NCBI RefSeq assembly: GCF_006345805.1
Contig: NC_043000.1
Coordinates: forward strand, 125,054,001 to 125,118,000
DNA length: 64,000 nt
From: Octopus sinensis
Taxonomy: Eukaryota
Direction: 5' to 3'
In this document: positions 1 through 64,000 of the stretch, piece after piece
Numbering within the stretch: the stretch's first letter is position 1
Layout of the letters: every line of letters begins with the position of its first letter
The notes under the pieces: model-generated
Databases searched by the model: none
The model's input: the letters and a program-made list of their open reading frames with translations, nothing else
What the model was told of the DNA's origin: nothing
Program-made: the position numbers and the translations under genes

Positions 1-88
1 TGTGTGTATATACACTCACATGGATATATATATATATATCCATATATATTTTTATTTGTATATGTATATACAGATATTTTTGTTTGTG

Positions 89-154
<66 letters not shown>

Positions 155-714
155 GTACGCACAAAAATATCTGTATATACATGTAATATATATATCTACA
201 TGTATTTATATAGAGATATCTTTATGTGTGTGCATATATACATATACACACACACACATATATATATTATATATATACGCATATATATATACATATATAT
301 ATACATATATATATATATGTATGTATGTATATATGTGTATATAAATATATATATGTGTGTGTGTGTATATGTATATATATATATATATATATATACATAT
401 ATATATACATATATACATATATACATATGCACACAAGAATATCTGTACATAAACATACACACAGGCACACACCCACACACACATACCCACACTCTCATAC
501 ACATGCATACACACAAACAAATATATATACACACATGCACTCAAACATACATACGCACACACACACATAAACATATATAGTATATATGTATATATATATA
601 TATATTATATATATATATATATATATAAACACACACATATTTATATATAATTATGTATTATTTATTTTTTATGCATATATATGTTTATATGTGCACAAGC
701 ATATATACACACTG

Positions 715-749
<35 letters not shown>

Positions 750-860
750 CACACTCACACACACACACATATATATTTCTGCCTGTGTACATGTATGTGT
801 GTGAATGTGTGTGTGTACGTGTGTTTGTGTGCATATGTGTATGTGTATGTGCATCATAAT
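1..860. repeat. Compound (TA)n/(CA)n/(TG)n/(TC)n microsatellite
   Basis: Dinucleotide runs seen directly; the overlapping YI/HT-rich ORFs are translation artefacts. Confidence 0.95.
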
Positions 861-1203
861 GATACTATCTCTTCCTCACGGTGATAAAACAACACAAGAT
901 CACATATAGATTAACAACTCTTTCCTGTCTTCTTGAGGTTTCATTCCGTTGATTCGATATTTTTTCCTTCTTCCATTTTCACCCTCTACCATAGTCTATA
1001 TTTATCATTTGGTATGTATTATTCTGTCAATATGTTGTTTGAAGCTTTAGTTATTGCTATCTTCGTTAACTAGTCTTGACTCTTCTCCTAAATGTGTCCT
1101 TCACAAATGGTAGACCATTTTTTTATAATATGCCGTCAACTTATGTAATTTATTAAATAAAAACACAGCTTGAGAAAAACATAAGGCACTTGTAGTTATT
1201 ATT

Positions 1204-1232
<29 letters not shown>

Positions 1233-1234
<2 letters not shown>

Positions 1235-1688
1235 AAGTATGTGCAGGTTTGGGTGTGTATGTACAGATGTGGGTGTGTGGTTAAGAAGCTTGCACTGTAA
1301 CCATGTGGTTTTGGGTTCTGTCCCACCATGTGACACCTTGGACAAATATCTTCTACTATGGTTTTGGCTGGTTTATGCCTTGTGAGTTAATTTTGTAGGT
1401 GGAAACAGCATGGAAGCCCATCATATATACATGTGTGTGTGTGTATGTGTGTGTGTGTGTGTGTGTGGTGTGTGTGTGTGTGTGTGTGTGTGTAAGTATG
1501 TACAGGTTTGGGTGTGTGTGTATAGATGTGGGTGTGTGGTTAAGAAGCTTGCTCTGTAACCATGTGGTTTTTGGGTTCTATCCCATAATGTGACACCTTG
1601 GACAAATGTCTTCTACTATGGTTCTGGCTGGTTTATACCTTGTGAGTTAATTTCGTAGACTGAAACAGTATGGAAGCCAGTCATATAT

Positions 1689-1690
<2 letters not shown>
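1233..1690 (+). mobile_element. Tandem duplication (~260-bp period) of a tRNA-derived SINE 5' half (family C)
   Basis: Two near-identical units (gtgtggttaagaagcttgc...aaccatgtggtt..gggttc.atccca...ggaagcc.gtc) separated by (TG)n; same head as 54243 and 62031. Confidence 0.8.
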
Positions 1691-1723
<33 letters not shown>

Positions 1724-2122
1724 GTGTGTGTGTGTTGTGTGTCTGTGTTTGTGTGCGTGTGATTGTGTGTAGAAAGAATACCACAAGCAAAGAAATTGCT
1801 CTTCTACAATGATGTTTTCTGGATTAAGAAAAACACTGAAGAACCATTTGGTGTAAGCTTTGGATCAAATGACTCAACAGAGGTAAGCAACATTGTTGAC
1901 CTTTTATACATTTGAAAACTTAACAAATTCCTATCCATCTCTCATGGTCTATATAGGGATAATGGTCTACTCCTACTAAGAAATTATAACCCACAAAAAG
2001 AAAGGTAAATTTAGAGTTAGAAGAGAACTACATCACTTCTTAAAAAAGTTGAGCTTACAGTAGAAACACAACTAAAGTCTGTCAATTTCCTAGATCTTAC
2101 CCTCAATCCAGAATCCAGTATA

Positions 2123-2729
2123 CAGAGTTGGCCAAAAGTCACCTGACAGTAAGCCAAAAGCATTTAATTCCAAGATTTATTTATGTTTAACAACTGAATG
2201 AATTTAATAATCTCTCTATATATAAACGGCAGTTTGTCTGTGTGTGTTTCTGTGTGTCTGTTAGGTTGTACCCTCACCCTGACCATGGCTTTCAACTGAT
2301 TCTGATGAAACTTGACACACACATAGCCTAATGTCATAATTGAAAACTAACGCAGCGAAAATTTTGAAAAGTTCCCCCAGTTCTGAAAAAAATCGATAAA
2401 TTCGACATGGGGTCGAGAATCAGAAACACAAACCACAGACTGTCTAGGGGACGCAACTCGACCTTTTTTAACTCTCAAAAAAATTTACCATCATTTTTTT
2501 TCCATTTTTTTGCTATTTTTTGGCTATAACTCTCTAAAAATGCTTTATAGTTATTTCCCTTACAAACCTGAGCAACGCCGGGCGATACTGCTAGTAGCAT
2601 TTAAATATGAAACATCATGGAAATTGTTCAAACTGAAGTGACAGCATTTTTCCAAATGAACAAATAAAAATGAATATTAAGTATTTATGGAATTTTGATT
2701 TACTGTCGGGTAACTTTTGGCCAACCCTG
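2123..2729. mobile_element. Tc1/mariner-type MITE
   Basis: 30-bp TIRs CAGAGTTGGCCAAAAGTCACCTGACAGTAA / TTACTGTCGGGTAACTTTTGGCCAACCCTG (3 mismatches), TA on both sides; removing it restores the PLE frame (ESS-IYKP). Confidence 0.9.
2211..2594 (+). mobile_element. Non-autonomous Helitron-like element
   Basis: Begins TC after A (tctctctatatataaa), has an internal (GT)/(GTCT) tract, a GC-rich subterminal hairpin (cctg-agcaacgc-cggg) and a CTAG 3' end followed by T; no TSD. Confidence 0.8.
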
Positions 2730-3494
2730 TATATAAACCCCACAAGAAAGATAATGCAAAAGTTCAGCATATACATAGAGAATCCAACCAGCCCCAAAAG
2801 CATTGTCAAAAGCTTAGTAAAGAACATTTCTCTTACACATTCATCTTTATCTTCCAATGTAAAAAATTCTAAATGAAGTAGAAACTCCAGAAAAAGCAAA
2901 AGCTCTCAGTAACAGTAGTTACAAGGAAATACTGGTTGTGGTTGCAGAGCACTGCTTTAGATAAATGAACCCCTGGAGAGAAACATGCAAACCAACAATC
3001 TTTACATCTATGCACATGTTTTTGTGAACATCAAAGCACAAGATAAATAAATTTCTATACTAACAACACCATGACATGCCCTGTTAATAACCCTCACCTT
3101 TCAAATACAAACAGGAAATACTCTAATTAACAACACTTGCTTACATTCTTTTGTGAACCAGTAAAAAATTCCATTACAAAAAAATTTGACACAAACAATT
3201 ACTAAATTTTGAAATACTGGACTTTGACCTTTAAATTGTCAAAGCAAAGGATAAAATCCAATAAAACTAAAAATAATTAAAACTGCTGGCTCATCCACTG
3301 ACTGAAAAAAACCCTCCTATATCTACTTACATCCTCATTGTGAATCACTAAAAAACAATTCCATGACTTGAACTGGACACACCTAGAAATATACACCTAT
3401 TTACAAGACTCTACTTGTATGAATAAATTCTAAATAACATGACCCAAAATTTAGCCAATAAAATTTTTCAACGTTTTTGTTTATGTTTTTTTTT

Positions 3495-3990
3495 TGTGCT
3501 CCAATTATTTCTGGTAGTGTTTTCACCTTCATGCCCCAGCATCTTGAATACTTCAATTTCGAGATCTTTGTACTTTGATAATTTCTCCACTTCTTTTGAG
3601 CAATATTTTGGTCAGAAGGAACTCCAATCCTTGATTATTATGTCTGGGTGATTAACTTTTATTCCTTTGTTAGTTTGAACAAGCATATCCCAGATGATTA
3701 TACCTTAGTCATCGACACGTCCGGTTTCTGGTGATCACACTGAATCATTGCATCACACAGGATTTTGCAATTCTCATTCTCAGTAACTTCTGGTGTTTTC
3801 TCATACCACGTCTTTGCTTTTTGTTGGCTGTGATTTCCACAGAGCTCCCAATGGATCATTCTTGTCACATAGTCATGGCGTCTTTTGTATTGTTGTCGTG
3901 TCAATTTCAAGCACCCACTAATGATTTGCCATACCATTTCACCACACATTCTGCATTTGTCGCTGTCGATAATGTTGTCTATTCTGTACA
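3495..3990 (-). mobile_element. R4/Dong-like (RLE) non-LTR retrotransposon C-terminal relic
   Basis: CRMC..IISGC zinc knuckle, YKRRHD, QKPD and PSDQNI..EKLSKYKDLEIEV motifs of the restriction-like endonuclease domain, with frameshifts. Confidence 0.8.
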
Positions 3991-4011
3991 TTATAATTAT
4001 AATTATTATTA

Positions 4012-4058
<47 letters not shown>

Positions 4059-4059
4059 G

Positions 4060-4635
4060 CTTTTTTTCTTCTTTCAAATTTGCTTCCATTTCTTGCTGAG
4101 TGTCTTCCCGACTCCTAGGGCAAAGAAACTCATAGTATACATTGGTAGGCCATTAAACCAAACTCAATAGTTCGTTCATTTTTTTTTTTTTTTTTTTAAG
4201 TTAAATTAAAATACATGAGCAGCAACAGTTCTCACATCGACAATGCTCTTCTCAATACGTGTGATGTACCAGTTAAGACAATCTTTTGCACTTCTTGCAG
4301 GGATGGTAAGCCAGGGATCATTCCCATATAATTTTTGGTTCCCTTCTTGATCATTCCTAGTGCTCCTACGATCACTGGTATTGTAACCGCCTTGAGATGC
4401 CACATTTTCTCAATTTCAATGAGTAGGTCTTTATATTTTCTGAGCTTATCAAACTCTTTCGCTGAGATATTATGATCACAGGGGATGCTCATGTCGATCA
4501 ATAAGCAAACTTTATTGTTTTGGTCTTTCACAACAATATCTGGTTTATTGGCCTTGATGGTTCAGTCTGTATGTACTGGAAAGTTCCACAGAATGGTTAC
4601 ATTTTCTCCTTCAGTTACAGCCTCAGGGTGGTGAT
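4060..4635 (-). mobile_element. 5'-truncated R4/Dong-like element 3' end within (TAA)n
   Basis: ORF 4232-4531: ANKPDIVVKD..LIDMSIP..KEFDKLRKYKDL..PVIVGALG, then stop, 3' UTR and (TAA)n; (TAA)n also lies on the 5' side. Confidence 0.88.
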
Positions 4636-4710
4636 TATATATTATTATTATTATTATTAATATTATTATTATTATTATTATTATTATCATTATTATTATT
4701 ATTATTATTC

Positions 4711-4900
4711 AGGTGATTAGATGGCAGAATTGTTAGTGACATCTTGTCCATCCTTAGATTCTGAGTTCAAATTCCCCTGAGTTTGACTTTACCTTTCATC
4801 CTTCTGGGGATGATGAAATAAGTACCAGTTGAATACTGGGGTTGATGTAATTGAATTGCCCCTACGGCTGAGATTGCTTGCCTTGTGCTAAAATTTGAAC
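4711..4900 (+). mobile_element. SINE family M (tRNA-like head plus gtcgactttgcctttcatcc..ataagtaccag core)
   Basis: B-box-like gagttcaaattc; core shared with copies at 13285-14352, 37315, 44131 and 58324. From memory the core resembles the Meta-SINE-type central domain (unverified). Confidence 0.7.
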
Positions 4901-4904
4901 ACCA

Positions 4905-4993
4905 ACACCATCATCATCATCATCATCATCATCATTATTATTTACATTATTTACATTATTTACAGAACTATATTATTATTATTATTATTATTA

Positions 4994-5030
<37 letters not shown>

Positions 5031-5046
5031 CATCATCATCATCATT

Positions 5047-5079
<33 letters not shown>

Positions 5080-5106
5080 TTCATCATTATCATCATCATC
5101 ATCATC

Positions 5107-5148
<42 letters not shown>

Positions 5149-5221
5149 TTCATCATCATCATCATCTTCATCATCATCATCATCATTATTATTTACATTA
5201 TTTACATTATTTACAGAACTA

Positions 5222-5307
<86 letters not shown>

Positions 5308-5334
5308 TTCATCATTATCATCATCATCATCATC

Positions 5335-5370
<36 letters not shown>

Positions 5371-5432
5371 TTCATCATCATCATCATCTTCATCATCATC
5401 ATCATCATTATTATTATTATTATCATTATTAC
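4905..5432. repeat. (ATT)n/(ATC)n microsatellite mosaic duplicated in tandem (~250-bp period)
   Basis: Anchor ttatttacattatttacattatttacagaactatatt occurs at ~4937 and ~5188, each followed by the same ATT/ATC/CTT pattern. Confidence 0.85.
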
Positions 5433-5611
5433 TCCCTTTTCACTTGTTTCAGTCATTTGACTGCGGACATGCTGGGGCACCACCTTTGATCATTTTTAGT
5501 CAAGTAAATTGACTCCAGTACTTATTCAACACACACGCACACACGATGAGCTTCCACACAGCTTCCATCTACCAAATCCACTATTATTAATAATATATTA
5601 TTAATTATATA

Positions 5612-7073
5612 ACTCTATAAGATGCACCAAGTGTAAGCTATGGACACATAAGAGGTGCAGCAATGTCATAGGAAGGCTAACTAGGAAGATGGTTTTTGTA
5701 TGTGGTAGATGCTTGGGAGCATTAACCTCTGAAAATCTGCAGAAAACAACTTCCGTCACTTTCCAGGGGAAAAAACTAGAAGTAGTTGATAGCTTCCGTT
5801 ATCTTGGTGACCAAGTCAGTAGTGGGGGTGGGTGTGCTGAAAGTGTAACGGCTAGAGTAAGAATAGCCTGGGCAAAGTTTAGGGAGCTCTTACCTCTGTT
5901 GGTGACTAAAGGCCTCTCGCTCAGAGTAAAAGGCAGACTGTATGATGCATGTGTACGAACAGCCATGCTACATGGCAGTGAAACATGAGCCGTGACTGCT
6001 GAGGACATGCGTAAGCTCGCGAGAAATAAAGCTATTATGCTCCGTTGGATGTGTAATGTCAGTGTTCATAGTCGACAGAGTGTAAGTACCTTGAGAGAAA
6101 AGTTGGACCTAAGAGGCATCAGATGTTGTGTGCAAGAGAGACGATTGCGCTGGTATGGTCATGTGGTGAGAATGGATGAAGATAGGTGTGTGAAAAAGTG
6201 CCACACCCTGGCAGTTGAGGGGACCTGTGGAAGAGGTAGACCCAGGAAAACCTGGGTCGAGGTGGTGAAGCACGACCTTCGAACTCTAGGCCTCACCAAG
6301 GAAACGACCAGAGACTGAGACCTATGGAAGTATGCTGTGCGTCAGAAGACCCGGCAAGACCAGTGAGAACAATCAAAATCAAATCATATATCAGAAAGCA
6401 GGGGTTAAGTGACCCATCCGTTCGTGTCCACTGTCAGCCTCGTCTAGCACCCATGTCGGTGATACGTAAAAGCACCATTTGCTCGTGGCCGTTTGCCAGC
6501 TCTGTCTGGCCCCGTGTCGGTGGCACGTAAAAGCACCATCCGTTCATGTCCGTTGCCAGCCTCGGCTGGCCCCCGTGCCGGTGACACGTAAAAGCACCGT
6601 CCGTTCGTGGCCGTTTGCCAGCTCTGTCTGGCAACCGTGTCAGTGACACGTAAAAGCACCATCCGTTCATGTCCGTTGCCAGCCTCGGCTGGCCCCCGTG
6701 CCGGTGACACGTAAAAGCACCGTCCGTTCGTGGCCGTTTGCCAGTTCTGTCTGGCCCCGTGTCGGTGGCACGTAAAAGCACCATCCGTTCGTGTCCATTG
6801 CCAGCATCGCCTGGCCCCTTGCCGGTGACACGTAAAAGCACCATCCATTCATGGCCGTTTGCCAGCTCTGTCTGGCACCTGTGCAGGTGGTATGTAAAAA
6901 ACACCCACTACACTCGCGGAGTGGTTGGCGTTAGGAAGGGCATCCAGCTGTAGAAACACTGCCAGATCTGACTGGGCCTGACGAAGCCTTCCAGCTTCAC
7001 AGACCCCAGTTGACCCGTCCAACCCATGCTAGCATGGAAAGCGGACGCTAAATGATGATGATGATGATGATGA
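5612..7073 (+). mobile_element. 5'-truncated RTE-clade LINE (partial PHD, thumb, 3' UTR array, (GAT)n tail)
   Basis: ORFs 5689-5988 and 5992-6318 (EVVDSFRYLG, RLRWYGHV, GRGRPRKTW) are near-identical to the copy at 39327; 8 tandem ~61-bp UTR units; (GAT)n tail. Confidence 0.93.
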
Positions 7074-7186
7074 TATTATTAATATTATCATCATTATTAT
7101 TATTATTAAAGCTTGCTCAAACACAATTTTCAGTACGAATACGGACCGTGAAAGTGTGGCCCATCGATCCTTTCCGAACAGTGGCT

Positions 7187-7318
7187 GTGAAGGCACATGG
7201 CTCAGTGGTTAGAGCGTCAAGCTTATGATCATGAGGTTGTGAGTTCGAGTCCCAGATCGGGCTGTGTGTTGTGTTCTGGAGCCAAACACTTTATTTCACA
7301 TTGCTCCAGTTCACTCAG
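7187..7318 (+). mobile_element. tRNA-derived CORE-like SINE, 5' part
   Basis: A box tggctcagtgg, B box gagttcgagtccc, then gtgttgtgttc.tggagc.aaacactttatttcac core. Confidence 0.8.
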
Positions 7319-7548
7319 TAGTAGTTGTTGCTGTGGTAGTAGTAGTGGTTGTGGTAGTGGTGGTGGTGGTATTAGTAGTAGTAGTAGTTTTAGTAGTAGT
7401 AGTAATAGTAGTGGAGGTGGTGGTGGTAGTAGTAGTAGCAGTGGTAGTGTTGGTGGTATTAGTAGTAGTGATGGTGGTGGTGGTAGTAGTAGTAGTGATG
7501 GTGGTAGTGGTGGTGGTAATAGTAGTAGTAATAGTAGTGGCGGCGGCG

Positions 7549-7581
<33 letters not shown>

Positions 7582-7705
7582 ATAGTAGTAGTAGTAGTAG
7601 TAGAAGTAGTAGTAGTAGTAGTAGTTGTAGTAGTTGTAGTAGTAGTAGCAGCAGCAGCAGCAGTGGTGGTGGTGGTAGGGATGGTAGTAGTAGTAGTAGT
7701 AGTCT
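7316..7705. repeat. (GTA)n/(GTG)n trinucleotide microsatellite
   Basis: Seen directly; gives the poly-S/G/V pseudo-ORFs. Confidence 0.95.
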
Positions 7706-8298
7706 ATTGACATGAGAGGATTTTGCTAGTATTATTATCACATATACCCTCTGTGGATGTGACGCAGAAAAGTAGAGAGAGTGCATCAAGTTTGATGTCT
7801 TCACTATCTCCATAACCTTCACAAAATAAACTCGATTTAATGGCCATTTTACTCGTTGTCTTGTTAAGTTTATTTACAGAGCATTTTCTCTTCTTTCTTC
7901 TTTTTTTTAATACTGTCCTACTAATTTTTGTCTTTTTAGTTGTTAAATAATCATTTCCTTAGAAGATAAAGACAATGGAGGGACAGAAGTTATTTCCCTA
8001 AAATAACTGAAAAATTTTAGAAGTTTTCTTGTCTTGTGTTTTTCTCCCCTTCTTTTTTATGATAATCAAAGATGTTAATCTCAAAAACAAAAACAAAAAA
8101 AAGAAAGAAAAAGACAAGAAATAATATTAACCAAAAATAATAAATAAATAATTCCACCATGGCATTTTTTGAAAGAAATTTGCTAAATAAAGCTAACAGA
8201 GTGTAAGCTTTTATGTTGCTTCTCCACAAAAAGAAATATCTATATATCTATATCTATATGTACATATATAATATATATATATATATATATACACACAC

Positions 8299-8381
<83 letters not shown>

Positions 8382-8388
8382 GTATATA

Positions 8389-8438
<50 letters not shown>

Positions 8439-9133
8439 TGTGTATATATATGTATATATATATATGTATGTATATATATGTATATATATATTTCAAATAA
8501 AAGAAATTTATAATAAATTAATGTTATTTTTGATACATTTTAAAAGGTTATCTTAGAAGAATACTTGCTAGTAATGGTAAGCTGGTGGAATATGTCTGAA
8601 GATAAATGGAAAGAGACAAAGAGTGAAGGTATGGGGGAAGGGGAAAATTATATATGGTGTGTACATACTTCTAGTTGTTAGCAGTTGTTGTTATTTAGCC
8701 CCAGGTAAATCCCAGATGAGCCATCTTATGATCAACGGTGTTCCAGCTACGACAAATTCCATTAATTTATTTTGATCAATGTGTCCATACTTTATTTAAA
8801 AGAAGATTGGAGTGGGGTCTGAGGCCGTGTGATTTGAGGGAGATTTGACAGTTATTTTTAGTAGATCAAGTGACCACATAAAGGCTTGCTTTTTGGCTCA
8901 TGTGTATGTTGAATGTGTGTGTACATGCGTGCATGTATGTGTGCATGTGTGTGCGCTATACTAGCGTATGAAAGTGTGTATTCAGACTCATATACATACA
9001 TACACACACACACACACACACTCATGTATATACATATGCACTCAAACACACACATATATACATATTTATTCTTGTCAACTCATACTAGTATGGAATACAA
9101 ATGTTAAATGATGATATATATACATATACACAC

Positions 9134-9170
<37 letters not shown>

Positions 9171-9231
9171 TGCATGTGTGTGCATGTGTGTACATGTATG
9201 CATGTAAGTGTGGATGTTTAAGTATGAGAAA

Positions 9232-9277
<46 letters not shown>

Positions 9278-9967
9278 TAAACCATCGAAAATACCAACAG
9301 AAAATTAAAGACGAAGAGCAAAACCAAGTATCTTTGCTAATAACAAAAAGCAAAACAAAACCATTGGATTCACAGATGTTGCTTAATGCATTAGAAATTA
9401 TAGCCACAGGCATGGAATGAGAAACCAAGGGAAGTAATCCGAATTGACATGTAATGAATGTGTTAGGAGGCTGGCAGCAAATTGATCTTTCTGTTCTTGC
9501 ATTAGTGCTGTTTCTAACTTGGTGAAGAGGAAAAATATAATAAAACTGCATTGTCATTAGATGTTCTGTAAATGACTTTCTTTGAGTAGTTTGCTTAATG
9601 GTGTCAGTTAGAATCTTTGTAACTGCTACTTTTGTTGTGAAGATCAATGTCTGATGACGAAGTTGGTGATTATCGTTTTCTGCACCATTAATATCCCTTT
9701 CTACTTTCTACCACTGCCATTGTTGTCATCATCATTGTCATCATCACGAACCATTGAGAGAGCCTCTAAGCAGGTACTCAATCTGCTAGAAATAACAACC
9801 AATTTCCATCAAACTATATCCTGAGGGCTTAAAACAAGAAGGCCAAAGCTGGATAATGCAGTCCTAGATTTATGTAAAGGACATGACCTTCTGTTATAAT
9901 TCCTTTCACATCTGTGATGCATTATAGGAAGGAAGGGTTATTAAATTGACCCCAGTACTTGATTAAT

Positions 9968-10200
9968 GGAGGTGCATGGCTTAGTGGTTAGGGTGTTGGA
10001 CTCACAATTGTAAAATTGTGGTTTCTATTCTTGGACCAGGTGAGGTGTTGTGTCCTTGAGCAAAGGACTTCATCTCATAGAGCTCTAGTCCACTCTAGTA
10101 GCTGATAAAAAATGAATAACTCTGTCACTGACCGACGTCCTGTCCAAGGGAAAATATATGCACCAGAGAAACCATAAAACTGACCCTATGCTCCTTATGG
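9968..10200 (+). mobile_element. tRNA-derived CORE-like SINE
   Basis: ggaggtgcatggcttagtggttagggtgttggactcac head and gtgttgtgtccttgagcaaa core; similar copy at 61733-61960. Confidence 0.75.
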
Positions 10201-10596
10201 AGTTATGTGGACTAATCCTCTCTTGATTTGTATTTCATTATATTGACCCCAGAATGATGAGAGGCTAGGATGACTTGGCAAGATTTGATCTCAGAATATA
10301 AAAGATTATGACTGCCAGATGCTGTAAAAACTACTCTCATGATAAAGGGTGAAATGTGTTTAATTCTGGTTTTACTCCATAAGGATTGACCAGAAAATAA
10401 ACAACAACAACAATAACAAACTTCCTCCTCCTCCTCCTCCTCATTCAATGTCTATTTTCCATGCTGGCATGGGTTGGATAGTTTGACAGAAGCTGGCAAC
10501 CTGGAGGGCTGCACCATGACCCAGTCGTCTGTTTTTGGCATTGTTTATATGGCTGGATGCCCTTCCCAACACCAACCACTTCACAGAGTGGTTTAA

Positions 10597-11322
10597 CCCC
10601 TTAATGGATTATCCCGAGTTTACTCATACATCACAAATGTATCTTTTTAGAACCAGATGAGTATACTCAGTCAAAATTAACTTTTAATTTTAGCACTCAA
10701 ATGAGTTTATTTGTTTTGTGTTGTTTCATTTTTGAGCAATCACAAATTTACTCGCATTTTTAAAAGAAAAAAAGAAGATTTGATGGATTTGGCTATCTGG
10801 AATGCTTATGTTGTGTATAAAGCATCTTTGGAAACTTCAGCTTCTGCTATGAAAATGCTGAAATTTAGAAAGCAAATAATCACCAAGATTATTGAAAAAT
10901 ATAGGCCCTTATTGCTTCCCACGAAACCAGGAAGACCATCATCGATCCTACATCCAACAAGATTTGCCCCAGCTGGTCACTTTTCCATGGAAATACCACC
11001 AAGTGATAAGAAAAAGAACCCTACAAGATAGTGTGCAAAATTTGCAGAGAAGAGAGACGCTAAAGGAAAGAAGATTTGAAGAGAAAGCAGATACATGCGT
11101 GATGTCTGCAAGATAAATTTGTGTGTAACTCCTTGTTTTAAAAATTATCATTATAAATAAACTCATTTTTTAAAAATGTTCCTTTGATTTAAAAGCAATA
11201 AAGAAAACAAGATAAAAAACTTTTTTTTTTGTAATTAACACAGTGTATATAATTAAAAAAGGAAATTAAAATATATGATCTGAAATGAAATGCCATGTCA
11301 AAATAATTGATCCATTAAGGGG
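10597..11322 (+). mobile_element. Internally deleted piggyBac transposon
   Basis: TTAA TSD on both sides, 13-bp perfect TIR CCCCTTAATGGAT/ATCCATTAAGGGG; internal DLAIWNAYVVYK..LKFRKQII and Cys-rich ..CVTPCFKNYH transposase C-terminal remnants. Confidence 0.9.
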
Positions 11323-11576
11323 TTAACTGCAGAAGTTCTGATAGTCTTTTATCCAAAATTCTGATATCTGACGTCTTCTATTATGGGAATATTTTTCAGG
11401 CTGGAGAAGTACTGCAAATGGAAAATTCCAGAAAATGTTTAGAATGTTCTATAGAAAGATACAGATGTTGTGAATCTTGCATTGATCTGTCTGACTGTTG
11501 GAAGTTATGCCACCTGTCCTAAGTTTGATGAAAATGTATCAGAAAATTTGTTTTACAAAAAGTGAAACTTTGCTGA

Positions 11577-11710
11577 ATGTTTGAAACTGCTACATGTTCG
11601 AAACTGCTACATGTTTTGAAACTGATACGTGTTTGAGACTGCTACATGTTTGAAACTACCACATGTTTGAAACTACTACATGTTTGAAACTACAACATGT
11701 TTGAAACTGG
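11577..11710. repeat. 17-bp minisatellite (TGTTTGAAACTGCTACA) x ~7.5
   Basis: Head-to-tail units with no spacers. Confidence 0.9.
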
Positions 11711-11859
11711 ATCAGCATTGAATTATATAAAACTACCTTCATAGCAAATTATAAGTTGTATGATTCTTTTACTTGCTGAGTTTGAAGGAAGGGATAGAGA
11801 CTTATGAACTTTCTAGTCACTCCATCCTCCTGAAGATGATGAGATTAATGCTCTTAATG

Positions 11860-12094
11860 GCCCTTTTAGCGTTCAAATCAGCCATATCAGACCTAAATAT
11901 TCCACTCATTTTGTATTCAGACTGGTTAGATTCAACCTTTCCCATCTCCTCAGCAGCGTCATTCTTAAGAAACAATCACATCATTGAAATCTTGAAGCTA
12001 TGAGATAATGCTTGATTAATTCAAAGCAATGTGGCTAAATAAACATTCCATAATCATTACAGTTGACAGAGTAATTTAGATGCTAAAGTGTTAA
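11860..12094 (-). mobile_element. TTAA-type (piggyBac-like) MITE, family B
   Basis: CCCTTTAGC..GCTAAAG(G/T)G-TTAA termini; homologous to 18801-18998 and 37968-38194. Confidence 0.7.
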
Positions 12095-12186
12095 ACTTTT
12101 GCAGGTCAACATCTGAAGAAACAACACAAGTGGGAAGGAGATTTGAAACGGTGGATGTTCTGGGGAAGAAGGATTGGACATAATGT

Positions 12187-12655
12187 TTAACCCTTTTGTT
12201 ATCGTATTTATTTGGAGATGCTCTGTGTTTCTTTCAACTATTTTAAATATAACAATGAATTTAGAAAAATAACTTAGTTATCATTAAGCTAGTGTTAGGA
12301 ACATAAATTGTGACTAAGGTTTGGTGGAAGATTTTAATTCAAAACTTATGAAAACAAGACATTTGTACTCAGAGCCAGAGCTGGTTTCAGCCAGGTTGGT
12401 ATCAAAAGGGTTAAATTAGTCATTTGTTAACCCTTTTGTTATCATATTTCTGTTGAGATGCTCTGTGTTTCTTTCAATTACTTTAAATATAACAAAGAAT
12501 TTAGTAAAATATCTTAGTTATCATTAAACTAGTGTTAGGAACATAAATTGTGACTAAGGTTTGGTGGAAGATTTTAATTCAAAACTTATGAAAACAAGAT
12601 ATTTGTACTACAGAACCAGAGTCGATTTCAGCTGGGTTGGTAACGAAAGGATTAA
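12187..12655 (+). mobile_element. Tandem dimer of TTAA-flanked piggyBac-type MITE, family A
   Basis: Two ~220-bp units TTAA-CCCTTTTGTTA...GGTATCAAAAGGG-TTAA with a 12-bp spacer attagtcatttg. Confidence 0.9.
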
Positions 12656-12852
12656 TGTAGATAGGTTGGAGTTGACCATGCCAGAGGTGATGAGATGTAG
12701 AGAGGCATTGGTGAATTTCAGGAAGTATGGAATTTTTAAAGAATGCAGTTTCATGACAGCTAACAACTGATGCAGGTAATTTATTCCATATTTCGACTAT
12801 TCCATTCCCTATAAAATTTCAAGCCTTGTGCCTATAGAAGTAAGGATTATGC

Positions 12853-13268
12853 AACTGGCACCCATGTTGTTGGCATGTAAAAGCACCCATTACACCCTTG
12901 TTGTTAAGTAACAAGATGGGTAAGGGTGATTAGGTTATGGTTTAGGGCTTAGGGCTGGGAGATTCCAGACCTGGAAAAAAAAAAAAAACTTTGGTCGTCT
13001 TGTTGTAGCCGAGGGCTCTTCGTTGACGCCCAACACCACTGGGAGGTGGCCCTCGAAGTCGCTGGAAATGGAGATCTCCAGGTCCAAATTCTTGAATGGC
13101 CCCATTACACTCTTGGAGTGGTTGGTGTCAGGAAAGGTATCCAACTGTAGAAATCACACCAAATGAGACTGGGGTCTGGTGCAGCTCCACAGCTTACCAG
13201 CCGTGGTCAAACCACCCAACCCATGCCAGCATGAACAACGGACATTAAATGATGATGATGATGATGAT
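12853..13268 (+). mobile_element. RTE 3' tail fragment split by a 200-bp retroposon
   Basis: gtaaaagcaccc..ggagtggttgg..aggaaaggtatccaactgtag..ccaacccatgccagcatg..(GAT)n tail. Confidence 0.8.
12901..13100 (-). mobile_element. Unclassified ~200-bp retroposon, copy 1
   Basis: 15-bp TSD cccattacacYcttg (12886-12900 / 13101-13115), (AAC)n tail on minus; homologous to 47901-48110. Confidence 0.85.
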
Positions 13269-13284
13269 TATCATTATTGTTAAT

Positions 13285-13903
13285 GACCATTAGCATGCTG
13301 GACAAAATGCTTACCAGTATTTTGCCCGTAGCTATGTTCTGAGTTCAAATTCTGCTGAACTCGACTTTGCTTTTCATCCTTTCAGGCCGCTACATTAAGA
13401 ACCAGTGAAACACTGGGGTCGAAGTAACTGACTGGTTCCCTCCCCACAAAATTTCAGGCCTTGTGGCTTTAGTAGAAAGGATTATTATTATTATTATTAT
13501 TAAGGTGGCAAGCTGGCAGAATCATTAACACACCAGGTTAAATGCTTAGCAGCATTTCATCTATCAGCACGTTCCTGAGTTCAAATTCTGCTGAGGTTGA
13601 CATTGCCTTTCATCCTTTTAGGCTGGATAAATTAAGTACCAGTGAGACACTGGAGTCAACATAATCGACCTAGCCTCCGAAATTGCTGGCCTTGTGCCAA
13701 AATTTTTCTCCTTCTTCTTCTTCTTCTTCTTCTTCTTCTTCTTCTTCTTCTTCTTCTTCTTCTTCTCCTCCTCCCCCTCCCCCCTCCTCCTCATCATCAT
13801 TAAGGCAGCAAGCTGGCAGAATTGTTAGCATCCAAGGCAAAATGCTTAGCAGCATTTCCTCTGTCTTTATGTTCCAGTGTCTGGTACTACAATAGGGCAT
13901 TTA

Positions 13904-13968
<65 letters not shown>

Positions 13969-14352
13969 TTACACATCAAGCAAATCATATAAACTCAGTA
14001 ATGGAAAAATAAAGGTTTTATGTTCTGTGTTCTATGGCAGTGAGCTGGCAGAATTGTTAGCATACTGGACAAAATGCTTAGCGGTATTTCACCTGTTGCT
14101 ACATTTTGGGTTCAAATTCTGCCAAGGTCAATTTTGCCTTTCATCTTTTCAGGATCGATAAATTAAGTACCAGTTGCATACTGGGGTCAATCTAATCGAC
14201 TGGCACCGTCCCCCAAATTTCATGCCTTGTGCCTATAATAGAAATGATTATGGTCTGAGTTCAAATTCCACCGAGGTTGTCTTTGCCTTTCATTCTTTTT
14301 TTTGGGTGGGGGGTCGATAAGTTAAGTACCAGTTGAATACTGGGGTCGATGT
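13285..14352 (+). mobile_element. Cluster of about five head-to-tail SINE family M copies or fragments among (TTA)n/(TTC)n
   Basis: Repeated ggc..agctggcagaat.gttagca..aaatgcttagc..gagttcaaattc..gcctttcatcct..aagtaccag motifs at ~13285, 13503, 13803, 14035 and 14255. Confidence 0.85.
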
Positions 14353-15938
14353 ACAGAATACAGGTCAACGAGCTTTTCTAGCCATGGCTATTAAGAGTTA
14401 TATTGTCTTAACACAACCACAATTCTCATCCATAGCACCAACATCACCACAAGACTAGCCTTGTGCCAAAATCCAAAATAATTAATAAACTACCCGTTCT
14501 TGGTGGTTGGTGATGGCAGTTGTAGTAGTGTAAAGACAATACAGCTCTAATAATCATGGCTAGTAATGTTAGTAGTCCTGCATTCTGTACAACAGGTGTG
14601 CTTTCAGCAGAGTTGATCCATGGTTTTCCCTACCCCCACCTCCCTCCATTATGAAACAATAGGCATCGTTACCAACCAATAATATAATGGATATCAGGAA
14701 TATTTACCACCACTATCATCATCACCACCACCAACAACAATACTTACAATGCCCATCGCCATCATGATCATCATCATAATTATCACCACCATCACTCAGT
14801 AGATGTGGTGGTGATGGTGGTGGCAGCAGTGGTGGTGTTAGTAGTGGTGGTGGTGGTGGTAATAGTAGTAGTAGTAGTAATTAGATCCTACATTCATCAA
14901 CTTTTTTTCGTTACTGTACTTGTTTCCCACTCACCATCACCCTCACCACCAGCACCACCACCACCAGCAGCAGCACCAACACCACTAGCACCAGCACCAC
15001 CAGCACCAGCACCACCACCACCACCACTACTTTCCTTCATTAGCATGTCTTTTGTATTCTCGCTCTGCTACCGTTTTCATTATTAGCCTAACAGTCTTGG
15101 TAATCCTACTTTTACTAATAACAAGTAGTGTGTGTGTGTGTGTGTATGTACTTTCTCTTTTCCTCACACTAACAAATGAAGACATTTATTTATTTATTCA
15201 TTTATTTATTTATTTGGGCAAAATATTGAGATGAATGTCCAGACATTATCAAGAAAAATAGACGTGATTAATGCAAAAATTTTAATAGAGATATGTTTTG
15301 TTTTTGTTGGTCTTCAGATTAATTTATTATTCCCTGGAGTATAACTTTATAATCTTTATCCAGTTTTATTTCATATACTATCCATCATAGCTGGGATACT
15401 TTCTCCAGCACAGCTAGAATGGAATAAATATCCCATTATTCATTTGGTCACAGGAGCACTATTTGAAGAGTTAGTCTTAATGTTGTGAAATTTTTGAGTT
15501 TTTGAATAAGTTCTTATGTTGTTGAGAGAAATGGATTCTGCTGATTGGGAAATGACCCTTCATCTGGAAGCGATAACAAAAAACTTTCAACCAAATTTTT
15601 TTTCCATTTGTCACTGCAACCCTACTGAAAACTCCATCAACATCCAAGGATGTTTTTCTCTCTGAGATAAAGGAAAAATCTCAAAACAACAGATTCTTTT
15701 TCTTTTCTCCCCTTAGGATAGAAAATTTTATAAACTCATGAATTTCACTGGGTAATTAATAGTGACACAGCTGATCAAATTTGGCTGCTTAGTTAAGATA
15801 GACAGTTTCATAGCAATGTGATTTTGGGTTCAGTCCCATTAAATGGCACCTCGGGCAATTATCTTCTGCTATAGCCCTAGGCTAACCAAAACCTTGTGAG
15901 TGAATTCAGTGAGCAAAATCTTTAAAGACACCCATCAG

Positions 15939-16001
<63 letters not shown>

Positions 16002-16048
16002 ATACATTAAAAGTGAGCTTGAATCTTGCTTGCTTGCTTGCAATGTTA

Positions 16049-16807
16049 CCCAGCCGAACTGGTGCATAATGGGAAAATACTATGAATTAAGTTGCCCCTG
16101 AAATGTGAATACAAACAGAATAAAACAAATTTTGCATAAATTGGACAACTGCTTATTGAGATATTAGGGGATTTGGGGGTATAGATAACCCAAACAGTAC
16201 ATAATGAGAAAATTCTCTGAAAATAACTTAACCCTGAAAGAGAAGAAACTCTTACCCTTTGATTAAACACAGTGACTTGATAACAAAAAAATATGATTTG
16301 TTTTTTACAGTAAATGTTTCTATTTTTGCTTTTGTTAAACACAATATTTTAATCCTTTAGAAATATTTTTAAGTGAACGTGATTTCAAAAATGTAAGTTC
16401 TTTGTACAGTAGGTATTTATATTTTAGCTTTCTTTAAACAGACAATATTTTAATGTCTTTTTGAATTATTTTCAACTGAATAACATTATAAAATTTTTGG
16501 CCTATTTAAAAAATAACTTCAGTGTGAAATAATTTTTTTCCATAGGTTTTTTCGAGTGCATTCAACACATCTCACTTCCAAAGATTTGGCTGCTATTTCT
16601 AGCACTCTCTGCTAACACGTAACAACCATTTGCGATAAGTGATCCAAAATACCTATTACGAGGTAGCAAGGCATGCAAGAAATAGCAGCTAAATCTTTCC
16701 TTTTCTGGGGAAAGGAACCATTTACACATGAATTTGATTTCACATTTGTTTAAAGCATGCAACTTGGAAAAGAAAAAAAAATCATGAAACAAAACTCCGT
16801 TGCTGGG
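16049..16807. mobile_element. Possible old DNA transposon/MITE with CCCAGC...GCTGGG termini
   Basis: Short imperfect TIR only (CCCAGCcgAACTGG vs CCCAGCAACGG); AT-rich interior. Confidence 0.3.
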
Positions 16808-17389
16808 AAAGTCAGACTTTTCCAGTGACCCAACAGGTCACGGGTAGTCTAGTATATATATATATATATATAGCATTGAGTCTCATGGAGGCAATGACTG
16901 AGACCTTTTGCATGATGTCATGCTCGAGCAAAAGATCCATCAAGCCAAACAAAATTGCATTTGTGGCAAATACTGGTGTCAGACAAATGGCACCTGTGTC
17001 AGTGGCATGTAAAAGCACCCAGTACACTCTCAGAGTGGTTGGCATTAGGAAGAGCATCCAGCCATAGAAGACCATATCAAATCAGACTGGAGTCTGGTAC
17101 AATCTTCCAGTTTATCAGTCCCGATCAAACCGTCCAACCTATGCCAGCATTTATTAAGGGCATTACTATACATAAATGCCTCATGCTAGGAGGGACTTTT
17201 AAGGTTAAAACTACCATAATAAACACATTTTGTACCAAATACGAGGGAATGCAACTCTCAAAGCGAGCCTTTTAAAAACACATTCAGCTGCAGGTCATAT
17301 GATTTCATAATTAGTGCACAAAATGCACTTTTTAATCGTCAATGCAGGCATAATCAAGACACATAAAAATTTAATATAAATAAATATAC

Positions 17390-17420
<31 letters not shown>

Positions 17421-17451
17421 CACACACACATAAAAAATACATGTCATTATA

Positions 17452-17645
<194 letters not shown>

Positions 17646-17653
17646 ATATATAT

Positions 17654-17736
<83 letters not shown>

Positions 17737-18429
17737 ATTAAAAAAATTATTATTGATGTAAGTCAATTGTTGTTGATCAATATTTCTCCATATTTTGTTT
17801 ACTTTAAATTTGATTCCTGATAATCTCATGTTTATCTTTGTCATTACCTGTAATCTATGAAAATATTATGCTAACATATGTATGTCCAGGGTTAACATAG
17901 GTAAATATGCTGGTAGTATAATGGATACTTATATCCCTTAGATAGTTATTCCAGCTTCTAACTCTACTAACCTATGTATATATATTTATATATATACATG
18001 CTATATATATGTACATGTGTGCGTGTGTGTGTTTGAGTATAGATATGTATGTGTGTGTGTGTGTGTGTATGCATGTATGTATTTATTGTTTATTTTATTT
18101 TTGTGCTTGTTAATCCTTACTACCATATGTGTTTGCAAATGTGCTATTATTATACTACAGCTGGATGTCCTTCCTGTCACTAACCCTTGCCTCTTTTTCA
18201 AGTCAGGGATCTCTTATTGCATATAGTGCTGAAAGTACAAAACCATGTATCAACATCAACATTGCTAAAATGTATACAAAAAATAAAGCATATAAAAATA
18301 AACACTATTTTCCATCTTTGTGTTAGCATTGTTTCAATTTGAAAGATAAAAATATATATTTTATGGTTTAATAGTATTTCTATTTTGAATTACATATATA
18401 TGGGAGGAACCAAAATCTTTTAAGTACTT

Positions 18430-18805
18430 AGCGCTTCTATGGATCTTAATAGCCTTAACCCTGAGAGCTATGTCAACAGAGTGCAAGTCTTGGTAGGGTC
18501 TCCCATGCTGGATAGGTCAAAGGATAGAGGCGAGATTAAAATGGCCCATCACTTCATAGAAGTAAAAATGGGTTTGCATAGGGCAACACTTCTACCTAGA
18601 AAAGAGCAAAGTTACAGAAGCATTGATGATAATTCAGAACCAACAAGACCTGGGAGAGGAAGGCCTTCCTGCAGGGAAATGTAGAATATTGAGGCAGAGC
18701 TGAAAATCAGGGACCCAACTGGAAAGAGGTAGAAAGGACTAAAGACAAAAACAGTGGAGAGATGTCATCAATGGCTTATACTCTATGGGAAGTGAAGGGC
18801 TTAAG
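18430..18805 (+). mobile_element. Bipartite non-autonomous RTE derivative (5' UTR joined to 3' end)
   Basis: RTE 5'-UTR-like ccctgagagctatg..ggtagggtctcccatgctggataggtcaaagg joined to a WRDVINGLYSMGSEGLK-type C-terminus; TAAG tail split by a MITE B at TTAA. Confidence 0.6.
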
Positions 18806-18998
18806 CCTTTAGCATTTAAACTGGCCTGAATATTTTACTTGTTTTATTTTCAAACTGGCTAGATCTGGCCTCTCATACCCAACCTACAATGTTATTCTAA
18901 AAATGAATGATCACATCATTGAAATATTGAAACTGCAAGATAATGCCTGATTAATTAAAAACAATTTGACAGAATAATCTCAGAATGCTAAAGGGTTA
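18801..18998 (-). mobile_element. TTAA-type MITE, family B
   Basis: ttaa-gcctttagcattt...aatgctaaaggg-ttaa. Confidence 0.8.
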
Positions 18999-19518
18999 AG
19001 TAAGAAATGCTCTGATCAAGCAGATCTATAATCAGATGGATTCCATCCATGACCATCTTGTAAACTAGAGACTTTATGGTGCACTGTGTTGTTCTTTATT
19101 TAAGACAATTGCATATGATAAGGAGAAGAATTGATTGTTATTTCTAGCAACTCAATTAATGGTTCTTAAAAATGGTGCATCATTGCACTGTAGTATGTCA
19201 CAAGATGTAGCCAGGTGCACTGTGAAAAATAATAAAATTATATTTTTAAAAAAGAAAAAATTATGAGAAAAATACAAACTAAAATTCTAAATATAAAGTG
19301 TTGATAATTATGCTTCATTAATTGAATAACAAAGTAATTACTTAATGATTTTTCAAAAGTTTGAATTAATTATATATTTAGAAGCGAAAATAAATAAATA
19401 ACTTATTTTTAATACATTTAAAAAAAGATTATTCATAAAGTGTACCAAAATATTTTTATCTGTTCTAAAGTGCAATGATGAGTAAAAACAAGATATTTGT
19501 GAATCAATATTTTAGACG

Positions 19519-20089
19519 CAGGGGTTCTCAACCATTTTTTTGCCAATGGACCCGTTTTGATTCCTATTTCACTCTGCTGGACCCTTATAGCCATTTGATG
19601 TTTAAAAAATCCTATAATAACTTTATGATTAAATATTACTACCAAAGTACATGGCTCAGTGGTTAGAGCATTGGGGCTTACAGTCACGAGGCACCAATTC
19701 ATACTGGGATATCTACTCTCCTATTTGTAGTTTTACAAATGAGACAACTGTTTTTTTAAGTATATTTCCTACATTCTCCATGTGTGTGTTTAAATATAGT
19801 GAGAGATGCATGGCTTTGGAGAGTTTTAACTTCTCTTACTAGCAAACAGGTGCATATTGTACCCTTACTTTTAATATATAGTTTGCATATTTTGCCTATT
19901 TGGTTGTGCTTGCTGGCTACTTTATCATTATTTTTTAAAGGTAATGGTAACTTATTTGAATTAGGAGTGGGTGTGTGGTAAGTAGCTTGCTTGCCAACCA
20001 CATGGTCAAGTGTCTATTACTATAGCATCGTTCGACCAAAGCCTTGTGAGTAGATTTGGTAGATAGAAACTGAAAGAAGCCCATTGTAC

Positions 20090-20164
<75 letters not shown>

Positions 20165-20803
20165 GTGTGTGTTTGTGTGTCTGTGTTTGTCCCCCAACAT
20201 TGCTTGACAACTGATGCTGGTGTGTTTATGTCCCCGTAACTTAGCCGTTCAGAAAAAGAGACCGATAGAATAAGTACTAGGCTTACAAAGAATAAGTCCT
20301 GGGGTTAATTTCTTCGACTAAAGGCAGTGCTCCAGCATGGCTGCAGCCAAATGACTGAAACAAGTAAAAGAGTAAAAGAGTACATATATCCCCAGATTCG
20401 GCTCTGTGTTGTGTTCTTGAGTAAGACCCTTTATTTCACATTGCTCCAGTTACCTCAGCTGTAGAAAGGAGTTGCAACATCACTGGTGCCAAGCTGTATC
20501 GTCTTTTGCCTTTCTCTTGGATAACATCGATGGCATGGAGAGGAGAGAATGGTATGCATGGGTAACTACTCGTCTTTCACAAAACAATCTTACCTGGACT
20601 TGTGCATTGGAGGGGAACTTACTATGTGCAATCCCATGGTCATTCATGACCAAAGAGGGTCTTTATTATGAGGAATTGTATAAAAAATAGTTTAAATATT
20701 TTGTGTATTTCAAAAGTATAACTAATTTATTGGACATAAATTTTAACAACAAAATCTTATATGGACCTGAAAGGGCCATATGGACCCAGGTTGACAACCA
20801 CTA
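19519..20803. mobile_element. hAT (Charlie-like) MITE containing nested SINEs
   Basis: TIR CAGGGGTTCTCAACC / GGTTGACAACCACTA, subterminal tggaccc, flanks (t)tttagac / gtttagag resembling an 8-bp NTYTAGAN TSD. Confidence 0.7.
19962..20381 (+). mobile_element. Composite SINE family C with internal (TA)n(TG)n and (AGTAAAAG)n tail
   Basis: Homologous end to end with 54243-54667 and 62031-62448. Confidence 0.85.
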
Positions 20804-20849
20804 GTTTAGAGACTCCTTTATTGGTTTGTCAAACTCTAGTACCTATCTA

Positions 20850-21339
20850 CAGTAGCATAGCTAGGAGTGGGTGATGAGGGTCAGTCCTCTCTACGTGATA
20901 CTTTTATGGGGTTAAAAATTTTGGGTCTACTGGATAAGCCTGTATGGACTGGGGTCCATAGTGATTCTACTTTTGTTTGTTCCTTCTCGAGCCATGCCTG
21001 ACTCATGAGGGCCGGTTTTCCAGTTTCCTTGGTGTATAGGTTCCCCACCTGAATGGGATGCCAGTCTGTCGAGCTGCAAGATGCAGGAGGAAAGAGTGAG
21101 AGAAAGTTGTGGCGAAAGAGTCAGCAGAAGTTTGCCATTATCTTCTGCCGGAGCCGCGTGAAGCTTAGGTGTTTCGCTCATAAACACACACATCACCCAG
21201 TCTGAGATTTGAACCTGTGATCCCTTGACCGCAAGTCTGCTGCTCTAACCACTAGGCCATGTGCCTCCACGGTCCATAGTGAGGGCTCTTGTGAAACCTA
21301 GCACTTTCCCACATGGCACACACTCTAGCTACACCACCG
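20850..21339. mobile_element. hAT-like MITE with nested SINE
   Basis: TIR CAGTAGCATAGCTAG / CTAGCTACACCACCG (degenerate CAGTGGCGTAGCTAG type). Confidence 0.6.
20965..21270 (-). mobile_element. Full-length tRNA-derived SINE
   Basis: Minus-strand A box tggcctagtgg and B box ggttcaaatctc; 12-bp TSD ggtccatagtga; sister copy at 58755-59046. Confidence 0.88.
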
Positions 21340-21644
21340 TGTATTTACAGATAGATAGATTAGGTCACTGAGAGCTAAGTGTCATTGACATCCACACGAT
21401 GTTACATAGGTGAGGGTTAATGACTGCTGTGTTGATTTTCCACTCAGTAAATTGTTACGTTATCAATGCAGCCATTTGTAGAGATTTTTTTCTTCTTTTC
21501 TCTTGCTAATTTTAATTACGCTCAAATAATTTCTATTTCAAATTGAAATGTCTGTCTTGTGAAAGAATTTTAATAATATTTTATGGTTTGTCTGAATTTT
21601 ATGATCTCCAAAACAGATGCTTTCTACTCTTCTAGATGCACCAA

Positions 21645-21692
21645 TCCTCCTCCTCCTCATCGTTATCATCATCATTGTCATCATCATCATCC

Positions 21693-21739
<47 letters not shown>

Positions 21740-21900
21740 GTTATCATCATCATTTTCATCATCATCACCATCACCACCACTGCCGCTGCCACTGCTGCCA
21801 CCACCACCACCACCACTGCCGCCACCACCATCACAGCCACCACCATCACCGCCACCACTACCACCACCACCACCACCACCACCACCATCACCATCATCAT
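21645..21900. repeat. (CAT)n/(CAC)n microsatellite continuing an RTE tail
   Basis: Seen directly; adjoins a minus-strand RTE tail fragment at 21900-22090. Confidence 0.9.
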
Positions 21901-22214
21901 TTAATGTCTGTTTTCCATGCAAGAATGAGATGGACAGTTTGATATCTGTTGCAGCATGGTTTCTCTGGCTGGATGCCCTTCCTAACACCAACCATTTCAT
22001 AGTGTGTGCTGGGTGCTTTATCCGTTCCACCAGCACGGGTGCCACTACACAGCACTGGCACGAGTGCATTTTATGTGGCAGTAGCACATGTAAAAGAAAA
22101 GCCTGTATGTATAAAGGACCGCAATTTTGCTTAGCTTAGCATATTTTCTCAAGTACAGTAGATTGTCACAACTTTCATTCCCTTGTCATGTCCTCAGGGA
22201 GGAAATAATAGTTT

Positions 22215-22712
22215 AAATATGATATATATATTTGTACGATGTGGAAAATATACCGCCAACTTTGCCCAAACGACCTAAACATTAGCTTCAAGTTTCATCC
22301 AAGACTTGGACCACGGGCTATACGTCCCCTTCCCAATTCAAGATCACAACATACATGTACACTGCAACATAATTTCTTTTCGTCAACAGGCCCTGCCCTA
22401 CTTAACATTGTCCCGAGGGAGATCAAAGAGGAAAAGGATCCCATCAACTTTAAACAGAGTCTGGATAGATTCCTTCAAAGAATACCAGATAAGCCACCCA
22501 TAATTGGATACAACTCACCCAGCAAGAACTCACTACTTGAACAAAACTGGATACAACTCACCCAACAAGAACTCACTACTTGAACAAAACTTGACTTAAA
22601 CAAAACTTGACTTAAACAGGATTCGAATAATCCTATCAGGTGGTGCTATTAAGTTAGACATGGCCTGGACCAATCTTTGGTCGAAACATATCTAAGTTTA
22701 TCTAAGTTTATA
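22215..22712 (+). mobile_element. CR1-like LINE ORF2 C-terminus and 3' UTR
   Basis: YMWKI..PN..RLG..F..GPALLNIVP..FKQSLDRFLQRIPDKP..GY..NSLL; short tandem tail ctaagtttat x2; local 40-bp duplication. Confidence 0.75.
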
Positions 22713-22889
22713 GGGGTAGGGATGGTTGTGTGGTTAAGAAGCTCACTTTGCAACCATGTGGTTTCAGGTTCAATTCCACCATGTAGCATCTGGCCAACCC
22801 TGGATCCACCAAAACTTAGGAATGATAAAACTTGTACTTTCATGCGTTATGCAATCATTAGGTTTAAGTAGTAGTAGTAGTAGTAGTAA

Positions 22890-22968
<79 letters not shown>

Positions 22969-23519
22969 CATGTTCCACAATTGACAACTGATTATGGAAC
23001 AGTACATTGTAAATATATATATATATATACATGTATATGCATACATACATATATATATATATATATACACACACATATATATACACATACATATATGTAT
23101 ATATATGTCTATGTATATACATTATATGTATGTATATGTGTGTGTGTGTGTGTGTGTATGTTTGTGTGTATATATATACACATATATATATCAGGATGTT
23201 GGGCCACATGGAGGAAATGACAAAGGACCAAGATGTTCGGTGATATGAAGTTCATAAGAAGACCCATCCACATCAGTAAATATGAATTCTAGAAATGCTG
23301 TGTGTCCCACCCCAACTCAACAAGAAAATGTCTCGCACATTCTACCACAACAAACCAAACTATGTCTCTACTTCTCTCTTCCTCACACTTCCAATTCACG
23401 CACTATGCTTACCTCCCGCTCCCCAATCCTGTCCTTATGGCCATGTTCCTCTGTATCATTGCTATCTGGTAGCCCTCCCCACCTCGACTCTATACACACC
23501 CAGGTTTTTCATGAGCACC

Positions 23520-23910
23520 ATCTGAGCATGATCATTGCCAGTGCAGCTAATTGGCGTTCATGCCGGTGACATGTAAAAAGCACCATTCGAGCGTGATTGT
23601 TACCAACGACGCCTTACTGGCACTTGTGTCGGTGTGCAGGTGACATGTAAAATAAAAAAATTTAAAAAACGATTTTTTTGTGGCCGTTGCCAGTACCGCC
23701 TGACTGGCCCCTTGTGCCAGTGGCACATAAAAGCACCCACTACACTCTCGGAGTGGTTGGCGTTAGGAAGGGCATCCAACTGTAGAAACGCTGCCAGATC
23801 AGATTGGAGCCTGGCGCAGCCATCTGGTTCGCCAATCCTCACTTAAATCGTCCAACCCATGCTAGCATGGAAAGCGGACGTTAAACGATGATGATGATGA
23901 TGTTGATGAC
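23520..23910 (+). mobile_element. RTE 3' UTR/tail fragment
   Basis: gtggcacataaaagcacc units, ggaagggcatccaactgtagaaac and (GAT)n tail. Confidence 0.85.
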
Positions 23911-24404
23911 CGTCGGCAAAACATAAATCTTCACCTCAACACAACAAAATTAACTCTTTTCCACCTGTCATAAATCACAATATATATCATGCTGAATAGT
24001 AAATCATTTGTCAGTCGTTATTTCTACACATTTAAATACATGTATACATTCTGCTTTTTATCTTCACTGCTGGCTATCATCCGCTTGTACATGTTTGACC
24101 TTACAAACAAAGAATACAGAAATATACGTTCTTTATAAGCCAATTGAGTTTGTAAAAGACAGACATCTGTCTGTATATTCAAGAGGTATATTATGTACAC
24201 CAAACTTTTTATTATTACTTTATAGTCAAATTTATTATTTTTCCACTGAGTTTTATACGCATGTTGTGTATATTTTAATTTCATTGCATGAAACTTCGTC
24301 CTGTCTAATTGTAATAATTTTAATTATTGAATTACTGTAAAATAATAAGACCAGAAGAGGTCTATCTTCCTTCTGCTCGTCAGTGCAAAACAAAGAGAAA
24401 ATAT

Positions 24405-24720
24405 CATCATCATCATCATCGTTGTGGTTGTGGTTGTGGTCATCGCTGTTGTCGTCGTTGTTGTTGTCATTACCATCACCACCACCACCACCATCACTGC
24501 CACCATCATCATCACCATCATCATCATCACCACCACCACCACCGTCATCATCATTATCACCACCATCATCATAACCATCACCACCACCAACACCAACACC
24601 AACACCACCATCATCGTCATCATTACCACAACCACCATCATCATCATCATCATCATCATCATCACTACCACCACCATCACCACCACCACTGTCATCATCA
24701 TCATCACCATCATCATCATA
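24405..24720. repeat. (CAT)n/(CAC)n microsatellite
   Basis: Seen directly. Confidence 0.95.
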
Positions 24721-24723
24721 ACC

Positions 24724-24953
24724 AGACACGTGTACCCCTAACGTAGTTCACAGGGAGATTCAGCGTGACACAGAGTGTGACAAGGCTGGCCCTTTTTTGA
24801 AATACAGGTACAACTCATTTTTGCCAGCTGAGTGGACTGAAGCAACATGAAATAAAGTGTCTTGCTCAAGGAGACAACGTATCGCCGGGAATTAAACTCA
24901 TGACCTGACAATCATGAGCCAAATGCCCTAACCACTAAGCCACGCGCCTTCAC
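24724..24953 (-). mobile_element. tRNA-derived CORE-like SINE
   Basis: Homologous to 53208-53523; minus-strand A box tggcttagtgg. Confidence 0.85.
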
Positions 24954-25023
24954 TATTATATATATATATATATTATATAGAGGGTACTATTAAAAAAAAA
25001 AATATATATATATATATGTATAT

Positions 25024-25059
<36 letters not shown>

Positions 25060-25064
<5 letters not shown>

Positions 25065-28000
25065 TACAATGCTGCTGCTTATGTTTACAATGCTGCTAAC
25101 ACCAGCCCCTGCCTACGGCAGGGCCCAGAACCTTAACATGCCTAAATGCTTGAATGTTGTCAAGTTGGAAGACCGATCAGACGAAAAATGCCTAAAAAAC
25201 GTTCACCACCACCACAACAACCCTCTTCTTTTCAGGCGCTGAATTGCATCCCTCCTCCTCACATCTCCTTCCCAGTTTTCAGAGTTGGCACTGTCAATGT
25301 TGGTACACTGAAAGGTAGGTCTAGTGAGATTGTAGAGATGCTTGAGAGAAGACGGGTTGATGTATGCTGCATACAAGAGAGGTGCGTCAGCTAGGGTCCT
25401 CACAGGCAAGGCACATAGGTATAAAGTCTTCTGGCAAGGTAACATAGATGGGGTAGGGGGTGTAGGCATTCTCCTTGTGGAGAAATGGGTGGATAAGGTC
25501 ATAGAGGTTGTCAGGGTTTGCGATAGAGTGCTTAAGCTCAGGTTAGTCCTACAGAGTGGCACATATCTCCGCCTATGCCCCACATGCGGGGCTACCAAAT
25601 GATCAGATGGACCACTTTTATGATACCCTTCTACAGGCTACCTCAAAGACTAGTGGCAAGGACCTCATCTTTGTTGGTGGAGACTTTAATGGGCATGTTG
25701 GGCGGGAATCGGGAATCTTCACTGGGGTACACGGTGGCCATGGTATTGGCACCAGAAATGATGAGGGAACTAGACTACTGGAATTCTGTGATGCATGTAA
25801 CCTTTTAATCTGCAACACTAACTTCAGGAAGCCTGACTGCCACCTTATAACTTATCAGTCAGGAGACTCCGCTAGCCAAATAGACTTCATCCTCACCAGA
25901 CAGCGGGATGCAGGGTCGCTCTTAAATACAAAGACCCTCCTGGGTGAAGAGTATATCCCTCAGCATAGGCTAATCATTAGTGACTTTAGGCTTGAGGCCA
26001 CAAGGACTCCAAAAAGCAGACCAATCCAGAAAAGAAGGATTTGGAAGCTAAAGAACCCTTCACATGGTCAGAGATTTAGGGACATCCTTATCAAGAAATT
26101 TGATGAGAGGGAGGAGGAGCTACAGACGTCAGACATAGAAGGTAGCTGAAAATTCCTACGGGACAGCTTGCTGAGTGCCACAGATCAAGTCTGTGGATGG
26201 TGCAAAGTCCCTTCCAGACCTAGAGTTACGTGGTGGTGGAATAGTGCAGTAGACAAAGCCATTAGTGCAAAGAAACAGGCCTGGAGAGCCTGGAGGGATG
26301 GGTATAGCAGGGAACCATACCAAGTAGCCAAAAGGAAGGCCGGGTGGCAGGTATAGATAGCCAAAGATATAGCAGAAAGTAAGGAGTTTCCCAATGTCCA
26401 GCGACGTGAGGACCAAAGAACTGAGGTATTTCGGATTGCTAGACAGTGTGTGAGAGAAAATAGTGATGTTACAGGAGAGAAATGTGTCCGCATGGATGAT
26501 GGGGCACTTGCTTTTAATGTTGGTGAAAAGAAAGAGGCTTGGAGAAGCCATTATGAAAGACTGCTGAATGTGGAGAATGAATGGGAGGAGGAGAGCCTGC
26601 CAAATGTTGACCCAGTAGAGGGACCAGCTATCCAAATAGACAGCTCCCTTGTAGTTAAGGAAATTAAGGGTATGAAACCAGGTAAAGCCTCTGGCCCATC
26701 AGGTATCACTGCTGAGATGCTTAAAACAGCTAGTTATGTGGGCTATGGCCTAGTCACCCGCATTGTAAACCAGGTAGTTCATAATGGAGTCATACCCAAT
26801 GACTGGCGTAGCAGCACCATAGTCAACTGCTACAAGGGTAAGGGTGATGCTCTAGATAGAAATAACTACAGGGGTATTAAACTGTTGGATCAGATGAAGG
26901 TCACAGAGAGGGTCATAACCCATCTCATTAGGGAGACAATTTGCTTAGTTGAGATGCAGTTCGGTTTTGTGCCGGGTAGAAGCACCACTGATGCTATATT
27001 CCTGGTCCGACAACTGCAGGAGAAGTACCTAGCTAAAGATAAACCCCTCTACATAGCTTTTGTGGACTTGGAGAAAGCCTTTGACAGGGTTCCCTGATTC
27101 CTTATCTGGTGGTCGATGCGGAAACTGGAGATTGACGAATGGCTAAGAAGGGCTGTGCAGGCTCTATACAGAGAGGCTGTCAGCAAGGTTAGGATTGGCA
27201 ACGAATATAGTGAAGAATTCCGGGTAGAAGTAGGTGTACACCAAGGCTCAGCCCACAGTCCCCTTTTATTCATCATAGTCCTCCAGGCAATAACAGAGGA
27301 ATTCAAACAGGTTGCCCCTGGGAGCTCCTCTATGCTGATGACCTGGCTCTCATAGCAGAATCACTACCGGAACTAGAAAAAAAATTTCGGGTGTGGAAAC
27401 AAGGGTTGGAATCAAAGGGCGTTAGACTAAATGTAGCGAAGACCAAAGTTATAGTAAGCAGAAAGGCGAACTCAGCACACTGCTCGATCTGTAGGAAAGG
27501 TGTAGGTAGAAACTCCATAAGATGCACCCAGTGTAAGCTATGGACGCATAAGAGGTGCAGCAACATCAAAGGGAAATTAACTGATAAGATAGCTTTCATG
27601 TGCGGCAGATGCACAGGGACAATAGACACCACAAATACTCAGAAAACAGATTCCATCACACTCCAGGTGGAGAAACTAGAAGTAGTTGATAGTTTCCGCT
27701 ACCTGGGTGACCAAGTTAGTAGTGGAAGTGGATGCTCAGAGAGTGTCACCACTAGAATACGAATAGCCTGGGCAAAGTTTAGAAAGCTCCTACCCCTACT
27801 GGCGACAAAGGGTCTCTCACTGACAGTGAAAGGTAGATTGTATGATGCATGTGTGTGAACTGCCAAGCTTCATGGCAGTGAAACATGGGCCGTGACTGCA
27901 GAGGACATGCGTAGACTTGAAAGAAATGAAGCTAGCATGATCTGCTGGATGTGTAATGTCAGTGTGAATGCACGACAGAGTGTAAGCACCCTGAGAGAAA

Positions 28001-28791
28001 TGCTAGACATAAGAAGCATCAGATGCGGTGTGCAAGAGCGACGCTTGCGATGGTATGGTCTGCGGATGGATGAGGAGAGATGTGTGAAGAAGTGCCGCTC
28101 CCAAACAGTTGAAGGAATCAGGGGGAGAGGTAGACCCAGGAAGACATGGGATGAGGTAGTCAAACATGACCTCAAAGTGTTGGGCCTCACTGAGGCAATG
28201 GCAAAGGACCGAGATCTCTGGAGATGTGCTGTGACTACAAAGACCCGGGATGCTTCCGGCTCCAGTTCCGCATAGCCCCTGCCCATTCAAAGTACCTTGG
28301 ATCCCGGAACGTCTCGCTGTGCTTGAGGAGACCTGTTGAGTCAAGTGCATGTACACGAACATCGAAACAAATATCAATGGAAATAGTAGTTGTGATACCT
28401 GTGTCGGTGGCACATAAAAAGCACCATCCGAACGTGGCCGTTGCCAGCGCCGCCTTGACTGGCTTCTGTGCTGGTGGCACATAAAAAGCACCATCCGAAC
28501 GTGGCCGATGCCAGCGCCACCTTGGCTGGCTTCTGTGCCGGTGGCACGTTAAAAGCACCAACCAATCGTGGCCGATGCCAGACCCCCCTGGCACCTGTGC
28601 AGGTGGCATGTGAAAAGCACCCACTACACTCGCGGAGTGGTTGGCGTTAGGAAGGGCATCCAGCGGTAGAAACCTTGCCAGATCAGACTGGAGCCTGGTG
28701 CAGCCCTGACTTCCCAGACCCCGGTCGAACCGTCCAACCCGTGCTAGCACGGAAAACGGACGTTAAACGATGATGATGGTGATGATGATGA
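25060..28791 (+). mobile_element. Near full-length RTE-clade LINE (APE + RT with inserted PHD finger), inactivated
   Basis: APE motifs VGTVNVGTL, CIQE, SAYAP, GDFNGHVG, IDFIL, QHRL; RT motifs NYRGIKLL, QFGFVPG, VDLEKAFD, GVHQGS, YADD, FRYLG; several stops and frameshifts; 4-unit UTR array and (GAT)n tail. Confidence 0.95.
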
Positions 28792-28978
28792 TATGTATAT
28801 ATACTTTTCATCTATAATAGTGTATAAATAATTTATGTATTTATACATGAAAGAGGTGACCTTTGACAGGACACCTTACATACTATACTAAATATGTAAA
28901 TTGTTTTATATGAAAATATGTCATCTATTGACTTTATTACAAATGCTAGCCACCGGTATGAAAATGTTTCTAATTTTC

Positions 28979-29029
<51 letters not shown>

Positions 29030-29135
29030 GGTTATCAGTAATAATGTAGGGTGAAATTAATTAATTTAGAAAAATCATTAATTTCACCATGTAGATTTTG
29101 GCATGTAAAAGCCCCATTTGAGGAAAGTTTAAGTA

Positions 29136-29577
29136 ATACTAAGTAATTAAGGGTTTAGCAACGATTTGCCTCACCACACACCGAATTTAGAAATAGCAGT
29201 CAAAGAGTTATAGCTATTCCTTTCTACTAAAAGAAAGATCTCAGTAAAACCACAGCACTTGAAAGGCAAACACAGACAGGCAAGAGAGAAAGAAAATGAC
29301 GACAATCGATCATACAATAAAAAGTCACCTACGGACGTACGTTTCGAAATCAAGTTTTAGGAAAGCATGAGAATTAGATAATCCTGTCTTACCCAACTTC
29401 TTTTCTCATCAGCGTAGGATACTACAATTATGAATAATTGTATATTAAATTTCGCGGTACTAGAAGACATCATCTCAACTGATAGTATCAGAGCGAGCCG
29501 AAGCCGCTATTGACTGCTATTTCTAAATTCGGTGTGTGGTGAGGCAAATCGTTGCTAAACCCTTAATTACTTAGTAT
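29136..29577. mobile_element. 442-bp element bounded by perfect 68-bp inverted repeats and carrying a hammerhead ribozyme
   Basis: 29136-29203 is the exact reverse complement of 29510-29577. Confidence 0.9.
29328..29418 (-). ncRNA. Type I hammerhead ribozyme
   Basis: Minus strand reads CCUACG-CUGAUGA-GAAAagAAGUU..AACUUgaUUUC-GAAA-CGUACG-UC-CGUAGG: 6-bp stem I, full catalytic core, extended stem II, minimal palindromic stem III and a GUC cleavage triplet. Confidence 0.88.
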
Positions 29578-29756
29578 ATATATATATCTGTCATCAGTGG
29601 AACACAAATCCAAAAAGGAGGACACTAAGTTATAGAGCAGTATATGATATAAATAAAGTTAGAGAAGGCTGGTTTATGGGATTACCTTGAGTTTCATGTC
29701 CATAAAGTGCTTAGCACTTGGCATATCATCACATTCCAAAACTTGTTGGCCTAAAG

Positions 29757-30381
29757 CCTCTCTAGAATATGGAAGAGGAAATGACCTTACTACACAATGT
29801 CAACAGCAGGGAACTGTCTCCCTTTGGCTATCAGTCGCCAGTAACCCTGTTATCTTGTGGGTTCCAATAGGCCAGCAGGAATTTTATGAAATGTAAGCAT
29901 GGTCTGAAGACCTCTGTTCAGCAGTTAAGGATATTCCCCAGGTCGTGGGAGTCCTTTAGAATCCTCACCCATTCTGCTATGCATAGTTTACAGTGCTTGG
30001 TCCCATGTATGAGGGGATACCAGAAAGGAGATACATTATGTCTTTAACCAGCCATGTATGGCAGCTGAAAGACGACAGGATTCCATACACAATATTATGG
30101 AGAATCTTAGAAAATCCAGGCCCCTTCATAAACGGGACCAAGCACTGTAAACTATGCATAGTGGAATGGGTGAGGATTCTAAAGGACTCCCACAACCTGG
30201 GAAACATTCTTAACTACTGAACAAAGGTCTTCGGACCATGCTTACATTTCAGAAAAATCCTGCTGGCCTATTGGAACCCACAAGATAACAGGGTCACTGG
30301 TGATTGATAGCCAAAGGGAGACAATCCCCTGCTGTTGACATTGAATAGCAAGGTCCTTTCTTTCTCCATATTCTAGAGAGG
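29757..30381 (+). mobile_element. Penelope-like 3' end with inverted duplication (260-bp arms)
   Basis: Arms 29757-30016 and 30121-30381 are imperfect reverse complements; plus strand encodes SLTSHVWQLKD..YTILWRIL..HCKLCIVE..ILN..PCLH, a PLE C-terminal motif. Confidence 0.8.
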
Positions 30382-31009
30382 TCACTCACTAGCGAGTGAC
30401 CTCTCGAAAAAAAGAATCAGTATTGGTTTGATTCCTTCAGCTAGAAGTTCTTCAAGACAGTACCCCAGGATGGCTGCAGTCTAATGACTGAGACAAGTAA
30501 AACATAAAAGAAGTATTCTACTAAAAAATATTGAGAATTCCTTCTGTTTAATGTCAAATTACTTTTATATATAACTTGACATTGGTGCTCAATGCAGCCC
30601 TGCAGTTTGTCAGTTCCTTGTGAAACTGTCCAACCCTTACCAGCAGGGAAAGCAGATGCTAAATTATGGTGATGATGATAATGATGAGGATAAAAACAAG
30701 CATTAATATATGTATTTATGTAGCAACGTATATATATATATATATATATCTGTCTGACTGTCTGTCTGTCCGTCTGTATGTATGTATGTATGTATGTCTT
30801 GTTATCACTGTGCAAATTAAGAATTTTAGGTCATGTCCTGTTCATCATATCTGTACCCAGTGTCAATAAACTGAACTGAATTAGGGATTATAGTGAAAAG
30901 AAGAGGGCAACATGTTACTGTTAGTGTAATAGACGCAAATGAAAACTTGACAGAAATCTAATAATATGAAAGGATTCATCACTAGCTTCCAAGGAAATAA
31001 GAACACAAA

Positions 31010-31075
31010 ATATATACATACATATAAATATGTACATACCTACCTACATACATACATACGTACATACATATATAC

Positions 31076-31155
<80 letters not shown>

Positions 31156-31362
31156 TATACATATATACATATATATATATATATATGTATGTATGTATGT
31201 ATATGTATACATATATACACACAGATATACACACATATATAAACATACATACATGCATATATATTATGTAGATAGGGTTAAATCCAAGCTGTGCCATCTT
31301 GAAGCACATTTTCCAATCTCCTGCTTTGATAGAAACATACATACATAATACATATATACATA

Positions 31363-31399
<37 letters not shown>

Positions 31400-31575
31400 A
31401 TATATATAATATATATATATATATGCATATATATATATGCATATATATATATATATATATATATATGCATATATATATATATATATATATGCATATATAT
31501 ATATATATATATATATATGCATATATATATATATATATGCATATATATATATATATTATATATATATATATATAT

Positions 31576-31647
<72 letters not shown>

Positions 31648-31685
31648 TCAGATAGATAGATAGATAGATAGATATAGATATATAT
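31010..31685. repeat. (TA)n, (TA)nTGCA and (GATA)n microsatellites
   Basis: Seen directly. Confidence 0.95.
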
Positions 31686-32267
31686 GTTGTGTCCTCATAA
31701 AGTAACTTTAATTTATTAACCTTGATATGAAATAAAACTTTATGTGACACACTAAAGTTTCCCTTGCAGTGTTTAATAACATAGCTTCATAGTTCCATAT
31801 CTCACTGATTCATAAATTCATAAACTGCAGAAAATGTCAGAACTGAAGAGAAGCTGTGCCTGAAGGCAAGAAAGGAATTAAAACTTACACACATACACAC
31901 ATGCACCCCACACACTCGTGCACACGCATATGCACACATGCACGCACATAGGATGAACTGGCTGGTTTTTCAGTGACACTGTTCTCTGCTGATTGGTTAA
32001 ATTATATATTTTCGAGTAAATTATTCAGGAAATATAAATTATTTATGAGTGACAATATATATAATATTACAATAATGTAGAAATATGGGAACATTAAAAC
32101 ACTTCAATGATGATTAGAAGAACAAATGGGAAAGGTGGTACTAAATTTTGTAATACTAAATTTTAACTGTTATTCTAAGTACATATATGTATGTACAAGG
32201 GTTAAAAAAGTCCACACACACACACACACAAACACTCGCACACACACAAATACTCGCACACACACAT

Positions 32268-32965
32268 ATGAGGTCTGATCAAAGAATATTGGAATTGGGG
32301 CTATAAAAACGAAATTACAATGCATCATTTTGGCATTTAACCCTTTTGTTACTGTATTTATTTTGAGATGCTCTGTGTTTCTTTCAATTACTTTAAATAT
32401 AACAAAGAATTTAGTAAAATAACTTAGTTATCATTAAGCTAGTGTGACTAAGGTTTGGTGGAAAATTTTAATTCAAAATCTATGAAAACAAGACATTTGT
32501 ACTACAGAGCCAGAGCCAGTTTCAGCCAGGTTGGTATCAAAAAGGTTAAATTAATCATTTGTTAACTCTTTTGTTACTATATTTCTGTTGAGATGCTCTG
32601 TGTTTCTTTCAAATAATTTCAAATATAACAAAGAATTTAGTATAATAATAACTTAAGTTATCATTAAGTTAGAAAAATAAATTGTGACTAAAGTTTGGTA
32701 GAAGATTTTAATTCAAAACTTATGAAAACAAGACATTTATACTACAGAGCCAGAGCTAGTTTTAGCCGGGTTGGTAATGAAAGGGTTAACCGTCTTTGAG
32801 TAAGTCCTTTTCATCCAACATCGTTTCCACTGATGCAAGCATTCCTGGAACTCCTTTTATGGGATAGCGAGCTGCTGTCTCATTGCATTCTCTTGAGTTT
32901 CTTCAACATCTTGAAGAGTGGAATAGAAATGCCGTTGAAAAGGGAAATTATTTAAAAGATAATGT
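32268..32965 (+). mobile_element. Deleted mariner relic interrupted by a MITE A dimer
   Basis: TA(T)GAGGTCTGATCAAA mariner-type terminus and EWNRNAVEKGNYLK, resembling a mariner C-terminus. Confidence 0.45.
32337..32789 (+). mobile_element. Tandem dimer of MITE family A
   Basis: Same structure as 12187-12655; spacer attaatcatttg. Confidence 0.9.
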
Positions 32966-33150
32966 AGTTCTATATTTAAGAGATGAAGAATTATGTACAT
33001 TATTTACATTATTTACATTCGAAGAATATTTGTCCTCATCTTGCTTGTTGTTAACACGTTTTGGCTGATATACCCTCCAGCCTTCTTCAGGTGTCTTGGG
33101 GAAATTTCGAACCTGGGTTCTCATTCCTAAGGTATTTTTTGATGTTATTA

Positions 33151-33182
<32 letters not shown>

Positions 33183-33567
33183 TCACTGCTTGGAATCGAA
33201 CTCAAAATCTTGAGGTTAGTAGTCTGCGCTCTTAACCACTAAGCCAAGACATTTGGAGATATGCTGTGTATGAGAAGACCCAGCAAGCCAAGTGAGACCG
33301 TAGCCATGGCCTATGCCAGTGTCACATAACCAGCCCACAGGCATATGGCGTAGTGGTTAAGAGTGGGGGGGGCTACTAACCCCAAGATTATGAGTTCAAT
33401 TCCAAGCAGTGACCTGGACAATAACAATAATATTAATAATAACATCGAAAAATACCTTAGGAATGAGAACTAAGGTTCGAAATTTTCCCAAGACACTTGA
33501 AGAAGGCTGGAGGGTATAACAGCTGAAGGACAAATATCTGTCAAATGTAAATAATGTAAATAATATA
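32966..33567. mobile_element. Head-to-head inverted pair of a tRNA-headed SINE with a hammerhead-like core
   Basis: Minus copy 32966-33246 and plus copy ~33340-33567; A/B boxes, (AAT)n, CTGAAGA-AGGCTG..CAGCC core, (TGTAAATAA)n; flanking direct repeat ttaaaagataatgt. Confidence 0.8.
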
Positions 33568-33595
33568 TTAAAAGATAATGTTGGAACATTATAAA

Positions 33596-34587
33596 GGTGG
33601 TGAAGCACGACTTTCAAATGTTGGGCCTCATGGAGGCAGTAACAAGTGACAAAGAGATATGCTGTGTATGAGAAGACCCAGCAAGCCAACTGAGACTGTA
33701 GCCATGGCCTATGCTAGTTTCGCATAACCAGCCCATTTAAGAGTACCCTTCAATCATTGGGCAATATATTGTGCTTCAGAAGATCTGTTGAATCAAGTGA
33801 AATCATTGTCATGGCTGATGCCACTACCGCCTGACTGGCTTCCATGCCGGTGGCACATAACAAGCACCATTCGAGTGTGGTTGATGCCAGTACCACCTGA
33901 CTGGCTTCCGTGCCAGTGGCAGGTAAAAAGCACTATTGAAGCGTGGTCATTGCCAGTGCTGCCTGGCTGGCTCCCATGTTGGTGGAACACAAAAAGCACC
34001 ATTCAAGCACAGTCGATGCCTGTGCTGTCTGACTGGCTCCTGTGCCAGTGGCATGTAAAAAGCACCATTTTAACATGCTTGTTGCCAGTGTCATCCAACT
34101 GGCTCCTGTGCTGGTGGCATGTAAAAAGCACTATTTGAGCATGGTCGATGCCAGTGCCGCCTGACTGGCTCCTGTGCTGGTGGCATGTAAAAAGCACCAT
34201 TTGAGCATGGTCGATGCCAGTGCCACCTGACTGGCTCCCGTGCCGGTGGCATGTAAAAAGCACCATTCGAGCATGGTCATTACCAGTGCTGCCTGGCTGG
34301 TTCCCACCCATGTCAGTGGCACATAAAAAGCACCATTCAAGCATGGTTGATGCCAGTTCCACCTGACTGGCTCTCATGCTGGCGGCACGTAAAAAGCACC
34401 CACTACACTCTCAGAGTAGTTGTCATTAGGAAGGGCATCCAGCTGTAGAAACCTTGCCTAATCAGATTGGAGCCTGGTGCAGCCTCCTGGCTTCACTGTC
34501 CTCAGTCAAACCGTCCAACCCATGCCAGTATGGAAAACGGACATTAAACGACAACGACAACGACAATGATGATGATGATGATGATGA
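33596..34587 (+). mobile_element. RTE 3' end with ~9-unit UTR array
   Basis: VVKHDFQMLGL C-terminus, ~66-bp tandem units, (GAC)/(GAT)n tail. Confidence 0.9.
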
Positions 34588-36004
34588 TTATAAGTCCACT
34601 GTATTTGAATAAGTGTGTATTTCTTCCAATTAGATAAACAAAAAAATAAGATAAATTTAATTTTTCTTCTTTCTTTTTTTTTCTTATTCATCTTCTGCTC
34701 CACCCTGTATGTATAGAAAAAAAAAAGTTTCAAATATTGTATGAAGAAAATTATATGAAATTTTTTAAAAAACCACAGTTTCTATAGAAAAAAGATTCCT
34801 TTGAACATAATTATATGTTCAATTAAAAATATACACACACTTTATTTTATGCAACAAATAAAAATTACGAAACAATAAAAAGAAGAATATGGAAAGACTA
34901 GCAGTTCTGTTTGACTTTTTATTTTCATAACAATGACATCAAAGCTTGACTGACTGGTTTGCTTTCTTCTTACCAAACTTCTCTGCTTCTTCTTCTCTAG
35001 AACAATTCAGTAGTACCATTATTATAGATCTTTTAACTTTCATACTTCATTCAAAATTTTGGATCATCATTATCATCATCATTGTCATCGTTGTTGTCGT
35101 CACCATCATCAACATCATCATCAATCCTTTTAGTGTCTATTTTTCCATGGTTTCACAGGCTAGATGGAGTTTATTGAAGCAGATTTTCTACTGCTGGATG
35201 CTCTTCCAGCAGCCAACCCTCACCTGCAATATTTCCTCATGGTTAGACATGGTTTTGCAGCAGAATGGAAATGAACAACAATCATTTACGTCAATCACTT
35301 GATGTCAAGATGAGAAGCAAATATACACACACTCACATACACACACACACACACATGCATACACATATGATGGGTTTCTTTCAGTTTCCATCTAACAAGT
35401 TCACTCACAAAGTTTTGGCCATCCTGAGGCCAAAGAGAAAAACATTTGCCCAGGCCAAAGAAGAAAACATACTGTGGGACTGAACCTAAAACCATGTTGC
35501 TGGGAAGCATATTTCTTAACCACACAGCCATGCCTGCATTTAACATTTTCAGAAAATTACTTTAAAGCATATGCTGATTTCACTGAAGTGTTAATGTCTC
35601 TGTTGTTAAAAGTAGTTTTAGAGGAATTTTTTCTTTGTTATCTGACCCAGACACTTGCAGATCTTTAAGGTCTTCATTTAGGAGTGTATTATTATCAGCA
35701 CAGCAGAATTTATACTGTGCCATATAAAAAGTACTGTTGATGGTTGTCAGGTAAAAACCACTGGTGCTGGTGCCATGCAAAAAGTACTGGTGATGGTGTC
35801 ACATAAAAAGCAATGGTGTGGGTGCCACATAAAAGGCACTATTGCTGGTACCATGTGAAAAGTACTCTGTAAAGTGGTTATGTCAGGAAGGTCATACAGT
35901 CATAGAAACTATACAAGAATAGACAATGGAGCCTGGTGCTTACTTTACACACACACATGCACATACTTACCTTACACACACACACACATAAGCACAGCGC
36001 CACA

Positions 36005-36175
36005 GATTATAGTATCAAATAGAGAGTACTAGAGAAGTGCAAGCCTTCTTTCAATAGCAGTAGGAGGTGCAGGCTCTGCTTGGCAGAGCTAAGAATTATA
36101 CTAAAGAACACTCTTCACCCAGGTACTTACCTAAACAGTAAAAGCAAGACTGATCTGGCCTATATGAAAGAAAAT
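36005..36175 (+). pseudogene. Penelope-like C-terminal fragment
   Basis: YSIK*RVLEKCKPSFNSSRRCRLCLAE..YLNSKS, the same motif class as 30050-30260. Confidence 0.6.
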
Positions 36176-36469
36176 ATGTACAGAAACGATGGTAAAGTGC
36201 CCCATGAGCATAAATATTAGAGTTTCCACTATCAGTATTTCCTATTATCACAGTTTGGTTTGCGAGTTCAACACATTTTGTCATATCCAATTTATTACAT
36301 AAAAAATACATAACATATAGTTAATCTAATATATCTTTTGAGAATAGAGTGTAATGGATTCCAGATAAGTGTTCATGATATGAGAAATATCTAAAACCTT
36401 TAAAGGTATTTAGAGATTCAATTAGAGCGATTTTGTATTAGAGAGTAAAAGTAGGAAAAATTACAGTAA

Positions 36470-36900
36470 AATCATCATCATCATCATTTTTTAACTTCTG
36501 TTTTCCATGCTGGCATGTATTGGACGGTTTGACTGGGGACTGGCAAGCCAGGAGGCTGCACCAGTCTCCAATCTAACCTAATGTTTCTACAGCTGGATGC
36601 CCTTCCTTATGCCAACCACTCCAAGAGTGTAGTGGGTGCTTTTTACATGCCACTGGCATGGGAGCCAATCAGGCGACACTGGCATCAGCCACGTTCAGAT
36701 GGTGCTATTTATGTGCTACCAGCACAGGAGCCAGTTGGAGCGGATGGTGCTTTTCATGTGACTCCAGTATGGGGAGCCAGTCAGGTGGTACTGGCAATGA
36801 CCCACACATGAATGGTGCTTATTGCATGCCACCAGCACAGGAGCCAGTCAGGCAGCACTGGCATCGGCCACAACTACAATTTCCATTTTTGATTTCGATT
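36470..36900 (-). mobile_element. RTE 3' UTR/tail fragment
   Basis: Reverse complement of the ggaagggcatccagctgtag tail and UTR units. Confidence 0.8.
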
Positions 36901-37314
36901 TGGTCCAGATTAAATCTTAAGACTGACCTTCTTCCTTATTCCCACTCTCAACTTTCCTTTGCACTTACATCAAATCCATTCCACCTGCACCCAGCCACAA
37001 CCCTGTTCTACAGGCATTTGTCCTTTATACAGTGAAGGTATTATCTGATCCTCATCCAAGAGGTATAATTCTCGAAGAAATTTTCTTCTGAACTTCTGCC
37101 AGTTGTTTTTTTTTTTGTTTTTTTTTGCTCTGAGTTTTCTCAACACCCAAAATTCAGGGGTGACACTCCCTGACCTCTTCTGGAAAAGGGCTGTCACTAC
37201 ACTCTTCCTACCATCCCTTCTGATGAGTGTTGAGAATGAGTATTTCCCAAACTCTCATGTACAAAACTGATTGATAAAGTTGGCTCAAAAGGATTTATAA
37301 TACTGCATTGTAAG

Positions 37315-37520
37315 GCACTGACTGAAACGTTAGCATGCCGGCCAAAATTCTTAGCAGTATTTCGTCTGTCTTTATACACTGAGTTCAAATTCCACCAAGG
37401 TCGCATTTGCCTTTCATCATTTCGGGATCGATAAATTAAGTACTAGCTGCGTACTGGTGTCGATCTAATCGACTGGTCTCCTTCCCAAAATTTTGGGCCT
37501 TGTGCCTAGAGTATAAAAGA
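37315..37520 (+). mobile_element. SINE family M
   Basis: gagttcaaattccaccaaggtcg..tttgcctttcatc..gataaattaagtac core. Confidence 0.75.
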
Positions 37521-37967
37521 ATACTGCATTGCATAAATATTAACAATTATATACCTTGTTGTGTGATTACAAAATTTATTTTCCAAACACATGGTTCCAG
37601 GTTCTATTTGATTGCATAGCACCTTCCACTATAGCCCCCAATGCCCAAAATTTTATGTCTGCTAAATATTGAATATTCACATTATAACAATTAATAAATA
37701 ATTTGAATGTATAATTTCAGATTTCAATAAATTTTAATGATTATAAGGGTACCTATTTACTTCTTTCATGAATGTGTACATATATGTGTGTGTGTGTGTG
37801 TGTGTCATTATTCAGTTTATTTCAAGATTTCTTGCCAATAGAGAAAGAACTAGTTTCTAACCTAGATCCAAGGTTCCAACGAGGCAGGAGTTGCCTGTGT
37901 CTCCTCTTGGCATTGTATGATAGTTGTGAATGATTGTCACTGCCATAGAAGCATGGGAAAATGAACA

Positions 37968-38194
37968 TCAGCCCATTAGCATTCAGACCACTCTGTCAAA
38001 TGAGATGCTGATTCAGTCATATTGTTTTGAATCACTCATGTATTATTTTGTAGCTTTGAGATTTCAATGATGTTACAGTATGTTTTTAGGATGCCAATGT
38101 AGGGTGGGTGTGAGAGGCCGGATCTAATTGGTTTGAACATAAAACAGGTAAAATACTTAGGCTGGCCATGGCCGATTTAAATGCTAAAGGGTTA
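37968..38194 (+). mobile_element. TTAA-type MITE, family B
   Basis: ccc.ttagcattcaga...aatgctaaaggg-ttaa. Confidence 0.7.
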
Positions 38195-38274
38195 AATGCT
38201 GCTGTTGCACATGATGATGATGATGATGATTATGATGATATATATATATATATATATATTTATTCATATATATA

Positions 38275-38309
<35 letters not shown>

Positions 38310-38339
38310 ATATGTGTGTCTTATGCTTATATATATGTA

Positions 38340-38848
38340 AAGACCTGTTGAGGCAAGTGAAATCGAAATCAAAATCAAATTCGATGACTGGCATCTGTGC
38401 TAGTGGAGTGCTAAGAGCACCATCTGAGCATGATCGTTGCCAGAGAAGCAAACTGGCTTCTGTGCTGGAGGCATGTAAAAAGCACCATTCGAGTGTGATT
38501 GTTACCAGCATCGCCTTACTGGCACATGTGCTGGTGGCATGTGAAAAAACCATTCGAGCGAGGTCATTGCCAGTGCTGCTGGACTGGTTCCTGTGCAGGT
38601 GGCACCTAAAAAACACCATTTGAGTGTGACCGTTGCCAGTACCGCCTGACTGACCTTCGTGCCAGTGGCACATAAAAGCACCCACTACACTCTCGGAGTG
38701 GTTGGCATTAGGAAGGGCATCCAGCTGTAGAAATTCTGCCAGATCAGATTGGAGCCTGGTGCAGCCATCTGGTTCGCCAGTCCTCAGTCAAATCGTCCAA
38801 CCCATGCTAGCATGGAAAGCGAACGTTAAATGATGATGATGATGATGA
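38340..38848 (+). mobile_element. RTE 3' UTR/tail fragment
   Basis: UTR units, conserved tail and (GAT)n. Confidence 0.85.
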
Positions 38849-39326
38849 TATACACATATATATACACACATACACACACACATGGAGATGTTTACTGGGA
38901 TGTAGTGGGTGTGAATAGCTTGTGTATAATAAATTGCATATTGTTCCTATACAAATGTACACATGTGTGTATTAGTGTGTGTATAATACAGTTTACGTGC
39001 AAATAATATATAGACATAAACACACAGGTACAAATGCCATTCTTTGAAATGAAGATATGCAGACAAAGCACTTTTCGAAGACATTTGAATTGAATCAGAT
39101 AATCAACAAATCATAGAATAATATTGAGAACACCAATTTTTACCATTATTGTGGCACAATAGTTGTCATTCTTATTGCCAATATCATCATTACCATCATC
39201 ATCATCCACTGCAACAACAACCACCAACACCAACTTATCACCCCCATCATCATTGGTGTTATCATTATCATCATCTTTTTAACATCATTCTAATCATTGT
39301 CTTCATTGTTGCGTTTATCATCATCA

Positions 39327-42300
39327 AGTGACAGAATACTTAAGATTAGAATAGTGCTTCATAATAGATTAGCAACCATTATATCGGCCTATGCCCCTCA
39401 GCCAGGGCTACCCGATGGACAGAAAGACAGTTTCTATGACACCCTACTGCAGACCACCTCATCGACGAACGACAGGGACCTTCTCTTTGTGGCTGGTGAT
39501 TTCAATGGGCATGTTGGACGACATGCTGGGGGCTTCCATGGCGTACATGGAGGCTACGGTTATGGTTCCCGCAACGAGGAGGGAACCAGGCTGCTGGAGT
39601 TCTGCGATGCAAATAGTCTTATGGTCTGCAACACTAACTTCAGGAAACCAACAAGCCACCTGGTCACCTACCGATCGGGCCGGCATACTAGCCAAATCGA
39701 CTACATCCTTGCCAGAAAAAGGGAAAGATGGCTGCTTATAAATGCCAAAACCTTCCCAGGCGAAGAATGCACCCCACAACATAGACTGGTAGTTAGTGAC
39801 TTTAGGATCAGGACTAAGAGGGCGACTAGAAGACGACCAACATGGAGAAGAAGGGTCTGGAAGCTTAAAGCCCCTGCGAATAGACAGAGATTTAGAGATA
39901 TGTTACTTGAAGCCTTTGACGAAGTGGAAGGGGGTATAGCTACACATGGGGTAGAAGACAACTGGACGTTTCTGAGGGACAACCTGCTGAAAGCCGCTGA
40001 CCAGATCTGTGGCTGGTGCAAAGTCCCCTTAAGACCCAAAATAACGTGGTGGTGGAACAATATTGTTGACAGGGCTATTAGACAAAGAAACAGGCTTGGA
40101 AGGCCTGGAAGAATGGTGGTAGCAGGGAAGGGTATCAGACTGCCAGAAGGGAAGCTAGGAGACAGGTCTATCTAGCCAGAGGGGAAGCAGATAAGAGAAA
40201 ATTTGCCAATGTCCTGCGCCGTGAGGATGAAAGACTTGAGGTATTTCGTGTTGCAAGACAGTGTGTGAGAGAGAATCGTGATGTGGTAGGAGAGAAATGT
40301 GTTCGCATGGAGGATGGTTCACTTGCGCTAAATGAGGATGCAAAGAGAGAAGCTGGAGACGCCACTATGAAAGGTTACTGAATGAGGAAAATGAATGGGA
40401 TAAAGAGAGTCTGCCGAATGTTGACCCTACAGAGGGACCAGCTATCCGAGTTGATAGTTCCGTGGTAGCTAAGGCAATTAGAAGCATGAAGACAGGGAAA
40501 GCCCCAGGCCCATCAGGAATTACTGCAGAGATGCTCAAAATATCTGGCAGTGTCGGCTATAACCTAGTCACCCGTATAGTCAACCAGGTGATACACGAAG
40601 GAGTCATACCCAATGACTGGTGCAGCAGCATACTAGTCAACTGCTACAAAGGTAAAGGTGATGCCCTAGATACAAATAATTACAGAGGTATCAAGCTGTT
40701 GGATCAAGTAATGAAGGTTACGGAGAGGGTCATAGCCCAACTAATTAGAGAGAGAGTTAGTTTAGATGAGATGCAGTTTGGGTTCGTGCCAGGGAAAAGT
40801 ACCACTGATGCTATATTCCTGGTAAGGCAGCTGCAGGAGAAATACCTAGCCAAAGATAAGCCCCTGTACCTGGCTTTCGTTGACATGGAGAAAGCTTTTG
40901 ATAGGGTCCCCCGATCCCTTATCTGGTGGTCAATGAGGAAACTAGGGATAGATGAATGGCTGGTGAGGACTGTGCAAGCCATGTACAGAGATGCCGTAAG
41001 TAAGGTTAGGGTTGGCAACATGTACACAGAAGAATTCAAAGTAGAGGTTGGGGTCCACCAGGGTTCAGTACTCAGCCCCCTCCTATTTATCATAGTACTC
41101 CAGGCAATTACGGAGGAATTCAAGACAGGCTGTCCCTGGGAGCTCCTCTACGCTGACGACCTTGCTCTTATTGCTGAGTCACTATCAGAACTGGAGGAGA
41201 AGTTCCAGGTGTGGAAGGAGGGTTTAGAATCAAGGGGCCTTAGAGTCAACCTAGCTAAAACCAAAGTACTAATAAGTAGAAAGGTAGACAATCCACAAAT
41301 ATCTTCAGGAAGATGGCCCTGCTCGATCTGTAGAAAAGGTGTAGGTAGAAACTCTATAAGATGTACCCAGTGTAAGCTATGGACACATAAGAGGTGCAGC
41401 AATGTCAAAGGAAGGCTAACTGGGAAGATAGTTTTTGTATGTGGCAGATGATCGGGAGCATTAACCTCCGAAAATCTGCAGAAAACAACTTCCGTCACTT
41501 TCCAGGGGGAAAAACTAGAAGTAGTTGATAGCTTCCGTTATCTAGGTGACCAAGTCAGTAGTGGGGGTGGTGCGCTGAAAGTGTAACTGCTAGAATAAGA
41601 ATAGCCTGGGCAAAGTTTAGGGAGCTCTTACCTCTGCTGGTGACTAAAGGCCTCTCGCTCAGAGTAAAAGGCAGACTGTATGATGCGTGTGTACGAACAG
41701 CCATGCTACATGGCAGCGAAACATGGGCCGTGACTGCTGAGGACATGCGTAAGCTCGTGAGGAATGAAGCCAGTATGCTCCGATGGATGTGTAATGTCAG
41801 TGTACATACTCGACAGAGCGTTAGCACCTTGAGAGAAATGTTGTACCTAAGAAGCATCAGTTGTGGTGTGCAAGAGAGACGATTGCGCTGGTATGGTCAT
41901 GTGGCGAGAATGGATGAAGATAGGTGTGTGAGAAAGTGCCAATCCCTAGCAGTTGAGGGAACCCGTGGAAGAGGTAGACCCAGGAAAACCTGGGACGAGG
42001 TGGTGAAGCACGACCTTCGAACTTTAGGCCTCACTGAGGAAATGACCAGAGACCGAGACCTTTGGAAATATTCTGTACGTGAGAAGACCAGGCAGGACAA
42101 GTGAGCCCAGCCCACTTATGAATGCCTTTCCTCCCTTGGACACAAAGACCGGTTGAGGCAAGCGAAGTCGATATAGAACCTCATCCGACGACAGACACCC
42201 ATGCCAACCCCCCATGCTTGCGAAGACATGTTGGGGCAAGCGAAATCGAAATCGAAACCGAATTGAACCAGCCAGGATCCCTGGCCTGGTGGTACGTAAA

Positions 42301-42922
42301 AAGCACTATCCGACTCGTGGCCGTGGCACGTAAAATACTCCAATGCGACCGTACGACAGGCACCCATGCCAACCCCCTTTGCTTGTGAAGACATGTTGGG
42401 GCAAGCGAAATCGAAATCGAATTGAACCAGCCAGGATCCCTGGTCTGGTGGTACGTAAAAAGCACTATCCGACTCGCGGCCGTGGCACGTAAAATACTCC
42501 AATGCGACCGTACGACAGGCACCCATGCCAACCCCCTTTGCTTGTGAAGACATGTTGGGGCAAGCGAAATCGAAATCGAATTGAACCAGCCAGGATCCCT
42601 GGTCTGGTGGTACGTAAAAAGCACTATCCGACTCGTGGCCGATGCCAGCACCGCCTCGACTGGCTTCCGTGCCGGTGGCACATAAAATACACCAATCTGA
42701 CCGTGGCCGTTGCCAGCCCCGCCTGGCACCTGTGCAGGTGGCACGTAAAAAGCACCCACTACACTCACGGAGTGGTTGGCGTTAGGAAGGGCATCCAGCT
42801 GTAGAAACATTGCCAGATTAGACTGGAGCCTGGTGCAGCCTTCTGGCTTCCCAGAACCCCGGTCGAACCGTCCAACCCATGCTAGCATGGAGAACGGACG
42901 TTAAACGACGATGATGATGATG
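39327..42922 (+). mobile_element. 5'-truncated RTE-clade LINE (partial APE, RT with PHD insert), few lesions
   Basis: ORFs 39297-40175, 40462-41451 (YADD at 41149-41160) and 41640-42104; ~160-bp higher-order UTR repeat x3; (GAT)n tail; TSD-like atcatcatca on both sides. Confidence 0.95.
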
Positions 42923-43066
42923 ATCATCATCAGTATTGTCATCATTGTCATAATAGATATCAATCAGATTTGATATTTTCGTAAACAATCATTATTGTCG
43001 TCATTTCTTTTTATGGTTATTGTTGTGGTTGCAATTATATTATTATTATTATTATTATTATTATTA

Positions 43067-43121
<55 letters not shown>

Positions 43122-43122
<1 letters not shown>

Positions 43123-43680
43123 GAGCGAGTGAGAGAGCAGTGCATGCCATCAAAGTGACACTGGTGTAAAATATACAAATATACCCATCATGACCACCCG
43201 TCTGATAGGGGTACATCAGGTACATGCATCACAATCATATGTGGGTTACATGGAAATCTCATAACAAGATAAACAGTGCATGACTTTGCAGATGGGGCCC
43301 AGTTAGAATTTTCTTCAGGTTGAGTAGCCCATCCCGCTCAAAAGGTCCCTGAATAAGGGTTGTTTAAGGATGTTGAATGAAACACTCATGTTTCCAAAGG
43401 TGAATTATCCAAACCCCAAAGAATTCCTCTCAACACATGTCTATGACGCTTCCCCACTACTTCTGCTTGTGATCAGAAATGCACATATCGTCAACCATTA
43501 AGGGACATGATCAACTGGTTAAGATCAAGCAACTGACAAGCAAATCTGTAGTATTGAGCAGAATATTTGCTGTAGCCCATCCAAGACAAAACAACACCAA
43601 GACAAAACAACACCAAGACAAAACAATGTAGATGATAACACTTCCAATCAGTTAAGATCAGAAGCCATGAGAACCATAAC
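43122..43680 (-). mobile_element. ~550-bp non-coding element associated with (TAA)n, copy 1
   Basis: Homologous to 46001-46554; abuts (TTA)n at 43017-43121. Confidence 0.75.
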
Positions 43681-43689
43681 CTGACTATA

Positions 43690-45600
43690 TGAAAAGCATG
43701 ATGTGATTGCAATAGATGTTTTATTGGTTGAATGATATTTCGGCAGCTAGTATGTCTTTTTCAAGTTCAAAAGGAAAAGTGATAAAAATTCAAAATTATA
43801 GAAATTCAAAATCAAAGCATAAACAAGAACCAGTGTCCCCATGTTGATGGAATGACGTCATCAGTCTTCAGATTTCAAGTTTACAACTAGCAAAAAGAAA
43901 AAAAAACAAAAATTCTTACATGGTCATGAACCAATACTCTGGTTACGGTTCATTGATGACATCTTCTTTGTGTGGGAAGGATCACAGGATAGTTTAATTG
44001 ACTTCTTGCATTTCTGTGACTGTTATGCTAAAAACTATAGCTTTAAGGCCAACATAAAATTTATGTCTAGTTTTTCAAAAACTAGTGTTGAATTTTTGGA
44101 CACAAAAGTTAAGTTTAATAGTAACAGAAAAGGCGGTGAGCTGGCAGAAACATTAGCATGCCGGGTGAAATGCTTAGCGGTATTTCATCTGTTGCTGCAT
44201 TCTGAGTTCAAATTGCACTGAGGTCGACTTTGCCTTTCATCCTTTCAGGGTCGATTAAATAAGTACCAGTTATGCATTGGAGTCGATATAATTGACTTAA
44301 TCCGTTTATCTGTCCTTGTTTATCCCCTCTGTGTGTAGCCCCTTGTGGGCAGTAAAGAAATAAGAATAGTGAGAGAGTTATTTTGCAAGCCCATATCATC
44401 CCACATTTACCTCCACCATCACTCTATTTTATATAATTCAGTCAAATCTGAAATCCCAATTTTTGAGGATAAAATGGATTTGTACTGACATAGGGGATTA
44501 CTGGAAACATGCAAATGCTTTTGTACACTATTATGTCAAATGTGGTTACAGTGAATCACAATTAAAGGAAATAGCAAATGGCATAGCAAAGAAAGTCAAA
44601 CTTTCACACATAATTTTAGCAAAGTACAATATCTGACAGAATTCCATTAGTGATTAACTGGCACTGATATTTCACTGGCATTTCAAAAGTGCTACATGAA
44701 AGTTACCAACATCTTTCAGAAAAATATCCTCGTTTCAAACAAATATTTCCTCAGCTGCCTATTTCAGCCTTTAGATAGAATAAAAATATAAGAGAACTAT
44801 TAACCTCTACTTCTGACTCCAAGAAAACTAACATTGGAATTTCTGCACACTGTACTTTGAAAAACAGCTGCAAGAGAGGTAAGCCCTGTTTATTGTGCAA
44901 CAACATGAGTCAAGTCAATTCCATCAGGAATCATAACAGGAATGTTATGATTTACATGGAAGTTGGGACGTGTAGAGATTCCCATTTGGTGTATGCAGTA
45001 GAATGCATGAAACACAATTTGATTTATGTTGGTTGTACAACAGAACAATTAAAGAAAAGATTCAGTGAACACAGATATGATGTCAGGCACAATAACGGTA
45101 GTTTGACAGAACTCACCAAACATTTTACATCAAACGGCTGCAATTTTGGAAAAGACTTGAAAATGCATATTCTCAGAAAATATTCTTAATCTGCTACACT
45201 TTCAGTCCTCAAAATGCATGAGGAGAAATATGTTTGTGAGTTATTAACATCATGTCCTGGAAGGATGAATAAAATGACAGGAGAATTTCATTATATTTAC
45301 ACAAAAAAGTTTGATTAAATATTCTTCTTTTTCCATTTCTTTTTTTCTTTCCTTTACTTTTTTCTCTTTCTTTTTCTTTTTGCCAGTTGTCAACTTGAAA
45401 ATTGAAGACTGATGATGTCATTCCATCAACATGGGGATGTTGTATGCTCTCATTCATATTTTGGATATGAATTTCCATAATTTTGAATGTTTATCCCTTT
45501 TCATTTTGAACTCAACAAAGACACACTAGCTGTCAAAATACCATTCTACCAATAAAATATCTATTGAAATTGCATCACACACTTCGTATTGTCTACTTAC
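43690..45600 (+). mobile_element. Degenerate Penelope-like element (RT + GIY-YIG) with inverted pLTRs
   Basis: WLRFIDDIFFVW..VEFLD (RT); C..CLLC..LVYAVEC..IYVGCT..LKKRFSEHR (GIY-YIG); 43690-43910 is an inverted copy of ~45340-45590; a SINE M is inserted at 44131-44365. Confidence 0.85.
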
Positions 45601-46000
45601 ATTTGTGAAGAGTTATATCAATCCTTTTAAAATATTGTTATTATTATTATTATTGTATTTAGGAATGATCATTTTGCAAGTTTAGCCAATAAAAACACAC
45701 GCACTATATATTTGGTGTTACTTTGCTTCAGTGTTATTTATCTTTTACAGTAATCTTAATCTTATTTCGGCCAGAGTTCTTTCGTCACACTTCTGTGAAA
45801 CCATCAGTGGTTCTTTGCTTTCTTCTTTCTTATTTGTGTGTCTCTCCTTACTAACGGTCAGCCAAGATTTATCATTCAGTGCAACCATGAGATTGAGAAT
45901 AGGAAGCCAGACATAGTCTTAATTGATACTAATATTATATTATTATTATTAATAATAATAATATTAATATTGATATTATTATTATTATTATTACTATTAT

Positions 46001-46553
46001 TGAGTGAGAGAACAGTGCATGCCATCAAAGTGACACTGGGGTAAAATATACGAAGCCCAGTATACCCATCATGACGGCCCATCTGATAAGGGTGCACCAG
46101 GCACATGTATCACAGCCATATGTGCATGACATGGTGATCTCATATCAAGATAAACAGTGCATAACCTTGCAGGTGGGGCCCTATTAGAATTTTCTTCAGG
46201 TTGAGTAGCCCATCCTGCTCAAAGGGTCCCTGAATAAGGGTTATTTAAAGATGTTGATTGAAACACTCATGTTTCCAAAGGTGAATGATCCAAACCTCAA
46301 GGTATTCCTCTTAACGCATGGCTACGATGTTCCCTTACTACTTCTGCTTGTAATCATATATGCACATATCATCAGCCACTAAGGGAGATGCTCAACTGGT
46401 TAAGATCAAACAACTGGCAAGCAAATCTGTGGTATTGAGCAGAATATTTGCTGTAGCCCATCTTTTATACCAAGAAAAACGATGTAGATGATAACACTTC
46501 CAATCAGTTAAAATGAGAAGCCATAAAAGCCACAGCCTGGTACTGCATCAGGG

Positions 46554-46554
<1 letters not shown>
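46001..46554 (-). mobile_element. ~550-bp non-coding element flanked on both sides by (TAA)n, copy 2
   Basis: Minus strand starts GCCCTGATGCAGTACCAGG and ends CTCTCACTC(AAT)n. Confidence 0.8.
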
Positions 46555-46619
<65 letters not shown>

Positions 46620-46651
46620 CATAATTATTATTATTCTAATTATTATTATTA

Positions 46652-46695
<44 letters not shown>

Positions 46696-46704
46696 TATTA
46701 TTAC

Positions 46705-46998
46705 CATTGCCTTTTCACAGCTTCTAACGCTGGGGATGTACTACAGTGCCAGCTGTTCACTACCAGTGAACCTAGGTAACACTTATTTTTCGAGCACCTA
46801 CCAGAGTATTCGGGCAGTTCCAAGCAGTGCTGTTTTCTGCAAATGCTCCACCCTTATTGCAGCCCCTATTTGTTCCACATACTTCTCAAGATTTTTGCTC
46901 ACTGTTCCCAGGACTCTGACAATCATTGGTACTACTGCTACCTTTTTCATCGACCACAACTGCTTAACTTCCCAAGCTAACCTGTCATATCTCTCGAC
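46705..46998 (-). mobile_element. R4/Dong-like 3' end with (TAA)n tail
   Basis: ERYDRLAWEVKQLW..VVPMIVRVLG..LQKTALLGTARIL; an upstream piece (IENRKPDIVLID) lies inverted at ~45860-45928. Confidence 0.8.
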
Positions 46999-47562
46999 TT
47001 GATTTTTGTTGTTGTCACCTAAAGCATGCAGAACCCATGCTCCGTACTTCTGAACCTTTCCCATCAAGTGAAGATGCTTCTCTATAGCAATGTGGGAGCA
47101 TTCCATTTTCTCTGACAGTTCTCTTGTCGTTTGATGAGAATTATCATGCAAAAGTTGTTTAATTGCTCATCATCAAACTCAACAGGACGGCCAGAACAAG
47201 GTGCATCTTTGAGGTCAAAATTTCCATTTTTGAACTTGGCATACCAAGCACGAGCAGTTCTTTCAGCTATGGCACCCTCTCCATACACAGCACAAATGTC
47301 GCAAGCAGCTTTTGTGGCCTTAGAACCTTGATTAAAAGCAAAAAGAAGGAGGTGTCAAAAATGTTCGTTTTTCTTAACTTGACATTCCATTTTAATGATC
47401 TGAAAATAAAGAAAAATTAACTAAAATTAACTAGAAAAAAAAATAGATATCAAAATGATTCAAAAATAGAATTCTCAAAAAAAAAAATAGATTCCAAAAT
47501 TTAAAAACGTAATAAATTCCAAAATTTATTAAAAAAGCAGGAACTTAGTTGCCAACCCACTA
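46999..47562 (-). mobile_element. Mariner transposon 5' part (TIR and N-terminal HTH transposase relic)
   Basis: gggttggcaactaagt terminus; ICAVYGEGAI..WYAKFKNGNFDLKDAPCSGRP..TTRELSEKM..GAWVLHAL (WVPHEL motif); frameshift and stop. Confidence 0.88.
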
Positions 47563-48235
47563 ATAACAGCACTTTCAGAACTTCCTCTTCTGCTAATTAG
47601 GTCACCCATGTAACAGAAGCTATTTGCTACCTCTAGGGATCCTCCAAAGTATTTGAGAAAGTCCATTTCCCATGCATTCTTAGCCCCTTGCAGACAGGAA
47701 GCAGTACTGACCACATGAAAACACTGTGTGTGAGCAGTGTGATATCTTGCTCTGTGTGTCACCATGTTTTCAAATATACCACACTGAGAAGACTGTAAAT
47801 ACACTGCAAAATTCCTTGTATGAAAAATTATGTAGTTACTGATTGGCCTAATACTGGTACACAGCACAGACTGTCTGTACAAAGTCCATCTGCAAAGGGT
47901 GCCATTCAAGAATTTGGACCTGGAGATCTCCATTTCCAGCGACTTCGAGCGCCACCTCCCAGTGGTGTCAGGCATCAATGAAGAGCCCTCGACTACAACA
48001 AGACGACCAAAGTTTTTTTTTTTTCCAAGGTCTGGGATCTCCCGCCCCTAAGCCCTAGACCATCACCTAATCACCCTTACCCATCTTGTTGCTTAACAAC
48101 AACAACAACAATCTGCAAAGGGTTAATTTTTATTGCTTCTGAGCATCTACCACACACAAAGTCTGTTTTCTGTTAACCTGCCTGTGGTGATAACACTGCA
48201 CTCCTTGTGTGTCCATTAGCTTGCATTAGACTCTT
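47563..48235 (-). mobile_element. Old degenerate RTE RT/PHD fragment hosting later insertions
   Basis: Minus-strand WTHKECS, FVCGRCS and SLEVANSFCYMGDLIS remnants. Confidence 0.55.
47901..48110 (+). mobile_element. Unclassified ~200-bp retroposon, copy 2
   Basis: Perfect 13-bp TSD atctgcaaagggt (47888-47900 / 48111-48123) and (AAC)n tail. Confidence 0.88.
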
Positions 48236-48598
48236 GTGTGTCCATTGTTGGCTTATGAATGTGGCTAGCAAAACAGAGACAAGTGTGTACAGCACAGGTG
48301 TCCATGATTGTATTTATTTAAACTGGATATTAATTACTAGAAAAAAACTCAAATAGCATTTAACAGCATTCCTATTAAAATTTAGAAGTTCATGTTTATG
48401 GGAAGTGACTTTTGTTTTAAATATTTCAATTTTAACTGTTAGTTCCAATATTTTTTTGAAGAATCAATGATGGAGCCTCTATGTCGGTAGTTTGATGTGC
48501 TAAAAATTGTGGTTAAGTTCCGTTTAAATCACTCTGCCAGCTTAAATAATGTATGCATGCATGTATGTATACACACACACACACACACACATGCATAC

Positions 48599-48647
<49 letters not shown>

Positions 48648-49094
48648 ATATAAAAAGTGAAATGAAAAATGCTTCAAATAATGCAGAGATGAAAGATGAA
48701 AAATCTTTATACATTTCAAGTGCGAAAGCCCATCTTCAGAGGGATACTGTCAAAGAAATGTGTATCTACATTATGCACTTGCCATTATGCACCCTGAAAT
48801 TATGCACCTGCCATTATGTACCTGCCATTATGCACCTGAAATATATAAAGGTTTTTCTGCTTTCGTATCTGTAATATTAGTTCCCCTCATTTCCCTTTTC
48901 ATATATTATTCTATTTCTGTACAACCAATGCCTCAAGAGAACTATAACACTCTTCATATGTATGTATGCATGTCATTGTTCAGTTTTATTCCAAGATTTC
49001 TTGCCAATAGAGAAAGAACCGGTTTCTAACCTAGATCCAAGTTTCCTTCATTGGATTTTCAACATCAACAACAGGGCATTTTTGTTTGTATATA

Positions 49095-49690
49095 TCATCA
49101 TCATCGTTTAACGTCTGCTTTCCATGCTAGCATGGGTTGGACGATTTTGACTGAGGGCTGGTGAACCAGATGGCTGCACCAGGCTCCAATCTTGATCTGG
49201 CAGAGTTTCTACAGCTGGATGCCCTTCCTAACGCCAACCACTCTGAGAGTGTAGTGTGTGCTTTTTACATGCCACTGGCTCGGGGGCCAGTCAGGAGGTA
49301 CTGGCAATGACCTCGCTCGAAGCTTTTTACATGTGCCACTGGCACAGGTGCCAGTGAAGCAACGTTGGTAACGATCACGCTTGAATGGTGCCCTTTTACG
49401 TGCCACAGGTACGGAAGCCAGTTGGCTGCTCTGGCAATGATCACACTGGGATGGTGCTCTTGGCACCCTACTAGCACATGCACAAGTGCCAGTAAGGCGA
49501 CGCTGGTAACGATTATACTCGAATAGTGCCCTTTTTATGTGCCACTGGCACGGAAGCCGGTTAGCTGCTCTGTCAGCGATCACACTTGTATGGTGCTCTT
49601 TGCACCCATCTAGCACGGATGGCAGTCATCGAATTGATTTTGGTTTTGATTTCACTTGCCTCAACAGGTCTTCGCAAGCAGAGTTTAGTG
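49095..49690 (-). mobile_element. RTE 3' UTR/tail fragment
   Basis: Reverse-complement tail and several UTR units. Confidence 0.85.
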
Positions 49691-49864
49691 ACCAACAGCC
49701 TGCTCGTGTATATATATATATATACCGGAGTAAACACATAAATGTGAAACAAGGTGGAAAAAAGAGTACTCAAATACCAGTGGTAGAGTAATATGCTTTA
49801 TTATTATTAAACGCAGAGTAACAGGTTTTGTTGAATTTTCTGCTGCTTTAAATAATATATATAT

Positions 49865-49923
<59 letters not shown>

Positions 49924-50749
49924 CATATGTATGTATATATGTATATGTGCAAATTTAAATGTTTTGTTTTATGTATGTATTCTCATGCACATAATTACAT
50001 ATCTTGACATGCTCATATATATTTAAGTGATAAACTTATGGAAAGTTCTACAGATTTTTACAGTTCCAGTGATGGACTAGCTTTCACCTTTCTGGGTTTG
50101 AGAAGCCTAATTTCTCAAGATTGGTTTTTAGGCTGTGTTACATATCTCAGTGCCCTGTGTATGTGTGTGTGTGTGTGTAAATTCATATTTAACTTGTTTG
50201 AGTGTATTTGGACGTGGTAATACCTTTTGTTGCAGAGATAGTCCTGGGAGAAAATATTCTGCATAAACATGTGTGAAAACACATTGTTTGGGCTGAGAAT
50301 AATGTCACTAGACCGTAGAACACATATGTTGCTGCATTGTTCTACTTTATCAGTTATGGAAGCTAAATATATCATTTACAGCCCAGATAGCAATGACATT
50401 CTCTTAATTAAAATAGCATACGGAATGTTTGCTGATGAGCATTAAACTTGGTCAAGCTAGAATTTAAATAAACAATGTCACACGAAGCCACATTGAATAA
50501 AAAATAGTTGTGTAAAACCATATTTAACACATTTGAGAGTCTTTGGACATGATAAGACCTTTCACTGTGGATATAGTCCTAGGAAAAACACTCTCTGCAG
50601 CAAAAGGCTGTATTATATCCAAATGCACTCATACATGTCAAATGACTTTATACAAATATTTGTGTGTGTGTGTGTGTGAAGCAGGTTTTAAGCCTAAGCA
50701 GCTGGTGCTCATATAGACAAAAAGACATATGGATCAGTCAGAGTGTTCT

Positions 50750-51217
50750 TTAACCCTTTCATTACCATATTTATTTTGAGATACTCTGTATTTCTTTCAA
50801 TTAATTTCAAATATAACAAAGAATTTAGTAAAATAACATAGTTATCATTAAGAAACCTAAATTGTGACTAAAGTTTGGTGGAAGATTTTAATTCAAAACT
50901 CATGAAAACAAGACATTTGTACTACATAGCCAGAGGCAGTTCCAGCCAGGTTGGTATCAAAAGGGTTAAGAATTGTTTCTTTATTATATTTTTAACCCTT
51001 TTGTAAATGTATTTATTTTGAGATGTTCTGTGTTTCTTTCAATTAATTTAAAATAAAACAAACAATTTAGTAAAATAATAACTTAGTTATCATTAAGTTA
51101 AAAAAAAAATTGTGACTAAAGTTTGGTGGAAGATTTTAATTTAAAACTTATGAAAACAAGACATTTGTACTACAGAGACAGAGGCAGTTTCAGCTGGGTT
51201 GGTATCGAAAGGATTAA
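50750..51217 (+). mobile_element. Tandem dimer of MITE family A with a different spacer
   Basis: Two TTAA-CCCTTT...AAGG(G/A)-TTAA units with a 22-bp spacer. Confidence 0.88.
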
Positions 51218-51444
51218 ATAGTAACAAACTATTTTCACACACACGCACACACACACACACACACATTCACACACACTCTTTATTGAATGTACTGTTATTT
51301 TCCTTATTATATAAATGGTCCTGGCTGAACAGTTTATTGTTATATCTAAATTCCTGTCTTTGTGAATTACACACTGTATATCATGGCATTCTATCAGTTA
51401 TGACAACAAGGGTTCCAGATGATGCAATCAATGGAACAGCCTGC

Positions 51445-52345
<901 letters not shown>

Positions 52346-53207
52346 AATATTCATGCACGCATGCACAAAAAGCAATAAATAACAGCAAAAAAAAAATTAC
52401 TAGATAAATAAAACAAATATCTTAATAAACAGATAAATCACAAACAAAAACAAACACAAAAAAGAAGCAAGGGAAATATGAATGGAAACGGAGAAATTTA
52501 TTTTCAATTCACAAATATATATAATACAATAATCTATACCCACATAACACCATCTTCTCTCCATATACACTGTGTACACACTTCTTCTCTGTTACAGATG
52601 TTGTTAGACACCTCCATGTATGCATCAATCTATCCAGCCAGCCAGTCAGTGAGCCAGCCAGCCAGCCAGCGTACTGTTCTCACCTCTGCCTCCGTCCCTG
52701 CCGCCACCACGACTGTATTGTAAAGATATTGTTACCAAGACACTATTACGCCATGTCCACCATTCATTCATTCATTCATTCACCTGTGTATCTGCTGATT
52801 CAAGAAACATTTTCTATGATTCATGTTCATTAAAACTCTAGGATAAACTAAAGCGGGGGGGGGGGGGGTCTTTCCTTCTCCCTCTCTTTCTTTCTTCCTT
52901 CCTTCCTTCCTTCCTTCCTTTCTTTCTTTTTCTCAGTCCTTCTATCTATCTATCTATCTATCTATCTACCTATCTATCTATCTATTATGTATCTATATGA
53001 CAGACTGAGTAACTATCTATCTATCCACCTGTCTGTCAATCTCTCTCTGTATATATATGTGTGTGTGTATATATATATGTATGTATCTTTGCTTGTAAGT
53101 CTTTCTGTCTACTCTTCTGTCTGTTTGCCTCTCTTTCTCTCTCTCTCTATATATATATATATCTATCTATCTATCTATCTATCTAACTAACTAACTAACT
53201 AACTAAA

Positions 53208-53523
53208 GACTCCGCCGGTTACGACGACGAGGGTCCCAGCTGATACGATACGGAACAGCTTGCTCGTGAATTAACGTGCAAATGGCTGAGCATTCCACAG
53301 ACACGTGTACCCTAACGTAGTTCTCGGGGATAATCAGCGTGACACAGAGAGTGACAAGGCTGACCCTTTGAAATACAAGTACAACTCATTTTGCCAGCTG
53401 AGTGGACTGGAGCAACGTGAAATAAAGTGTCTTGCTCAAGGACACAACGCGTCGCCGGGAATCGAACTCACAACCTTACGATCATGAGCCGAATGCCCTA
53501 ACCACTAAGCCACGCGCCCTCAC
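53208..53523 (-). mobile_element. Young full-length tRNA-derived CORE-like SINE within (CTAA)n
   Basis: CpG-rich; minus-strand A box tggcttagtgg and B box gagttcgattccc; (CTAA)n on both flanks. Confidence 0.9.
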
Positions 53524-53554
<31 letters not shown>

Positions 53555-53624
53555 GACTGACTGACTGTCTATCTATCCACCTGTCTGTCAATCTCCCTCT
53601 CTCTCTTTATATATCTTTATATAT

Positions 53625-53923
53625 CACCATGATCACCGTGACCGACCAGACTATCAGATGTTACTACACATCGTTGGTCACAATGCGCTTTGCATTGTTT
53701 TAGCCTTCAAATGACGCCACCCCGCTGGCTAAGTGAGCAGGCCAACAGAAGAAAGAATGAGATAAAGTTGTGGCAAAAGAGTACAGCAGGGACCGCCATC
53801 AGTCCCTGCCGGAGCCTCGTGGAGCTTTTGCTGTTTTCGCTCAATAAACACTCACAACGCCCAGTCTGGGAATTGAAACCACGATCCTACGACTGTGAGT
53901 CCGCTTCCCTAACCACTGAGCCA
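53625..53923 (-). mobile_element. tRNA-derived SINE (head related to the 20965 family, different tail)
   Basis: Minus-strand tggctcagtggttaggg..gtttcaattccc..gagcgaaaac..ctccacgaggctccggcag. Confidence 0.8.
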
Positions 53924-54022
53924 TTATATATATATACACACACACACACATATATATATACAGAGACAGATTGACATACAGGTTGATAGATAGATGTTAC
54001 TCAGTCTGTCACATATGTATTT

Positions 54023-54075
<53 letters not shown>

Positions 54076-54116
54076 ATATACATACATACACATATATATG
54101 TATATATATATACATA

Positions 54117-54182
<66 letters not shown>

Positions 54183-54242
54183 ATATATATGTATATATAG
54201 ATATATATATATAATATATAATATATATAAAGATATATATAT

Positions 54243-54667
54243 AGGCGCAGGAGTGGCTGTGTGGTAAGTAGCTTGCTAACCAACCACATGGTTCCGGGTT
54301 CAGTCCCACTGCATGGCATCTTGGGCAGGTGTCTTCTGCTATAGCCCCGAGCCAACCAATGCCTTGTGAGTGGATTGGAAACTGAAAGAAGCCTGTCGTG
54401 TATATGTATATATATATATATATATTATATATGTGTGTGTGTGTGTTTGTGGTCTGTGTTTGTCCCCCTCGCATTGCTTGACACCGATGCTGGTGTGTTT
54501 ACGTCCCTGTCACTTAGCGGTTCGGCAAAAAAAAGACCGATGATAGAATAAGTACTGGGCTTACAAAGAATAAGTCCCGGGTCGATTTGCTCGACTAAAG
54601 GCGTGTGGTCCACAGGCCCGCAGTCAAATGACTGAAACAAGTAAAAGAGTAAAAGAGTAAAAGAGTA
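54243..54667 (+). mobile_element. Composite SINE family C within (TA)n
   Basis: tRNA-like head (tggctgtgtgg, gggttcagtccc), internal microsatellite, (AGTAAAAG)3 tail. Confidence 0.88.
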
Positions 54668-54719
54668 ATATATATATATATATATTATATATATATATAT
54701 AAAGATATATATATATATT

Positions 54720-54901
54720 TGACTCTGTCTTTCTGTTTGTTCACCTATCTATCTATCTATTAATCTATTGATCTATCTATCTGTCTATGTCTATCTATTT
54801 ATCTGTCTATCTACCCACCTGTCTGTCAATCTGTTGTCTCTGCCTTTCTCTTTATATATACATATATATATATATGTTTGACTGTCTTTCTGTTTGTGCG
54901 C

Positions 54902-54955
<54 letters not shown>

Positions 54956-55046
54956 GTCTATCTATTTATCTATCTATCTATCTATCTTTCTATCTATCTA
55001 TCTATCTATCTATCTATGTCTGTCTCTCCATCCGTCAGTCCGTCAG

Positions 55047-55118
<72 letters not shown>

Positions 55119-55546
55119 TTCTCTCTCTTTCTCTCTGTTTAGTTTTCTGTCTTTCTTTTCTTTCATATTTTTCTTTCTGTTTTTTTTTTTCAGTTCATTT
55201 CCTCACATTTTATGGCTGTTCGTTAATCGTTTTCTTTTATTTTATCATTATCACACTATTTTTTTCTTTTTTCCCCTTATCTAAACTATTATTACGTTTC
55301 CTTTGTCAGAAATAGCCATCATCATCATCATCATCATCAGCCTCCTCATCGTTGTCATTGTCATCGTTATCATTATCATCATCACCATCATCATCACTAT
55401 CTCACCCCATTATCATAGCTAGCGCCACCAACATTACCACCACCACCACCATCATCATCACAATTGTTGACATCCTCAACATCATAGTCATCATTCTCAT
55501 TATCATCCTCCATGTCAACATCATCATTATCATTGCCATCCACATC

Positions 55547-55578
<32 letters not shown>

Positions 55579-57720
55579 TGTCATAGTAATTATGATTATT
55601 CTGCAATTTCTTTACTACAGAATCTATCTACCTGTCTGTTTATCCTCTGTACCACCACAGCCACCACCACAACCACACCACCACCACCACCACTATTGCC
55701 ATCACCGCCAACTCTGCTGCCACCACTGCCCCAACCACAACCACCACCACCACTACCACTACCGCCATGACACCACAACCACCACAACCACCACCACCAC
55801 CGCCACGACCACCACAACCACCACTGCTACCACCACCACAATTACCGCCACAACTACTAACACAACCACCACTGCTACCACCACCACCACCACTACCACC
55901 ACTGCCACGACCACCACAACCACCACTGCCACTACTACCACCACTACCACTACCACCATGACCACCACAACCACCACAACCACCACCACCACCGCCGCCA
56001 CGACCACCACCACCGCCACGACCACCACAACCACCACTGCTACCACCACCACAATCACCACCACAACCACCACAACTACTAACACAACCACCACTGCTAC
56101 CACCACCACCACCACCAAAGCCACCGCCACTGCTACCCCCCTCCCCCACCATTACCATCAGTATTTCTTAATTGCTTAAATCTTAATTTCCTACTATCAC
56201 CAAACTTTCCATTCCATCACTCACATCCATATGTTTTCCAAATTAACCCTTAACCTCATTTAGCCTCCAAATTTCCCCATAATCCCATTCCTAGACCAAA
56301 ACCATTACAATTATAATTGTCTTCATCACCACCCTCCACTTCACCATCCTCATCATCAGCATCACCATCACCATCATGGGCATCTCCGTTACTGTCATCA
56401 GTGCCGCTGTCATCATCGTTATCATCATCATCATCATCATCGTTGTTGTCATCACAGTTATAGAATCTCATCAACGTTGTTAGCCATTTATTGCCAGCGC
56501 CATCGTATCACTACCACCTTCGCCACCACCACCACCACCACCACTAACACCACCGCTAAATCTTCATCATCATCATCATTATCATCGTCATCATCATCAT
56601 CACCACTGCCGCCACAATGTTGCTACCACCACCACCACCACCACCATACCACTATCACTATAACAACAACGGCCACCGCCGCTGCTACAGCCACTGCTGC
56701 CACCCCACCCGCCCCCATCATCCCCACCATCACCACCTCTACCTAGCATCCCCATCATTATTTTCTAGCCTATTAACTGTTAATTTCCCATAATCACCAA
56801 ACCGTCACTCCCGCGCCTCACTTCCACAAATTACTTCTGAAGCAAATTTCATTTCACCTCTATGATTTCATAGCAGTAACATCCCCGAACCACGACTACA
56901 ACTACCATTAACCTCCTCTTCTTCCTCCTCCTCCACCACTTCTTCCTCCTCATCTTCCTCGTCCTCCTCCTCCTCTTCCACTTCCCCCTCGTCTTGCTCC
57001 CCGTCTTTCTCCTCCTCATCTTCCTCCTCCTCGTCTTCCACCTCCTTGTCTTCCTCCTCCTCATCTTCCTTCTTCATTGTCTTCCTCATCCTCATCTTCC
57101 ATCTCTTTGTCTTCCTCCTCCTTGTCTTCCCCTCCTCATCTTCCTCCTCCCCTTCCTCCCTTCCACCTCCTCCCCCTCCTCCTCCTTCACTTCCTCCTCG
57201 TCTTCCACTTCCTCCTCGTCTTCCACTTCCTCCTCGTCTTCCACTTCCTCCTCGTCTTCCACTTCCTCCTCGTCTTCCACTTCCTCCTCGTCTTCCACTT
57301 CCTCCTCGTCTTCCACTTCCTCCTTCTTCCTCCTCCTCCTAAACTTCCCCCTCCTCCTACACTTCCTCTCCTCCTCTCCCTCCTCCCCCTCCTCCTACTT
57401 CTTCCTCCTCCTTCTCCTTCCTCCTCCTCCGCCCCCTCCCCCACTTCATCTTCCTCCTTATTCGTCTTCCCCCCTCCTCCCCACTTCCTCTTCCTCCTCC
57501 TCTTCCACTTCGTCCTCCTCCTCAACTTCCACCCCACCTCCTCCTCCTCCTCCTCCTCCTCATCATCATCATCATCACTGTCATTATCGTCACCATCATC
57601 ATCGTTGCCATCATCATCACCATCAGTGTCGTCATCGGCAACACCATCGTCATCATCGAAATCATCAGCATCGTCGTCATCATCATCACCATCATCATCA
57701 TCATTGTCGTTTTCAACAAT
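54720..57720. repeat. Large simple-repeat field: (CTAT)n, (CTTT)n, (CAT)n, (CAC)n, (CCT)n, including an 18-bp unit CTTCCTCCTCGTCTTCCA x7 at ~57190-57320
   Basis: Seen directly; gives the poly-T/P/S/E pseudo-ORFs. Confidence 0.93.
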
Positions 57721-58323
57721 AACCATAACAACGACTGCAGCAGCAATGCATTATCAGCAATAATACCAGTGTTTGAAGCTGAAGTGTTGGTGATTGCAAT
57801 AAACACGACATTGGCAGTAGTGTTTATAGTGTTGGTCACTGTTGGAACGAACTTGACGTTGTTGCTGTTGTCATTATTGTTGTTGTTGTTGTTTAGTAGC
57901 TATGGCCAGTTGTGTGCCAACATACCTTAGGCACAGACTCAGCCAAATGGACGCAATGGATCAATGTGATTATCCTGCTCTTTGAATATACCATTTTTCA
58001 TGTCTGTTTTTGGAACAATGCTGAACTACATAAATATTCCATGCAATAATTGGTCATGTGGAACGTAGTATAATAATAGTCAGCGCATGCAGTAACTGTT
58101 TTTGTCATTCTCTTGCCTGAATTTTCTTGTGTGATCGAAGATTCTGGTCATGGCAACAGTGAAGGTAGATGAAGTGGAGTGATTCGATATATGAAATGAA
58201 TCAATACGGAGCAAATAACAAAAAGGGATTTTGTGTAAATATTTGAGTTGTATAATTTATTTTCCAAATCTCAATCTGATATCCACTTCACTATTGTCAA
58301 ACTAGAAACTACTCCTGAGTTTA

Positions 58324-58556
58324 AGGCGGCAAGCTGGCAGAAACGTTACCATGCCAGACGAAATGCTTAGCGGTATTTCGTTTGCCGCCACATTCTGAGT
58401 TCAAATTCCGCCGAGGTCGACTTTGCCTTTCATCCTTTCGGGGTCGATTAAATAAGTACCAGTTATGCACTGGGATCGATCTAATCGACTTAATCCATTT
58501 TTTCTGTCCTTGTTTGTCCTCTCTATGTTTAGCCCCTTCTGGGTAGTAAAGAAATA
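58324..58556 (+). mobile_element. Young SINE family M copy
   Basis: CpG-rich consensus-like copy; TSD-like agaaactactcctg.gt on both sides. Confidence 0.88.
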
Positions 58557-58754
58557 AGAAACTACTCCTGGGTAAAGTCTAAAATCTTTTGAGGGTATCT
58601 TTACCTCAAAGACTGAATCATCATCATCAACAGCAACAACCCTGGACTCTGTTGTCTCAAATCCAAGGACTCATTGGGCAGGTTACACCTGATTTCCATG
58701 ACATATGGGTGACAGAGATCACAGCTATTCCCTCAAATGTGATTTGTTGTATGT

Positions 58755-59046
58755 TCCTTCTTGAACCACGCCTCGCTCATGGGGCTGGTTTCCTGGTTTC
58801 ATTGGCGTGTAGGTTCCCCACCTGGATGGGACGCCGATCCATCACAGGTGAGCTGCAAGATGCAGGAGGAAAGAGTGAAAGATGTGGTGAAAGAATCAGC
58901 AGAAGTTCACCATTACCTTCTGCCAGAGCCACATGGAGCTTAGCTGTTTTCGCTCATAAAAACACACATCGCCCGGTCTGAGATTCGAACCCGCGATCCC
59001 TCAACCGCGAGTCTGCTGCTCTAACCACTAGGCCATGTGCCTCCAT
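58755..59046 (-). mobile_element. tRNA-derived SINE (sister of 20965-21270)
   Basis: Minus-strand tggcctagtggttagagcagc..gggttcgaatctc. Confidence 0.88.
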
Positions 59047-59924
59047 GTTCAAATGGGATGCCATTCCATTGCAGATTTCATCATTCAAAGGTGAGAGGAA
59101 TTGGGTAACACAAAATGAAGTGTTTTGTTCAACTACTTAATGCACCACATACGTGGGTAAGAAGACTGGTCAAGCCAAGTAAAAGCATTTTTTTGGCTGA
59201 TACCAGTGTCACATAACTGGCATCTGTGCTGGTGTCATATCACCTTTTCACTCTAGGAATGATTAGTGTTAGGAAGGGCATCCAAATTTAAAAACCATGC
59301 GAAATTAGATTGCAACTTGGTGCAGTTCTCCAGTTTACCAGTTTCAGCCAAACCATCTAACCCATACAAGCATGGAAAGCAGACACAAATGATAATGATG
59401 AGGATGATGATGATCTTGCAATTGTGAATGCAACAGTCCAACCACAAAGCCATGCATCTTCCGAAGACAGAATGACCATTACTGAAATGCTTGGTGCATT
59501 ATACAATCCAGTTTAAGACAATATGCAGGTAGCTATGTATTTTCTGAGCAAGTGTATAAAATATTTATAGTCAAAGAGAAGATCCATTTGCTACTTCTGT
59601 TGTGCTAATTGGTTGTATCTTTGTTGAAGATCACTGAAAAATGTAGAATCATGGAGAATATGAAAGAAACCATTTGTGGTTACATTTCAGGAATTGCTTG
59701 ACAGGAACAATATAAAAGTTAGTCATTTTAGAATGCTTTGTTTAAGAGAAGTCATTTTGTTTTACAGCATCAAAAAATCATTCAGCATGATACAAATAGA
59801 ATGAATAAAAAAAACTGCAATTGCTAGAACACTGAATCATGGCTCTTGGATAACCAGTGTGTGAGTAATGGCATCATGTATTGAGCCACAACAAATGGGA
59901 AAAAAAATAATAGCACAAAAAAAC

Positions 59925-60055
59925 TACAACATAATAAAAAAAAAACATTACAGCAGCCTAACAGAAAATGCATTTAAAAACAGACTATACAAACACATGA
60001 GCTCTTTCAAATACCTTCACAAGGAAAATATTATATCACTCTTGAAACACATAAC
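59925..60055 (+). pseudogene. Penelope-like GIY-YIG fragment
   Basis: KHYSSLTENAFKNRLYKHMSSFK..SLLKHI resembles YIGLTENxFKxRxYxHxxSF..LSKHIW. Confidence 0.6.
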
Positions 60056-60884
60056 AATCCGCTCCACCTCCTCCGCCTCGTCCTCCTCCTCCTCGTCCTC
60101 CTCGTCCTCGTCCTCCTCCTCCTCCTCCTCATCATCATCATCGTCATCATCGTCATCATCATTGTCGTTGTCATCATCATCATCATCATCATTTAACGTC
60201 CGATTTCCATGCTAGCATAGGTTAGATGGTTTGACTGTAGCTGATGAGCTGGAGAGCTACTGACATCATATAAACATGACATACCTACAAGTAATAAGAC
60301 TGAATAACAGAACTGGAATGGTTTACACAAAAAAGGTAATTCTTTACCAAAGGGTCTACCTTTACATGGAAAGTAGGCCCCTCAGAATTGTACACCCATA
60401 CCAACTAACGTACCTGACCCTTTCTCTTTCTCTGGTCTATGTGCACATATGCATACATACATATATCATCATCATCATCATCTTTGTTTAATGTCTACCT
60501 TCCATGCTAGCATGGGTGGGGCAGTTTCACAAGAGCCAGCACCAGACTTCTGTGACTGTTCTGGCAGGATTTTTACAGCTGAATGGCCGTCCAAACACCA
60601 ACTACTTTACAATGTGGACTGGGTGCTTTTAAGTGGCACCTGCACTGACAGGGTCACAAAGTATTTATATATATATATATATATATTTATAGATCTTAGT
60701 CAACATTTTCCATAGTTGCAGGGTTGGACAGAATTCAACTCCCACCTATTTCCAAGCAAGGTAATATTTCACCTTGGCCAGACGTGTTTTCATAGAATAT
60801 TAGAAATGAATGGTATTGCCTGTATGATGATGACCCATTAACAACCAAGACACAATGTCATGACAAAGAGACACAAATATGTGT

Positions 60885-61317
60885 GGGCATGGCCGATGAC
60901 AGTGCCGCCTGATTGGCACCTGTGCCAGTGGAACGTTAGAAGCACCATTTGAGTGTGTTCATTGCCAGGGCCACTAACTGGCTCCCGTGCTGGTGGCATG
61001 TAAAAATAGCAACATTCGAGTGTGGTCATTGCCAGTGCCACCAGACTGGCTCCTGTGCAGATGGCATGTAAAAAACACCACTTAAGTGTGGGCGATGCCA
61101 ATACTGCCTGAATGGCTCTCATGCTGATGGCACATAAAAGCACCCACTACACTCTCAGAGTGGTTGGCATTAGGAAGGGCATCCAGCTGTAGAAACTTTG
61201 CTAGATCAGATTGGAGAATGATGCAGGCTTCTGGCTCGCCAACCCTCAATTAAACCGTCCAATTCTTGCCAGCATGGAAAGTGGACGTTAAAAGATGATG
61301 GTGATGATGATGATGAT
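60885..61317 (+). mobile_element. RTE 3' UTR/tail fragment
   Basis: 4 UTR units, conserved tail and (GAT)n. Confidence 0.85.
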
Positions 61318-61732
61318 GCCCTTCCTAACACCAACCACTCTTTAGAGTCGGCTTAGTGCTTTTACGTGGCACAAGCACAGGTGAGGTCCAAACACCAACC
61401 ACTTTACTGTGTGGAGTGGGTGCTTCTAAGTAGCACCTGCATTGACAGGGTCATCAAGTACTTGCAAGGCAAAAGAGAAATGAATACATATGAATACAAA
61501 TGATACTCTGTATTCTTTATTCATTTCATTCGAACAAAACTATTATCAGTGCTATTATATAATAAACATTACATGATATCTATGACTAAATTGTCATTAT
61601 CCTCCATGTCTATAGACATAATGTATGATAGGTCACCTGCAAGGTGTTGAAACAATTGTAAACCATGGAATAAAATTTATACCATAAACTCCACATTTCA
61701 TTTGTTTTAAATACATACATATATACATTACA

Positions 61733-61960
61733 TGTGGAAGCACATGGCTTGGTAGTTAGGGTGTTGGACTTATGATTGTAAGATTGCGGTTTCAATTCCT
61801 GGAGTAGGCAATGCATTGTGTTCTTGAGCAAAACACTTCATTTCATGTTTCTCCAGTCCACTCAGTTGGTAAAATGAGGAATCCTGCAACAGACTGGCAT
61901 CCTGTTTAAGGAAGAATTTATGCATCAGAGAAACTAGGAAACTGGCCCTATGCTCCTTAT
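61733..61960 (+). mobile_element. tRNA-derived CORE-like SINE
   Basis: Homologous to 9968-10200. Confidence 0.75.
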
Positions 61961-62030
61961 GAAGTAATGTGGGCTAATGAACATATATACATACATAAAT
62001 ACATAAATACACACATACACACACACATAT

Positions 62031-62194
62031 AGGTGCAGGAGTGGCTGTGTAGTAAGAAGCTTGCTTCCCAACCACAAGGTTCTAGGTTCAGTCCCACTGT
62101 GTGGAACCTTGAGCAAGTGTCTTCTACTATAACCTTGGGACGACCAAAGCCTAGCGAATGGATTAGGTAGATGGAAACTGAAAGAAGCCTGTCG

Positions 62195-62231
<37 letters not shown>

Positions 62232-62448
62232 GTATGTATTTATGCATCTGTTTTTGTCCCCCTACCATTTCTTGACAACCGATGTTGGTGTGTTTATGTC
62301 TCTGTAACTTGGCAGTTCAACCTTAGAGACTGATAGAATAAGTACCAGGCTTACAAAGAATAAGTCCTGGGGTTGATTTGTTTGACTAAAGGTGGTGCTC
62401 AGGCATGGCTGCAGTCAAATGACTGAAACAAGTAAAAGAATAAAAGAA
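62031..62448 (+). mobile_element. Composite SINE family C
   Basis: Homologous to 54243-54667. Confidence 0.85.
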
Positions 62449-63604
62449 TATATGCGTGAGTGTGTGTGTGTGTATACACAAATACATATATACAAACATA
62501 GATACCTGAATAGTTCCATGTTTGTGGGATGTCTGTAGTATATAAACATCAAATGCTTCAAATGACATCACGGTATTAATTTTAAATATGGTGTGGTTTT
62601 TCTTTTTACTTTTCTCATATTTTTTGTTTTTGTTTTTGTTTTTATTTTTAATAAAATAAATATTTAGTGTGAAAGCAGTTTCATTATTGTTTCATTCATT
62701 TTTAGTATAAAATAAATTGATTATTTTGGGAAAAAGAAACTGGGAGAGAGCACCTTTGATGCCTTAGAGTCAGCAGGGTAACTTGGGTTTTTCTGTGTCG
62801 CCAAGGGTTCCCTCCAAATTATTCTAGGTGGCCTACCCTGTACTGGGGGAACTCTTAATTGAGATTTCTCTTGGTTGCAGAAAGGAAATCAAAACCTAGT
62901 GGTCATTATTAGCAATTCTTAAAGAAAGGGGGAGATAATTTCAAAAGATTGAGCACTACTTTGACAGCAGCCTCACATTTACACCTTTTACATTTTTTGG
63001 TGAAATAGGTTACATTAACAAATATTTTATCTTGTAACTTTGAAATATTAAGATCCCCAGATAATAAAATTGAAAAAAGCAAGAAAGAAACAAATAAATA
63101 AATTCTCAATGTTATTCTGAAAATACAGTGTACTGTAAAAATAAGCAAAATGTCCCCAGAACAGAGGATGACAGGATAAGTTATCCACCAGGATAATGTA
63201 GTTAGAATGGCAATAAAATAACATTGCTTCTTAGAAACAGGCTCTTTTATTTATTTACTTGCTTGTTGGCTTATTTATTTATTTTGCTTTCACTGGAGAA
63301 GACAAAGAAGAATATATAAAGTTAGAGAAGACAGTTCACTAGAAATATTAACCAAAAGTAATTTTACTATTTGACAGATCTGTTAGCATCCATTTTGTGT
63401 AACTTTCTTGGACTGTGTAGACATTGTCACTTGTTTCATGTTTCTTTCTTATTTGATGCAGACATCTCTTTGATATTTACACAGAAAACACCATTTTACT
63501 TTTGTTTTTCTCTTTTGTTTTTGTTTTTTTTGTCTATTTGATCCACTGGTTTAGTAGAGTGTTTTTTTTTAGCTCTTATCTGTTGTCCACAATGTCTAGT
63601 GCAG

Positions 63605-63606
<2 letters not shown>

Positions 63607-63650
<44 letters not shown>

Positions 63651-63672
63651 TGATGTAAAAGTAAGCAGTGGG

Positions 63673-63711
<39 letters not shown>

Positions 63712-63755
63712 TATATATATATATCATGAAAATATATATATATATATATATATAT

Positions 63756-63796
<41 letters not shown>

Positions 63797-63813
63797 CAAA
63801 CAGACATATAGAC

Positions 63814-63844
<31 letters not shown>

Positions 63845-63899
63845 TAGACAGACAGACAGACAGATAGATAGACAGATAGATAGATAGATAGATAGATAG

Positions 63900-63935
<36 letters not shown>

Positions 63936-63941
63936 CAAATG

Positions 63942-63983
<42 letters not shown>

Positions 63984-64000
63984 TAGATAGATAGATAGAT
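63607..64000. repeat. (TA)n/(GATA)n/(GACA)n microsatellite
   Basis: Seen directly. Confidence 0.95.

Follow-up and report, generated by a model that had tools for sequence, protein, structure and literature searches.

A hammerhead-bearing repeat with mirror-image ends in Octopus sinensis, probably inserted by Penelope-like element machinery

Introduction

Penelope-like elements (PLEs) insert in a manner that can be described as untidy but recognizable. As set out in PMC8557442 and PMC3846280, typical insertions consist of a whole unit that is flanked by an inverted, 5'-truncated copy, with a bias toward (TA)n targets and with an optional tail, the latter reported as being 30–40 bp in length and as found at one end only. 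PLEs of the Hydra clade combine (TA)n targets with canonical hammerheads (PMC8557442), and Penelope-13_HM in particular is listed as pairing a hammerhead with an inverted 5' piece at a (TA)n target (supplement of PMC8557442). Those PLE hammerheads which possess a palindromic helix III cleave poorly, and do so as dimers, with most such motifs found singly, i.e., as probable truncated PLEs (PMC4209133, PMC6765202).

The PAc Poseidon element of Anolis supplies a mechanistic perspective. Its reverse transcription is initiated internally, from two start sites, giving rise to copies with as well as without a tail, with the PLE endonuclease cutting AT-rich DNA and the ribozyme being protein-assisted (PMC11167929). 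Among octopuses, Octopus vulgaris is described as carrying 190 Penelope-like families, which together represent 6.83 percent of its genome (PMC13282606).

Considered here is a 64,000-nucleotide stretch of Octopus sinensis DNA (contig NC_043000.1, positions 125,054,001 to 125,118,000; 'the window'). An initial annotation of this window had pointed to positions 29136–29577 as a hammerhead ribozyme enclosed by perfect inverted repeats, in an arrangement viewed as previously undescribed. I argue instead that the somewhat longer stretch of 29030–29577 is in all likelihood one insertion made by PLE machinery, and that its mirror-image ends most likely are the usual by-product of PLE-type insertion. 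The architecture, on this view, is an ordinary one and not that of a novel kind of mobile element.

Layout of the insertion

The insertion consists of a direct copy that runs on the minus strand from 29509 to 29030, of a 68-nt end that is joined to this copy head-to-head and in inverted orientation, and of (TA)n at both outer ends. Its parts, from left to right, are as follows.

29010–29029: (TA)n tract, which from the sequence lies at the 3' end of the insertion and is its probable target.
29030–29135, minus strand: 3' extension ('tail') of about 105 nt, found at one end only; at family-level depth in four of four sequencing runs, with a depth step at about 29131.
29136–29203, minus strand: left arm, the final 68 nt of the direct copy's main 3' terminus, which is not the element's end in the 29030–29577 copy.
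29204–29327, minus strand: family sequence on the 3' side of the ribozyme, non-coding and rich in pyrimidines, with a predicted hairpin at about 29221–29248 (from depth and folding).
29328–29418, minus strand: type I hammerhead motif, with its predicted cut at 29334/29333.
29419–29509, minus strand: family sequence on the 5' side of the ribozyme, ending at the point of 5' truncation (from depth).
29510–29577, plus strand: right arm, an inverted copy of the 68-nt 3' end (68 of 68 positions), head-to-head with the truncated direct copy across a locus-specific junction.
29575–29588: second (TA)n tract, on the opposite side of the insertion, where family depth stops (from sequence and depth).

The perfection of the arms, as originally asserted, stands. 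That is, 29136–29203 and 29510–29577 match as reverse complements at all 68 positions, with the match extending neither inward nor outward. The arms do not, however, enclose the element as had been supposed, as the repeat goes on past the left arm to about 29030, i.e., approximately 105 nt beyond, and this tail is predicted to fold into a hairpin of at least 12 bp at about 29046–29091. TA is present at both arm ends, with the left TA sitting within family sequence, and a duplication of the target site would be unreadable within (TA)n.

The locus also is non-coding, just as had been claimed, with no open reading frame worth noting in the six frames of 29025–29509. No analysis of the window or of the sequencing runs found reverse transcriptase or endonuclease sequence linked to the repeat family. 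By blastn, 29100–29620 has no second copy in the window and no likeness to a decayed PLE located at 43.7–45.6 kb. Pattern scans for motifs from the locus returned no matches among metagenome contigs and GTDB genomes, nor for the arm motif among viral contigs. Two phage matches to a 16-nt motif from the ribozyme were set aside as chance, the rest of the ribozyme being missing.

Copies of the repeat family in public sequencing runs

Of 24 listed public runs, 20, carrying five organism labels, contain part of 29040–29750. Four of these were compared, using contigs only and at a likeness of 80: X1 and X9 (both organism A), X2 (organism B), and X14 (organism D). None of the 20 runs is registered as RNA. 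The classification of X9 as an RNA run is a guess, and its cover consequently is not counted as expression. Summed depth is high and unbroken over 29035–29490 in all four runs. In X1 it ranges from 1.5e4 to 7.9e5 over the repeat versus 38.9 for a contig that is identical to the unique right flank, and the repeat thus is taken as exceeding single copy by three to four orders of magnitude, with the caveat that summed contig depth is not equivalent to copy number.

Depth also indicates where the family ends. Cover does not stop at the left arm's outer end but carries on as far as the (TA)n tract of 29010–29029, and at about 29131 there is a rise of 1.9–3.1 fold for the three DNA-type runs and of 1.2 fold for X9. 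Two X14 contigs, in addition, join (TA)n and a different flank at 29132. The arm end, at about 29131–29136, therefore is a recurrent terminus, with 29135–29030 serving as an optional extension of it. One X9 contig carries other sequence in place of the window's (TA)n, such that these data do not fix the 3' end of the family. On the other side, depth drops 10–31 fold going from the ribozyme to 29467–29490.

The right arm is different. Depth at its inner junction (29505) is 47.7 in X1, where it is supplied by one contig which appears to span that junction, and is 0 in each of X2, X14, and X9. The inner junction of the right arm for that reason is specific to the 29030–29577 locus, rather than being a feature of the family.

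Among other copies, nine joints were found, of which five are of inversion type (with arm coordinates mapped), two are internal deletions, and two come from a neighbouring repeat. The inversion junctions are 29075/29336, 29141/29204, 29195/29520, 29216/29566, and 29260/29516, while a sixth inversion point, 29162/29544, was found outside of these nine joints. Depths at inversion junctions are 38–158 versus the 39 of the unique flank contig in X1. Three of the five inversion joints are weaker, having one side that is shorter than 30 letters, and joints with a short side or with a likeness of less than 95 often derive from other repeats. As the initial annotation had framed it, fixed ends would speak for a miniature inverted-repeat transposable element (MITE) and variable inversion points for a PLE. 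Six differing junctions, among them the three weaker ones, fall on the PLE side of that distinction.

Such an element, i.e., a MITE that had captured a ribozyme and that moves by cut-and-paste, its terminal inverted repeats being of 68 bp (or of 65 bp plus a TA duplication), was the alternative originally offered, and at this locus alone the resemblance is real: The arms are perfect, the size is a short 442 bp, an open reading frame is absent, and TA is found at both arm ends. Family depth nonetheless passes the outer end of the left arm, where the bin of 29107–29130 is 250–775 fold deeper than that of 29587–29610, just outside of the right arm. The left arm, that is, is not an end, the right arm's inner junction either is missing or has the depth of a single copy (the above 47.7, 0, 0, and 0 at 29505), and inversion points differ between copies. 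With inverted repeats that are neither terminal nor common to copies, unlike those of MITEs, this explanation is rejected as highly improbable.

An intron overlapping the ribozyme was considered as well, given splice-like signals seen by eye near 29392 or 29327 and 29258. No joint was found that matches it.

The hammerhead motif

Read on the minus strand from 29418 to 29328, the motif possesses a stem I of 6 bp, a core of CUGAUGA (29412–29406) and GAAA (29345–29342), a stem II domain of 60 nt (29405–29346) with a 4-bp base, and a stem III of 2 bp that is closed by a palindromic tetraloop, with GUC preceding the predicted cut at 29334/29333. Core, stems, and predicted cut all are as initially drawn. 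Present here are the CUGANGA and GAAA boxes of type I hammerheads, an NUH triplet, and three helices in order, with helix III available in the dimer fold only. Relative to the direct copy the motif is sense-oriented and close to the 3' end, and I propose that it is the pseudo-LTR hammerhead of the repeat family.

Searched with a hammerhead descriptor that demands a perfect 6-bp stem I, the window gives a single match, while 100 Markov-shuffled windows taken together also give one. The covariance-model search that had been recommended was not similarly supportive: Rfam gives no matches in the window at gathering score and, at E<=10, five matches among which there is no hammerhead family. The 60-nt stem II is a likely reason for Rfam missing the motif.

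Folding predictions depend on context. Pair probabilities for stems I and II are 0.82–1.0 in contexts of 116 and 171 nt, and about 0.1 in a context of 479 nt, while the 103-nt fold is not unusually stable (z of -1.44, with 14 of 200 shuffles equally good). In the best monomer fold the core is paired with the cleavage triplet, i.e., the ribozyme is misfolded in silico. The best dimer fold, by contrast, adopts the canonical topology of a double hammerhead, in which helix III forms between the two molecules over 8 bp and the core is left open. The earlier suggestion of a dimer-type ribozyme thus agrees with these models, in which the active topology is predicted for the dimer and not for the monomer. 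The energy gained upon dimer formation is unremarkable, as 39 of 100 shuffles do as well, and it is not used here as support. Cleavage accordingly is predicted only as a dimer or with help from protein. The single copy at 29030–29577, for its part, probably is inert, as its transcript would hold one ribozyme, predicted to be misfolded, along with arms that are predicted to fold into a 68-bp duplex.

Variation among copies was viewed over 40 listed places, unphased, out of 77 that are variable. Six of these 40 are within the hammerhead, five in the apical portion of stem II and one at U4, with none at other core positions, in stem I, or in stem III, a constancy which, given that 40 of 77 places are involved, is suggestive only. 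U4 (29411) is C in 30–44 percent of depth in the three DNA-type runs, and in 78 percent in X9. U4C, that is, is a natural variant of the ribozyme core. Common as well is the insertion of a single base into stem II, on its 3' strand, representing 12 of 42 listed indel rows.

These same data bear on whether the hammerhead might be a chance, or instead long-dead, match in some unrelated repeat, e.g., a SINE or rolling-circle element, that has experienced a local inversion. The missing Rfam match, the ordinary folding energy, and the wide variation at U4 are all what such a view would predict. A descriptor rate of about one match per 100 shuffled windows is less easily accommodated, as are three stems and both core boxes that are in register, and common variants that are concentrated in the apical loop. 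Nor is there a tRNA-like head, with ARAGORN finding zero tRNA genes in 28500–30500. A chance or long-dead match consequently is judged to be quite improbable.

Age of the insertion

The insertion was described at the outset as being of recent origin, but that conclusion is looser than the perfection of its arms might seem to imply. Zero differences over 68 positions bounds divergence only to less than 4.3 percent, which, at the rate that PMC13282606 implies, amounts to approximately 6 million years. Outside of the arms, furthermore, the window's copy differs at seven places from at least 94 percent of depth in all four runs.

Comparison with known hammerhead-bearing elements

The closest resemblance is to endonuclease-encoding (EN+) PLEs that insert into (TA)n, i.e., those of the Hydra clade such as Penelope-13_HM and Hydra-1_Obim, along with Neptune and Naiad, as described in PMC8557442. 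Shared with these are a type I hammerhead that lies on the sense strand, a few hundred nt short of the 3' end, as well as a palindromic stem III, 5' truncation, an inverted 5' piece, (TA)n, and an extension at one end. Partial tandems, of the sort that form direct pseudo-LTRs in PLEs, are absent from the copy. Differences are that the truncated copy here is without an open reading frame, EN+ PLEs being defined by one for a PLE-type reverse transcriptase and a GIY-YIG endonuclease, that its stem II domain is 60 nt versus about 12–25 in the EN+ PLEs of that source, and that the tail is about 105 nt, with its far end not fixed, versus the published 30–40 bp. By eye the family is set apart also from the Hydra-1_oBim hammerhead and from the 3' ends of Naiad_Obim and Naiad_Ovul (PMC8557442), and short-motif searches of the supplement of PMC8557442, in which line breaks can hide matches, yielded no related place among the matches listed. 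Precedent for a long stem II comes from PLE-X1 of spike mosses (File S2 of PMC8557442), with its enlarged loop II of about 30–35 nt. PLE-X1, though, is found in plants, lacks an endonuclease, and targets 28S rDNA, and no sequence relation to it is claimed (PMC8557442).

With PAc of Anolis (PMC11167929) the family has in common two 3' termini which can be explained by internal initiation near a stem-loop, AT-rich targets, and no sign of cleaved RNA serving as the inserted template. The PAc open reading frame, on the other hand, begins inside of its hammerhead (PMC11167929), while here none follows the motif.

Animal non-LTR retrozymes (PMC7229834, 10.64898/2026.07.22.740005) require more extended consideration. 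These consist of tandem monomers, with one ribozyme each, and the locus could be a dispersed, partly inverted monomer, of a kind that is cut from tandem transcripts by the hammerhead, circularized, and then re-inserted. The hammerhead has the canonical metazoan build (stem I of 6 bp, stem II base of 4 bp, stem III of 2 bp, palindromic loop; PMC4209133), a build which is described as marking retrozymes (PMC7229834). Similarly, the family resembles retrozymes in being non-coding, in its very high copy number, and in a probable dependence on PLE proteins (PMC7229834, 10.64898/2026.07.22.740005). Retrozymes have been reported, moreover, as PLE derivatives with many solo monomers, and their consensus lengths reach 972 bp (10.64898/2026.07.22.740005), making possible a monomer that is longer than the stretch compared here.

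What is seen, however, is one hammerhead in the window, no tandem array at the locus, and inversion junctions instead of tandem ones. None of the nine joints goes backward in the manner of tandem repeats, and thus no monomer of less than about 470 nt is seen, a result that bears on monomers of that size at this locus only. No depth step is found at the predicted cut site, and depth declines toward the 5' side, unlike what is expected of equal-copy monomers. A loose end in X9, beyond 29030, does by eye resemble 29470–29485, and a genuine match there would complete a tandem monomer some 460 nt long, but the resemblance to 28919–28931 is equally good and no joint was called. A retrozyme origin thus appears to be unlikely.

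Insertion by PLE machinery, to return to the preferred reading, is consistent instead with the truncation, the inverted piece of 3' end, the (TA)n, and the sense hammerhead, which all fit, and to this extent the link to PLEs that was initially drawn holds up. The supposed novelty of the arrangement does not, as inverted flanks, an optional tail, and (TA)n already are presented as typical of PLEs in PMC8557442 and PMC3846280. Literature listings on octopus hammerheads and on hammerhead-bearing MITEs yielded nothing describing this repeat family, although, with 190 Penelope-like families reported from Octopus vulgaris (PMC13282606), it may well already be present in an existing repeat library.

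Neighbourhood within the window

The decayed PLE noted above spans 43683–45593, 14 kb from the insertion. It includes a reverse transcriptase-like fragment at about 43856–44221 (recognized by eye, with no Pfam match) and a GIY-YIG fragment at 44779–45189 (PF01541, E of 3e-5) that is preceded by a cysteine motif of the Neptune/Nematis type. There is also a repeat inserted within it, and it possesses inverted flanks of 233 nt that are 81 percent alike, each with a CUGAUGA half core, which is all of a hammerhead that is recognizable there. In sequence it is unrelated to the 29030–29577 insertion, though its build is the same.

Immediately to the right of the insertion, at 29611–29715, is a separate, multi-copy repeat with a sharp end at 29715, past which 48–61 contigs in each large run go on into different sequence. 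Beyond it, at 29757–30381, are inverted arms of 260 nt, 90 percent complementary and 105 nt apart, i.e., a MITE or other fold-back insertion, and then a 30-nt hairpin (30376–30405).

The window more generally is rich in microsatellites and in fragments of LINEs, a repeat landscape that would fit a cephalopod genome. Two LINE copies, at 25547–28275 and 39294–42104, have long open frames that encode parts of an endonuclease and of a reverse transcriptase, and these, like the fragments, we take to be RTE-like. A family of tandem arrays with units of 61–67 nt recurs at 6414–6899, 28397–28621, 33810–34400, 38452–38652, and 60941–61139, with several of these arrays found at the ends of LINE copies.

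Proposed mechanism of insertion and its implications

By reference to published PLE biology, the insertion may have come about as follows. A GIY-YIG endonuclease would nick the (TA)n tract, with reverse transcription then starting internally on the RNA, at either of two favoured positions, that is, at about 29136 or instead approximately 105 nt further, the latter giving rise to the tail. Reverse transcription would stop early, at 29509, resulting in 5' truncation. A second cDNA, of 68 nt and from the main start site, would be joined in inverted orientation. The arms, as so proposed, would be identical due to both having been derived from the same template at the time of insertion.

What sort of element the family represents is a further question. 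About even odds are given to its being the 3' terminal part of an autonomous PLE. Put more tentatively, it could be a non-coding dependant of a PLE. That less probable alternative would consist of a dispersed retroposon of about 0.5 kb or longer, with a long-stem-II hammerhead, a long hairpin tail, and no coding part. It possibly would exist as thousands of copies, shared by several species that are related to each other, with its insertion into (TA)n accompanied by PLE-type inversions.

Regardless of which applies, the locus offers a clear example of a PLE-type insertion that mimics a MITE, and the family is an apparently uncatalogued and very abundant hammerhead-bearing repeat that is missed by Rfam. 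Were the family to be non-coding, then it would be a SINE-like dependant of PLEs, with its insertion anatomy as direct evidence of non-coding hammerhead elements being moved by PLE proteins from uncut RNA rather than by way of a rolling circle. It also would then lend itself well to testing a recent proposal, namely that the retrozymes of animals are non-autonomous passengers of PLEs, since its thousands of copies record where reverse transcription has started and stopped.
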